Virus genome (UHGV): UHGV-1353509 | Reading direction: 5' to 3' (one strand) | From: a virus | Length of the DNA stretch: 42,388 bases | Part shown: positions 1-42,388 of the stretch, in pieces | Position numbering within the stretch: the stretch's first letter is position 1 | Layout of the letters: every line of letters starts with the position of its first letter | Made by a program: the position numbers and the translations under genes | The notes under the pieces: generated by a model | What the model was told of the DNA's origin: nothing | Seen by the model: the letters and a program-made list of their open reading frames with translations, nothing else | Database searches by the model: none

Positions 1-3000
1 ACAACGTCCGTATTAAAGAGATTATTCTCCCTGGCTAATGTCTTTTCTGCGGAGATCGAATTTGAGACAGTACTGAACAGAGACTACTCTTTAAAAGAGA
101 TTGTCCTAAATGTATATCGGAAACACTCCGATACAGACAGCGGAGTCGGAGAATACCGGAATGACATTGTACTGCGGTACGGGAAAGGAATTACCGGAAT
201 TCGAAAAACCACAGATGCCGAGAAGCTTTACACCTGTATCCAGCCGATCGGGAAAGACGGGCTGACGATTAATGGACTGGACAAAAAAGAATACGATGAG
301 AACGGGAATATCGAGTACTTTACAGACGGCGCAATCATCCGGGCACCACAGGCAAGAGACCGGTTTCCATCCAACATCGTAAATAAGGCTGATGCTTATA
401 TCCTGATGCGGAAAGAGTATGATACGGATAACAAGGACAAGCTCTATAGCATGGCTCTGTCTGATCTTAAAACAGCATCCGAACCAGTAGTGACCTACGA
501 GGTGGATGGATATTTTGACACCAACATCGGGGACACCGTGAGGATGCAGGATCAGGAGTGGACACCAGTGCTTTATCTACAGGCGAGAGTGTCCGAACAG
601 GTGCGCAGTCTTACCAATCCAAAGACAGCAAAGACGGTATTTACAAACTACAAAGAGCTTACATCCGAAATTTCGGACAGCTTATTACAGAGGATGCAAG
701 ACCTTATTAATAAAAATAAGGTTTATACTTGCTCTATCTCAACAAACAACGGCATTATCTTTAAAAATGGCAGCGGCAGCACTACTCTTACTGCTTACGC
801 TTACGATAACGGCGTGGATATGGCGGACAAGCTACAATTCCGATGGAGCAAGGATGGACATGAGTTTTATGTTGGTAAGAGCGTTACGGTAAATGCTACT
901 GACGTGGATACAAAGGCGGTGTACTCATTTGAGGCTCTAGAAAATGGGATAAAACGTGGGTATTACGAGGTCACAATCACGGATGTAATGGATGGAGAGG
1001 ATGGAAAAGACGGGGAACAGGGTCCTCAGGGCGAGAAAGGAGAGCAAGGCGAACAGGGGATTCCTGGAACAGCTGGTGCGAATGGAAAGACCAGTTATTT
1101 CCACATCAAGTATTCTTCTGTGGCAAAGCCGACAACGTTCAGTCAGATGACAGAGACGCCGTCTGCTTATATTGGAACTTATGTGGACTTTGTACAGGAA
1201 GATTCTACAGATCCTGCAAGATATACCTGGTCGCAGTTTAAAGGATCGCAAGGCGTAAAAGGAGATCAGGGAATTGCTGGTAAGAATGGTGCAGATGGGA
1301 AAACAAGTTATTTACATATCGCCTACGCAAACAGTGCTGATGGAAAGACAGGGTTTGATGTTTCGAATAGCGCTGGGAAGTTTTATATTGGACAGTATAC
1401 AGATTTCACGCAAGCGGATTCTACAGACCCGACGAAATACGCATGGACAAAAATCAAAGGCGAAAATGGAAAAGACGGAACAAACTCAAGGAGCTACATC
1501 CTGGAAGCGTCCGATACCGCTATTAAAAAAGGTGCAGACGGAGCTTTAACACCATCTAAAATAACATTCCGGTCGTTTTATCGAGATGGAGACAGTGCGA
1601 CAAGGATACCATATAATGGTAGATTTAAAATCGAAGAGTCAACCAACGGAACATCATACTCCGTGAAATACACCTCATCTGCGAACGAAAGTGCAAAGGA
1701 GTATACACCGACTGCAACTGCGAAAATACTCCGTTGCACGCTTTACAGCGCAGACGGGACTATAAATGCTTTGGATACGCAGAGTGTTGTTGTGCTTACG
1801 GATGTGGATAATTTGGAGATTGGCGGTAGGAATTTACTATTAAACACAGGGTTTAATACTTTTAACCATTGGATTAAAGGTAGTAATACAAAATCTCTCC
1901 AGATGGTTAATGGATGGTGTGAAGTTACGATTGGTGGGACATGGTCTGGATTTGTTCAAGAATTTATACCAGAAAAAAATGTTGAATACATAGTGAGTTA
2001 CGAAGCGTATCTGGTAGACACTGTTGCTGAAACTGCTATGTTAGAAACAGATTTTGGTACTCCAGATCAAAATCAAACAATTAACAAAACGCCTGCAAAA
2101 TATTCATTGAAATTAAAATATCCATCTACATCTTTAAATGGAAAAATAGATTTCATGTTATCAAATAATGAAGTGGGTAAAAAATGGAGAATTCGAAATA
2201 TCAAACTTGAAAAGGGTAATAAAGCCACAGACTGGTCTCCCGCTCCTGAGGACATAGAAACTTTAGTAGTAACATTGTCCAACGATTCCCAAACAGTAGC
2301 AACAGACACAAACGGAAACGGTGGAAACTTTATAGATTGCTCTACAAAAGTGCAGGTTTACAACGGCGCACAGGACGTTTCAAAAGTCGCTACTTACACC
2401 GTAACAAAATCTTCCGGAATTGCTGGTACATGGGATTTAAGTACACGTACTTACAAGGTATCCGCTCTATCTACGGATAACGGATGGGTTGACATTAAAG
2501 TAACATACAACGGAAATTCTATCACAAGACGGTTTACGGTTTCGAAATCGAAACAGGGCGCGCAGGGAGCAACGGGACCTCAAGGTGATAATGGACCACA
2601 AGGGCCGGCGGGGACATCAGGAAGAGGGATAAAAACTATTACAGAATATTATTTGATTTCTTCCGCAAAAACAGGAATTACAACAGCGTCAAGCGGTTGG
2701 AGTACATCAGTTCCGACGATGACAGCAACAAATAAATACTTGTGGAACTATGAAAAATTTACGTTTACAGATAATACGACAGCGACCACTACACCAAAAA
2801 TAATCGGGATATACGGAGACAAAGGAGCAACAGGAGCTACCGGTCCACAAGGACCTCAAGGGAATGCAGGTGCAACAGGTCCCCAGGGGCCACAAGGAGC
2901 GACTGGCCCGAAAGGACCGCAGGGGGCAACTGGTGCAACGGGACCACAAGGGGTAACTGGAAACGGAATAAAGTCTATCACGAATTATTATCTTGCAACG

Positions 3001-4059
3001 GCAAGCGGAAGCGGTGTGTCGGCGTCCACATCAGGATGGACTACAACTGTACAAGCAATAACGGCGTCAAAAAAATATCTGTGGAATTATGAGGTTGTTA
3101 CCTATACAAATGGTAGCACGTATCAATCAGCACCATGTATCATCGGAGTATATGGTGATAAGGGAGCGACAGGTGCTACAGGAGCAACAGGACCAAGTGG
3201 CATAATTGTATCTTCTACGGCTCCGTCAAATCCTAAAGTTGGCCAGTTATGGCAAACGGCATCCGGTCAGCCGATCAAGCGGTGGGATGGAAGTAGGTGG
3301 GTGATCCATTATATCGCAGTCGAAAATCTGGACGTGCAAACGCTCAGTGCGATCGTTGCCAACCTTGGAACTGTAACAGCCGGACTTATTAAGAGTAAGG
3401 GTGGACACTTTTACATAAATGTAGACACCGGAGAGATCGTGTCTAAAAGCAGTGACGGTACAATTTCCGTTTTTGTAAAAAAAGAGAATATTGACATGGT
3501 AAGATCGTTTACAGCGTCTAGGTACTGGGGGAGTCGATTAAACTACTCTGGATTAGAATTTTATTCCGGCGGCAGTAGCATGGCAGATGATATCGCGAAT
3601 GGATCTATGGTATGCTCTATTCGCGGAGATGAGGAGATGCGTGACTTTTCGGTGACAAACATAAATGGAGATAGCATATGGCTTATTAGGACAATTAAGC
3701 AGCTTACAAAATCTATCTCTTACGATTCCGGTACCGTGAAAGGTCCATATACAAGTACAAACTCCGCAAATAACATCCGTGTGGAACTAAAAAGAAGAGG
3801 ATGTATGGTAACATGCAAGATCACAATGCTTGCACAATTTCCAGGAAGTGGCGAACACGGGCCATTCAACGAGGTGAAAATTCCAGTAGGATATCGACCG
3901 GTTGTGGATTTCTTTGCTCCCTATAGCGAAGTTGTAGGATCTAACATATTCGGAACGGGAAGATACGGCATAGGAAAAGATGGGGGGATCAAGATTTATG
4001 TGGAGAATGCCGCATGGACAGAACGTCACGCAGCGTTTACGTGGATTACAGATGATTGA
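1..4059 (+). CDS. Tail-associated protein (Tal) fused to a receptor-binding tail fibre, C-terminal ~1350 aa; 5' partial because the frame is open from base 1
   Basis: Frame 1 has no stop from nt 1, so the ORF-track start at 406 is not the true start. Five collagen-like G-X-Y tracts and two pairs of duplicated ~55-70 aa modules ([11 protein letters not shown].../[11 protein letters not shown]... and [12 protein letters not shown].../[13 protein letters not shown]...). Lies downstream, across the window junction, of the Dit and tail endopeptidase N-terminus. Confidence 0.8.
994..1092 (+). repeat. Collagen-like G-X-Y coding repeat ([33 protein letters not shown]) inside the tail gene
   Basis: 11 consecutive Gly-X-Y triplets in a locally GC-rich island. 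Similar tracts at 1243-1305, 2554-2628 and 3154-3200. Confidence 0.8.
2815..2969 (+). repeat. Longest collagen-like tract of the tail gene (17 G-X-Y triplets, [51 protein letters not shown])
   Basis: Read directly from the translation. The DNA is a near-repetitive ggNccN 9-mer pattern. Confidence 0.8.
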
Positions 4060-4140
4060 TTAAAGGAGCAAATATGGAGATAAGAGCAAGACCCTCACGG
4101 TCTTATTTTTATACTTTAAACCAGAAAGGAAAGTGAGGAT

Positions 4141-4255
4141 ATGAAGAAAATGGAACAGTTGGCAAATGTAAAAGCGTTTTTATGCATGGTGTTTGGAGCC
4201 ATTGTTGGAGGATTTGTAAATCTGATTGGAGGATGGTCCGAGGATTTGACTACAT
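4141..4255 (+). pseudogene. Holin (Phage_holin_4_1 / TcdE-like) N-terminal fragment, truncated by the IS insertion
   Basis: ATG with RBS GGAAAGTGAGG. Encodes MKKMEQLANVKAFLCMVFGAIVGGFVNLIGGWSEDLTT, including a TM helix. The frame runs into the IS and stops 2 codons inside it. Confidence 0.6.
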
Positions 4256-5980
4256 CCTGAATCCGTGAAGTTCGGAGATTTTTAATGTTGATCCCTGAAG
4301 GGAACAGATCAACACTGAGAATTTCTATTCTGTGGCATGCAACACTTCTTTGTAAAGATCATCGTTGCCTTAAGCAGCATGTTTATCCACAGGCATTGCC
4401 TAAAAAGGGCAGACGCCCCCCTTAAGCGCTACCTGTCATGGCGAAATATAGAAGTAAAATAGAAAAAATCATCACATACTGAATTGTGCAAATGCAGTAT
4501 ATATTTCGGCGAACGTATGTCGCCAGACATTACTTTTGCCCAGACCCATAATCAATTGCCGTGCATGCTCGGTAACATGGCTTGCCATCATAATCATGTT
4601 GCTGATAACCGTACGGAGTCTGCGACGATGTACCTTATGGCGTGTTTTTCTTCTGCCAATGGATTCCTGTCCAATCATCCGCAGGATATTGTAGGCAAGA
4701 ATGGTCAATTCAAGCACCAGTTCATTGGTGTCAAACTTTCCGGAAGGCAGCCGTTCCACATCCATATCGGTCTTGATTTCACTGTGAAACTGCTCACATT
4801 CACCATGGGCATGGTAATTCTGAATGACTTCTTCATCTGTCATCCCGGTATTCGTCCACCAAGTGTTCACTTCCAGATCAGAAGGAAGAAGAAATTGACC
4901 ATATTTATCGATGGTGCGTTCTATGATTTCGTATCCTGTACGTATGGTAACGGTTTTATCACTGCCATCCACTGTGTGATAAGTGACATCTTTCCAGTCA
5001 CTTCCAATATAGACGGTTTTTCCGTCACGTGGGGATGTGATATTTTGCGAGTTGGTTTTTGCCATCTCGAACCACGCTTCCCTGCTTTCACGGCGTAGAT
5101 TTCGTTTTATAATGAAATAACAGCCGCTTTCCAACAGAATTCCAATGTTCTCTGCGGCATCATTCCCGGAATCTAAGCGGATAAGGAGCGGCTCATTTGT
5201 GAGTTGTTTACACAGTTTAATTGTTTCACGCAGAAAACCGGGTGTGTCGCACTGGCAATGTTGCCTTCCCTCACGCAGTTGTGCATTGATTAGATACCCT
5301 TCCGTTCCGATATAAGCCATGATTGGAGCATATCCATCATACCCTTTATAAGTACGTGATACGCCTTCTTTTCTGGTTTTCGAATTGTCAAATGGTGTGA
5401 CATCAATGTCAACCGGAACGAAACCATTGGGAAGTTTGGAAGGAACGATTCCATTGGAACGCAAAAGTTCCACGTTTTCTGCCAGAATATGTTCTCGCTG
5501 GGAAGAGCCAATATCATCCATTCTCTGGCGGAGGGTTTCTTCTGATGGAATGTTGTAGGCGATTCCAAGAGCACTTTTATAAAAATCCCGGTCATCATCC
5601 ATTTCATGAACAGCCTGAAATTGTGGTTTCCCCATACACAACATACCAATATAGGAAAGGAGAATGTCGCCATTTTTAATCTGATGCTGCGAACGGTTGG
5701 GAGTTACATCCATTCGATTGCAGCGTTTTACAAAATTGCTTTTGCCAAGGATAGCACCTACAACAGCAAGACCGCTTGCAGGAATAATACGTTCATTGGT
5801 AAATTCAATTTTTATATTTTTCATGATATTCTCTCCTTTGTAATGTAAATTTCTAAGAAGATTATACCAGAAAGAGACTTCACCCAACAGGTGAAAATAA
5901 AAAATACGGAAACATCTTGAAAACCATTGGAAATTCAGCCCTTTCGATGATTAAGGGGAGTTGAACTTCACGGATTCAGG
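4256..5980 (-). mobile_element. Insertion sequence, IS1380-family-like, 1725 bp, with 18-bp perfect terminal inverted repeats and a 5-bp target duplication TACAT
   Basis: Left IR CCTGAATCCGTGAAGTTC at 4256-4273. Right IR GAACTTCACGGATTCAGG at 5963-5980, its reverse complement. TACAT at 4251-4255 and 5981-5985. One 450-aa DDE transposase ORF inside. Confidence 0.8.
4472..5824 (-). CDS. DDE transposase, IS1380/IS4 superfamily
   Basis: 450 aa from the ATG at 5824, with RBS AAGGAGAG at 8 nt. Acidic catalytic-region motifs (LIRLDSGNDAAEN..., YFIIKRN). Size and IR/TSD geometry fit IS1380. Family assignment is by recall only. Confidence 0.7.
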   Translation of the reverse strand: MKNIKIEFTNERIIPASGLAVVGAILGKSNFVKRCNRMDVTPNRSQHQIKNGDILLSYIGMLCMGKPQFQAVHEMDDDRDFYKSALGIAYNIPSEETLRQRMDDIGSSQREHILAENVELLRSNGIVPSKLPNGFVPVDIDVTPFDNSKTRKEGVSRTYKGYDGYAPIMAYIGTEGYLINAQLREGRQHCQCDTPGFLRETIKLCKQLTNEPLLIRLDSGNDAAENIGILLESGCYFIIKRNLRRESREAWFEMAKTNSQNITSPRDGKTVYIGSDWKDVTYHTVDGSDKTVTIRTGYEIIERTIDKYGQFLLPSDLEVNTWWTNTGMTDEEVIQNYHAHGECEQFHSEIKTDMDVERLPSGKFDTNELVLELTILAYNILRMIGQESIGRRKTRHKVHRRRLRTVISNMIMMASHVTEHARQLIMGLGKSNVWRHTFAEIYTAFAQFSM

Positions 5981-6323
5981 TACATTACTTATTTTTATGG
6001 GTGTAGACTTTGTTCTTGGATTGCTGATCGCTGCCTTTTGGAAAAAGAGCAACAAGTCGGAAAACGGGGCACTGAGTAGCTACTCAGCGTGGAAAGGTCT
6101 ATGCAGAAAAGGGGTGTCTCTACTGATTGTACTTATTGCATACCGATTGGATGTCACTCTCGGTGTAGACTATATCCGTACAGCGGTAGTACTGGCATTT
6201 ATAGCAAATGAGGGGATCTCGATTTTGGAAAATGTTGGAATTATGGGCGTAAAATATCCGGAAGCATTAAAAAAAGCACTGGATGTTTTAACAAATAAAT
6301 CACAGGAGCAGGAGGGCGAGTAA
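5981..6323 (+). pseudogene. Holin C-terminal fragment, Phage_holin_4_1 family, in frame with fragment 4141-4255 once the IS plus one TSD copy is removed
   Basis: Reconstructed junction ...SEDLTT|LLIFMGVDFVLGLLIAAFWKKS... carries the family signature D-x-x-x-G...A, KGxxxKG, NEGISILEN and 3-4 TM helices. No independent RBS or start after the IS. Confidence 0.65.
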
Positions 6324-6370
6324 TCGTCCTCTTTTATTGTGCGATATCGCACGGAAAGGAATTAAGAATT

Positions 6371-6637
6371 ATGGGTAGCAGAGAATTTTTAAACATTTGC
6401 AAAGCAAAGGTAGCGGATTATTTTAATCAGAATAAAGACAAGACTGATACATCTGACAACATGACGGTAGATGATGTATTTGTAGTTTGGTATTGCAAGA
6501 CACTGCAAAATCATAAGGCATTGCTTAGTACGCCAGTAAGTGATGGTATGTATTACGAGATCACTTACAGTGGAGATAAGAATGAGATCTACTTTGATGC
6601 TTATAAAAAGTGGGAAAACATTAAATTTGATATGTAA
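6371..6637 (+). CDS. Hypothetical protein (88 aa) inside the lysis cassette
   Basis: ORF between holin and amidase. Preceded by the palindrome GTGCGATATCGCAC. Confidence 0.5.
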   Translation: MGSREFLNICKAKVADYFNQNKDKTDTSDNMTVDDVFVVWYCKTLQNHKALLSTPVSDGMYYEITYSGDKNEIYFDAYKKWENIKFDM

Positions 6638-6669
6638 TTGTGCGACATCGTACGGTAGGAGGTGAGAAC

Positions 6670-6759
6670 ATGAGCGAACAGAACGAATTTGGAAGAATAA
6701 CAGCAGAGGAACTGGAAAAGGTATTTGAGACAGAAGAACAGGAGGAAGAGAAAGAATGA
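6670..6759 (+). CDS. Small acidic protein (29 aa)
   Basis: Strong RBS TAGGAGGTGAG at 6 nt. Stop overlaps the amidase start (ATGA). Confidence 0.35.
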   Translation: MSEQNEFGRITAEELEKVFETEEQEEEKE

Positions 6760-7562
6760 AAATTGGCTTAAGGGGAGGACACTCCCCAAATTGTAAAGGT
6801 GCAATCGGTCTGATCGATGAGCAGGCAGAAGTGCGGAAGATCTACAATGAGCTCGCACCAATGTTAGAGGCTGCCGGTCATACTGTGATTGATTGTAATT
6901 CCAACGCATCCAATGTGTCTGGTGAGCTGTCTGACGGCACAAATAAGGCGAATAGTGCGGGGTGCGATATCTATGTCACCTTGCACATGAATGCGGCAGG
7001 AGCGGCGTCAGCCGGCGGTACAGAGGTGTGGTTATACGATGCATCTAACCAGACTATGAACACGATCGCAAGCAACATCTGTAATAATTTTGCAGGAAAA
7101 GGATTTGCAAACCGCGGTGTTAAATATAGTTCCGGCTATCATGATCTGAATGCATCCAATATGCCCGGTATGATCGTAGAGACATTATTTTGCACCGGCA
7201 CAGATGATGTAGCACGGTATCGTAGTTTAGGCACAAAAGGAATTGCTGAGCTGATTGCAAAGGCGATCGACAGTAGAGCGTCTGCATGCAGCGAACAAAA
7301 AAATAACCAGAATACAGGAATCGAACAGGAAGGAGAAGAAGAGATGAAATGTTTATTTACAGTAGAGGGAAAAGGTGCAGTGTATTATTTTGACGGTCAA
7401 AAAGTAATAACATTGGGTCATCCAGACGAATTAAAAATCATCCAGCAGATTTACAAGGACAACAATGGTAAGGACATGCCGTGTTACAAGTGGAGTCCTA
7501 AAGCGCCATGGTATGCAAGGCTCATGTCGGTAATTTACAGTAAAGAGACCACATCTATTTAA
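6756..7562 (+). CDS. Endolysin: N-acetylmuramoyl-L-alanine amidase (Amidase_3 catalytic domain) plus a C-terminal wall-binding domain
   Basis: MKIGLRGGHSPNCKGAIGLIDE... and ...DIYVTLHMNAAG... are typical of the CwlA/Amidase_3 family. RBS GGAGGAAGAGAAAGA. Confidence 0.8.
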   Translation: MKIGLRGGHSPNCKGAIGLIDEQAEVRKIYNELAPMLEAAGHTVIDCNSNASNVSGELSDGTNKANSAGCDIYVTLHMNAAGAASAGGTEVWLYDASNQTMNTIASNICNNFAGKGFANRGVKYSSGYHDLNASNMPGMIVETLFCTGTDDVARYRSLGTKGIAELIAKAIDSRASACSEQKNNQNTGIEQEGEEEMKCLFTVEGKGAVYYFDGQKVITLGHPDELKIIQQIYKDNNGKDMPCYKWSPKAPWYARLMSVIYSKETTSI

Positions 7563-7569
7563 TAAAAAT

Positions 7570-7596
7570 CCCCTCGGAGATTAGCTCTCTGAGGGG
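7570..7596. terminator. GC-rich hairpin CCCCTCGGAGA / TCTCTGAGGGG closing the lysis cassette
   Basis: 11-bp stem with a 5-nt loop. A T-run follows on the minus strand and an A-run precedes on the plus strand, so it is most convincing as a terminator against antisense read-in. Confidence 0.5.
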
Positions 7597-7761
7597 AAAA
7601 CTTTACAATTGTTAGATAAATTCTCTGGATGTATTTACATATCCGGGAAAATGTGGTATTGTAAAGATGTCCAATACAGATGATGCTCTGTATTGCGGAA
7701 ACTGAGCAAATCACAGTTTCGCGGATTGAAATATTAGCAGTAGCTTTAATGGCTGTAAGAT

Positions 7762-7786
7762 AAGGATAAGCATTAAGCTTATCCTT
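7762..7786 (-). terminator. Hairpin AAGGATAAGC-attaa-GCTTATCCTT immediately 3' of the minus-strand operon
   Basis: Perfect 10-bp stem abutting the stop codon of the 7787-8230 gene. A second hairpin CAATACAG/CTGTATTG lies at 7673-7696. Confidence 0.45.
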
Positions 7787-8230
7787 TTATCTTGCATTTT
7801 TTCCAAAGCTATAGCAGTCATAAAAGCTATCAACAAGCTTTGCAAGCTCATCCGGTGTTAATTTGTCAAACAGTGTTTCTGGTATCCATTTGTAATTTTC
7901 GTAAAATGTACTTTCAAAGCTTCCAATCTTGCTGAGTTTTTTGATTTTCTGGTATTTGTCCATCCTTAAAAGGTCATGTAAGTCCATTTCTCCATCTTTT
8001 AAAGACTGTTTAGTTTCGCTGGTAAAAACGTTTAAGTCTAATGCCAACATATCCTCAACGCTGCATCCGAGTGCGCCAGATAAAGCCTGCGCATTTTTTG
8101 CAGTCATGTTACTTACGTCAATTTCGCCTTTTTCAATTTTCTGTATCTGACGGATGTTAATACCGGTTTTCTCCGCCAATTCTCTTTGAGTAAGGTTCAT
8201 AAATTTCCTAAGTTCTTTAAGTTCTGCCAT
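7787..8230 (-). CDS. XRE-family HTH transcriptional regulator with a C-terminal domain of unknown function
   Basis: N-terminal LTQRELAEKTGINIRQIQKIEKGE is a classic Cro/C1 HTH. Last gene of a 3-gene minus-strand operon. Confidence 0.7.
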   Translation of the reverse strand: MAELKELRKFMNLTQRELAEKTGINIRQIQKIEKGEIDVSNMTAKNAQALSGALGCSVEDMLALDLNVFTSETKQSLKDGEMDLHDLLRMDKYQKIKKLSKIGSFESTFYENYKWIPETLFDKLTPDELAKLVDSFYDCYSFGKNAR

Positions 8231-8275
8231 AGTTCTTTTCCTTCTCCCCGTGTAGCCGATAGGACAGCAATTTAA

Positions 8276-8464
8276 TTAGATGTGTCTTGCAATTATATTT
8301 TTTTCAGTTACTGCGAGGTCATCAATATTTGTTACTTCGATAATTTCGTACTCGGAGTAATCTTCCCAACCTAAAGTCAATTCGTTTCCACTTTCATCAA
8401 AAAAGTTGGCTGGTCTCATTTCATCAAAAAAGGTTCTTTCCATGTATTTTTTTAAGTTTTCCAT
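8276..8464 (-). CDS. Hypothetical protein (62 aa)
   Basis: ORF with RBS, in the operon with 8486-8911. Confidence 0.45.
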   Translation of the reverse strand: MENLKKYMERTFFDEMRPANFFDESGNELTLGWEDYSEYEIIEVTNIDDLAVTEKNIIARHI

Positions 8465-8485
8465 TGTATTTTCTCCTTTTTATAA

Positions 8486-8911
8486 TTATTTCCCGTAAAC
8501 TTCGCTTAAAATTCTGTTGCACATTGTGTTATAACCATGTTTAACATTAAACAAAAGATTCTGATAATATTTCTGATAAGACGTTTCGTTTATTCCTTTC
8601 AGTAGATCGATTACAAGTCCTGCATTGGATTCAGAAATGATTCTGTTGTATCCATCTTTGCAAGATTCCCACATACTTACGTTTTCCGGATATCCTGCCT
8701 TGCAGTCTGCGATCAGAGCATCAAACTGCTTGTTCATTTTCTCGATCAAATCGTTTGCAAAGCTGATCTGTTTCTCTGTTCCTGTCATTTTTGTTTCACC
8801 TCTTTTTGCTTCATTCCATGCTTTCTTCAAAGCTTCGGAGATTCCGAAAGATGCTTTCTTTACCAGTTCCCATGCTCTTTTCATAATTTTGGATAAGTTG
8901 TATTTTTTCAT
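8486..8911 (-). CDS. Hypothetical protein (141 aa)
   Basis: RBS AAAGGAG at 9 nt. First gene of the minus-strand moron operon. Confidence 0.55.
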   Translation of the reverse strand: MKKYNLSKIMKRAWELVKKASFGISEALKKAWNEAKRGETKMTGTEKQISFANDLIEKMNKQFDALIADCKAGYPENVSMWESCKDGYNRIISESNAGLVIDLLKGINETSYQKYYQNLLFNVKHGYNTMCNRILSEVYGK

Positions 8912-8945
8912 TTTCGTTATCTCCTTTGCTTTATCTTATGGTTAT

Positions 8946-8974
8946 ATTTTACGCCAATATTGGCGTAAAGTCAA
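8946..8974 (-). promoter_or_regulatory. Sigma-A-type promoter (-35 TTGACT, -10 TAAAAT, 17-nt spacer) whose spacer is the 16-bp perfect palindrome ACGCCAATATTGGCGT (8951-8966)
   Basis: Read on the minus strand upstream of the ATG at 8911. An operator embedded in the promoter is typical of a repressible promoter. Confidence 0.5.
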
Positions 8975-9066
8975 GAGCAAATTGAAAAGTTTTTAAAATA
9001 ATTTTAAAGCCAGCGCCTGATCCACTGTGCTATAATAATATGTAGTCAATGCGAGGGGGGATAATC

Positions 9067-9246
9067 ATGGAATACCAGATCTACGAATCTTACGATACAT
9101 TTTTACTATACCAAGAGTTTATAGAGATACCCGGAAATACTTTTAGCTTCCGGTTGCCAGAAAGGATGATCCTGACAACCGAAATGATGCACACCTTTTT
9201 ACGGGCGGCGTATATGAGTGTTGGGCGGATGGAGTTGCCGTCCTGA
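9067..9246 (+). CDS. Hypothetical small protein (59 aa)
   Basis: SD GAGGGGG at 7 nt. An extended -10 TGcTATAAT lies at 9030-9038. Confidence 0.3.
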   Translation: MEYQIYESYDTFLLYQEFIEIPGNTFSFRLPERMILTTEMMHTFLRAAYMSVGRMELPS

Positions 9247-9315
9247 ATATTGTATCATTTATTTTGTACTAATTATACTACTCCAAATGGGGTTGAATAC
9301 TTAGTACAAAACAGA

Positions 9316-10710
9316 TTATAAAAAATCTACAGCCTTAATCGTATTGTCATCATTTAGGTAAATCTCCTGTATCGTTGATCTCCAAAAAGAACGCTTGTTT
9401 TCCGGAGACAGCGAATCATACATCTGGCGAAAGTCAGTTTTTAATAGTTCTTCTACATAATGAAGGTTTCTCGTCTCTTCTTCCTCTGGAAAATCAGCAG
9501 AAACGGAATATTCTTTCTCTAATCTTTGGTACTCCTTATCGTAGTAATCGAAAGAAATCCTCCCCTTTTGAAATAACAAATTTAATCGTTCCATTTCTTT
9601 TCTCAGCTTTTCTGGATCTTTTGCTTTCTTTTGCTTTTTTAGCTCTTCACCGATCTGGTTGCTGCGTACTTTATACTTTTCGTATTCTCTTTCGAGATTT
9701 TCGAGCAAATATTTTTCGACAAGGTTTTGGCTTACCCTATGCCTATACGTGCAAATATGATCGATAAGTGCTCTATTGCAACGGTAGTAGCAGTACGTCC
9801 TTTTTTCACGTGTTGTACGATTTATAATTGATGAGCATCCGGTACCGACTAATTTCTGTCCGCATACAGGACAGTGCATCAAACCCGTAAATAGGTATAC
9901 TCTACCAGACGGCGTGTTTTTAATATTTCTTTTCGATATAATCTGCATCTCATCCCATTCTTTTTCTGACAGGTATGCTGGACAATAAGGGTATCCTCTG
10001 TACGTCCCTTTATAAAATTCGCTGGATAACATCGTCCGTAACATGCCATAGCTAAAATCAATTCCATAGGTTTCCTGCATGTGCCGGATAGCACCTTTTT
10101 TGGTGTTATGGTTTTTAAAGTATCTAAAAAAATCTTCCACCATGTGTTCTGTTTCCGGATCTTTAACCATGCATTTCTTCCCATCTACAATACCTGATTT
10201 ATAACCAAAAGGCATATTTGCATCTCCAAAAATTAGTTTTTTCTGTCTTATAGATGCTTCATTCACAAATTTAATTCGCTCGGAGGTTGTGTCTACTTCG
10301 TTCTGGCCGATTGACAGCACTACATTTAATTGCAAGCGTCCATCCCGTGTCTCCATGTTGATTCCCGGCTCAGATACGGAGATCCAGCGCACTCCATGAT
10401 CATCCAGAACGTCCTGAACTTTATAAAAGTCTGACAGGTTTCGAAACCATCTATCCAATCTCCAGAATAGTATTACATCAATTCTATCCATTTTCACGTC
10501 CTCTACAAGAGCATGTATGGCCTTTCTTTTCTTCAGTTCTTTTCTTGCAGTCTTTCCCTCATCCGCATAGACACCTACTATAGACATGTTGTTGTCTGTT
10601 GCGTATTGTTCCAAACATTCTTTCTGGGCTTGTAAAGACTTACCATGTACACTCTGCTCAAATGTGGATACTCGGATATATATGGCGCACCGTAGTATTT
10701 TTTCTGGCAT
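9316..10710 (-). CDS. int: Large serine recombinase (phage integrase)
   Basis: N-terminal resolvase domain with catalytic Ser in YIRVSTFEQ. Recombinase domain, zinc ribbon (HCPVCGQK...CYYRCNR) and C-terminal coiled coil. RBS AAGGAGAG. Confidence 0.9.
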   Translation of the reverse strand: MPEKILRCAIYIRVSTFEQSVHGKSLQAQKECLEQYATDNNMSIVGVYADEGKTARKELKKRKAIHALVEDVKMDRIDVILFWRLDRWFRNLSDFYKVQDVLDDHGVRWISVSEPGINMETRDGRLQLNVVLSIGQNEVDTTSERIKFVNEASIRQKKLIFGDANMPFGYKSGIVDGKKCMVKDPETEHMVEDFFRYFKNHNTKKGAIRHMQETYGIDFSYGMLRTMLSSEFYKGTYRGYPYCPAYLSEKEWDEMQIISKRNIKNTPSGRVYLFTGLMHCPVCGQKLVGTGCSSIINRTTREKRTYCYYRCNRALIDHICTYRHRVSQNLVEKYLLENLEREYEKYKVRSNQIGEELKKQKKAKDPEKLRKEMERLNLLFQKGRISFDYYDKEYQRLEKEYSVSADFPEEEETRNLHYVEELLKTDFRQMYDSLSPENKRSFWRSTIQEIYLNDDNTIKAVDFL

Positions 10711-10886
10711 TCCGTATCACTCTCCTTTTGTAAAATATATTTAAAATTGGTGCAAAAATAACAGCCAGCGCAAAACAAACGTTCCGCTTGCATGACTGCT
10801 CCGAAGATGATACAATACTCTTGGATTTCAAGTGCATATCTTCGGATATGTAGACCGTCTCTGTTGGCGCAGGGGCGGTTTTTATT

Positions 10887-11378
10887 TTATTGTCCTAAAG
10901 AATTAAGGGAATTCATCAGGTCTTCCGTGCTCATACCCGCAGCAGAAGAGGTGTATGCATCAGTGATTTGCGTTGCGTATTGTGTATATACATCAGTTAA
11001 TTTCAATGACCATTCTTCATAAACACTGTACTCATCTCCATTCTTCTGCATTAGCGTAGCCATTTCGGAAACTCCCTGATTAGAAATCTGGGCCAGTTTC
11101 TCAACCTTGCTATTTGATAATTCAGCAAGCGCATTTAAGTCTCCGGCAATCGGAGCAGCTTCGTTATTATATTCTTCTACAAGTCCTGGAGTCGCGTCGG
11201 CAATCTTCTTTGTATAATCATCAAGAATGCTTTGATATGTTACTTCGGATTCCGGTTCTTTTTCCACTTTTTCCGCTTTTGATTCATTGTTTTTTGTTGG
11301 CTCTTTGCCTCCGCCGCACGCTGTAATAGATAATGCCATAGATCCAACTAATAGCATTGCTATAATTTTCTTTTTCAT
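10887..11378 (-). CDS. Prophage lipoprotein (signal peptide plus lipobox LSITAC); candidate superinfection-exclusion protein
   Basis: MKKKIIAMLLVGSMALSITAC is a typical SPase II signal. Sits between int and the repressor in moron position. Confidence 0.6.
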   Translation of the reverse strand: MKKKIIAMLLVGSMALSITACGGGKEPTKNNESKAEKVEKEPESEVTYQSILDDYTKKIADATPGLVEEYNNEAAPIAGDLNALAELSNSKVEKLAQISNQGVSEMATLMQKNGDEYSVYEEWSLKLTDVYTQYATQITDAYTSSAAGMSTEDLMNSLNSLGQ

Positions 11379-11411
11379 AATACTGTTTCTCCTGTTTTAC
11401 TGCTTATAATA

Positions 11412-12476
11412 TTATTTATCTTGCTCCATGTATCTTTTTGCCACTTCGATCAACTTGTCCTTATATCCGTATAGATCATTCAGTGTTTCGATATAAAAAC
11501 GCTCCATCTTTTTATTTTCATCTGGAATAAATAATTGTTTGTTTTTCTTGTCGAGGTTTATTCTGCAAATAGGTTTTCGATTATTGTCCTTGTACAAAAT
11601 ACCGAAGTAGCTTTCAGTATCTCTATGTACAACATCATTGACATCTACAGTTCCTGCAAGCATCCCCCGCACAATGTAAAACGCCTCAATTTCTTCTTCT
11701 GTAGTCACGATTTTTGATACTGGCTCTACAGGTGTTTCTTCTACTTCATTTTTTGCATCATCGTTATCTTTTGTGAGAGCGGAAGAGATCTTATTATTTA
11801 CTATTTCATTGACAAATGATGAGAACGATCTTTTCACAACGGGCGTGAATTTTTCAATCACTCTTTGATTTTTCTGTCCGTCATATATGTTTGTAAGTAC
11901 AAGTCTTACAAATTCTTCTGATGGTGCTTCGAATTCAGCAGATAAAACTCCTTTTATTAAAGAACTATACTTCAATTCTTCGGCTGTGCTGAATATTTTT
12001 TCTTTGTCAAAATTCTCTTTGCAGAATTTTCTTAATTCGTTAATAGAAGAGTCTTTTAAGTTAATCATATTTATTTCAAGAAATGGCACTAAATCCATTT
12101 TGTTTGCTTCTTCTAAGTCGGTGTAAAATCTATATATGATTCCATTTGTTAAAATCCCAAACTTAGCAGGAGACGTGCCAAAATATCTGAAAAGTTGAGA
12201 AGAATGTTTGTCTAACTGTTCAGAACAACTCTTGCATTCAATCAAAATACTTGGTTCTCCATTATCCAAAATCGCATAGTCGACCTTTTCTCCCTTTTTA
12301 ATGCCAACATCTGCAGTGTATTCAGGACAAAATTCCAACGGGTTGAATACATCGTACCCAAGTATCTGGAACATTGGGACGATTAAAGACATTTTTGTTG
12401 CTTCTTCGGTGGATACAGTATCCTTTATCATAGATACACGTTCCGAAAATTGTTTAATAGATTCGTTGAACTCCAT
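11412..12476 (-). CDS. PD-(D/E)XK nuclease-fold protein with a type I restriction enzyme HsdR N-terminal-like domain (354 aa)
   Basis: Motif VDYAILDNGEPSILIECKS (D...E-x-K) followed by ...QLFRYFG...FGILTNG matches the HSDR_N layout. C-terminal 150 aa of unknown function. Confidence 0.55.
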   Translation of the reverse strand: MEFNESIKQFSERVSMIKDTVSTEEATKMSLIVPMFQILGYDVFNPLEFCPEYTADVGIKKGEKVDYAILDNGEPSILIECKSCSEQLDKHSSQLFRYFGTSPAKFGILTNGIIYRFYTDLEEANKMDLVPFLEINMINLKDSSINELRKFCKENFDKEKIFSTAEELKYSSLIKGVLSAEFEAPSEEFVRLVLTNIYDGQKNQRVIEKFTPVVKRSFSSFVNEIVNNKISSALTKDNDDAKNEVEETPVEPVSKIVTTEEEIEAFYIVRGMLAGTVDVNDVVHRDTESYFGILYKDNNRKPICRINLDKKNKQLFIPDENKKMERFYIETLNDLYGYKDKLIEVAKRYMEQDK

Positions 12477-12531
12477 ATTCTCCTCCTTTTGTACTTTAAC
12501 ACCACTTTGCTCTATATAAACGCCGTAGCGC

Positions 12532-12993
12532 TCATATCATTTCCATAACTGCTAAATTAGGAATAAAATAAATAATATAATTATCTACAGTAGTACATTC
12601 ACCATATTTTCCAGTATAGCAGTCAATAGCTTCTTGCAGATATTCTTCTGTGACATGCAGATGTTCTGCAACTTCATATCTATTCTGGCAACCAGCATTA
12701 AAAGCTGATATGATGCCACGCAATCCGATCATCCGGTTATAGCCATGCAATCTTCCTTTTTGTTCTTGCTTCATATTTTCAATATTTTGCAAATCGAAGA
12801 TATCACCAACAGCCGTATGGTGATGTCCGATTTCTTCAGCTAAAACACAAGCCTTTTCCGCAGACGTTTTCAACCTGTTTGATATTGCAATTCTATTTTT
12901 ATAGATCAATCCGTTACTACCGGAAAGAGTCTTTTCGCGGACAATCAGTCCGCTACTATTAGCCTCTTCCAAAAGTTCTTCATAAATCGTCAT
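12532..12993 (-). CDS. ImmA/IrrE-family (DUF955-like) metallopeptidase partner of the repressor; Zn motif is degenerate (AEEIGHHH)
   Basis: Classic ImmR-ImmA gene pair geometry. Start moved to the internal ATG at 12993, which has SD GGGAG at 7 nt. The longer ORF to 13017 is possible. Confidence 0.5.
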   Translation of the reverse strand: MTIYEELLEEANSSGLIVREKTLSGSNGLIYKNRIAISNRLKTSAEKACVLAEEIGHHHTAVGDIFDLQNIENMKQEQKGRLHGYNRMIGLRGIISAFNAGCQNRYEVAEHLHVTEEYLQEAIDCYTGKYGECTTVDNYIIYFIPNLAVMEMI

Positions 12994-12997
12994 TGTA

Positions 12998-13489
12998 TCA
13001 CTCCCATTCAGAGTCATCCATCATGATGTCTTTATCGTGTTTTCTCATTTCATCTGTTACTTTAATGTCAGTTCGTTCATGAGCTGCTAATACCGACAAA
13101 TCATCATCCATTTGCTGGATAGATAGCAACTGCTTTATGTAATTGTCAGCTTTTTTTCTATTTACTTCCAGCAAAAGAAGATAATTTTTAAAATGAGTTT
13201 TTTCTTCTATGGATAATGCGTTAATTCCATCGATGATTTCAAATAAATTTACATTAGCAAACGCATTTCCTATGTCTCCGTCTGTCGGCATATCTAAATC
13301 CATCAGATACATGGGCGAGCATCCTAAAATTTTTGCCATATTCGCAATGGTAGATCTCTTTATATTCTTAACCCTTCCATTTTCATACTTTGCTATAGCG
13401 GATTTTTGTAGTCCCAATTTCTGTGCTAATTCTTCTTGTGTCAATCCTGCTTCCTTTCTTTTACTTTTTATTCTATCAGACATTGCCAT
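12998..13489 (-). CDS. CI-like phage repressor (XRE HTH)
   Basis: LTQEELAQKLGLQKSAIAKYENG is an HTH. Divergent from the cro-like gene across an operator-rich intergenic region. Confidence 0.8.
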   Translation of the reverse strand: MAMSDRIKSKRKEAGLTQEELAQKLGLQKSAIAKYENGRVKNIKRSTIANMAKILGCSPMYLMDLDMPTDGDIGNAFANVNLFEIIDGINALSIEEKTHFKNYLLLLEVNRKKADNYIKQLLSIQQMDDDLSVLAAHERTDIKVTDEMRKHDKDIMMDDSEWE

Positions 13490-13516
13490 TTTATTTACCC
13501 CTTTCTATGTGTCTTG

Positions 13517-13545
13517 ATTTTACTACATTTAATAGGAAATTGCAA
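13517..13545 (-). promoter_or_regulatory. Putative repressor-maintenance promoter (-35 TTGCAA, -10 TAAAAT, 17-nt spacer) with GTGTC half-sites at 13508-13516 and 13560-13572
   Basis: Read on the minus strand. A half-site overlaps the predicted transcription start. Confidence 0.4.
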
Positions 13546-13585
13546 GGATTTTCAGAAAAAGTGTCTTAAAAATCCAAAAAAGTTG

Positions 13586-13636
13586 TTGACATTATTAAAT
13601 CATAGTGATAAACTGAGTGTGTCTAAAAAAGACACA
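13586..13636 (+). promoter_or_regulatory. Early (cro) promoter, -35 TTGACA and -10 TAAACT with 17-nt spacer, plus operator palindrome TGTGTC-N7-GACACA (13618-13636) over the transcription start
   Basis: Consensus -35. TGaTAAACT has extended -10 character. The perfect inverted repeat lies immediately downstream. Confidence 0.55.
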
Positions 13637-13660
13637 AACAAAGAAAGGAGGAGCGGTAGA

Positions 13661-13906
13661 ATGAATAAAAACAGACTGGAATCCGTTATGAAACTAAATG
13701 GTGATACTGGTACATCGCTTGCGCTATATCTTGGTATTGCACGTAGTACATTTTCTGCAAAAATCAATGAGACGAATGGTGCAGAGTTCACGCAAGGAGA
13801 AATTTTGAAAATCAAACAGAAATACTCTTTGTGTGGAGAAGAAATTGAAAATATTTTTTTTAGTCAAAAAGTGTCTCAAAAAGACACTATAAGGAGAAAG
13901 CAATGA
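13661..13906 (+). CDS. Cro-like small HTH regulator (81 aa)
   Basis: RBS AAAGGAGGAG. MKLNGDTGTSLALYLGIARSTFSAKINE is an HTH. Overlaps the next gene by 4 nt. Confidence 0.65.
   Translation: MNKNRLESVMKLNGDTGTSLALYLGIARSTFSAKINETNGAEFTQGEILKIKQKYSLCGEEIENIFFSQKVSQKDTIRRKQ
13870..13888 (+). promoter_or_regulatory. Second copy of the operator, AGTGTC-N7-GACACT, inside the 3' end of the cro-like gene and 15 nt before the antirepressor start
   Basis: Same GTGTC-N7-GACAC architecture as 13618-13636. Confidence 0.45.
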
Positions 13907-14583
13907 CAGAACTTGTATATTTAAAAAATGACGAAGCAGTGTGTGACAGTTTACAGGTGGCTGAGAAATTTGGAAAGAGACACGACAAGCTGATTCATGA
14001 AATCGAGAGAATGTATGGAGATATTGAGGAATTGGGGTCTGCCCAAAATGGTGGACACCCCCTGTTCAGAAAAATGTATTACGTACATCCGCAAAATGGA
14101 CAGAAATATCCTAAATATATTATGAACCGAGATGGTTTTTCTCTCTTAGTAATGGGGTTCACCGGCAAGAAAGCTCTTGAATGGAAATTGCAGTACATCA
14201 AAGCATTTAATCAGATGGAAGCGTTCATCAAAGAAAAGACAACTCAGACATGGGTAGAAACAAGAAAAGCCGGAAAACTGACCAGAAGAGCAGAGACGGA
14301 CACCATTCAGAAATTAGTGGAATACGCAAAAGGGCAGGGAAGCACACACGCAGAGATGCTTTACATGACCTATTCAAAACTGGCAAATAAGATGGCTGGA
14401 ATTGGAAAACGTGATGAAGCAACAGTTATGCAGCTGAACAATCTTTCGCTGATGGAAAACATTATTCTCCATGTGATCGACACTGGAATACTGACTGGAA
14501 AACATTACAAAGAGATTTATCAGGATTGTAAGAAGAGACTGGAAACTGTGAAAGATCTTGCATATCTGGAATCTGTGGCGTAG
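13903..14583 (+). CDS. Rha-family phage regulatory protein / antirepressor
   Basis: N-terminal ELVYLKNDEAVCDSLQVAEKFGKRHDKLIHEIE matches the pRha domain pattern. Confidence 0.65.
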   Translation: MTELVYLKNDEAVCDSLQVAEKFGKRHDKLIHEIERMYGDIEELGSAQNGGHPLFRKMYYVHPQNGQKYPKYIMNRDGFSLLVMGFTGKKALEWKLQYIKAFNQMEAFIKEKTTQTWVETRKAGKLTRRAETDTIQKLVEYAKGQGSTHAEMLYMTYSKLANKMAGIGKRDEATVMQLNNLSLMENIILHVIDTGILTGKHYKEIYQDCKKRLETVKDLAYLESVA

Positions 14584-14637
14584 CAGATTACTTCAACGTA
14601 TCAGTTGAGTATTTCTTAGAGTAGGAGGCGAGGAAGA

Positions 14638-14814
14638 ATGGGATACACAGAACATGAAGAAGATGACAGCGCAACCACGACGCAAGAAGAGCACAACGAA
14701 TACTTATTAAAACACGAAAATTTTATTCGCTGCGCTCGGTGCAAAAATTTAATACACAGTTCAAACAAATATTGTCAATACTGTGGATGTCCTAACGAAA
14801 AAGAACATTCTTGA
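14638..14814 (+). CDS. Small zinc-ribbon protein (58 aa; CxxC...CxxC)
   Basis: RBS AGTAGGAGG at 9 nt. Not in the ORF track because it is under 60 aa. Confidence 0.45.
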   Translation: MGYTEHEEDDSATTTQEEHNEYLLKHENFIRCARCKNLIHSSNKYCQYCGCPNEKEHS

Positions 14815-15268
14815 TGCTTTCACTTAAAACGCTTGAAAGTAATTGAAACATAGAGTCTCTGACAATTTGCCCTGCTTTGCTTATTCCACTGCGGTAATTT
14901 GCAATGGATATAGGAGTTTCAGGCGTGTCAACTAATAGATTCGGAATTGCGTTTTTAATTAATTCTTGCGTATCAGCATCAAGTTCGCCATCAAGAGATA
15001 ATAGTTCAACAGCATTGCTTAATATCTTTTGAGTCCACGGATATGGCGTACCACACGAATGACAATACCAGGGCGTAACATATTGTGACTTATTAAGAGT
15101 TAGAACACCGTCAATCAGATATTTACCTTGAATATGTTCTCCGCAATTTTGGCAATGAGTTATTGTCTTGGTTCCGCATTTTGAGCAGTAAGATTGCTCA
15201 TGATTTTCTATATTTGTTGTGATTACATGACCATTCAAGCATATTTGAGCAGTTTTATATACTCCCAT
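14792..15268 (-). CDS. Zinc-ribbon protein (two CxxC...H/CxxC clusters; DUF2321-like) on the opposite strand inside the early region
   Basis: 158 aa. RBS AAAGGAGAAAAG. Its own sigma-A promoter lies at 15316-15344. Confidence 0.6.
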   Translation of the reverse strand: MGVYKTAQICLNGHVITTNIENHEQSYCSKCGTKTITHCQNCGEHIQGKYLIDGVLTLNKSQYVTPWYCHSCGTPYPWTQKILSNAVELLSLDGELDADTQELIKNAIPNLLVDTPETPISIANYRSGISKAGQIVRDSMFQLLSSVLSESIKNVLFR

Positions 15269-15315
15269 TTTGCTTTTCTCCTTTCGTAATTATTCCGACT
15301 GGTACTCGGTAATTA

Positions 15316-15344
15316 CAGTATAGGAGATATACGGATAAATGGCA
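15316..15344 (-). promoter_or_regulatory. Minus-strand promoter (-35 TTGCCA, 17 nt, -10 TATACT) for gene 14792-15268; core shared with 16374-16402
   Basis: The 17-mer TTACAGTATAGGAGATA (15312-15328) is repeated at 16370-16386. On the minus strand it supplies a TATACT -10. Confidence 0.45.
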
Positions 15345-15534
15345 ATAAAACAAAAAGAAAGCGAGGTGAGAAAGATGGATCGAATTGAATTTGATGCGTT
15401 GAGTTCTAAGATGAAAGAACTTGAAGCAGAAGTAGAGAGTCTCAAAAACAAGACCCTCTGTTTACTGGTTAGCTTTGTTGTAATTTTGATTTTTGCATCA
15501 TTTTCAGTCATGAATATTATAAGACAGTATTCAA

Positions 15535-16341
15535 CTATTCATGATTACTACATGGATTCGCAGAGAATTGATCAGGAGATAGGCCAGTCTCTGAATGAAC
15601 TGATTCAAAAGATTGAAGAACTTCAGTCAAAGAGTGAATAGACTTGGTTAGTGATTCTATGGAATCTTTGCATGTGGATTCAGAATAATCGATGGAATCG
15701 ATCAATTTTTCCAGTATTTGATTTTGTTCCCGTTCTTCTCGCAGCTTGGATTCATAATACTGTTGTTCAGCTTCCAGAGACTTTCTCTCGTGATATTCAC
15801 TTTGGATGAATGTGACAAGTGATACAACAATGGTCGCAAGAAGTGAAATGATGATTTCGGTTTTTATCTTTACGCGCTTGTTTCCTATTGGCAATGCAAC
15901 GGAATCAGGTAAATCGAATTCTTCAACGGAAGATTCATCAACTATTACATAATCTTCGGAATCGTCGATGTTTGTGATTGCAGTATCCGCACGCAACACT
16001 TCTTCCGCAACTGATTGAAATGTTTTTATGTAGGAAGAAAATGCAGACATTTCTGCTGTAGATGATATAGCAGAATTCGTGATTGACAATATAGATTTCA
16101 ATACTTCGGCATCCATGATACTGCATCTGCAGTTCAGCGCTATTTCAGATGCGGATTTCATATACTCACATAGTCCGCTGGATAGATTTCCGCTGATTAA
16201 TGATGCTGTTCCAACAAGAGAATTCAAATGGGAGATCATGCCAGAATTTGCGAGACCAACTACAAGTTTTACGGCATCGTTCGGATAATTTGGAAATAAT
16301 TTATTTCTATCGTATTTATTCAACAATATTTCTCCTTTCAT
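15535..16341 (-). CDS. Membrane-anchored coiled-coil protein of unknown function (268 aa, one TM helix IIISLLATIVVSLVTFI)
   Basis: An 807-nt ORF in AT-rich DNA is unlikely by chance. Second opposite-strand moron with its own promoter. Confidence 0.55.
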   Translation of the reverse strand: MKGEILLNKYDRNKLFPNYPNDAVKLVVGLANSGMISHLNSLVGTASLISGNLSSGLCEYMKSASEIALNCRCSIMDAEVLKSILSITNSAISSTAEMSAFSSYIKTFQSVAEEVLRADTAITNIDDSEDYVIVDESSVEEFDLPDSVALPIGNKRVKIKTEIIISLLATIVVSLVTFIQSEYHERKSLEAEQQYYESKLREEREQNQILEKLIDSIDYSESTCKDSIESLTKSIHSLTEVLQSFESVHSETGLSPDQFSANPCSNHE

Positions 16342-16373
16342 AATACTTGGACATGCCAGTGTCCTGTATTTAC

Positions 16374-16402
16374 AGTATAGGAGATAAGCAAAAAGAAAGC
16401 AA
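16374..16402 (-). promoter_or_regulatory. Minus-strand promoter (-35 TTGCTT, 17 nt, -10 TATACT) for gene 15535-16341
   Basis: Duplicate of the 15316-15344 promoter core. Also shares CAAAAAGAAAGC and GGCAATAAAA blocks. Confidence 0.4.
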
Positions 16403-16450
16403 TCCCGCCACGGAGGTTACGACGGCAATAAAAATAGGAGGTAAAAGGTA

Positions 16451-17167
16451 TTGAACGAGTTACAACAGAAATTAGACAGCCGGGAAGTGGCTGAGATGGT
16501 TGGGAAAGCCCACAACAAACTTATGAGAGATATAAGAGATTATATCGATCAATTAGGAGAGTCCAAGATTGGACACACCGATTTCTTTTCGGAATCAACC
16601 TACACAACAGCTCAAAACAAAGTGTTGCCGTGCTACCTAATCACAAAAGAGGGGTGCGAATTTATCGCCCACAAACTCACTGGAATCAAAGGAACAGAGT
16701 TCACGGCAAAATATATCAAACGGTTTCACCAGATGGAAAACATTATCAAAGAGCACGTTCCACAGGGTAAAGAACTTCTTGCACTTGCAGTACTTGAAGC
16801 GCAGAAGACCATTGAAGAGCAGACAGTGCAAATTGAGGAAATGAAGCCAAAAGCAATATTTGCTGATGCTGTCGCTACCAGCCATACATCCATCTTAATC
16901 GGTGATCTTGCAAAGATTTTGAAGCAAAACGGCATTGAAACAGGACAGAAAAGATTGTTTGAGTGGCTTCGTGAAAACGGGTTCCTGAGTAAAAGAAAAG
17001 GAACGGAATGGAACTCTCCTACACAAAAATCAATGAACTTAGGTCTGTTTGAAGTGAAAGAGACAACATCAGTCAATCCAGATGGCTCTGTCCGGATTAA
17101 CAAAACAACCAAAGTAACAGGCAAAGGTCAGCAGTATTTTATCAACAAGTTTTTAAATGCAGCATAA
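16451..17167 (+). CDS. Antirepressor with an Rha-like N-terminus and a KilAC/ANT C-terminal domain
   Basis: TTG start with RBS TAGGAGGT. C-terminal AIFADAVATSHTSILIGDLAKIL...LFEWLRENGFL matches the KilA-C pattern. Confidence 0.65.
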   Translation: MNELQQKLDSREVAEMVGKAHNKLMRDIRDYIDQLGESKIGHTDFFSESTYTTAQNKVLPCYLITKEGCEFIAHKLTGIKGTEFTAKYIKRFHQMENIIKEHVPQGKELLALAVLEAQKTIEEQTVQIEEMKPKAIFADAVATSHTSILIGDLAKILKQNGIETGQKRLFEWLRENGFLSKRKGTEWNSPTQKSMNLGLFEVKETTSVNPDGSVRINKTTKVTGKGQQYFINKFLNAA

Positions 17168-17177
17168 GGAGGTACGC

Positions 17178-17336
17178 ATGAGCGAAAAAGACAGAAAAGA
17201 GATTGCAGAAATGGTGAAAAAAGCGAAGTATCTGGCAGAAAATGATCCGCATGGATTTATGCTCGCAAAGAATAGCATGGATATTTTAAAAGCGAGATCA
17301 GATATGGATGCAGTGGAAGAAAAAGAAGATGACTAG
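17178..17336 (+). CDS. Hypothetical small protein (52 aa)
   Basis: RBS TAAGGAGGT. Confidence 0.4.
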   Translation: MSEKDRKEIAEMVKKAKYLAENDPHGFMLAKNSMDILKARSDMDAVEEKEDD

Positions 17337-17661
17337 GACAACATATCTCGGACAATCCATCCGTCATACATATTAGAGAGGTGGTGCAAGTGACTATAAA
17401 AAACATCGTAGTAATTAACGGCAAAGAGGTGGAGATCAGAGACCTTCCTGACGCTGAACTGTTTGCAGAAAAGCTAAATCGGAAAGCTCTGACCGAAAGA
17501 AACTATGAGGAAGATAGGTGATGACATGAAACCTGATATGGAAAAAATCATACAAGTGTTGATATCTCTGATCGAAGAACAGGAACACGTAAAAATTGAT
17601 TACACACTTGAAAAGAGGACAGAAGAGAAAACCGCCTAGGCGGTAGAAGGGAGGACAAGCT

Positions 17662-17847
17662 ATGAAAGTTAAAGGAACTTACCATTGCCAGACTACTCAA
17701 CAGCCCAACGCTTTGAATAGTTGGGATATCCGCTCCGTATCTGTTGAGTTACCGGAGCAGGACAAGCCTTACTGGCATAAGGTTGCAGCAGCTGTGATCG
17801 GGTTTGGACTGGCGATGATCGGATGGTGGTTAGTGGTTGGGTATTAA
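17662..17847 (+). CDS. Small membrane protein (61 aa)
   Basis: RBS GAAGGGAGG. C-terminal TM AAAVIGFGLAMIGWWLVVGY. Followed by a structured hairpin at 17855-17889. Confidence 0.45.
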   Translation: MKVKGTYHCQTTQQPNALNSWDIRSVSVELPEQDKPYWHKVAAAVIGFGLAMIGWWLVVGY

Positions 17848-17933
17848 AAAAGAGTGCTGTCACAGGGCGGCAACCCTCGAGCACTCAAGAAATTAAATCA
17901 GTTAAATTGTAAGCGAAAAGGAGAGAAATGTAA

Positions 17934-18608
17934 ATGAAAAAATTTGAATTAACCAGTGAATTTGTAACTTTTTTAGGAAAGAAGCTCTTTAGAATCAAGG
18001 CACTTGTAGCGTTTGGTGATGTAGAAGAGGGTGAATTAGGGGGATTTGTAGAAAAGGAAGAGAACCTTGACCAGTCCGGTAACGCTTGGGTATGCGGTAA
18101 CGCTTGTGTATGCGGTAACGCTTGTGTATACGGTAACGCTCGGGTATCCGGTAACGCTTGTGTATGCGGTAACGCTTGTGTATACGGTAACGCTCGGGTA
18201 TCCGGTGACGCTCTGGTATACGGTAACGCTCAGGTATCCGGTGACGCTCTGGTATACGGTAACGCTCAGGTATCCGGTGACGCTCAGGTATCCGGTGACG
18301 CTCAGGTATGCGGTAACGCTCAGGTATCCGGTGACGCTCAGGTATCCGGTAACGCTCGGGTATCCGGTGACGCTTGGGTGCAATGCTGCCGCGATTATTC
18401 TGCTACAAGCTGCTTCGGATCCCAAAATAGGACGACAACATTTTTCCGCGAGAAAGACGGCGGAATCGGCGTGAGATGTGGATGTTTTTACGGAACACTG
18501 GACGAATTTAGGAAAAAGGTGAAAGAACGCCACGGAGACAGCCGATTGGCAAAGGAATATTTGATGTTAGCAGATTTGATGGAGTTTAGATTGTCCAGGG
18601 ATGAGTAG
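17934..18608 (+). CDS. Hexapeptide-repeat protein (17 tandem G-[ND]-A-x-V-x units, predicted beta-helix) with a Cys-rich C-terminal domain
   Basis: RBS AAAGGAGAGAAATG. Unique N- and C-terminal sequence flanks 306 bp of near-perfect 18-bp repeats. Confidence 0.6.
   Translation: MKKFELTSEFVTFLGKKLFRIKALVAFGDVEEGELGGFVEKEENLDQSGNAWVCGNACVCGNACVYGNARVSGNACVCGNACVYGNARVSGDALVYGNAQVSGDALVYGNAQVSGDAQVSGDAQVCGNAQVSGDAQVSGNARVSGDAWVQCCRDYSATSCFGSQNRTTTFFREKDGGIGVRCGCFYGTLDEFRKKVKERHGDSRLAKEYLMLADLMEFRLSRDE
18077..18382 (+). repeat. 17 x 18-bp tandem repeat (consensus GGTAACGCTCAGGTATCC) with nested perfect 54-bp and 36-bp duplications
   Basis: Counted directly in the sequence. All six frames are open through it, which creates spurious ORFs. 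Confidence 0.9.
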
Positions 18609-18619
18609 GAGGATAAGCA

Positions 18620-18835
18620 ATGGATAACAATAAAATTTATGTAAGCGAACAGGAATATGCCCGTCTTTGTAGATTAGATGGGAAGATGGATGCGCTGATT
18701 GGATATATTGCAACGGCTGAAAATGAGTATAAATCAAAAAGAAGCACTGATTTAATCGCATACAACACGGATGACGATAAGTATTTTTTGGATGCAAATG
18801 TTGTGAAAGCAATTATCGGTATGGAGGAAGAATGA
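18620..18835 (+). CDS. Hypothetical protein (71 aa)
   Basis: RBS GAGTAGGAGG. Confidence 0.45.
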   Translation: MDNNKIYVSEQEYARLCRLDGKMDALIGYIATAENEYKSKRSTDLIAYNTDDDKYFLDANVVKAIIGMEEE

Positions 18836-19017
18836 TGTATGTAGGTATCGGACCGGAAAAAGACATGGTAGTAACGGATGACCAAGCATTTGATTACGCA
18901 CTGGAAAGATGTTTGCATGGGACACCGGATGACCAGAAAGAATTTAAAGAAATGCTGGTGGAATGGTTTTACTCCGGGAATTGGGTAAAGGAAGAAAGCG
19001 AGGGAACCTATGCTTAA
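18832..19017 (+). CDS. Hypothetical protein (61 aa)
   Basis: Overlapping start and stop with its neighbours. Confidence 0.4.
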   Translation: MMYVGIGPEKDMVVTDDQAFDYALERCLHGTPDDQKEFKEMLVEWFYSGNWVKEESEGTYA

Positions 19018-19630
19018 AAGCTATGAAGAAATGAGGAAAGTAGATGTAAAACCATACCTCGAAGAAAGAGATGGTATGGACTATTTAAACTGGGCAATGT
19101 GCATTGATTTATTACATAAAAATGGGGCTGAAAATGTTTATTTTACTCCGATTCCAGACCCAGAAACAGGAAGTAGCCTAAGGATGACAAAAGCGGTGTT
19201 TAAAGATAAAAACGGAGTTGAAAATAGATGTTACGAGACCAGAATCCGTGTTGTGATAGATGATCAAGTGTACGAGATGCAAACTCCTGTGATGAATGGG
19301 GCGAACCCTGTAAAAGACAACTCTATGAGCCAGCAAAGAGTCTGGAATAGCATGTGTAGGGCATTTGTAAAGTGCGTGGCAATACATACCGGCTTAGGTT
19401 TCGATTTGTGGCTTAAAGAGGAATATAACAAGATGTATGCTCAAATACCAGAAACAGGAGAAAACAGAGCGTCTGAAGCGAAAATCAAGACACTTAAGAA
19501 TTTATGCGTATCTCACGGTATCAATCTTGAACGATGGTTGAGAGAAAACAATAGGACAGAGCAGACACTTACCGAGATAGAAGCTGCAACAATGCTAAGT
19601 ACAATAAAAAATAAATACGGTGATGATTGA
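19010..19630 (+). CDS. Single-strand annealing protein, Rad52/Sak-like (DUF1071-type)
   Basis: ...GMDYLNWAMCIDLL... and C-terminal ...RAFVKCVAIHTGLGFDLW resemble the RecT/Rad52-like GLG-LY core. By pattern only. Confidence 0.45.
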   Translation: MLKSYEEMRKVDVKPYLEERDGMDYLNWAMCIDLLHKNGAENVYFTPIPDPETGSSLRMTKAVFKDKNGVENRCYETRIRVVIDDQVYEMQTPVMNGANPVKDNSMSQQRVWNSMCRAFVKCVAIHTGLGFDLWLKEEYNKMYAQIPETGENRASEAKIKTLKNLCVSHGINLERWLRENNRTEQTLTEIEAATMLSTIKNKYGDD

Positions 19631-20169
19631 TGAAATTTACAGGAAGATTAAAAGGTCGTTTGATAGATTGCCACACCATCCTATTCGAATCCGTAGAGGA
19701 CTTCCGACAAGCCTACGATGAACTGAAAGATTATGAGAAATTAACGCTTGAAATAAAGCCGTACAGAGCGAAGAGAAGCCTTGACGCGAACTCTTATTTG
19801 TGGGTGTTACTCGATAAATTAGCGGAAAAGTTGGACATCACCAGGTGGCAAGCGTACCTAAATGAATTAAAATCCCACGGCGCTTTCGAGTATATACCAC
19901 TCCGAGAAAAAGACATCTATCTGGCACAGTCAGTGTTCCGGATTGTGATAGATCGTGGAGCACAGGAAGTAAAAGACCTAAAAGGGAGAGCTGAAACATT
20001 ACACACTCTGCAATGCTACAAAGGGTCAAGCAAGTATAACACCAAGGAAATGAGCAGACTCATCAAAGGTGTGTTGGAAGATTGCAGAGAGATTGGAATA
20101 CCAGATGCAGACCTTCTGACTCCGGATGAAAAAGAAGAGCTTAGACAGAAATGTGGGATTGAACTGTGA
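19627..20169 (+). CDS. NinB/Orf-family recombination mediator
   Basis: RSLDANSYLWVLLDKLAE parallels lambda Orf RSLDQNRKLWACLGDVS. Confidence 0.6.
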   Translation: MMKFTGRLKGRLIDCHTILFESVEDFRQAYDELKDYEKLTLEIKPYRAKRSLDANSYLWVLLDKLAEKLDITRWQAYLNELKSHGAFEYIPLREKDIYLAQSVFRIVIDRGAQEVKDLKGRAETLHTLQCYKGSSKYNTKEMSRLIKGVLEDCREIGIPDADLLTPDEKEELRQKCGIEL

Positions 20170-20546
20170 GTATTGATTACAGTGACATGGCATTCCCAAA
20201 GCCGAAGCGAAAGAAAAAGAAAAAAGGTCATCAAAGAGCATCCGTCAGACCAAAGAAGCTGTGGAGCATATTTACAGAAGATATGGATCACTGCATGCAC
20301 ACCGGAGCTTACGGAGTGGAGAGGCATCATGTTTTTAGTCACACATCGAAAGAAATTGAACTTTCGGAGGACTACGGCTTCATTGCCCCGTTGAGACCAG
20401 ACCTGCATCCAAACGGAACGAAAGCGGGGAAGAATGCAGCGAAAGTTGACAGAGACTTAAGAAAACGCTGCAAGGAATATTATTTGCAGCACTACGGAAC
20501 AGAAGAACAGTTCCGGCAAGAATTTCACTATGTTAGTAAGGGTTAA
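20166..20546 (+). CDS. Hypothetical basic protein (PKPKRKKKKKG N-terminus; His-rich). A NinG/Rap-like or HNH-like function is possible
   Basis: Its position between NinB and RusA mirrors lambdoid nin regions. Weak motif evidence only. Confidence 0.3.
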   Translation: MSIDYSDMAFPKPKRKKKKKGHQRASVRPKKLWSIFTEDMDHCMHTGAYGVERHHVFSHTSKEIELSEDYGFIAPLRPDLHPNGTKAGKNAAKVDRDLRKRCKEYYLQHYGTEEQFRQEFHYVSKG

Positions 20547-20656
20547 ACCTTTGCTATAAATTGTAACCCGTTCATGGCTGCACAGTACGTCACAAATACC
20601 TTAAGTAAGCCAGATTCATTGTCTCCCGGTAACTCCGGGAGCAGAAAGGAGAACGA

Positions 20657-21067
20657 ATGATAATTACAATTCCGGGAAAACCCGTTGGAAAAGCAAGACC
20701 GAAATTCCGCAGAGCAGGATTTAAGGTCATTACATACACGCCGCCCGCAACCAAGAAATATGAAAAGGAAGTTGCGAGGATTTATAAACAAAGCGCAGGT
20801 GTTCTTTATACAGAGATACCTCTGAGAGTTCGAATTTTAGCGAAATTTCCGATTCCAGAGAGCTGGTCTAAGAAGAATAAGGAGAAAGCATTAAAAGGAG
20901 AAATAAAGCCGAATAAGAAGCCAGACTTAGATAATATCGCAAAAATCATTCTGGATGGACTGAACGGAGTCGCATACACCGATGATAAGCAGGTGACCAG
21001 TTTGGAAATTGAAAAGGTATATTCGGACACGCCTTGCGTGGTGGTCTATATTGCGGAGGATGAGTGA
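20657..21067 (+). CDS. rusA: RusA Holliday-junction resolvase
   Basis: KPDLDNIAKIILDGLNGVAYTDDKQV is the RusA signature. Confidence 0.8.
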   Translation: MIITIPGKPVGKARPKFRRAGFKVITYTPPATKKYEKEVARIYKQSAGVLYTEIPLRVRILAKFPIPESWSKKNKEKALKGEIKPNKKPDLDNIAKIILDGLNGVAYTDDKQVTSLEIEKVYSDTPCVVVYIAEDE

Positions 21068-21954
21068 TGGCAGAGGTAAAGTGGATTAAGATAGCAACAG
21101 ACATATTTGACGATGAGAAGATATTGTTGATAGAGAGTTTGCCTGACGCTTACGCAATTATAACAGTCTGGTTCAAGTTGCTATGTCTTGCTGGGAAAAA
21201 GAATAACGGTGGTGTATTCCTGATGAATGACAAGATTCCCTACACAAACAATATGCTGTCGACAATCTTTAGAATGAATGAATCCACCGTAAAGTTGGCT
21301 TTGAATGCGTTTGAGCAATTTAAAATGATTGAGATAGTGGAGGGAATAATCACGATCCCGAACTGGAACAAGCACCAGACATTGGATGCTTATGAACGGA
21401 AAAAAGAGCGTGACAGGCTGTACCAAGAGGAAAGAAGAGCCAAACAAAGAGCTTTGATTGAAAAATCGTCTGACAAGTCGTCTGAAAGAACGTCTGACGT
21501 CGCTGTTTCAGATATAGATAAAGAAGAAGATAAAGAAAAAGATAATAATATATATTATGTCCCGTACAAAGAGATCATATCTTACCTAAATGAAAAGACA
21601 GGTAAGAAACTAAGATGGAATGTTAAGAGCAACCAAAGGGAAATAAAAGCCAGATTCAATGAAGGATACACTCTGGACGATTTCAAGACGGTTATCGATA
21701 AAAAATATCATGAGTGGGGAAAAGAGCCGACAGAAGAGGAAAAGAAGCGCGGAGTTAAGGATATGAGGATATATCTAAGACCAAAAACCCTGTTTGGCGG
21801 CAATTTTGATGCTTATCTCAATCAAGAGCAGATGGAAGAGAAAGAACCGACAAAACCAAAATCAAAACCGCCAGTAAGCAGAAATCTAAACAACTTTGAT
21901 CGCAGAGAATACGACATGGACTCTCTGGAAGAACAACTACTGAACTCGAATTAA
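21064..21954 (+). CDS. Phage replisome organiser (N-terminal TIGR01714-like domain plus conserved phage C-terminal domain)
   Basis: KWIKIATDIFDDEKILLIESLPDAYAIITVWFKLLCLAGK and C-terminal YVPYKEIISYLNEKTGKKLRWN...YLRPKTLFGGNFDAYLNQ. Confidence 0.75.
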   Translation: MMAEVKWIKIATDIFDDEKILLIESLPDAYAIITVWFKLLCLAGKKNNGGVFLMNDKIPYTNNMLSTIFRMNESTVKLALNAFEQFKMIEIVEGIITIPNWNKHQTLDAYERKKERDRLYQEERRAKQRALIEKSSDKSSERTSDVAVSDIDKEEDKEKDNNIYYVPYKEIISYLNEKTGKKLRWNVKSNQREIKARFNEGYTLDDFKTVIDKKYHEWGKEPTEEEKKRGVKDMRIYLRPKTLFGGNFDAYLNQEQMEEKEPTKPKSKPPVSRNLNNFDRREYDMDSLEEQLLNSN

Positions 21955-21963
21955 GGAGGAATT

Positions 21964-22551
21964 ATGGAACCGAAGAAAGTAACAATAAATTACGCTCTGC
22001 TCTGCAAGGAACTAGAAAAGCAGAGCAAGACGAAAGAAAAATTCTCGGCAGAACTCGGGAGAAGCAAGTCTTTTGTCTGTAATATGGCGAAGAACCCGGA
22101 ACAGACAGAAGATTTTGAAAGAACCATGTGTTTACTTCTCGGACTTGAACCGGGAAGTCTGGTGAAAGAGCCAGAAAAGAAGGGGATGACTGCAGCACAG
22201 GCACTTACAGTCATCCGGGATGAGATTTTAGAGAATCGCAGAATCATGCAAGAAAATTTTGAAAAGATCTGGAATAAGATGAACACCAACACCGTCCAAC
22301 TGGAAAAGATCAAGGACAAGGTCAATATGATGTCAAAGACCGACTACGACAAAGCATTAGAGTGGCTGCAAGACAAAATGGAAGGTGGACGCTATGACGG
22401 GGCGAAACTTCTTATGGAGTCAGAAGCGGCAGGAATTAAAAGGTCTGACATCATGAAAGCAAAGGCAGAACTTGGCGTGAGAATCCAGACTACAGGGTAC
22501 GGAAAGAACACAAAAGCATGGTGGAGTTTGAAGGAGGAGAACCATGGATAG
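21964..22551 (+). CDS. Hypothetical protein with an N-terminal HTH-like segment (195 aa)
   Basis: ORF with RBS. Confidence 0.5.
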   Translation: MEPKKVTINYALLCKELEKQSKTKEKFSAELGRSKSFVCNMAKNPEQTEDFERTMCLLLGLEPGSLVKEPEKKGMTAAQALTVIRDEILENRRIMQENFEKIWNKMNTNTVQLEKIKDKVNMMSKTDYDKALEWLQDKMEGGRYDGAKLLMESEAAGIKRSDIMKAKAELGVRIQTTGYGKNTKAWWSLKEENHG

Positions 22552-22672
22552 AGGGAAATATAGCTTTAGCGGCAGAATGAAGCAGTCAGCCGGATTTAAA
22601 CCGGGTAACATGGCAGCATATATGTACGGCAGTACCAAGCGCAAGAGAAAGAAGAAGGTGAGAGGAAAATGA
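22544..22672 (+). CDS. Small basic protein (42 aa)
   Basis: RBS AAGGAGGAG. ATGA overlap with the next gene. Confidence 0.35.
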   Translation: MDRGKYSFSGRMKQSAGFKPGNMAAYMYGSTKRKRKKKVRGK

Positions 22673-22935
22673 GTAGACCAGTGCACTTTCTGGATCCGTA
22701 CCGGTTCCAAGTTGAAGAGATGGCGAAACTCGGATGCACGGATGAGCATATCCATAAAGTTTTGCATGACATTCAGAAAGTGGAATTTGCGAGAGATGAT
22801 CTTATCCGGTACATGGATGAAAACGGGATTCGAAAGAGGAAATCAGCCAAAAGATGGACGCGGAGCAAAGCAATTGAGTGGGGAGAGCTTTGCAAGCAGT
22901 TGCGAGGGAATAAGAAGAAAATAAGAGAAAAATAG
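22669..22935 (+). CDS. Hypothetical protein (88 aa)
   Basis: ORF only. Confidence 0.45.
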   Translation: MSRPVHFLDPYRFQVEEMAKLGCTDEHIHKVLHDIQKVEFARDDLIRYMDENGIRKRKSAKRWTRSKAIEWGELCKQLRGNKKKIREK

Positions 22936-22985
22936 AAAGGAGCCAGCCTCCGGCCGGGGCAAGGGTATACCGGGCTTCTGAGAAA

Positions 22986-23870
22986 ATGGATAAAGAGAAA
23001 AAAGCAATCGAAAGAATTAAAATGGCAAGTGAAATGAGTCTACATCACTATGGTAGACCGCTTGTTTGTACGTATAGCGGCGGCAAGGATAGTGATGTGA
23101 TGTTAGAGATTTTTAAGCGATCCGGAATCCCGTTTGAAGTGCATAACAGCCATACAACGGCAGACGCGCCTCAAACAGTTCGGCATATCCGGAAAGTATT
23201 CAGAGAACTGGAACTGCATGGAATTAAATGTGAAATAGAAAAACCACGTTATAAAGGGAAATTGATTAGCATGTGGAGCTTAATTCCAGAGAAACTTATG
23301 CCACCGACAAGAATCGTAAGATACTGTTGCTCTGTGCTGAAAGAAACTGGATGTGCAAACCGGTATATCGCAACCGGAGTAAGATGGGACGAAAGTGCTT
23401 CAAGAATGAAAAGAGAAGAATTTGAAAAACTTGGACGAACCAGAAAGGAGCAAGAAAAATTCACAAAGATAATGCTGATGAATGACAACAATTCGCAAAG
23501 AAGAATGAGCGAATTGTGCATGCAGCAAAATAAGATGATTGTAAATCCTATTATAGATTGGACGCATAGCGATATCTGGGAATATATAAATTCCGAGAAA
23601 ATAGAGACGTGCGAACTGTACCAGTGCGGATACGATCGTGTTGGATGCATTGGGTGCGCGCTGGCAGGAAAAAAACGATACAAAGAATTTGCAGATTTCC
23701 CGGAATACAAGAAACTGTATATCCACGCATTTGCCAGAATGTTGGAAGAACGTAAAAGACGTGGAAAAGAATGTAAATGGAAGTCAGGAGAAGAAGTATT
23801 TCTATGGTGGATGGAAGACGAGAACGTGCCGGGACAGATGAGCATAGAAGTTTTTATTACGGAGGAATGA
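22986..23870 (+). CDS. Phosphoadenosine-phosphosulfate (PAPS) reductase-family protein with a C-terminal 4-Cys cluster
   Basis: PP-loop SGGKDS near the N-terminus. CxxxxxC...CxxC (CELYQCGYDRVGCIGC). Confidence 0.75.
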   Translation: MDKEKKAIERIKMASEMSLHHYGRPLVCTYSGGKDSDVMLEIFKRSGIPFEVHNSHTTADAPQTVRHIRKVFRELELHGIKCEIEKPRYKGKLISMWSLIPEKLMPPTRIVRYCCSVLKETGCANRYIATGVRWDESASRMKREEFEKLGRTRKEQEKFTKIMLMNDNNSQRRMSELCMQQNKMIVNPIIDWTHSDIWEYINSEKIETCELYQCGYDRVGCIGCALAGKKRYKEFADFPEYKKLYIHAFARMLEERKRRGKECKWKSGEEVFLWWMEDENVPGQMSIEVFITEE

Positions 23871-24048
23871 CTAATGCCAAAAGTGAAAGAAACACGCTTG
23901 TGAAAAGGCGACACGATTAAATGCGCTGATGCAGAGGATTGCGTGAGGACAATGAATGAGTTGGCGGTCTGCGGGATAGAGACAGATTTTCTCTACGAAA
24001 AAGATGGAGAGAGTGGTTTGTGGTTGGAAATAACGGGAGGAAAATTAG

Positions 24049-24363
24049 ATGGATGAGAAGAAAGTTAGAGAAGCGATAGGAAGGCTTCAAGTTGGGATTA
24101 ATGCGAAAAGAGAAATGATAAAGCATAATAAAGCATTTTTCCAGAAACAAGATAACAGTTATTTGGAAAGTGATATTGAGGTTTATTGCGCAGCAATCGA
24201 AGCGCTGGAAAAGCAGTTGCCGAAAAAACCGGACATAATGGACTACATACTTGGTGACATTAACTTTAAATGCCCTACGTGCAAAAGTGAATATATTTGC
24301 GAAAAAGGATATGAACATTTTTATTGCCCGAATTGCGGTCAGAAAATTAAATGGAGTGAGTAA
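24049..24363 (+). CDS. Zinc-ribbon protein (104 aa; CPTC...CPNC)
   Basis: ORF with an RBS-like GGAGG. Confidence 0.5.
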   Translation: MDEKKVREAIGRLQVGINAKREMIKHNKAFFQKQDNSYLESDIEVYCAAIEALEKQLPKKPDIMDYILGDINFKCPTCKSEYICEKGYEHFYCPNCGQKIKWSE

Positions 24364-24365
24364 CA

Positions 24366-24539
24366 TGGAAGAAATTAGAGTCGGAGACATAGTGATGTGC
24401 GTTGAATATCCAGGCAATCCATGCGGAATAGTGGTTAAACAGTATCGTCCGACAGCATGCGGACAGCAGACAATGATTAAATGCAATGACGGGCGGTTAT
24501 TCCACGCACCAACAAGTGATTTTAGAAAGATAAGGTAAT
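24366..24539 (+). CDS. Small protein (57 aa)
   Basis: ORF immediately after the previous stop. Confidence 0.35.
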
Positions 24540-24709
24540 TGGAAGGAGCGATGAATAATCATGATGGGAAGATGTAAATTAACAAGTATATGCGGATGTG
24601 ATCGTTGTTGCATAGAGTGCCCGGAAAATGAAGTGTGCAAAGACCAGTGCGCAAGAATGGACATGTATGAGTATTGTGTGGAGTGTCCGGAGTATGGGGA
24701 GGTGGAGCA

Positions 24710-24883
24710 ATGATTTTATTTTGCCCTGATTTAACGGGAAAAGAAGAGATAAAAGCAATGCTTATTGGCAACGGCGATTTTGTTAGACCAGTATTAAATC
24801 CATGCATTAAAGAGAAATGTGTAGCGTACAAGGATGGAAAGTGCATGAAATACGATAATGAAGTGGAGGCAAAAGATGAATAG
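24710..24883 (+). CDS. Small Cys-containing protein (57 aa)
   Basis: ORF. A Cys-rich micro-ORF at 24561-24713 may precede it. Confidence 0.35.
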   Translation: MILFCPDLTGKEEIKAMLIGNGDFVRPVLNPCIKEKCVAYKDGKCMKYDNEVEAKDE

Positions 24884-25328
24884 AGAAATCCTTTTTAAAG
24901 CGAAGAGAATAGATAATGGTGGATGGGTAGAAGGATATTATATTTATCACATAAAACGAACAATATGTCCAATTGGAGATAGTGTTAAACCAGAAGATGA
25001 ACAGCATGTTATTATGCAAGACGGTTTCTCTGATTGGAATATGCCGAGGGATACAGTAGTGTACGAAATCGACCCTGATACCCTCTGCCAGTACACAGGA
25101 CTTACCGACAAGAACGGTAAGAAGATTTGGGAGAATGATATTCTTAGAAGAGATGGATACTGGGACATAATAATTGAATTTGAAAATGGTGTATTCATGG
25201 TTAGAAACACTGACAAAGTACAGTATATTAATCGTGTTGTATACACGCCTATTAGTATATTTGATATAAACGTGTATGAAGTAATCGGAAACATTTTTGA
25301 TAATCCAGAGCTGTTGGAGGTGGAGTGA
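24876..25328 (+). CDS. YopX-family phage protein
   Basis: EGYY..., QYTGLTDKNGKKIWENDIL and YEVIGNIFDNPELLE are the YopX pattern. Start at the ATG with SD GTGGAGG. Confidence 0.75.
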   Translation: MNREILFKAKRIDNGGWVEGYYIYHIKRTICPIGDSVKPEDEQHVIMQDGFSDWNMPRDTVVYEIDPDTLCQYTGLTDKNGKKIWENDILRRDGYWDIIIEFENGVFMVRNTDKVQYINRVVYTPISIFDINVYEVIGNIFDNPELLEVE

Positions 25329-25479
25329 TGAAAAAGTATGATATTTTAATTGCGAAATTGTATGCGTGCTGTGGAAATCAAGAAGAGTTTCCACGTGAGC
25401 CGATTACAGTTGATAATGATAGAATGAGCGAGTTATTGGAAGGTGTATTTATGGAAGAGGGATTATTGGAGATGAAGTG
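25327..25479 (+). CDS. Small protein (50 aa)
   Basis: ORF only. Confidence 0.3.
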
Positions 25480-25630
25480 ATGAAAACAATAATTTACACA
25501 GTAGACGACGAAGAACCAAAGAAAATGACCGTGGAAGAAATGCGGAAGAAGCTGGAAGAGTTGACCGGAGAGCAGATCGAGGTGACGGCATGACCAGAGA
25601 GACCATGAAGCGCAGAAAGGAAAAGAGAAA

Positions 25631-26074
25631 ATGCTAATTGAAGATAAAGTACAGATAGAAGCAGTGAAAACAAGATCGTATATGATGGGCGAGATAGACG
25701 GAAAAGTGATGATTACGCAAGGTAGATATATTGTATTTGTGAAGAAAGAAGATTTCTTGCTCGACATAGATAAGCAGAAGAAATTGCCAGAAGATGGGGT
25801 GAAACATTTTTCCACAGAAAATATTCAGATCCAAATGAGGGCGGCCAAGTTGTCAAACAGAATGCTTACAACTGGCAAAAGCATTTTGAGAGCAATAAGA
25901 GACGAGGAAACTGGAGAGTATGCTTGGTTTGACAATAAATATTTAAAAATGTTCGACGGATGTACGCCAAATCTTATTAAATACCCCGGAAACTCTGAAT
26001 ATTACGATGCCGTGTTTACACGCTACGGAGAAATAATAGGCATCATACTTCCTGTGAGGGTGAGTGAATGGTGA
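25631..26074 (+). CDS. Hypothetical phage protein (147 aa)
   Basis: RBS GAAAGGAAAAGAG. Confidence 0.5.
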   Translation: MLIEDKVQIEAVKTRSYMMGEIDGKVMITQGRYIVFVKKEDFLLDIDKQKKLPEDGVKHFSTENIQIQMRAAKLSNRMLTTGKSILRAIRDEETGEYAWFDNKYLKMFDGCTPNLIKYPGNSEYYDAVFTRYGEIIGIILPVRVSEW

Positions 26075-26110
26075 TAATAAGCTAGATGCAGAAAGGAGAC
26101 AGCGGACATC

Positions 26111-26320
26111 ATGCAGAAAATAGAAGCATACACTATGGCAACGAGAAAGCCCTGTGAGACCGCTTTAAAGCAACAGTGGCATGAACCATTTAAGTGCGAC
26201 TTTAAAAGCCGTGAGATGGCGAATAAGGACGCTGTGGAGTACATAGCAGAGAAATACAACATAAAAGATCCTGTTCCGGGAGGTGATAGAGTTGGACAAG
26301 AAAACACTGAAAAAGTATAA
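26111..26320 (+). CDS. Hypothetical protein (69 aa)
   Basis: ORF only. Confidence 0.4.
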   Translation: MQKIEAYTMATRKPCETALKQQWHEPFKCDFKSREMANKDAVEYIAEKYNIKDPVPGGDRVGQENTEKV

Positions 26321-26705
26321 GCCAAACAAAGATAGACTTATCCGGATTGAGAACCAGATACAAGAACTCTGTGAACGGGAATCGACTGTTGTCATGGGGA
26401 AGGTAACGGGATCCAGCGCAGATTTTCCGTACACCGAAGTGAGAACATCTGTACAAATGTATGACCCTTACGAAGAAGAGAATGTAAGACGTCAGATCAG
26501 AAGAAAAGAAGCAGACAGGCTGCGGATTCTGAAAGAGCAAAAAGAAGTAGAGGACTACATAAATGGGATTGATGATCCGGAGATTAAGGAGATATTCGAG
26601 TTGCACTATCTTGAGGGGAAAACCCAGCAAAAAGTCGCAGATGAAATTGGATATACCCAGGCGCGAGTATCGCAGATTATAAGCGGACAGCTTAAAGATT
26701 TATAG
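26283..26705 (+). CDS. Late-gene transcriptional activator, ArpU/RinA-like, with a sigma-70 region-4 HTH. Start is uncertain (GTG 26283 or TTG 26292)
   Basis: C-terminal ELHYLEGKTQQKVADEIGYTQARVSQI is a region-4-type HTH. Last early gene before terS. Confidence 0.6.
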   Translation: MIELDKKTLKKYKPNKDRLIRIENQIQELCERESTVVMGKVTGSSADFPYTEVRTSVQMYDPYEEENVRRQIRRKEADRLRILKEQKEVEDYINGIDDPEIKEIFELHYLEGKTQQKVADEIGYTQARVSQIISGQLKDL

Positions 26706-27064
26706 CATTTATATTTTACTTATGCTATAATTATTCTAGAACGATTGTATATTGTTCTAAAACAATCTTTCCAAACATTCGGAATACCGCTGGACTTTAC
26801 CCTTTCTCGTCTGGCGGTGTTTTTATGCCGTGGTCAGTTGGGACAAGCAGGTTCGACCCCTGCACACGGCTTTGTGATGTAAGGTTTGCGGCTTACCAGC
26901 TGGGGGTTGCTGTGGGAGTGCACACCGGCTTTGCGTCACAAATGGTACCAAAACGCAGGTATCCGCAGATCTGCAAAACAAACAAAAATAGATTCAGAAA
27001 TCTATATTTAGTGTCAGTACCCGAGTGCGGATAGGGTAAAGGGTGTCAATAAAAGGCATCCTGA

Positions 27065-27138
27065 TCGGACATAGCTCAGTCGGTTAGAGCAGCAGCCTTA
27101 TAAGCTGTGTGTCACGGGTTCGATTCCCGTTGTCCGGA
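27065..27138 (+). tRNA. tRNA-Ile with anticodon UAU (decodes AUA)
   Basis: Hand-folded: acceptor UCGGACA/UGUCCGG with U1-G72, D arm GCUC-AGUCGGUUA-GAGC, anticodon arm GCAGC-CUUAUAA-GCUGU, variable loop GUGUC, T arm ACGGG-UUCGAUU-CCCGU, discriminator A. No CCA encoded. Confidence 0.75.
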
Positions 27139-27300
27139 TTGTGGACTACTGCAAGTTTCATCCTTTGCTTATACATTTTTGATTGTGTACTTGGTTATTT
27201 TGGTTTTTTGTTGGCATTTGTAATTCTTTCAAGCAGTAGTCCTAAATTCTTAGCATCCAGAGATGGGTGCTTTTATTATGTTTTAAAGGTGGTGAGTCCT

Positions 27301-27870
27301 ATGACAGAAAAACAGAAAATATTTGCAGATGAGTACTTGATTGATCTAAATGCCACACGGGCTTACCGCGCGGCGTATAAGAGTGTGAAGAATGATGTAG
27401 TCGCAGCCACAAACGGAGGAAGATTGCTCAGAAATGCTCAGATTCAAACATATATTGCTGAACGAATGGAAGAACGGCAGAAACGAACGGAGATCACGCA
27501 GGACATGGTGCTACAGGAACTGGCTGCTATTGCTTTTTCCAAGGCTTCAGACTACGCGAAAGTAGTTGAGAAACAGGCTACAGCAGAAGTAGATGGAAAT
27601 ATTATTCCGCTCGTAGGAGAAGACGGAGAACCGATTCTGTATCGTACCGTAGAATTGGAGCTTACAGATAACCTTACTGAGGAACAGCAGCGAGCCCTCG
27701 GAACGATTAAAAAGGGGCGCGATGGATTGGAACAGAAGCCCTGCGACAAGGTAAAGGCGCTCGAGCTTCTCGGCAGGCATTTAGGTATGTGGAATGACAA
27801 GCTGGATGTAGCAGGAGATATGGACATGAAGATTGTAGTAGACTATGGTGATGAAGATGAAGGAAGTTAA
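27301..27870 (+). CDS. terS: Terminase small subunit
   Basis: MTEKQKIFADEYLIDLNATRAYRAAYK is the TerS N-terminal signature. RBS AAAGGTGGTGAG. The longer ORF-track start at 27109 overlaps the tRNA and is rejected. Confidence 0.8.
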   Translation: MTEKQKIFADEYLIDLNATRAYRAAYKSVKNDVVAATNGGRLLRNAQIQTYIAERMEERQKRTEITQDMVLQELAAIAFSKASDYAKVVEKQATAEVDGNIIPLVGEDGEPILYRTVELELTDNLTEEQQRALGTIKKGRDGLEQKPCDKVKALELLGRHLGMWNDKLDVAGDMDMKIVVDYGDEDEGS

Positions 27871-29113
27871 TGTTGGATTTAACAGAAATTTCAAAGAGTT
27901 CAATGAGTGCAAGAAACGATACCGACTGGCAAAAGGCTCTGCCGGTTCTGGGAAGTCAGTAAACATTGCACAGAATTTTATCATCAAACTTGGTGATCCG
28001 AAGTACAAAGGTGCGAATCTTCTGTGCGTCCGGAAAGTAGACACAACAAACAAAGATAGTACTTATGCGGAGTTGAAGAGTGCAATATACAAGATATACG
28101 GAGATAAGGCTGGATTATTCTGGCAGATCAGAAGCAATCCAATGGAGCTGATATCTAAAGTAACTGGAAATAAAATAATTTTCCGAGGAATGAAAGACGA
28201 TGGACAGCGAGAGAAAGTAAAGTCTATCACATTTGATGTCGGAAAATTAACATGGATATGGATTGAAGAAGCAACAGAACTATATGAAGCGGATGTCGAT
28301 ATTCTCGATGACCGACTCAGAGGCGACTTGTCATTCAATCCATTTTTGTATTATCAGATCACATTCAGCTTCAATCCGGTGTCAGCAACGCACTGGTTAA
28401 AAGCAAAGTATTTTGATATTAAGAGTGATGATGTATATACACACCAGTCTACGTACCTACAGAATCGGTTCATAGACGAAGCATATCACCGGCGCATGAT
28501 GATGCGTAAAGAGCGGGATCCGGATGGATATCGGATTTACGGACTTGGGGAATGGGGAGAGACCGGAGGTATTATCCTTACAAATTATGTGGTTGAGGAA
28601 TTCGATACATCCACAGAAAGATTCGATTACATGGTAAATTCACAGGACTTTGGATTCAACCATGCGAACTGTATCGGGGAGGTTGGATTCAAGGATGGAG
28701 ATATCTACTTATGTCGGGAATTGTATGTATTTGAAAAAGATACATCAGAGATCATACAGCTGGCCGAGGGAAAATTCCAGAAGCGAATTACCATGTATTG
28801 CGATTCTGCTGAGCCAGACAGGATTAAGATGTGGCAGAAAGCAGGATACAGAGCATGTCCGGTCAAGAAAGAGCCGAACAGTGTAAAAGCGCAGATTGAT
28901 TATCTGAAGCAGCACACGATCCACATTCATCCATCCTGTACAAACACAATTAAGGAGATCCAGCAGTGGAAATGGAAAAAGGATGAGAAAACGAATACTT
29001 TCACGGATGAGCCAGTGAATTTCTTTGATGATGCAATGGCAATGCTCAGATATTCTATTGAGCAAGAGAGAAAAGGTAAAGTGAAGTTAAAGACCTTTAG
29101 AGGAGGAATATAA
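27845..29113 (+). CDS. terL: Terminase large subunit (PBSX-family)
   Basis: Walker A KGSAGSGKS and the nuclease-domain acidic residues. Confidence 0.85.
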   Translation: MVMKMKEVNVGFNRNFKEFNECKKRYRLAKGSAGSGKSVNIAQNFIIKLGDPKYKGANLLCVRKVDTTNKDSTYAELKSAIYKIYGDKAGLFWQIRSNPMELISKVTGNKIIFRGMKDDGQREKVKSITFDVGKLTWIWIEEATELYEADVDILDDRLRGDLSFNPFLYYQITFSFNPVSATHWLKAKYFDIKSDDVYTHQSTYLQNRFIDEAYHRRMMMRKERDPDGYRIYGLGEWGETGGIILTNYVVEEFDTSTERFDYMVNSQDFGFNHANCIGEVGFKDGDIYLCRELYVFEKDTSEIIQLAEGKFQKRITMYCDSAEPDRIKMWQKAGYRACPVKKEPNSVKAQIDYLKQHTIHIHPSCTNTIKEIQQWKWKKDEKTNTFTDEPVNFFDDAMAMLRYSIEQERKGKVKLKTFRGGI

Positions 29114-29114
29114 A

Positions 29115-30473
29115 ATGAATGGGAAAAGACCATACAAACTGCCGGAACCGCTTTTATGTTCCGCTGATAAAGAAATCAATATGACATTGATAGACGAATA
29201 CATCAGAAAGCATGAAGAGCGAATACCAAGGTACAGATACCTTGAGAATCTATACAAAGGATTTCACGATGTATTCCGTCTTCCAGAAAAGGAGTCATGG
29301 AAGCCTGATAACCGGCTGGCAGTGAATTTCCCAAGGTATATCACAGAGACCTTTTTGGGATATGCTTATGGGATTCCGGTTAAAAAATCACATCCGGACG
29401 AAAAAATAAAAGAGGCGATCCTTGAATTTGACCGGGATAATGATATCTCCGACCAGGAATATGAGCTGGCGAAGAAGTGCTGTATCTATGGACATGCATT
29501 TGAATATTTTTACCAGGACGAAGAAGCAAAGACAAAGACAGTAGTCTGCAATCCAAAAGAACTGTTTGTTGTCTACGATGATACCGTAAAGAGCCGTGCA
29601 TTATTTGCTGTTAGATATGGAAAAAAGGACGATAATGTTACAAGGTATGGTGAGATACTTACAAGGACAGAAATCATCCAATTTGAGGGAGAAAAGATGC
29701 AGGAGGGCATGCCGAATCCTTACGGGCGTATTAACTGCGTGGAATACGTGCTGAACGATGAGAGAATCGGTCTGTATGAAGAAGTTGCCGGCATGGTAGA
29801 AACATACAACCGAGTGATCGGAGAAAAGGCGAACGATGTAGATTCTTTCGCAGAAGCGTATCTTGCAGTGCTTGGTGCAGAATTGGACGAGGAAGGCGTT
29901 TATAAAATTCGCGACAACCGGATTATAAACCTTTATGGTACAGATAACGCAAAAGATATTATCGTGCAGTTTCTTGGCAAACCTACGGCAGACGGAACAC
30001 AGGAAAATCTTTTGAATCGGCTTGAGGATTTGATTTATCAGACAAGTATGGTAGCGAACATCTCTGACGAATCTTTCGGAAATGCTTCTGGAACTTCCCT
30101 TGCATACAAATTACAGTCCATGAGCAATCTTGCGTTGACGTTCGACCGCAAAGTTGAAAAGTCCATGAGGAAACGATATAAGCTGTTTTGCTCTCTTGCA
30201 ACGAATGTGTCAGATCGGGATGCATGGAAAGATATTGATTTTACGATGAGCAGAAATATCCCGAAGAATCTCTTGGAGGAAGCGCAGACAGCACAGGCGC
30301 TTGAAAGCATCGTGTCCAAGGAAACACAGCTGCAGGTTCTCTCGATCGTCAAGGATGTTTCAGAGGAGATTGATCGGATGGAGAAAGAGGACAAAAAGAA
30401 GCAGGAAACAATCGTAGAGAAGCGGATGTTCGGAGGCGCGGAAGATGAGCAGTCAGGAGTATTGGAAGAATAG
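29115..30473 (+). CDS. Portal protein (SPP1 gp6-like)
   Basis: 452 aa directly after terL. Typical portal pattern YRYLENLYKG... Confidence 0.8.
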   Translation: MNGKRPYKLPEPLLCSADKEINMTLIDEYIRKHEERIPRYRYLENLYKGFHDVFRLPEKESWKPDNRLAVNFPRYITETFLGYAYGIPVKKSHPDEKIKEAILEFDRDNDISDQEYELAKKCCIYGHAFEYFYQDEEAKTKTVVCNPKELFVVYDDTVKSRALFAVRYGKKDDNVTRYGEILTRTEIIQFEGEKMQEGMPNPYGRINCVEYVLNDERIGLYEEVAGMVETYNRVIGEKANDVDSFAEAYLAVLGAELDEEGVYKIRDNRIINLYGTDNAKDIIVQFLGKPTADGTQENLLNRLEDLIYQTSMVANISDESFGNASGTSLAYKLQSMSNLALTFDRKVEKSMRKRYKLFCSLATNVSDRDAWKDIDFTMSRNIPKNLLEEAQTAQALESIVSKETQLQVLSIVKDVSEEIDRMEKEDKKKQETIVEKRMFGGAEDEQSGVLEE

Positions 30474-31725
30474 AGAAGAGGAGCAGCGGAAGAAAAACAT
30501 TAGGGACGAAGCTGAATATACGAAAGAGATTGAGAAGATCTATGTGAACATGATGGATGAAATTCAGAAAGAAATTAATGGATTCTATACACGTTATGCA
30601 AAAGCAGAAGGGATCACAATCGCAGAGGCAAAAAAGCGGGTATCCAAAATGGACATTGATGCGTACAGTCGAAAGGCAGATCAGTATGTAAAGAATAAGG
30701 ATTTTTCAAAAGAAGCCAATGAGGAGATGCGACTCTATAACGCAGCTATGAAGATTAATCGACTGGAAATGCTTAAAGCAAATATCGGAATGCATCTTGT
30801 TGGTGGGTTTGATGAGCTCCAGAAGTATTTTGATGAGATTCTTACGGAGAAAACACTGGAAGAATTTGAAAGGCAGGCAGGTATCTTAGGGGAATCCATT
30901 CAGAACAATGCGAAGATGGCACATTCGATCGTGAACGCTTCTTTCCACAATGCGAGATACTCAGACCGTATTTGGATGTATCAAGATATGCTGAAAACTG
31001 AATTGTCGAAGCTATTACAGACTGGTTTGATACAGGGTAAGAATCCGAGAACACTGGCAAGGCACCTTACCAAACTGTTTGGAGTAAGCCGGGAAAATGC
31101 AGAGCGACTGATGATAACGGAGCTGTCGAGAGTGCAGGCAGAAGCGCAGAAACAGTCTTATATCCGCAATGGATTTGATGAGTATGAGTTTATCGCAGAA
31201 CCTACCGCCTGTCCGATCTGTAGATCGTTGGACGGAAAACATTTTAAAGTATCAAAAATGATGCCTGGAGAAAATGCGCATCCAATGCATCCTAATTGTC
31301 ATTGCAGTACAGCAGCATATATGGATGATAAAGAGTATCGAGAATGGCTGGATGGATATTCCGAACATGGAATGGATTTTGAAACTTGGAAGAAGAGGGT
31401 TGAAAAGAAATCTACGTTTGATATAATAAAGGCAGATAAAACTGTCAGCGGACATTCCGGTACTCCTAAAATGGCAGAGGCGGGAATGGTAATAGACCAT
31501 ATTGGAAAAGATGGGAAAGTAGATGTAAGAGCTTTTTACGGAGAGTCAAAATTAAAATATAAAGATATCCATACAACTGCGCATGGGAATCCCAAGCAGC
31601 ATCCTTATGGAGAACATGGGGAACACGTACATGATTATACATGGGGAGATGATGGTAGACTGAAGAATAAGACAACTCGCGAATTAAGCAAAGAGGAAAG
31701 AAAGGAGAATGGCGATATATTATGA
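30445..31725 (+). CDS. Minor head protein with a MuF / SPP1 gp7 domain and a 125-aa His-rich C-terminal extension
   Basis: MuF core ends at ...CPICRSLDGKHFKV...HPNCHCSTAAY. The extension carries HTTAHGNPKQHPYGEHGEHVHDY. Confidence 0.75.
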   Translation: MSSQEYWKNREEEQRKKNIRDEAEYTKEIEKIYVNMMDEIQKEINGFYTRYAKAEGITIAEAKKRVSKMDIDAYSRKADQYVKNKDFSKEANEEMRLYNAAMKINRLEMLKANIGMHLVGGFDELQKYFDEILTEKTLEEFERQAGILGESIQNNAKMAHSIVNASFHNARYSDRIWMYQDMLKTELSKLLQTGLIQGKNPRTLARHLTKLFGVSRENAERLMITELSRVQAEAQKQSYIRNGFDEYEFIAEPTACPICRSLDGKHFKVSKMMPGENAHPMHPNCHCSTAAYMDDKEYREWLDGYSEHGMDFETWKKRVEKKSTFDIIKADKTVSGHSGTPKMAEAGMVIDHIGKDGKVDVRAFYGESKLKYKDIHTTAHGNPKQHPYGEHGEHVHDYTWGDDGRLKNKTTRELSKEERKENGDIL

Positions 31726-31961
31726 ATAAAGATGAATTAAGACAAATTTTATCTGAGTGTTGCAATGATATTTCTTTCTTTTACAAAGGATTGGCATCGG
31801 GAGTGACAGTTGAAGTCAGAGATTACATTCCAACGTATCAAGCGTGGCATGGTGATGATACGAAAGAGTATGATAATGTAGATGAGGTTATGAATGATAA
31901 ATTTTATAGCGGAAAATCATTAAACGATCTAGTAAAAGAAGTAGAAATTGATGCAATGTAA
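31722..31961 (+). CDS. Small protein (79 aa) translationally coupled to the MuF gene; candidate immunity protein
   Basis: ATGA overlap with the MuF stop. Followed by a terminator. Confidence 0.5.
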   Translation: MNKDELRQILSECCNDISFFYKGLASGVTVEVRDYIPTYQAWHGDDTKEYDNVDEVMNDKFYSGKSLNDLVKEVEIDAM

Positions 31962-31963
31962 TA

Positions 31964-31993
31964 CCATCGGTCGAGCGGGCTGGTGGTTTTTTT
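31964..31993 (+). terminator. Rho-independent terminator (CCAUCGG / CUGGUGG stem with two G-U pairs, 9-nt loop, U7)
   Basis: Immediately after the stop at 31961. Confidence 0.55.
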
Positions 31994-32017
31994 ATACCTA
32001 TTTTTAAGGAAGGAAGC

Positions 32018-32335
32018 GTGAATGATATGAGCATACCAGAGAAAGTAAAAGTTTTATATAAAGAATATACAGTAGAAGAACAACAGAATCTACATGATGA
32101 AGAAGGCGATTTGTATGGGCTGATACAGTATCTCCCAGAGAAAATCGTCCTGAATGCAGATGCGTCAGAAGAACAGAAAAAATCGACTTTAGTACATGAA
32201 TTGTTGCATGCACTTGATGAAATGTACAGTATTGAACTGGAAGAGAAGCAGGTTGAGAAACTTGGAAATGCGTTGTATATGCTACATTGCGATAATCCAC
32301 AATTGTTTCACGCCGAAGGGGGCGATAACGATTGA
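32018..32335 (+). CDS. Small HExxH-motif protein (105 aa; VHELLHAL), putative minimal zinc metallopeptidase
   Basis: HELLH with a downstream E. TGA overlaps the Prp start. Confidence 0.5.
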   Translation: MNDMSIPEKVKVLYKEYTVEEQQNLHDEEGDLYGLIQYLPEKIVLNADASEEQKKSTLVHELLHALDEMYSIELEEKQVEKLGNALYMLHCDNPQLFHAEGGDND

Positions 32336-32619
32336 TTGAGGTAAGAATTCGACCAGAGCGAATCGAAATCTCTGGACACGCCGGGTACGCAGAACCTGGA
32401 AAAGACATTGTTTGTGCTGGCGTTACGGCGCTTACGCAGACGCTGATCCAGTCGATTGATGACTTAACGGATGATGAAATAGAATACAGAATATCTCCCG
32501 GAAAGGCTGAGATAGAATACAGGAATCTGTCAGAGAAATCAAAAACTCTGGTGGATTCCTTTTTCGTTGGCATTCGCTTGATTGCCGATGAGTTTCCGGA
32601 TTATGTAGCAATTATGTAA
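32332..32619 (+). CDS. prp: Prp-like cysteine protease (DUF464; homologue of the ribosomal L27 N-terminal processing protease)
   Basis: GHAGYAEPGKDIVCAGVTAL carries the His/Cys dyad signature. TTG start with SD GAAGGGGG. Confidence 0.8.
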   Translation: MIEVRIRPERIEISGHAGYAEPGKDIVCAGVTALTQTLIQSIDDLTDDEIEYRISPGKAEIEYRNLSEKSKTLVDSFFVGIRLIADEFPDYVAIM

Positions 32620-32701
32620 TTCGCGCCCAAGTCTTGAAGGCGTAAAAAGCTAGGGAAAAGGACCATGAAGAATGTCATTAAACTTTTAGGAGGTAAAGAA
32701 A

Positions 32702-33277
32702 ATGAAGAGCAGGATGTTTAGAATGCTGCAGTTATTTGCAGAAGAAACCGTAGATCACACAGCAGAACCTGATGCGGTGAAAGATAGTGTTAATCCGGAA
32801 AACACATCTGATGATAGCGGGGAAGAAAAAAAGTACACAGACAAGGATGTGGATGCGATTGTAAACAAAAGATTCGCAAAATGGAAAACTGAGCAGGAAC
32901 AGGCGGTAAAGAGTGCTAAGGAAGAGGCAGAAAAGCTGGCAAAAATGAATGCTGAGCAGAAACAGAATTACGAGATCGAGAAGTTGCAAAAAGAGAATGA
33001 AAAACTGAAGCAGGAGGCTGCAAAGGTTGAGCTTAGCAGAAGCGCCACAGGCATTCTTGCAGAAAAAGGAATTGAAGCAACGCAGGATGTTCTTGATTTT
33101 GTTGTAGGGAATGACGCTGATGATACGAATGCAAAAATTGATAAGCTTGTAAAAATCGTGGAATCCCAGCTTAAGAAAGCCGAGATCGCCAGAGCAACCG
33201 GAACTACACCAAAAACCATGACGAACTCAGGAAGCCAGTTGTCTGAATTTGAAAAGAGACTTGCAAAGTATAAATAA
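32702..33277 (+). CDS. Scaffolding protein with an N-terminal Prp-cleavable leader (MKSRMFRMLQLFA|EE)
   Basis: Coiled-coil-rich and acidic. LQLFA motif. RBS TTAGGAGGT. Confidence 0.75.
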   Translation: MKSRMFRMLQLFAEETVDHTAEPDAVKDSVNPENTSDDSGEEKKYTDKDVDAIVNKRFAKWKTEQEQAVKSAKEEAEKLAKMNAEQKQNYEIEKLQKENEKLKQEAAKVELSRSATGILAEKGIEATQDVLDFVVGNDADDTNAKIDKLVKIVESQLKKAEIARATGTTPKTMTNSGSQLSEFEKRLAKYK

Positions 33278-33290
33278 GGAGAATGTGAAG

Positions 33291-34211
33291 ATGAAGAACA
33301 GAGAATTTATGATGTTACAGTTATTTGCGGCAGGAGACAACAATGATATGCCGGTAAGAAGCTACCAGCTTGAGTTTAAAAGTCTTTTGCAGGCAGTATT
33401 TAAAAAGATGTCCTATTTCGCGGATTTTTTCGGCGGCGAAATTGAGGCACTTGATGGTGTTAGAGAGAATGAAACGGCCTTTTATGTAAAGACATCGGAT
33501 ATCCCGGTTGTAGTGGGAACTGGGTACGATAAGACAGCTACGAAAGCGTTCGGAACAGGAACAGGAAGCTCTAGCCGTTTCGGTGAGAGAAAAGAGATTA
33601 TCTACGCAAACACACCGGTTAATTATTCTTGGGAATGGAATTTCCATGAAGGAATTGACCGACACACCGTAAATAATGATTTTGACGTTGCGGTAGCAGA
33701 TCGCTTGGAACTGCAGGCGAGGGCTAAGACAAAGAAGTTTAACAAGCAGCACGGAAAATTTATTTCCACATCTGCAGGAAAAACTTTAAGTGTTACTGAT
33801 TATACGGCAGACAATGTATTAAAGCTGTTTAATGAGCTGTCTAAGTATTTTAATAACATCGAAGCAGTTGGAACGAAAAAAATTAAGGTTTGTTCCGATC
33901 TGTACAATGCCGTCGTGGATCATCCTTTGAATACGACTGCTAAAAACTCCACTGTAAACATTGATGGCAATGAGGTTGTGAAGTTCAAGGGATTCCTTGT
34001 AGAGGAGATTCCGGATGAATTATTCCAGTCTAAAGAATGCGCCTATGCTTATATCGCAGGAGTTGGTAAGGCGTTTACTGGAATCAACACGGCAAGAACA
34101 ATCGAATCAGAAGATTTTGACGGCGTAGCTTTACAGGGTGCCGGTAGAGCCGGAGAGTTTATCTTAAACGATAACAAAAAGGCGGTAGTAAAAGTGACAG
34201 TGGGGGAATAG
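33291..34211 (+). CDS. Major capsid protein (HK97 fold, 80alpha-like) with an N-terminal leader MKNREFMMLQLFA|AG
   Basis: Start set at the ATG with RBS AAGGAGAATG. The ORF-track start at 33249 lies inside the scaffold gene. Confidence 0.8.
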   Translation: MKNREFMMLQLFAAGDNNDMPVRSYQLEFKSLLQAVFKKMSYFADFFGGEIEALDGVRENETAFYVKTSDIPVVVGTGYDKTATKAFGTGTGSSSRFGERKEIIYANTPVNYSWEWNFHEGIDRHTVNNDFDVAVADRLELQARAKTKKFNKQHGKFISTSAGKTLSVTDYTADNVLKLFNELSKYFNNIEAVGTKKIKVCSDLYNAVVDHPLNTTAKNSTVNIDGNEVVKFKGFLVEEIPDELFQSKECAYAYIAGVGKAFTGINTARTIESEDFDGVALQGAGRAGEFILNDNKKAVVKVTVGE

Positions 34212-34282
34212 CACCCCCTGAAGACCTCGCCTTGGTAGGCAGGGGGAAGATTGGAAAGGCAAAAGTAGGAAAAGCAAAATAG
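34202..34282 (+). other. -1 frame C-terminal extension of the major capsid protein (GGIAPPEDLALVGRGKIGKAKVGKAK), reached by slippage on GGGGG at 34202-34206
   Basis: See findings. The -1 frame is open to TAG 34280-34282. Stimulatory hairpin CCCCCUG (34214-20) / CAGGGGG (34240-46). Confidence 0.6.
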
Positions 34283-34294
34283 GAGGTATGAGTT

Positions 34295-34624
34295 ATGGCA
34301 TATACACCAACTACATGGAATGACGGCGACGTTATTACAGCAGAGAAACTGAATAAGTTAGAGCAGGGCGTGAAGAATGAGCAGGTTGGACCAGCAGGAC
34401 CAGCAGGACCAGCAGGTCCAAAAGGCGAAAAAGGCGATCCGGGTGCGCAGGGACCTGCTGGAACAAGTTACACTCTTCCAGCAGCAAACAAGACAACGCT
34501 TGGTGGCGTAAAACAGATGGCTTTGATTGCAGATTTGTCCACAGAAACAGGGGCTGATTTAAAAAATAAAATCAATGCAATTCTTGCTGAAATGAAAAAA
34601 CAGGGTATCATGGCGAATTCGTAA
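34295..34624 (+). CDS. Small collagen-like repeat protein (GPAGPAGPAGPKGEKGDPGAQGPAG); candidate head fibre or decoration protein
   Basis: RBS ATAGGAGGT. 8 G-X-Y triplets. Confidence 0.6.
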   Translation: MAYTPTTWNDGDVITAEKLNKLEQGVKNEQVGPAGPAGPAGPKGEKGDPGAQGPAGTSYTLPAANKTTLGGVKQMALIADLSTETGADLKNKINAILAEMKKQGIMANS

Positions 34625-34638
34625 GGAGTTGAAATTGA

Positions 34639-34959
34639 ATGCTGGATGATTTAAAAAAACTTCTTGGAATCGAGGATGATTCTCTTGATCAGAAACTGGA
34701 GTTGATACTCAGATCTGTGCAGGGGCGCCTAAAGCTCCTGCTCGGAGGAATTGAAGTACCGGAGGAAATGAATCATATCGTTGTGGAAGTGGCGGTGATC
34801 CGGTTTAATCGTTTGGGGTCCGAGGGGATGTCTTCCCACAATGTCGAGGGCGAGAACACGTCCTACAATGACAACGATTTTGATGGATTTATGAATGAGA
34901 TACATGCTTTTTTAGATTCGCAGAAGGAATCAAAACGAGGAATGGTGAGATTTATTTGA
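34639..34959 (+). CDS. Head-tail connector (gp6-like adaptor)
   Basis: MLDDLKKLLGIEDDSLDQKLELIL... is typical of the Phage_connect_1 family. Confidence 0.7.
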   Translation: MLDDLKKLLGIEDDSLDQKLELILRSVQGRLKLLLGGIEVPEEMNHIVVEVAVIRFNRLGSEGMSSHNVEGENTSYNDNDFDGFMNEIHAFLDSQKESKRGMVRFI

Positions 34960-35270
34960 GATGTGATACAGAGGTATTCTTCCAGTCGATCACGACCGGA
35001 GAATATGATGAGTCTACCGGAGATTATGAAGAAGATAAGATCACGGAAGAAAAAAAGTATGCCAGTGTTACAGATACCGGCACGGATACGATGAATCTTG
35101 TGTACGGTGATATAAAGCAGGGAAGTAAGACAGTGCGCTTGCAGATGCACTATAAAAAGCCGTTCGACCGTATCCGGATAGGCAATGTCCTATACAGAGT
35201 GGATTTTGAACGAAAACTGCGAACAAAGCACGTGTTTGTAGTATCGGAGGTGCAAAGTGGCAGAAATTAA
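34956..35270 (+). CDS. Head closure / head-tail joining protein
   Basis: Position and size. TTG start overlapping the previous stop. Confidence 0.55.
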   Translation: MRCDTEVFFQSITTGEYDESTGDYEEDKITEEKKYASVTDTGTDTMNLVYGDIKQGSKTVRLQMHYKKPFDRIRIGNVLYRVDFERKLRTKHVFVVSEVQSGRN

Positions 35271-35640
35271 ATTTGAGGGAATCGCAAAGCTGAATAAAGG
35301 TTTGAAGAAGCGGATGGATATGGGGAAGTTAAAATCTACCGTAAAAAAGAACGGCTCTGCTATGGAATCAAGGGCGAAAAGAAACGCAGTATTCAAGGGA
35401 CATTACGCATGGGAAGAAGGAAAAGGCATGGTATTCAAAAAGCCGACAGGGAATTTGAAACGGAGTATAGGTTTAGAAATATCTCCGAATGGACTGAAGG
35501 CTACTGTGGAACCGAAGGCAGAGTATGCTGCTTATGTAGAATTAGGCACTCGTAAGATGGAAGCCCAACCCTATTTAAAACCCGCATTTGAGGAGCAAAA
35601 GAAACAGTTTGAAAAAGATTTGCAAAAGCTTGTGAGGTGA
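35257..35640 (+). CDS. HK97 gp10-family tail-completion protein
   Basis: ...YAAYVELGTRKMEAQPYLKPA... is the family signature. Confidence 0.7.
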   Translation: MAEIKFEGIAKLNKGLKKRMDMGKLKSTVKKNGSAMESRAKRNAVFKGHYAWEEGKGMVFKKPTGNLKRSIGLEISPNGLKATVEPKAEYAAYVELGTRKMEAQPYLKPAFEEQKKQFEKDLQKLVR

Positions 35641-35643
35641 GAC

Positions 35644-36027
35644 ATGGATCCACAGCAAGAATTATTTACAAAATTACTTACAGAGATCAAAGCATTAGGA
35701 TATGACGTATATGACGGCTTCTTACCGCCGGATGGTACGCCGTATCCTTTTGTGTATCTCGCAGACAGCCAATTGATCGATGATGCGAATAAGACCGCTG
35801 TGTTTGGCAATGTGTATCAGACAATTCACGTCTGGCATAACAATCCAAGACAGAGGGGAACGGTGTCAAAAATGTTGCTGGCGATTAAAAATGTGTGCAG
35901 AAGACTGGATCATACCGAAAATTTTGCATGGAATGTCCGGAATGTAAATCAAAGAATTTTACCGGACACAACAACAAAGCAGCCTCTTTTACATGGGTTG
36001 CTAGAAATAGAATTTAGTTTTAGTTAG
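35644..36027 (+). CDS. Tail terminator or tail component protein
   Basis: Position before the major tail gene; 127 aa. Confidence 0.55.
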   Translation: MDPQQELFTKLLTEIKALGYDVYDGFLPPDGTPYPFVYLADSQLIDDANKTAVFGNVYQTIHVWHNNPRQRGTVSKMLLAIKNVCRRLDHTENFAWNVRNVNQRILPDTTTKQPLLHGLLEIEFSFS

Positions 36028-36041
36028 AGAGGAGAAAAAGC

Positions 36042-36569
36042 ATGTTTAAGACAGGATTACAGTTATTTGCAGAGGCGGTATCCGGCAAGAAAATTGTATA
36101 TTTGTACCGCCTTGCAGAAAAAGCAAAACAGGAAGCAGCAAAGAATCTTGCGTTCACAACGGAGAATGGAAGAACTAAGAGTAAGGATGCAGATTCTACT
36201 GCAACGAAAGACGGTACAATCCGTACACCAGGAGCTGCGGAGACAGAAATTACAGCCACTGCGGTTTTGGCAAAAGGCGATAAATTGATCACAGAACTTG
36301 AGGACGCTATGGATTCCGATAAACTTCTTGAAATTTGGGAAGTAAACCTTGAAGAAGCAGCGGAAGCGGGTCCGAATAAATTTAAGGGAATGTATTTCCA
36401 AGGATATCTCACAGAAGTTGAGGTCACGTCTTCTGCAGATGAGAATGTGGAAGTATCCCTTACTTTTGGCATCAACGGATCAGGTAAACGCGGAGATGTA
36501 ACCGTGACAACGCAGCAACAGGAAATCGCGAATTACGTGTTTAAGGACAGCGTGAAAGAGGGGGAATAA
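36042..36569 (+). CDS. Major tail protein (phi13-family) with an N-terminal MFKTGLQLFA|EA motif
   Basis: RBS GAGAGGAGAAAAAG. Tube-protein pattern. LQLFA motif shared with the scaffold and capsid genes. Confidence 0.8.
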   Translation: MFKTGLQLFAEAVSGKKIVYLYRLAEKAKQEAAKNLAFTTENGRTKSKDADSTATKDGTIRTPGAAETEITATAVLAKGDKLITELEDAMDSDKLLEIWEVNLEEAAEAGPNKFKGMYFQGYLTEVEVTSSADENVEVSLTFGINGSGKRGDVTVTTQQQEIANYVFKDSVKEGE

Positions 36570-36637
36570 TGCCCTCTGACGATGTAGCCTTAATCGGCAG
36601 AGGTAAAGTAGGAAAGGCAAAGGTAGGAAAAGAATAG
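36559..36637 (+). other. -1 frame C-terminal extension of the major tail protein (GGIMPSDDVALIGRGKVGKAKVGKE), reached by slippage on GGGGG at 36559-36563
   Basis: Paralogous to 34202-34282. Hairpin CCCUCUG (36571-77) / CAGAGG (36597-602). Stop TAG 36635-37. Confidence 0.6.
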
Positions 36638-36649
36638 ATCATGTACATA

Positions 36650-36676
36650 GAGGGCGGCAAGACCGCTCTCTTTTTA
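36650..36676 (+). terminator. Rho-independent terminator (GAGGGCGG / CCGCUCUC stem, 5-nt loop, U5) after the major tail gene
   Basis: 8-bp stem including one G-U pair, followed by TTTTTA. Confidence 0.55.
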
Positions 36677-36691
36677 ATGGAGGAATAAAAA

Positions 36692-37102
36692 ATGATGGAA
36701 TTAACAATTAACGGACAGGTGTACCAGTTTAACTTTGGAATGGGATTTTTGAGAGAGATAAACAAGCAGACAAATGTGCCGATAGATGGAGCGCCTGGAG
36801 TTAAAAAAGATGTCGGGTTCCGGTACGCGCTTATGAATTTGATGGATGGAGATCCAGAAGCTCTTGTGAATATTCTTGACGTTGCAAATAAAGGACAGAA
36901 CCCAAGAGTAACAAGAAATCTGCTCGATGGTTATATCGATGACGAGAATACAGATATCGATGAGCTTACAGATACAGTAATGGGTTTCTTAAAGAGTGCG
37001 AATGCTACGAAGAGGACGACGAAAGAGTTGGTGGATGCTGTGGAGAAAGAGAAACAGAGGATAGAAGAGGAAGAAGCACGGAAAAGAGAGTTGATGGTGT
37101 AG
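36692..37102 (+). CDS. Tail assembly chaperone (gpG-like)
   Basis: RBS AATGGAGGAATAAAAA. Position before the tape measure gene. Confidence 0.75.
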   Translation: MMELTINGQVYQFNFGMGFLREINKQTNVPIDGAPGVKKDVGFRYALMNLMDGDPEALVNILDVANKGQNPRVTRNLLDGYIDDENTDIDELTDTVMGFLKSANATKRTTKELVDAVEKEKQRIEEEEARKRELMV

Positions 37103-37440
37103 GGTTTGAAGAATACTACAAAGAAGCAGCTTTGAATTGTTTTCGGTATCTGGGTTTCAAGAGCTTTGAAGAAGTGGACAGGTTGACGATCCCGGAATAC
37201 ACCCTGCTTATGGAAGCTGTGCAGCTAAGAGAAGTAGATAAGGACTATCGAAATCATCTGCAGGCATTCTTAAATTTTGCTGTAAAAGCAGAGAAAAAGG
37301 TTGGAAAGAATAGGTCGAAACCAGTGTATCAGAGATTCAGAAAATTCTTTGATTACGAAAAAGAAGTGGATCGCATAAAGAGCCGCAAGAAGAAAAATGA
37401 AAGATTAGACATAATCGGCAGGATGATGAAAGGAGAGTGA
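36982..37440 (+). CDS. gpT-like -1 frameshift extension of the tail assembly chaperone (G-T fusion), slippery heptamer G_GGU_UUC at 36982-36988
   Basis: The -1 frame is open from 36964. The canonical X_XXY_YYZ site sits in the overlap. The extension runs to the stop at 37440. Confidence 0.65.
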   Translation, partial: GFLKECECYEEDDERVGGCCGERETEDRRGRSTEKRVDGVGFEEYYKEAALNCFRYLGFKSFEEVDRLTIPEYTLLMEAVQLREVDKDYRNHLQAFLNFAVKAEKKVGKNRSKPVYQRFRKFFDYEKEVDRIKSRKKKNERLDIIGRMMKGE

Positions 37441-37444
37441 TGGC

Positions 37445-40429
37445 ATGGCAGAAAGTTATTCAGTAAAGGCAATATTATCTGCACAGGATAGAGGATTTAC
37501 GTCTGCTTTCAAATCTGCAATGGGTACCGTAAGCAATTTAAAAAGCACGCTCACGAGTGGAATAGGGTTCGGGATCATGGCCGGAATTGGGCAAAAGGCA
37601 TTTGGTGCTGTCACATCCAGTATTGGTGGTATGGTGTCAGAGTTAAATTCTTCCAGCGCTGCATGGAAAACATTTAATGGAAACATGTCGATGGTTGGAA
37701 AAGGCGCTGACGAGATTGCATCTGTAAAAAAGGAATTGCAAGAGTTTGCAGAAGATACGATTTATAGTGCATCTGATATGGCGAGTACTTATGCTCAGTT
37801 GAGCGCAGTTGGGATTAAAAGCACGAACAAGCTTGTAAAGGGATTCGGAGGGCTTGCTGCGGCGGCCGAGAATCCGAAACAGGCAATGAAGACTTTAAGC
37901 CAGCAGGCTACACAGATGGCAGCAAAGCCAACAGTTGCATGGGCGGACTTTAAACTTATGATTGAGCAGACTCCGGCTGGTATATCAGCAGTCGCGAAAG
38001 AAATGGGTATGACTACCACGGAGCTTGTACAGAATGTGCAGGACGGGAAAATCGCGACAGAAGATTTCTTCGATGCTATCGCAAAAGTCGGCACAAATGA
38101 CGCGTTTACGAAGCTTGCAACAGAATATAAGACCGTAGATCAGGCGATGGATGGTCTGACCGAAACAGTAAGCAATAAGCTGGCGCCGTCATTTGATGTT
38201 TTGTCCGGTCGAGCGATTAAGTCCTTGGACGGGATAATCAATAAAATTGGAGATCTTGATGGAGATGCAATCGCAGGGAAATTAACTGGATTTCTCGATA
38301 AAGCAAGTGGATACTGGAATGTTTTAAAGACAGAGGTTTCCGAAATAAAGGCTGCTTTTGGAGATGCCTTTTCTGCAATCGGAGAAGATTTGGGAAAGAT
38401 TACTGGCGCATTTGGCTCCACGGAAAGCATCAGTTCTTTTGCTGGTGTAATGGACTCTGCGAGTGGGGCATTGCAAACATTTGCCGGATTCCTGAAAGAA
38501 CATTCGGAGACCATCGCGAAAGTGATATCAAAACTCCCACAGCTTTTCGTTGCATATAAAGGCTTTAAGATTGCGAAAAGTGTTGCTCCATTTGTAGGCA
38601 CATTCACGAGTGCAATTGCCGGCCTTGCCGGAGCTGGAATAAGTAAAATCGCTGGAAAATTGTTTGGAATCTCTAAAGGGCAAGAAGCGGTCGGTAAAAG
38701 CAGTGCTGCAAGTTCCAAGAAAATGCTTGCGTCCGCTAAAGCATTTATGATGCTTGGAGCAGGGGTTGCGTTAATCAGTGGCGGATTTTTCTTGTTGGCG
38801 CAAGGTGCAAAAGCAGTGGCGGATTCCGGGCCATTGGCCGTTGCTGTTTTAGTTGGAATGGTAGGTGCTTTAATTGGGTTGAGTATTGGAATGATGAAAA
38901 TGCTTTCCGCAATGTCTGGCGGCACAAAGAAACTTACTGCTATGTCTACTGCAATGTTAGCGCTTGGAGGAAGTATTTTGCTGATAAGTGCAGCATTTTG
39001 GGTGCTGTCAGATGCGGCAATTAGAGTTTCAGAAGCAGGTCCTTTAGCAATAGGCGTTTTAGTTGGAATGGTAGCGGCAATTGCAGGCCTTTTGATCGTT
39101 GCAAAAATGGTGGCTCCAACATTGACGGCTGGTGCAGTTGGTTTTGTAGCGTTTGGAGCAGCTGTTGTTTTAGCGGCAGCCGGAATTGCTATACTAACCG
39201 CATCTGCGATTTCTCTTGCGAATGCAGGACCGCTTGCCATTGGAGTGATGTTTGGTCTGATCGTAGCAATTGGTGGATTGATGGTCGTAGCGGCAGCAGT
39301 CGCACCAGTTTTAACTGCAGGAGCTGTTGGACTGATTGCATTTGGAGCGGCAGCAGTCCTTGTAGGGGCGGCGGTTTTGCTTGCAAGCGCAGGATTAACT
39401 TTGGTTGCAAGCGTGCTTCCTATTGTTGCTGAGTATGGATTACAGGCATCCGTGGCAATCGGAGCATTAGGGGCAGCAATGACAGTGTTTGGAGCAGGGA
39501 CGATTGTAGCAGGAGCTGGATGTACGGTTCTTGCAGTTGGATTGTTGGCAGTAGGAGTTGCAGTGCTTGGTGTCACGGTGGGAGTTGTTGCATTTGGAGT
39601 GGCGATGACAGCAGCGTGTGTTGGCGTACTGGCAATGGCAGCGGCACTATTGGCGGTTAATTCCAGTATGAAGTCGATTGCAAAGAATGCGAAAACAGCA
39701 CAGAAATCTATCGAGAGCATGAAAGATTCTGTAAGCATTGTGAATGATGGACTTGATGCTCTTGGAAATAAAGCGAAAAGTGCGGTGAAATCTATTGTAA
39801 GTGTGTTTGATAACGGAGCTGGAAAAGCGAGAAGCTCTGGGCAGAAACTTGGGGACAGTGCAAAAGAGGGTGTGCAGAACGGACTACAGCCAACACAGGC
39901 AGTCGCAATCAAAACTGTATCTGCAGTATTATCATCTTTGTCTTCTGGGGCGAGCGGAGCATACAGTAGTGGTTACAACATAGGTTTAGGTTTCGCGAAT
40001 GGTATGTCGGCAACATTAGGATATATCAGATCAGTTGCAGCACAAATGGCTGCGGCTGCAGATGCGGCAGTCAGGGCAAAAGCAAAAATCCACAGTCCGT
40101 CAAGAGTATTTGCTGGGCTGGGTGTCTATGTAGGAGAGGGATTTGCGCTTGGAATTGAGTCGATGTCCAGAAAGGTTGCAGAAGCTACGCAGAACATTGT
40201 GGAGATCCCAACATTATCCACAGACATGAGAATGCGAGCTTCAGGTGCTTTGGATTCTGAACTTTCCGGTGATTATTCCTATAACAGAAATGCTACATAC
40301 ACAATCGTTGTGCCGGTTGAGTACAACGGGCGTGAAGCGGCTCGGGTTACAGCGGAGTTTACACAGAAGGAATTGGAAAAACGGGAAAATATGAAGATGA
40401 TGTTAGGAGGAGAACGTGTATATGTATGA
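37445..40429 (+). CDS. Tail tape measure protein (TP901-family N-terminus; central hydrophobic Ala/Gly-rich ~40-aa tandem repeats)
   Basis: 994 aa. RBS GAAAGGAGAGTG. The AGPLAIGVLVGMVAAIAGL... modules repeat at least 4 times. Confidence 0.85.
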   Translation: MAESYSVKAILSAQDRGFTSAFKSAMGTVSNLKSTLTSGIGFGIMAGIGQKAFGAVTSSIGGMVSELNSSSAAWKTFNGNMSMVGKGADEIASVKKELQEFAEDTIYSASDMASTYAQLSAVGIKSTNKLVKGFGGLAAAAENPKQAMKTLSQQATQMAAKPTVAWADFKLMIEQTPAGISAVAKEMGMTTTELVQNVQDGKIATEDFFDAIAKVGTNDAFTKLATEYKTVDQAMDGLTETVSNKLAPSFDVLSGRAIKSLDGIINKIGDLDGDAIAGKLTGFLDKASGYWNVLKTEVSEIKAAFGDAFSAIGEDLGKITGAFGSTESISSFAGVMDSASGALQTFAGFLKEHSETIAKVISKLPQLFVAYKGFKIAKSVAPFVGTFTSAIAGLAGAGISKIAGKLFGISKGQEAVGKSSAASSKKMLASAKAFMMLGAGVALISGGFFLLAQGAKAVADSGPLAVAVLVGMVGALIGLSIGMMKMLSAMSGGTKKLTAMSTAMLALGGSILLISAAFWVLSDAAIRVSEAGPLAIGVLVGMVAAIAGLLIVAKMVAPTLTAGAVGFVAFGAAVVLAAAGIAILTASAISLANAGPLAIGVMFGLIVAIGGLMVVAAAVAPVLTAGAVGLIAFGAAAVLVGAAVLLASAGLTLVASVLPIVAEYGLQASVAIGALGAAMTVFGAGTIVAGAGCTVLAVGLLAVGVAVLGVTVGVVAFGVAMTAACVGVLAMAAALLAVNSSMKSIAKNAKTAQKSIESMKDSVSIVNDGLDALGNKAKSAVKSIVSVFDNGAGKARSSGQKLGDSAKEGVQNGLQPTQAVAIKTVSAVLSSLSSGASGAYSSGYNIGLGFANGMSATLGYIRSVAAQMAAAADAAVRAKAKIHSPSRVFAGLGVYVGEGFALGIESMSRKVAEATQNIVEIPTLSTDMRMRASGALDSELSGDYSYNRNATYTIVVPVEYNGREAARVTAEFTQKELEKRENMKMMLGGERVYV

Positions 40430-41951
40430 GTTCGTTGATACAAATTCGGTGGGGAATGCAAAATCCATTCCGAGTGAAGCTCTCCAAATTGATGGGAAGT
40501 ATATTGAAAATCTAATTGATGGATATCGGACTCTATATGTGAGCGGACGTGAACTTCTGGAGTCTGAAATTACGGATAGGGAAATTGATGGAATTGGTGG
40601 ATCGGAGTACTTGGATAGCCGCAGCGTAACAAGGGATATCACAATTGGGTATCAGATGCTTTGCACATCTCCAGCTGAGTTTCGAGAAAAATTCAATAGG
40701 CTCTCTGATGTTTTAAATAAAGAGCAGGCGAAATTGGTTTTTGCGGATGAACCGGATAAATACTTTATCGGAACAAAGTCAAGTGTTGGAGATATAGAAC
40801 CCGGTAGGCTGAGCGTAAAAGGCGAATTTACTTTTTATTGTTGCGACCCGTGCAAATACTCTACTGCAGAAAAGCAGTTCCCAGGCATCCAGCAGAACGG
40901 GTACCAGACCATCACCATCCAAAACAACGGCACCGAATGGGCAGACGTGGACTATGAGATCACACACCAACACGAAAACGGCTTTATCGGACTAGTAAGC
41001 CAGTATGGAGTGATCCAGCTCGGAAAACAGGAAGAGGCGGACGGAGAGAACTACGAAGCGTCCGAAGAACTGTTTAACGGTTACGGCTTGTTTCAAGATG
41101 ATCACGGCACCTCTTACCAAAATCCAGAAAACACCACACAGGGAACACTCGAAGTCAAGAATGTTGCCGGATATAACGTGATGGCATTAAAAGGTGGACA
41201 AGCAACATCCGGATACTGGAACGGTGGAATGAAAACACTTACTATCCCGGCAGACAGCGAGGGCAGACGTGGTGCGAAGAATTTTTATTGTTATACGCAG
41301 CACTGGTTCGAAACCGGATTAATGGGGCAGACAGGAGCACAGACCATTGCGTTTCTGACAGGCGATAATAAAGTAATCTGCGCAATGTCTATCAACAAGA
41401 GTGATTCTGTCGGAAACACGGCTCGTATCGAGTGGTTTGCTCCCGGAAACACATTAATCAGACGAGAAGAGTTCCAACCGACAGCCTACGAGGGTAATCC
41501 GTTTAATCTTAAAATGGGATGCCACAACGACTTTTTAAAAGAGGGAGAAAAGCTGCGGATTTTCTGGTATGGTACTTACAGAGATCTCACGATCCCAGAA
41601 ATTAAAGACATGGAATGCGAAAAAATCCAGATCTGGATTGGACAGTGGGGAGACAGGAATCTTACAAACCAGTACGTTACACACAACTATTTAAAAAGCA
41701 TTCGTTTCCGAAAAGACAATGTCGATAAGTATAAGGACGTACCAAACCGGTATCGTGCCGGAGATGTGGTGTCTATAGATGGAGAGAGTACAAAGGTCTA
41801 TGTAAACGGGATGCCGGCAAAAGGAGATGAGATTAATGGATCCAATTATCCAAAAGTTCCACCGGGGACAACGGAAGTCCAGTTCTGCTACTCTTCCTTT
41901 TCCTCTCCTCCGCCGCAGATTAAAGCAAAAATAAGAGAGGTATACTTGTAA
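40416..41951 (+). CDS. Distal tail protein (Dit, Sipho_tail family) with a long C-terminal extension (evolved Dit)
   Basis: N-terminal Dit pattern. 511 aa, against about 250 aa for a minimal Dit. Confidence 0.7.
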   Translation: MYMYEFVDTNSVGNAKSIPSEALQIDGKYIENLIDGYRTLYVSGRELLESEITDREIDGIGGSEYLDSRSVTRDITIGYQMLCTSPAEFREKFNRLSDVLNKEQAKLVFADEPDKYFIGTKSSVGDIEPGRLSVKGEFTFYCCDPCKYSTAEKQFPGIQQNGYQTITIQNNGTEWADVDYEITHQHENGFIGLVSQYGVIQLGKQEEADGENYEASEELFNGYGLFQDDHGTSYQNPENTTQGTLEVKNVAGYNVMALKGGQATSGYWNGGMKTLTIPADSEGRRGAKNFYCYTQHWFETGLMGQTGAQTIAFLTGDNKVICAMSINKSDSVGNTARIEWFAPGNTLIRREEFQPTAYEGNPFNLKMGCHNDFLKEGEKLRIFWYGTYRDLTIPEIKDMECEKIQIWIGQWGDRNLTNQYVTHNYLKSIRFRKDNVDKYKDVPNRYRAGDVVSIDGESTKVYVNGMPAKGDEINGSNYPKVPPGTTEVQFCYSSFSSPPPQIKAKIREVYL

Positions 41952-42388
41952 TGGACAGCATTAGAATTGCGATTTTAAGTGCAAATAACACGCCTGTAGC
42001 GTTTATGGATAATGCGCACAAAAAGTCCATGCACTACTGGGGTGATGAGCTACACGAATACTTACAGGGAGCAGCGAATACCTATACTTTTACGGTAAAC
42101 GCCAAACATCCAGACGCAGAACATGTTACAGTCGGAAACAAGGTAGCCTTTACATGCAAGGGTAAATCTTACTACTTAAATATTGTAAATACCGACCAAA
42201 CGGAGCAGACGATTACTGCCACGGCGTGGTCACTGTCGTTTGAGTTAATCAACGAGGATGCTGGCGAATATAAAGCCGGAAAAGCAATGAGCATTGAAGA
42301 GTACATTTCCGTATTTGACGCGGAGAGGACACTTAAATTGGGTCTCAACGAGGTGTCAGATAAGCGGATCACCAACGAATGGACCGGT
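41951..42388 (+). CDS. Tail-associated endopeptidase (Tal) N-terminal 146 aa; 3' partial, continues in frame at window position 1
   Basis: TAATG overlap with the Dit gene. MDSIRIAILSANN... is the Prophage_tail family N-terminus. Exactly 146 codons to the window end. Confidence 0.75.
   Translation, partial: MDSIRIAILSANNTPVAFMDNAHKKSMHYWGDELHEYLQGAANTYTFTVNAKHPDAEHVTVGNKVAFTCKGKSYYLNIVNTDQTEQTITATAWSLSFELINEDAGEYKAGKAMSIEEYISVFDAERTLKLGLNEVSDKRITNEWTG

Follow-up and report, generated by a model that had tools for sequence, protein, structure and literature searches.

Organization of the locus

The window analysed here is the whole 42,388-nucleotide stretch of UHGV-1353509, a closed circular phage genome in the attP form in which all phage modules are present. 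The locus was at first assigned to a prophage, a term that does not apply to this circular, non-integrated form. It holds two fragments of a holin gene separated by an insertion sequence (IS), followed by a DUF6275 gene and an endolysin gene (Table 1). A tail fibre gene lies upstream, and the endolysin, an Amidase_3 protein, starts 433 nt downstream of the holin. The same order of tail fibre, holin and endolysin is found in the cultured lytic/temperate Ruminococcus phage phiRgPS_6 (MT980839).

Table 1. Features of the interrupted holin locus (positions in the window)
Feature	Position	Strand	Evidence or remarks
Holin 5' fragment, codons 1-38 and first base of codon 39	4141..4255	+	First hydrophobic segment
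Target-site duplication, left copy, TACAT	4251..4255		Single TACAT in the empty sites of phiRgPS_6 and L024-L033
IS1380-family insertion sequence	4256..5980	-	Inverted repeats, family model score; ends match those of 10 other full-length copies
Terminal inverted repeat, transposase-distal, CCTGAATCCGTGAAGTTC	4256..4273		Exact reverse complement of 5963-5980
Transposase, 450 aa from ATG	4472..5824	-	NF033539 335 bits; PF13701 107 bits
Terminal inverted repeat, transposase-proximal, GAACTTCACGGATTCAGG	5963..5980		Pairs with 4256-4273
Target-site duplication, right copy, TACAT	5981..5985		Same 5 bp as the left copy
Holin 3' fragment, last two bases of codon 39, codons 40-150 and stop	5986..6323	+	DFVLG helix, KGLCRKG, NEGISILEN
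108-aa ORF from Met43 of the holin	5997..6323	+	Gene callers in public assemblies, with PF05105 match
DUF6275 gene, between holin and endolysin	6371..6637	+	PF19791, 115 bits
Endolysin, N-acetylmuramoyl-L-alanine amidase, 268 aa	6756..7562	+	PF01520, 82.5 bits

The insertion sequence and its mobility

The element is 1,725 bp long and carries its transposase gene antisense to the holin. Its inverted repeats are perfect over 18 bp and the 18-mer is absent from the rest of the window. By our own estimate, chance alone would give about 0.002 perfect inverted pairs of 18 bp, no more than 3 kb apart, in 42 kb, and the matching 5-bp flank contributes a further factor of ~0.001. Exactly the same terminal bases delimit ten other copies of the element, found in unrelated contexts. 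The structure is confirmed to the base: the 1725-bp length, 18-bp repeats, TACAT duplication and 450-aa transposase of the original prediction were all exact in their coordinates.

Chimeric joins over this IS do occur in metagenome contigs (the chromosomal IS loci L003, L006, L007, L009 and L011 have mismatched flanks and no target-site duplication), and a multicopy IS might likewise have been wrongly threaded into the phage contig. Such an artefact is extremely improbable here, given that both junctions lie in one gene with a perfect 5-bp duplication, that excision gives back a known protein exactly and that the junctions recur across pipelines (ENA scaffolds, a SPAdes NODE contig and Logan).

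The transposase scores 335.1 bits against the NCBIfam IS1380 model NF033539, well over the cut-off of 180 bits, and covers model positions 1-418 of 419, which bears out the earlier assignment as IS1380-like. An exact-sequence look-up showed that it is identical to WP_118445622.1, annotated as 'IS1380 family transposase [Mediterraneibacter gnavus]', and the same sequence is present on 296 contigs and in 609 collection blocks. The residues D139/D141, D218 and E344, the last within the arrangement H340-(3)-E344-(6)-K351, are invariant in seven homologues with identities down to 40%; the D...D...E residues are predicted to form the catalytic triad.

Following the ISfinder description, we take members of the IS1380 family to be elements of ~1.6-1.8 kb with a single transposase ORF and short inverted repeats starting with CC. 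The element resembles IS1380, ISEcp1 and IS942 in having one ~450-aa transposase ORF in ~1.7 kb of DNA, terminal repeats that open 5'-CC (here reading CCTGAATCC...), a 5-bp duplication of an A/T-rich target (the range for membership being 4-5 bp), the conserved D...D...E residues with the H-(3)-E-(6)-K signature and many identical copies at different sites. It differs in coming from Lachnospiraceae, with the nearest protein in species-representative genomes (GTDB) being ~80% identical. Unlike ISEcp1, it has no evident passenger gene or outward-promoter effect, and its transposase points away from the downstream genes. On the plus strand of the IS, nothing resembling a terminator was found beyond short, weak hairpins. 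The IS DNA gave no match in the phage collection and just short matches of 70-80%, to other IS1380 transposase genes, in the plasmid collection; a 26-mer from the IS end was not found in IMG/VR or in the GTDB representative genomes.

The other full-length copies (n = 10) are 99.94-100% identical, with homology ending at the inverted repeats, and near-identical copies are found with more than 15 distinct flanks. Target duplications at other insertion sites are TTTGT, GAATA, TTGTC and ATTAA, and a further one, TCTTT(A), is readable as 5 or 6 bp. The copy described here is identical to two of the others (L012 and L138) and is 1 synonymous nucleotide off the majority sequence. The TACAT site is itself polymorphic, being occupied in this phage and empty in phiRgPS_6 and L024-L033. 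The IS is thus an active, multicopy element of Mediterraneibacter (Ruminococcus) gnavus, a gut bacterium with links to inflammatory bowel disease.

The holin gene and its alleles

In-silico excision of the IS and one TACAT joins the two fragments in frame into 453 nt encoding 150 amino acids and a stop, with the motifs DFVLG, KGLCRKG and NEGISILEN. The reconstruction of a ~150-aa holin proposed from the sequence held up when the excised product was searched against profile models: it matches PF05105 (Phage_holin_4_1) with 110.1 bits and TIGR01593 with 86.4 bits, the cut-offs being 22.2 and 40.2 bits, respectively. The protein is exactly that of RefSeq WP_322100027.1, found on 687 contigs and in 1,295 collection blocks, and neither half of the gene has an amino-acid change relative to the commonest allele.

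Kyte-Doolittle analysis of the reconstructed holin gives hydrophobic segments at residues ~8-26, 38-56, 81-99 and 101-119, followed by a hydrophilic, charged C-terminus (KKALDVLTNKSQEQEGE). The insertion point is between codons 38 and 39 of 150, where the most hydrophobic helix (~38-56, with the family's D-F-x-x-G motif) begins; this helix is thereby parted from the first hydrophobic segment. The 5' fragment runs into the IS as a 39-aa ORF (4141-4260, ending ...LTTS*) that is also called in other assemblies of this phage.

Like members of the Phage_holin_4_1 family (PF05105 and TIGR01593, which includes TcdE of C. difficile), the reconstructed protein is small and membrane-bound: it has 3-4 hydrophobic segments, its first core helix contains a D and its C-terminus is charged. 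Its gene also shares the family's place in the last part of the late operon, shortly before an amidase endolysin gene. The protein putatively forms membrane lesions that release the endolysin. Apart from being split by the IS, the gene differs from the family in that an additional hydrophobic segment (~8-30) is present at the N-terminus of the intact M. gnavus form; the Pfam match starts at residue 27 and covers the last few residues of this segment.

Intact alleles, which the original prediction had suggested looking for in related prophages, are abundant. In phiRgPS_6 the DNA at the site reads GACTACATTACT, the exact excision product, and its holin (gp17, QOI66219.1) is identical to the reconstructed protein at 149 of 150 residues, with 36 of the 37 nucleotide differences being synonymous. 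phiRgPS_6 has no IS and no DUF6275 gene, its genome is 37.8 kb, and it carries a tyrosine integrase in contrast to the serine recombinase found here. It makes plaques, and culture lysis occurs within about 2 h (PMC10072058). The site was also empty in all ten sampled M. gnavus prophages (L024-L033), where each allele encodes the same 150-aa protein with 20-28 silent differences. Among the best 120 homologue clusters nearly all are full length, most of them having 142-154 aa and at least 95% coverage, with a few shorter or longer; because of this, the N-terminal part of the holin is taken to be under constraint.

A natural stop at this position in related phages had been named as the finding that would speak against the holin reading. 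One such allele exists (L018), in which codon 39 is changed from TTA to TGA. It is a rare derived mutant set against roughly 1,300 collection blocks with the intact 150-aa allele, and for this reason the holin reading stands. We also considered whether codons 32-44 are a hotspot of holin disruption, using a look-up that was biased toward fragments of that size. This idea was largely rejected, as the apparent cases are mostly assembly-related: the 44-aa fragments of P0137 reflect contigs that end at a polymorphic base or frameshifts in one long-read contig that had been polished, the contig behind P0140 has 2x coverage, and L019, L020 and L023 contain runs of N. The only disruptions in this survey that look real are the L018 nonsense allele and a 10-bp duplication (L016/L017).

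Probable consequences for lysis

Holin-endolysin systems have general functional needs, and these are the ground on which a loss of normal host lysis through the IS can be inferred. With the gene split, the phage would be unable to produce full-length holin. Its endolysin, as had been predicted, is intact and is 96% identical to phiRgPS_6 gp18 over its full length. By eye, its N-terminus has no obvious hydrophobic or signal-like segment, and because of this the enzyme would be expected to stay trapped in the cytoplasm. Since neither a full-length holin nor a route out for the endolysin would be available, the phage would be left without its own timed lysis. A scan of the phage for small multi-TM genes revealed no second holin; at least two hydrophobic segments were seen only in antisense shadow ORFs.

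The split gene could, however, keep some holin activity if a shorter product were made from the 3' fragment, in which case the timing of lysis would be altered and not abolished. The original prediction held that this fragment has neither a start codon nor a ribosome-binding site; start codons do exist, whereas a ribosome-binding site at normal spacing is indeed absent. An in-frame ATG at 5997 lies 12 nt beyond the junction and opens the 108-aa ORF, which matches PF05105 in precomputed annotation, and an in-frame TTG at 5961, inside the IS end, opens a 120-aa hybrid whose first 7 residues are IS-encoded. Both ORFs are open, the purine-rich tract AAGGGGAG stands immediately 5' of the TTG and the phage has been recovered repeatedly as a circle. 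Truncated or hybrid products with residual activity could come from either start, a point that counts against lysis loss.

Several features make this unlikely. At a distance of 4-15 nt, ATG 5997 is not preceded by a Shine-Dalgarno sequence, and TTG 5961 follows its purine tract almost directly, leaving next to no spacer. The end of the IS gave no sign of an outward promoter: the region has 9 promoter-like matches where 7.7 would be expected by chance. Translation from Met43 would start 5 residues into the strongest TM helix and would omit the first hydrophobic segment. Products from either start would lose strictly conserved parts of a protein whose 150 residues are all invariant over alleles with 20-28 silent changes and whose N-terminal region is kept by nearly every homologue cluster. 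In TcdE, isoforms arise from several natural start codons; nothing marks Met43 here as an internal start of that kind.

Our preferred explanation, to which we assign a probability of roughly 85%, is that a very recent, clonal insertion of an IS1380-family element splits the holin gene and deprives the phage of its own timed lysis, the latter part following from what holins are generally needed for. A copy of the M. gnavus element has moved by transposition into this holin gene, which belongs to a temperate siphovirus, and has duplicated TACAT. The resulting phage would still excise and probably replicate, with release depending on other routes.

Age of the insertion and persistence of the lineage

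Exact look-ups with the recombinase and endolysin sequences, and with the 39-aa and 108-aa products, gave further records of the insertion. The exact endolysin look-up gave five contigs that were read; each bears the IS, none exceeds 42.5 kb and none is joined to host DNA. Over 10-18 kb, the four stretches that were compared are 100% identical, and all have the attP form. No isogenic copy of the phage lacking the IS was found, the exact endolysin being present on IS-bearing contigs only, and the empty-site contigs in IMG/VR are only ~94% identical to this phage. Neither IMG/VR nor the JGI/ENA metagenome collection contained the exact 34-mer of the left junction. As the phage is on record only with the IS and the compared stretches are identical, the insertion appears to be recent but fixed in the clone.

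The original prediction left a choice between domestication and a recent hit. The presence of the IS in every record of the exact phage would also be expected if a dead prophage, its lysis gene disabled in the distant past, had become fixed in the host, but this history is very unlikely. The IS is 100% identical to other copies, the target-site duplication is perfect, the holin halves have no secondary mutations, all modules are intact, the contigs have the attP form with none running into host DNA, and the compared stretches are identical. The evidence favours a recent clonal hit in an otherwise complete phage over long-term prophage decay. Phage-length assemblies in attP form are unlike what a dead prophage would look like, which is also a point against lysis loss.

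How such a lineage persists is a matter compatible with the main explanation. The identical 150-aa holin is encoded by many different mosaic M. gnavus prophages, and a co-resident one could act in trans, a further point that weighs against lysis loss. A lysis-defective phage might in this way be released by the holin of a co-resident or co-infecting M. gnavus prophage and form a dependent lineage. The contigs L147-L149 end at a polymorphic base inside the holin, suggesting that several alleles coexist in single samples, and the phage is seen in attP form only. On the other hand, co-residence in the samples with this phage is conjectural, co-induction would be needed, and a circle could merely mean excision and replication without release; we regard help in trans as possible, though rather less than probable. 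In lambda S mutants the phage over-replicates inside cells that do not lyse. More doubtfully still, the lineage described here may be a temperate one that persists in the human gut without its own holin, either by over-replicating in non-lysing cells or in a helper-dependent or non-lytic carrier state.

Significance

The probable knockout of a phage lysis gene by an IS is an ordinary event of a known kind, here cleanly documented. In gut bacteria, IS insertions in prophage and other mobilome genes are reported from almost every individual, coexisting with wild-type alleles and persisting over time (PMC10592638). The insertion described here is the same general phenomenon; that study centred on Bacteroidia, with no mention of M. 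gnavus or holins, and no specific precedent of an IS inside a holin gene emerged from a full-text literature search. At this locus the interruption of a phage lysis gene by an IS is resolved cleanly and in full, and the insertion serves to mark an IS1380-family element that is active in M. gnavus. Annotators can recognize both holin fragments, and the 108-aa 'holin' of public assemblies, as halves of a single gene. The finding would matter more if a lysis-defective phage persists and spreads. Because the records are all circular and IS-bearing, the maintenance and release of a holin-less temperate gut phage becomes a testable question.

Structure and identity of the insertion

The holin gene of this phage is interrupted by an insertion sequence (IS) of the IS1380 family, and the event is an ordinary insertional inactivation of a Phage_holin_4_1 member. 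The inverted repeats at their stated positions, the TACAT target duplication and the 450-aa ORF, as first read from the sequence, were all confirmed (see table). The CCTGAATCCGTGAAGTTC pair is the sole long perfect inverted repeat of the region, and TACAT abuts the element on both sides. We estimate that a perfect 18-bp inverted pair no more than 3 kb apart would arise by chance ~0.002 times in 42 kb, before the 5-bp flank match is considered. Ten further copies of the IS, lying in unrelated contexts, share exactly the same end bases, so a chance origin is excluded. In-silico excision gives 453 nt in frame, and the resulting 150-aa protein contains the motifs that had been named for the fusion.

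Features of the phage genome around and beyond the insertion
Feature	Coordinates	Strand	Description
Tail fibre	41951-42388, continuing in frame 1-4059		1,498 aa, collagen repeats
Hairpin then T-run	4088-4104	both	G+C-rich, terminator-like
Holin, 5' piece	4141-4255	+	39-aa ORF as it stands, ending ...LTTS, then stop
TACAT	4251-4255; 5981-5985		target duplication
Inverted repeats	4256-4273; 5963-5980		CCTGAATCCGTGAAGTTC and its perfect reverse complement (18 bp)
IS element	4256-5980		1,725 bp, one long ORF
Transposase	4472-5824	-	450 aa from ATG
Holin, 3' piece	5986-6323	+	
DUF6275 gene	6371-6637		
Acidic ORF	6640-6759		39 aa
Endolysin	6756-7562	+	Amidase_3, 268 aa
Serine recombinase	9316-10710	-	
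HSDR_N protein	11412-12476	-	354 aa, type I restriction enzyme R, N-terminal domain
ORF with tandem array	17934-18608		array at 18075-18379, 16.9 copies of 18-bp unit TCCGGTAACGCTCGGGTA

The proposed IS1380 identity was borne out by profile searches, in which the transposase scored 335 bits against NCBIfam NF033539 ('IS1380 family transposase', cut-off 180), covering the model end to end, and 107 bits against PF13701. A TTG 21 codons upstream of the ATG gives a 471-aa ORF. D139/D141, D218 and E344 are invariant among homologues down to 40% identity, together with H-(3)-E-(6)-K. Full-length copies on 10 long gut-metagenome contigs are 99.94-100% identical to the window copy, with one variable position (window 5522, silent). 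More than 15 different flanks surround the copies, and loci whose two flanks belong together have other 5-bp A/T-rich duplications (TTTGT, GAATA, TTGTC, ATTAA and TCTTT(A)). Thus every feature of the family that could be tested supports IS1380 membership, and the element is clearly active and is strain-variable. The exact transposase is RefSeq WP_118445622.1 of Mediterraneibacter gnavus and occurs on 296 contigs (609 blocks in the assembly collection). The IS was found neither in GTDB representative genomes, whose closest elements share ~80% protein identity with it, nor in the phage and plasmid collections. Five chromosomal copies on metagenome contigs (L003, L006, L007, L009 and L011) have mismatched flanks without a target duplication, one flank being common with other loci; these may stem from rearrangements mediated by the IS or from chimeric assembly at the repeat.

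The interrupted holin

The Phage_holin_4_1 signature was recovered after excision, as the reconstructed ORF scored 110 bits against PF05105 and 86 bits against TIGR01593. Its sequence is identical to that of WP_322100027.1, an M. gnavus 'phage holin family protein' (687 contigs, 1,295 blocks), so both proteins are already in RefSeq. Contigs with the intact allele reach 731 kb. A search for empty-site alleles in related phages found them in the cultured Ruminococcus phage phiRgPS_6 and in 10 M. gnavus prophages, with one TACAT in each. The phiRgPS_6 DNA (...GACTACATTACT...) is the exact excision product, and its holin gp17 differs by a single residue (V22A), 36 of 37 nucleotide differences being silent; this phage forms plaques and lyses cultures (PMC10072058). 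The 10 intact alleles come from different mosaic prophages and each has 20-28 silent differences, yet all encode the same 150 aa; nearly all of the best 120 homologue clusters are full length. The whole holin, its first 42 residues included, is therefore under strong purifying selection. The holin lies at 8001-8453 in each of these prophages (L024-L033), which are quite different in tail fibre, in endolysin type (Amidase_2 or Amidase_3) and in integration site. Among M. gnavus prophages it behaves as a module that recombines freely under strong constraint.

Hydrophobic segments lie at about residues 8-26, 38-56, 81-99 and 101-119, the strongest being 38-56, which contains DFVLG. The insertion separates codons 38 and 39, where this second segment begins. 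Two kinds of rare allele are altered within a few codons of the IS site: in one, codon 39 has changed from TTA to the stop codon TGA (L018, 783-785), and in the other, a 10-bp tandem duplication (ACTTATTTTT) lies immediately beyond codon 39 (L016/L017, about 7980-7989). A mutation hotspot is not established, as the look-up was biased towards this region.

Effect on lysis

The 3' fragment had been thought to have neither a start codon nor a ribosome binding site. Start codons are in fact present: ATG 5997 (Met43) opens a 108-aa in-frame ORF found in public gene calls, and a 120-aa hybrid ORF begins at TTG 5961, within the IS end. The second part of the claim stands, as no Shine-Dalgarno sequence precedes ATG 5997 and AAGGGGAG directly abuts TTG 5961. 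Both products would lack the first hydrophobic segment, and the 108-aa product also the first third of the core helix; that such a truncated holin keeps residual function is improbable. No outward promoter-like site above chance was found in the IS, and its + strand terminator-like matches are weak, short hairpins only.

The endolysin is intact, as originally read, and 96% identical to phiRgPS_6 gp18; by eye, without a predictor, its N-terminus has no obvious hydrophobic or signal-like segment. No second holin candidate was found in the phage. By splitting the holin, the IS would most likely abolish the phage's own timed lysis, judging from established holin-endolysin lysis. The identical holin of co-resident prophages may supply lysis in trans, which is rather unlikely; it is the sole alternative with any positive hint, and is compatible with loss of the phage's own function.

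The terminator-like hairpin separates the tail-fibre stop from the start of the holin gene, and antitermination or read-through may therefore be needed for the holin to be transcribed. The DUF6275 gene and the acidic ORF, between holin and endolysin, are both absent from phiRgPS_6; DUF6275 matches adjoin lysis genes in phages of Fusobacterium, Blautia, Clostridium and Lactobacillus.

The circular form and the spread of the insertion

The end-to-start join of the window, within the tail-fibre gene, is crossed by three other assemblies at 100% identity, which indicates a circularly closed phage genome. In integrated relatives with an identical serine recombinase (L139, L141-L145), homology to the window ends at 9281, 35 nt past the recombinase stop codon, and host genes follow (an NMT1-family gene lies 47 nt after the recombinase). 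This position is the probable attP crossover point. The window and its sister contigs continue unbroken through it and, on this evidence, are the excised attP form, so the original term 'prophage' does not hold in the sense of an integrated element. The module set is full: small and large terminase, SPP1-type portal, Mu F-like protein, tape measure, Dit, tail fibre, lysis genes, serine recombinase, CI-like repressor and replisome organiser. The HSDR_N protein, in the lysogeny module between recombinase and repressor, may be the product of a defence or moron gene. The 18-bp array roughly coincides, by coordinate estimate, with one end of a gap in the ERZ28651594 contig, and alignment with L138, a locus carrying an IS copy, is ambiguous there (19 mismatches and 2 gaps in a stretch running into the array).

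Sister contigs in ERZ28651594, SRR4305120 and ERZ652613 (this one is in JGI too) match the window at 100% identity over 10-18 kb including the IS, and may not represent independent people. An assembly artefact is extremely unlikely. The exact endolysin is confined to IS-bearing contigs, all <=50 kb; the phage is known from one clone only, in which the insertion appears fixed. The original prediction had left domestication and a recent IS hit as alternatives. The identical IS, the perfect duplication and the absence of secondary damage argue for a recent hit, and old domestication is very improbable.

IS insertions in prophage genes are reported to be common in gut bacteria (PMC10592638). We found no published description of the present one. 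One point alone is mildly unusual: this phage, with its broken holin, has been recovered repeatedly, and exclusively as a circular genome.

Follow-up and report, generated by a model that had tools for sequence, protein, structure and literature searches.

Why would a phage carry, in the operon for its structural proteins, a homologue of Prp, and which proteins would this enzyme cut? Prp, a protease of ribosome maturation, is essential and has been proposed as an antibiotic target. So far a single connection to phages has been studied: phage 80α hijacks the Prp of its host, and its capsid and scaffold are reportedly processed by this host enzyme (a finding attributed to Wall et al. in 2015). 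The window analysed here is the whole stretch of 42,388 nucleotides presented, the complete genome of a temperate siphophage with a Lachnospiraceae host.

The genes named in the preliminary description (HExxH, prp, scaffold, capsid and major tail protein) are all present on the + strand. Their block, (HExxH)-prp-scaffold-capsid…MTP, starts at a terminator-like hairpin (31963..31987, +; 10-bp stem with 5 GC pairs, then TTTTTTT) found after an ORF of 79 aa and 5' of HExxH/prp. The T-run region of this hairpin is also found in relatives, with or without the HExxH gene. A second terminator-like hairpin (36649..36671, +; 9-bp stem with 6 GC pairs and a T-run) lies directly 3' of the tail-tube gene and is followed by the genes for the tail assembly chaperone (at 36692) and the tape-measure protein (at 37445), both assigned from the ORF list and Pfam. 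The prp gene is positioned between a MuF-type minor head gene and the scaffold gene. A Pfam profile search gave no match for the carboxyl-terminal extension of the MuF protein and the 79-aa ORF; a toxin/immunity role is no more than a speculative lead for these two sequences.

The first point to settle is whether the phage gene belongs to the Prp family. Gene prp (32332..32619, +) codes for a cysteine protease of 95 aa assigned to Pfam PF04327 and phrog_4478 ('peptidase'). It is a genuine Prp-family (DUF464) homologue located just upstream of the scaffold gene, as had been proposed: it scores 78.2 bits against PF04327 (Peptidase_Prp; cut-off 27), covering profile positions 1-89 of 90, and has the His/Cys dyad of the family. 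The predicted catalytic residues His16 (32377-32379) and Cys28 (32413-32415) lie inside GHAGYAEPGKDIVCAG. The protein can be aligned to Prp of S. aureus (4peo/7kld) and to SMU.848 of S. mutans with both residues kept; SGHAGYAEPGKDIVCAG aligns to DGHADHGEYGHDIVCAG of 4peo/7kld and GHA…DIVCAG matches the catalytic His22/Cys34. The dyad motif GHA-x(7-8)-DIVCA is kept in 79/79 related loci, where His and Cys are strictly conserved.

The best score against the NCBIfam equivalogs of cellular Prp (PRK14553) is 42.6 bits, far below their cut-offs of 122-225, and the gene is not in the rplU-rpmA position, which places it outside the cellular Prps. The sub-cut-off equivalog score and the phage location of the gene thus identify a phage-type paralogue and not the housekeeping orthologue. 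Its homologues form 1,663 clusters at 90% identity; the best 120 of these have 92-99 aa, nearly all of them 95 aa, and the named ones are Caudoviricetes proteins called 'cysteine protease/YsxB-like'. The gene opens with TTG in 75/79 relatives, with a GGAGGTG Shine-Dalgarno sequence 5' of the start. TTG-start prp has been overlooked in GenBank records such as OP172779, a practical matter for annotation.

Which proteins could this enzyme cut? A Prp-substrate leader is defined by the motif (D/N)LQ(F/L)F↓A (PMC9405229; the arrow marks the cut), and looking for this motif followed by a small residue yields three candidate substrates in the operon of prp. The pentapeptide LQLFA occurs exactly 3 times in the six frames of the genome (~84,800 codons), when 0.08 would be expected from composition, and 0/300 shuffles reach 3. 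Scaffold, capsid and tail tube have one copy each, 5-8 residues behind the amino terminus, which confirms the three L27-type leaders listed in the preliminary description. The scaffolding protein (32702..33277, +; DUF4355 by Pfam and PHROG) begins with MKSRMFRMLQLFAEE, of which MKSRMFRMLQLF (32702-32737, +) is the predicted propeptide and AEETVD the predicted mature amino terminus. The major capsid protein (33291..34211, +; phrog_840), initiated at ATG 33291 with a GGAG ribosome-binding site, begins with MKNREFMMLQLFAAG; the predicted propeptide MKNREFMMLQLF (33291-33326, +) precedes a predicted mature amino terminus AAGDNNDMPVRSYQ (AAGDNN). The major tail (tube) protein (36042..36569, +; Phage_tail_2/TIGR02126) belongs to the TP901-1 tube family according to its profile scores (TIGR02126, 92.6 against a cut-off of 37; PF06199, 57.4 against 23.8) and its position upstream of the chaperone and tape-measure genes. 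It begins with MFKTGLQLFAEAV, with a predicted propeptide MFKTGLQLF (36042-36068, +) and a predicted mature amino terminus AEAVSGKKIVYLYR (AEAVSGKK). Its GGAG ribosome-binding site is 8 nt 5' of the start, and the sequence between the leader and the conserved tube domain has no in-frame alternative start.

The predicted propeptides are 12 (scaffold), 12 (capsid) and 9 aa (tail tube) long. They have the features of L27-type propeptides: location at the extreme amino terminus, an LQ-x-F core, a small P1' residue and absence from orthologues without the system. The scissile bond of Prp in S. aureus is F↓A (PMC5744158, PMC9405229), and because of this precedent the predicted phage cuts are LQLF↓AEE (scaffold), LQLF↓AAG (capsid) and LQLF↓AEA (tail tube), one residue before the A↓E bond marked originally. 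A leader on a tail protein had been taken as unusual; it has a precedent in the major tail protein of phage φ13, remarked by Kizziah et al. 2017 (PMC5744158) and confirmed here in the sequence (MIEKLKQAPRFLKLNLQHF↓ADTG, that is …KLNLQHF↓ADTG), and ~15-20 of 95 cluster representatives of the tail-tube family carry one too.

Homologues without a leader begin at the predicted cut. Among phages without prp, the capsid homologue of TMW 1.591 P1 begins at the predicted mature point with MAGENNNQAVRSYQ, that of Javan115 with MPANQNNSARRYEKQ and that of PBC1 with MGTKNQQLAAKTYQ. For the 60 listed of 147 matching phage records, the capsid alignment leaves out at least the first 10 query residues in all but 3. 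Leaderless tail-tube homologues likewise begin MAEAVKG…, MAEAISGKK… or MSVIKGKRIIYLYR.

It is probable that the phage's own Prp cuts these 9-12-residue leaders, which mimic L27 (…LQLF↓A…), off the scaffold, the capsid and the tail tube. We infer cleavage at LQLF↓A, by the phage rather than the host enzyme, from the genes, the placement of the motif, its conservation and the starts of leaderless proteins. The late operon encodes a small cysteine protease of the Prp family (dyad His16/Cys28), which has a weak TTG start. Scaffold, capsid and tail tube are the proteins made in largest amounts, and their leaders mimic the amino-terminal extension of Firmicute L27. Cleavage after Phe would generate mature AEETVD (scaffold), AAGDNN (capsid) and AEAVSGKK (tube), and one enzyme could then mature head and tail building blocks without needing or saturating the essential Prp of the host. 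By analogy with the 80α scaffold leader, the leader is probably a temporary assembly or folding tag.

Prp cuts the 80α capsid and scaffold at F↓A; cleavage itself is not needed for viability, while the scaffold leader is essential (PMC5744158). The importance of processing for function is uncertain because 80α is viable without it. The same observations would suit a motif that serves as an uncleaved tag for assembly or chaperone recruitment, bound by a Prp homologue that does not cut. This is very unlikely, given that no phage copy departs from the catalytic His and Cys, that homologues without a leader begin precisely where the cut is predicted and that the 80α proteins are in fact cleaved.

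Removal of the leaders by the phage Prp is also to be judged by how regularly gene and leaders occur together. The combination of prp and leaders is conserved far beyond chance over many phages, and the four-part pattern (prp and three leaders) was found in about 150 related viral loci. Six-frame analysis of 79 prp-containing loci gave 192 strict motif matches: 70 in scaffold homologues, 52 in capsids, 52 in tail tubes, 17 in other + strand ORFs (mostly non-homologous and capsid-sized) and 1 on the opposite strand. A survey seeded on the mature tail protein found prp in 58/58 loci with enough upstream DNA, the tail leader being present in 56 of them and a variant LQLF↓G in 2, and ~16 more distant loci have the same pattern of prp and tail leader. 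The search of related phages for LQLFA on tail proteins, suggested in the preliminary description, therefore finds the tail-tube leader kept in 52, 56 and about 16 loci in the three surveys. The tight co-occurrence in the Lachnospiraceae clade may result in part from shared ancestry. The quartet is also found in Brochothrix phage BL3, Latilactobacillus TMW 1.1365 P3, Acutalibacter phage Fontainebleau and Dorea phage DO134P1, which are independent lineages whose capsid and tail proteins are non-homologous; isolated phages with their own Prp cover four host families. In two loci (L051 and L053) prp is accompanied by a leader on the scaffold and on the capsid, and the tail tube is leaderless; the tail leader is therefore dispensable. 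With the leader-bearing representative P0133 as seed, no relatives were recovered from IMG/VR; with the leaderless P0129 as seed, the relatives returned (50-60% identity) all bore the leader. R. gnavus phages detected by DNA matches were discarded for comparison: they share only the head-fibre gene and its flanks, and have HK97-type heads and no leaders.

These distributions bear on whether the host could do the cutting. The host has an essential Prp, LQLF↓A matches a normal L27 site, and the host enzyme could process the leaders. The leaders would then be cut as in 80α and the phage copy would be redundant or serve another purpose, such as maturation of L27 and ribosomes late in infection or a change in the substrates of host Prp. 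The leaders of this phage indeed fit the general L27 motif (D/N)LQ(F/L)F↓A (PMC9405229), and 80α, φ13 and BCJA1c have leaders without a phage prp (PMC5744158 and sequence check). We nevertheless regard processing by the host as unlikely. In every lineage examined the late structural operon has prp directly 5' of the scaffold gene, prp is accompanied by several leader-bearing substrates, and phages with homologous capsids that do not have prp are mostly leaderless. Species specificity of Prps has also been reported (PMC9405229).

The Fontainebleau clade (10 further loci, L172-L181) adds a distinct argument against the host enzyme. Its members have NLQLF↓D on all three substrates, unlike any L27, whose mature form always begins Ala-(S/H/T)-K-K (PMC9405229, Table 2). 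This P1' Asp suggests, at the level of sequence, that the substrates co-evolve with the enzyme that the phage itself encodes. A more ambitious form of cleavage by the phage Prp would be a self-contained propeptide system, in which the leader acts as a removable brake or chaperone tag against early tube polymerisation and the co-evolved sites, as suggested by the clades with P1' Ala and P1' Asp, are insulated from host Prp. We put this forward tentatively, as a rather unlikely idea; if true, siphophage tail-tube assembly would have its first described checkpoint under the control of a protease.

The locus raises a further question, the role of the HExxH gene that precedes prp (mini-protein 32027..32335, +; VHELLHAL, HExxH codons 32195-32209). 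The ORF opens at GTG 32018 (32018-32335, 105 aa) and the start conserved in homologues is ATG 32027. The protein corresponds to phrog_1233 (E = 1e-20; function unknown) and has a marginal match to Pfam Peptidase_M78 (23.6-23.7 bits against a cut-off of 22) limited to profile positions 13-54 of 123. Its family has 129 members of 96-104 aa in which H60, E61, D67, Y70 and E76 are invariant; the HExxH motif is invariant or nearly so and D67 and E76 are the candidate third zinc ligands. In a Foldseek search with the AlphaFold2 model (pLDDT 88.5) the best PDB folds were IrrE/PprI, selecase and abylysin, all weak, the top match to PprI/IrrE having a probability of 0.98 but E = 0.012 and TM 0.40. The modelled protein is thus a putative minimal zincin resembling M78/IrrE and minigluzincins. 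A sequence search of the PDB gave no significant match, PADLOC gave no match, and no adjacent HTH gene (ImmR/DdrO-like partner) is present in any HExxH context examined, where the neighbours are the MuF-type gene, the 79-aa ORF, and prp or the scaffold gene.

The stop codon of the HExxH gene overlaps the TTG start of prp as TTGA. Together with the invariant HExxH, the zincin-like model and the marginal M78 match, this overlap would be consistent with translational coupling of prp to a protein that regulates or activates Prp or is itself a further maturation protease. The coupling described initially does exist in this genome; it is a local arrangement that is not conserved, and the functional partnership drawn from it does not withstand comparison. 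The gene is a ~313-bp indel found in 9/79 loci with closely related prp and missing from 70/79. It lies elsewhere in L056, 3.4 kb away, has a thioredoxin gene between itself and prp in L089, and is carried by phages without prp or leaders (L082-L088). Horizontal shuffling is indicated by HExxH copies with 99% identity whose neighbouring Prps share only 79-99%. A role as partner of Prp is therefore extremely improbable; its distribution among genomes marks the HExxH gene as accessory and unrelated, inserted in a hot spot for cargo that lies between the minor head (MuF-type) and scaffold genes.

Very many gut and food-associated Firmicute phages thus carry a Prp of their own, and the tail tube is tagged besides the head proteins. 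No description of a phage-borne Prp or of cleaved tail proteins was found in the literature covered beyond PMC5744158. In preprints of 2025-2026, the discoverers of Prp still find it intriguing that 'some staphylococcal bacteriophages' have the leader, and phage-encoded enzymes go unmentioned. Dorea DO134P1, Brochothrix BL3 and Acutalibacter Fontainebleau are tractable systems to study the purpose of the leader, and the natural specificity variants (P1' Ala, Asp, Gly, Ser, Thr) are usable for protease engineering. A caution is that Prp inhibitors could affect phage-host dynamics.

Among known systems, the HExxH protein shares with ImmA/IrrE (M78), selecase and abylysin an HExxH on a helix that follows a small β-sheet, and has the ~100 aa of minigluzincins. 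It differs from ImmA/IrrE in belonging to a late structural operon with no adjacent repressor or partner, and the similarity is weak (TM ~0.4, E = 0.01). Classical prohead proteases (HK97 gp4/S78, U9, U35) are, like the phage Prp, phage-encoded in the head module, and trim capsid and scaffold, as is proposed for it. Their fold and catalytic type are unrelated, they act inside the procapsid on long Δ-domains, and the tail tube is not processed. Cellular Prp with L27 (rplU-prp-rpmA, MEROPS C108) has in common with the phage system the Pfam family, the His/Cys dyad and LQ(L/F)F followed by a small residue. The phage gene is outside the ribosomal operon, its product has 95 aa in comparison to ~106 aa and remains far below the equivalog cut-offs, and P2' and P3' are acidic in its candidate substrates (AEE, AEA), where L27 has A(S/H)KK. 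That acidic P2' residues require a special enzyme was considered and rejected, host Prp of S. aureus already cutting …F↓ADQS (PMC9405229, Table 1).

Phage φ13 differs from this phage by an HK97-type head with its own prohead protease, a capsid without leader and the absence of a phage prp; its tail protein belongs to a different and larger family than the TP901-1-type tube, with a putatively cleaved leader. BCJA1c has a capsid leader without a phage prp, and host Prp presumably acts on it. Another parallel is 80α, where capsid gp47 and scaffold gp46 carry an L27-like leader (…NLQ[F/H]F↓A…) and are processed by a Prp-family cysteine protease (PMC5744158), as proposed here. In 80α the enzyme is the chromosomal Prp of the host and head proteins alone are tagged, while the present phage has its own divergent Prp and a tagged tail tube.

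The window holds the complete genome of a temperate siphophage, circularly permuted, whose gene set includes a serine recombinase, a Rha-type regulator, a replisome organiser, terminase, an SPP1-type portal, a MuF/gp7 minor head protein, head and tail genes, a collagen-like fibre, an amidase and an inserted IS. It is most closely related to uncultured phages of the human gut (MT835606, 90% nucleotide identity) and to Dorea phage DO134P1. The DDE transposase gene of the IS (4472-5887, minus strand) separates the collagen-repeat tail-fibre gene (406-4059) from the amidase endolysin gene (6756-7562).

In the late region a plus-strand gene with a TTG start (32332-32619) precedes the scaffold gene (DUF4355; 32702-33277, plus strand). 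As proposed in the preliminary description, its 95-aa product is by sequence a clear Prp-family member. It scores 78.2 bits against Pfam PF04327 (cut-off 27) and matches phrog_4478, while alignment to the crystal-structure sequences equates His16 and Cys28 with the catalytic His/Cys of S. mutans SMU.848 and S. aureus Prp. Cellular Prp equivalog models give just 42.6 bits against cut-offs of 122-225 bits; with this low score and its location in the phage head module, the protein is not the housekeeping orthologue. An IMG/VR scan with it yielded 79 loci (45-99% identity). In 75 of them the gene keeps the weak TTG start, preceded by a good Shine-Dalgarno, which fits an enzyme required in catalytic amounts only. 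Database labels of phage prp genes are 'peptidase', 'cysteine protease' and 'YsxB-like'. In DO134P1 (OP172779.1, L081:6950-7249) the gene is absent from the GenBank annotation; its frame has no ATG, and CTG, then ATT, align to the usual TTG start codon. The annotated prp of Latilactobacillus phage TMW 1.1365 P3 is truncated and begins MDIVCAGV.

The sequence LQLFA occurs three times in the ~84,800 six-frame codons of the window against 0.08 expected, and none of 300 shuffles gave three copies. Each falls within the first 13 residues of a protein, across the end of a predicted propeptide (leader) resembling the extension of ribosomal protein L27: those of the scaffold, the capsid protein (phrog_840, plus strand, true start ATG 33291) and the TP901-1-type tail-tube protein (36042-36569; TIGR02126, 92.6 bits, cut-off 37). 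The motif had thus been correctly placed near these three N-termini, with the cleavage bar one residue too late. Since the site established by experiment for S. aureus Prp is F/A (slash, cut; PMC5744158, PMC9405229), the predicted cuts are MKSRMFRMLQLF/AEETVD in the scaffold, MKNREFMMLQLF/AAGDNN in the capsid and MFKTGLQLF/AEAVSGKK in the tail tube.

Over all six frames, the 79 Prp loci hold 192 copies of the strict motif: on 70 scaffolds, 52 homologous capsids, 52 tube proteins and 17 other plus-strand ORFs, mostly non-homologous capsid-sized proteins, and just once on the opposite strand. A second scan, kept free of bias from the leader, used just the mature tube sequence as seed. Here prp was present in all 58 loci having sufficient upstream DNA, and the survey of related phages for tail-protein leaders proposed earlier thus found them in 56, the remaining two carrying the variant LQLF/G. 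Some 16 more divergent loci have the same pattern of prp and leader. Four isolated phages code their own Prp and leaders on scaffold, capsid and tail tube, respectively: Brochothrix BL3 (NLQLF/AEPG, NLQKF/AAGK, DLQKF/AGEI), Latilactobacillus TMW 1.1365 P3 (KLQLF/ADGG, NLQHF/ADIL, DLQKF/AETF), Acutalibacter Fontainebleau (NLQLF/DDGG, NLQLF/DTDA, DLQLF/DESR) and Dorea DO134P1 (NLQLF/AEGD, GLQVF/TAPD, GLQVF/SESN). The first three have hosts of other families and are unrelated to the window phage, while DO134P1 is its relative.

Phages with a homologous capsid that lack prp have leaderless capsid proteins beginning at the predicted mature residue: Latilactobacillus TMW 1.591 P1 begins MAGENNNQAVRSYQ where the window has F/AAGDNNDMPVRSYQ, Streptococcus Javan115 MPANQNNSARRYEKQ and Bacillus PBC1 MGTKNQQLAAKTYQ. 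The homologous capsid is found in 147 INPHARED records, and in all but 3 of the 60 listed the alignment begins at query residue 11 or later. Among 95 full-length tube proteins representing 50%-identity clusters, ~15-20 have an L27-like leader; leaderless ones open MAEAVKG, MAEAISGKK or MEAVKGKK, the predicted mature amino terminus. Two loci (L051 and L053) have prp and a leaderless tube starting MSVIKGKRIIYLYR, so the tail leader is optional. Sequence comparison gives good support to the system, with the leader as a removable add-on whose cleavage is predicted. In some other tubes the leader is followed by an extra ~35-residue arm before the conserved EAVxGxKIVY (L056, MNKLQMF/ATENEEEQ...ASEAVKGRK; L062, LPLQVF/AGSGNKEAVQG), and the distance from cut site to tube domain therefore varies. 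A Frisingicoccus prophage (L089) with HExxH, thioredoxin, Prp and three leaders codes a MuF/gp7-type protein (L089:3444-4706) with an internal Prp-type site, KIMMDLQFF/AEKDIKNQ (motif at nt 4446), ~80 residues from the carboxyl terminus. Prp may there free a C-terminal module from the packaged MuF protein; the window MuF protein has no internal Prp-type site.

Leaders can be served by the host Prp. Phage 80α is the studied case (PMC5744158). Leaders also occur, in phages without prp, on the tail protein of φ13 (KLNLQHF/ADTG, confirmed here) and on the capsid protein of the Bacillus phage BCJA1c (NNIQFF/ASGT), so in principle a phage prp can be dispensed with. The BCJA1c capsid leader is long (L202:6462-7406; MKKQFKPFLPLNNIQFF/ASGT), and this phage, with leaderless scaffold and tail tube and no prp, is an 80α-like case presumably reliant on host Prp. 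However, in phages tagging three abundant proteins prp invariably sits just ahead of the scaffold gene, and the Fontainebleau clade has Asp at P1', the residue after the predicted cut, on every substrate in 10 further loci (L172-L181) whose Prps are 70-100% identical to that of Fontainebleau. Mature L27 universally starts with Ala, a size limit is described for the S1' pocket of S. aureus Prp, and Prps are reported to be species-specific (PMC9405229). Gene placement and the P1' Asp favour the phage enzyme as the likely cutter. With NLQLF/D on scaffold, capsid and putative tail tube (L170, L172-L181) and a longer His-Cys loop in its Prp (GHAPRANGEAPGQNIVC), the Fontainebleau clade is, on these sequences, a natural specificity variant of the system. 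As a further argument for the phage enzyme, capsid and scaffold copies in the hundreds and ~200 tube subunits, estimated for a tail set by the 994-aa tape measure, would amount to several hundred cleavages per virion, a load that could saturate the essential host Prp.

Upstream of prp lies an ORF of 105 aa with an HExxH motif (32018-32335, plus strand; conserved start ATG 32027). Its family is tight (~96-104 aa, 129 matches), with invariant H60, E61, D67, Y70 and E76 and almost invariant H64. The Pfam M78 match is marginal. A confident AlphaFold2 model (pLDDT 88.5) has a four-stranded sheet and two long helices, and its best structural neighbours, all weak, are IrrE/PprI, the minigluzincins selecase and abylysin, and CapP; the protein is probably a small zinc peptidase. 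The coupling to prp described earlier stands in the window as a TTGA overlap, but does not extend to a tie between the genes. The HExxH gene is a ~313-bp indel between a 79-aa ORF and prp in 9 of the 79 loci (gap ~371 nt with it, 58 nt without), a 99% identical copy lies beside Prps sharing just 79-99% identity, it is 3.4 kb upstream of prp in L056 and separated from it by a thioredoxin gene in L089, and it occurs in phages without prp or any leader (L082-L088). We conclude that it is accessory cargo in a hot spot between the MuF-type and scaffold genes. A poly-G run at its 3' end (window 32318-32322; L001, L006, L023, L046) counts 5, 6 or 7 G by locus, moving its stop relative to the prp TTG (3- or 7-nt overlap, or 4-nt gap) and changing the C-terminal tail; this could be sequencing noise or slippage. 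Cargo of the interval varies by phage, with a lipoprotein-like 152-aa ORF (MKKVMSLLLIALMCCGMLVGCG), thioredoxin or the HExxH gene (L086:4161-4619; L089:5301-5558), and the interval looks like a moron hot spot within the late operon. In the window, the product of the MuF-type gene (30445-31725) ends in a 126-aa extension, and the acidic 79-aa ORF (phrog_15041) overlaps the end of that gene as ATGA; extension and ORF together occupy 31345-31961. Neither had matches in Pfam and PADLOC; their layout resembles that of MuF polymorphic toxin and immunity gene pairs.

No description of a phage-encoded Prp system was found in the literature searched, two key subscription papers lying outside the search, and 2025-2026 preprints by the Prp discoverers do not mention one. 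A leader on a tail protein, whose cleavage the preliminary description called unusual, had already been remarked once, in passing, for φ13 (PMC5744158). The predicted cleavage would parallel that of the 80α head proteins by Prp, with three differences: a divergent protease coded by the phage itself, the tail tube as a third substrate and the existence of specificity variants.
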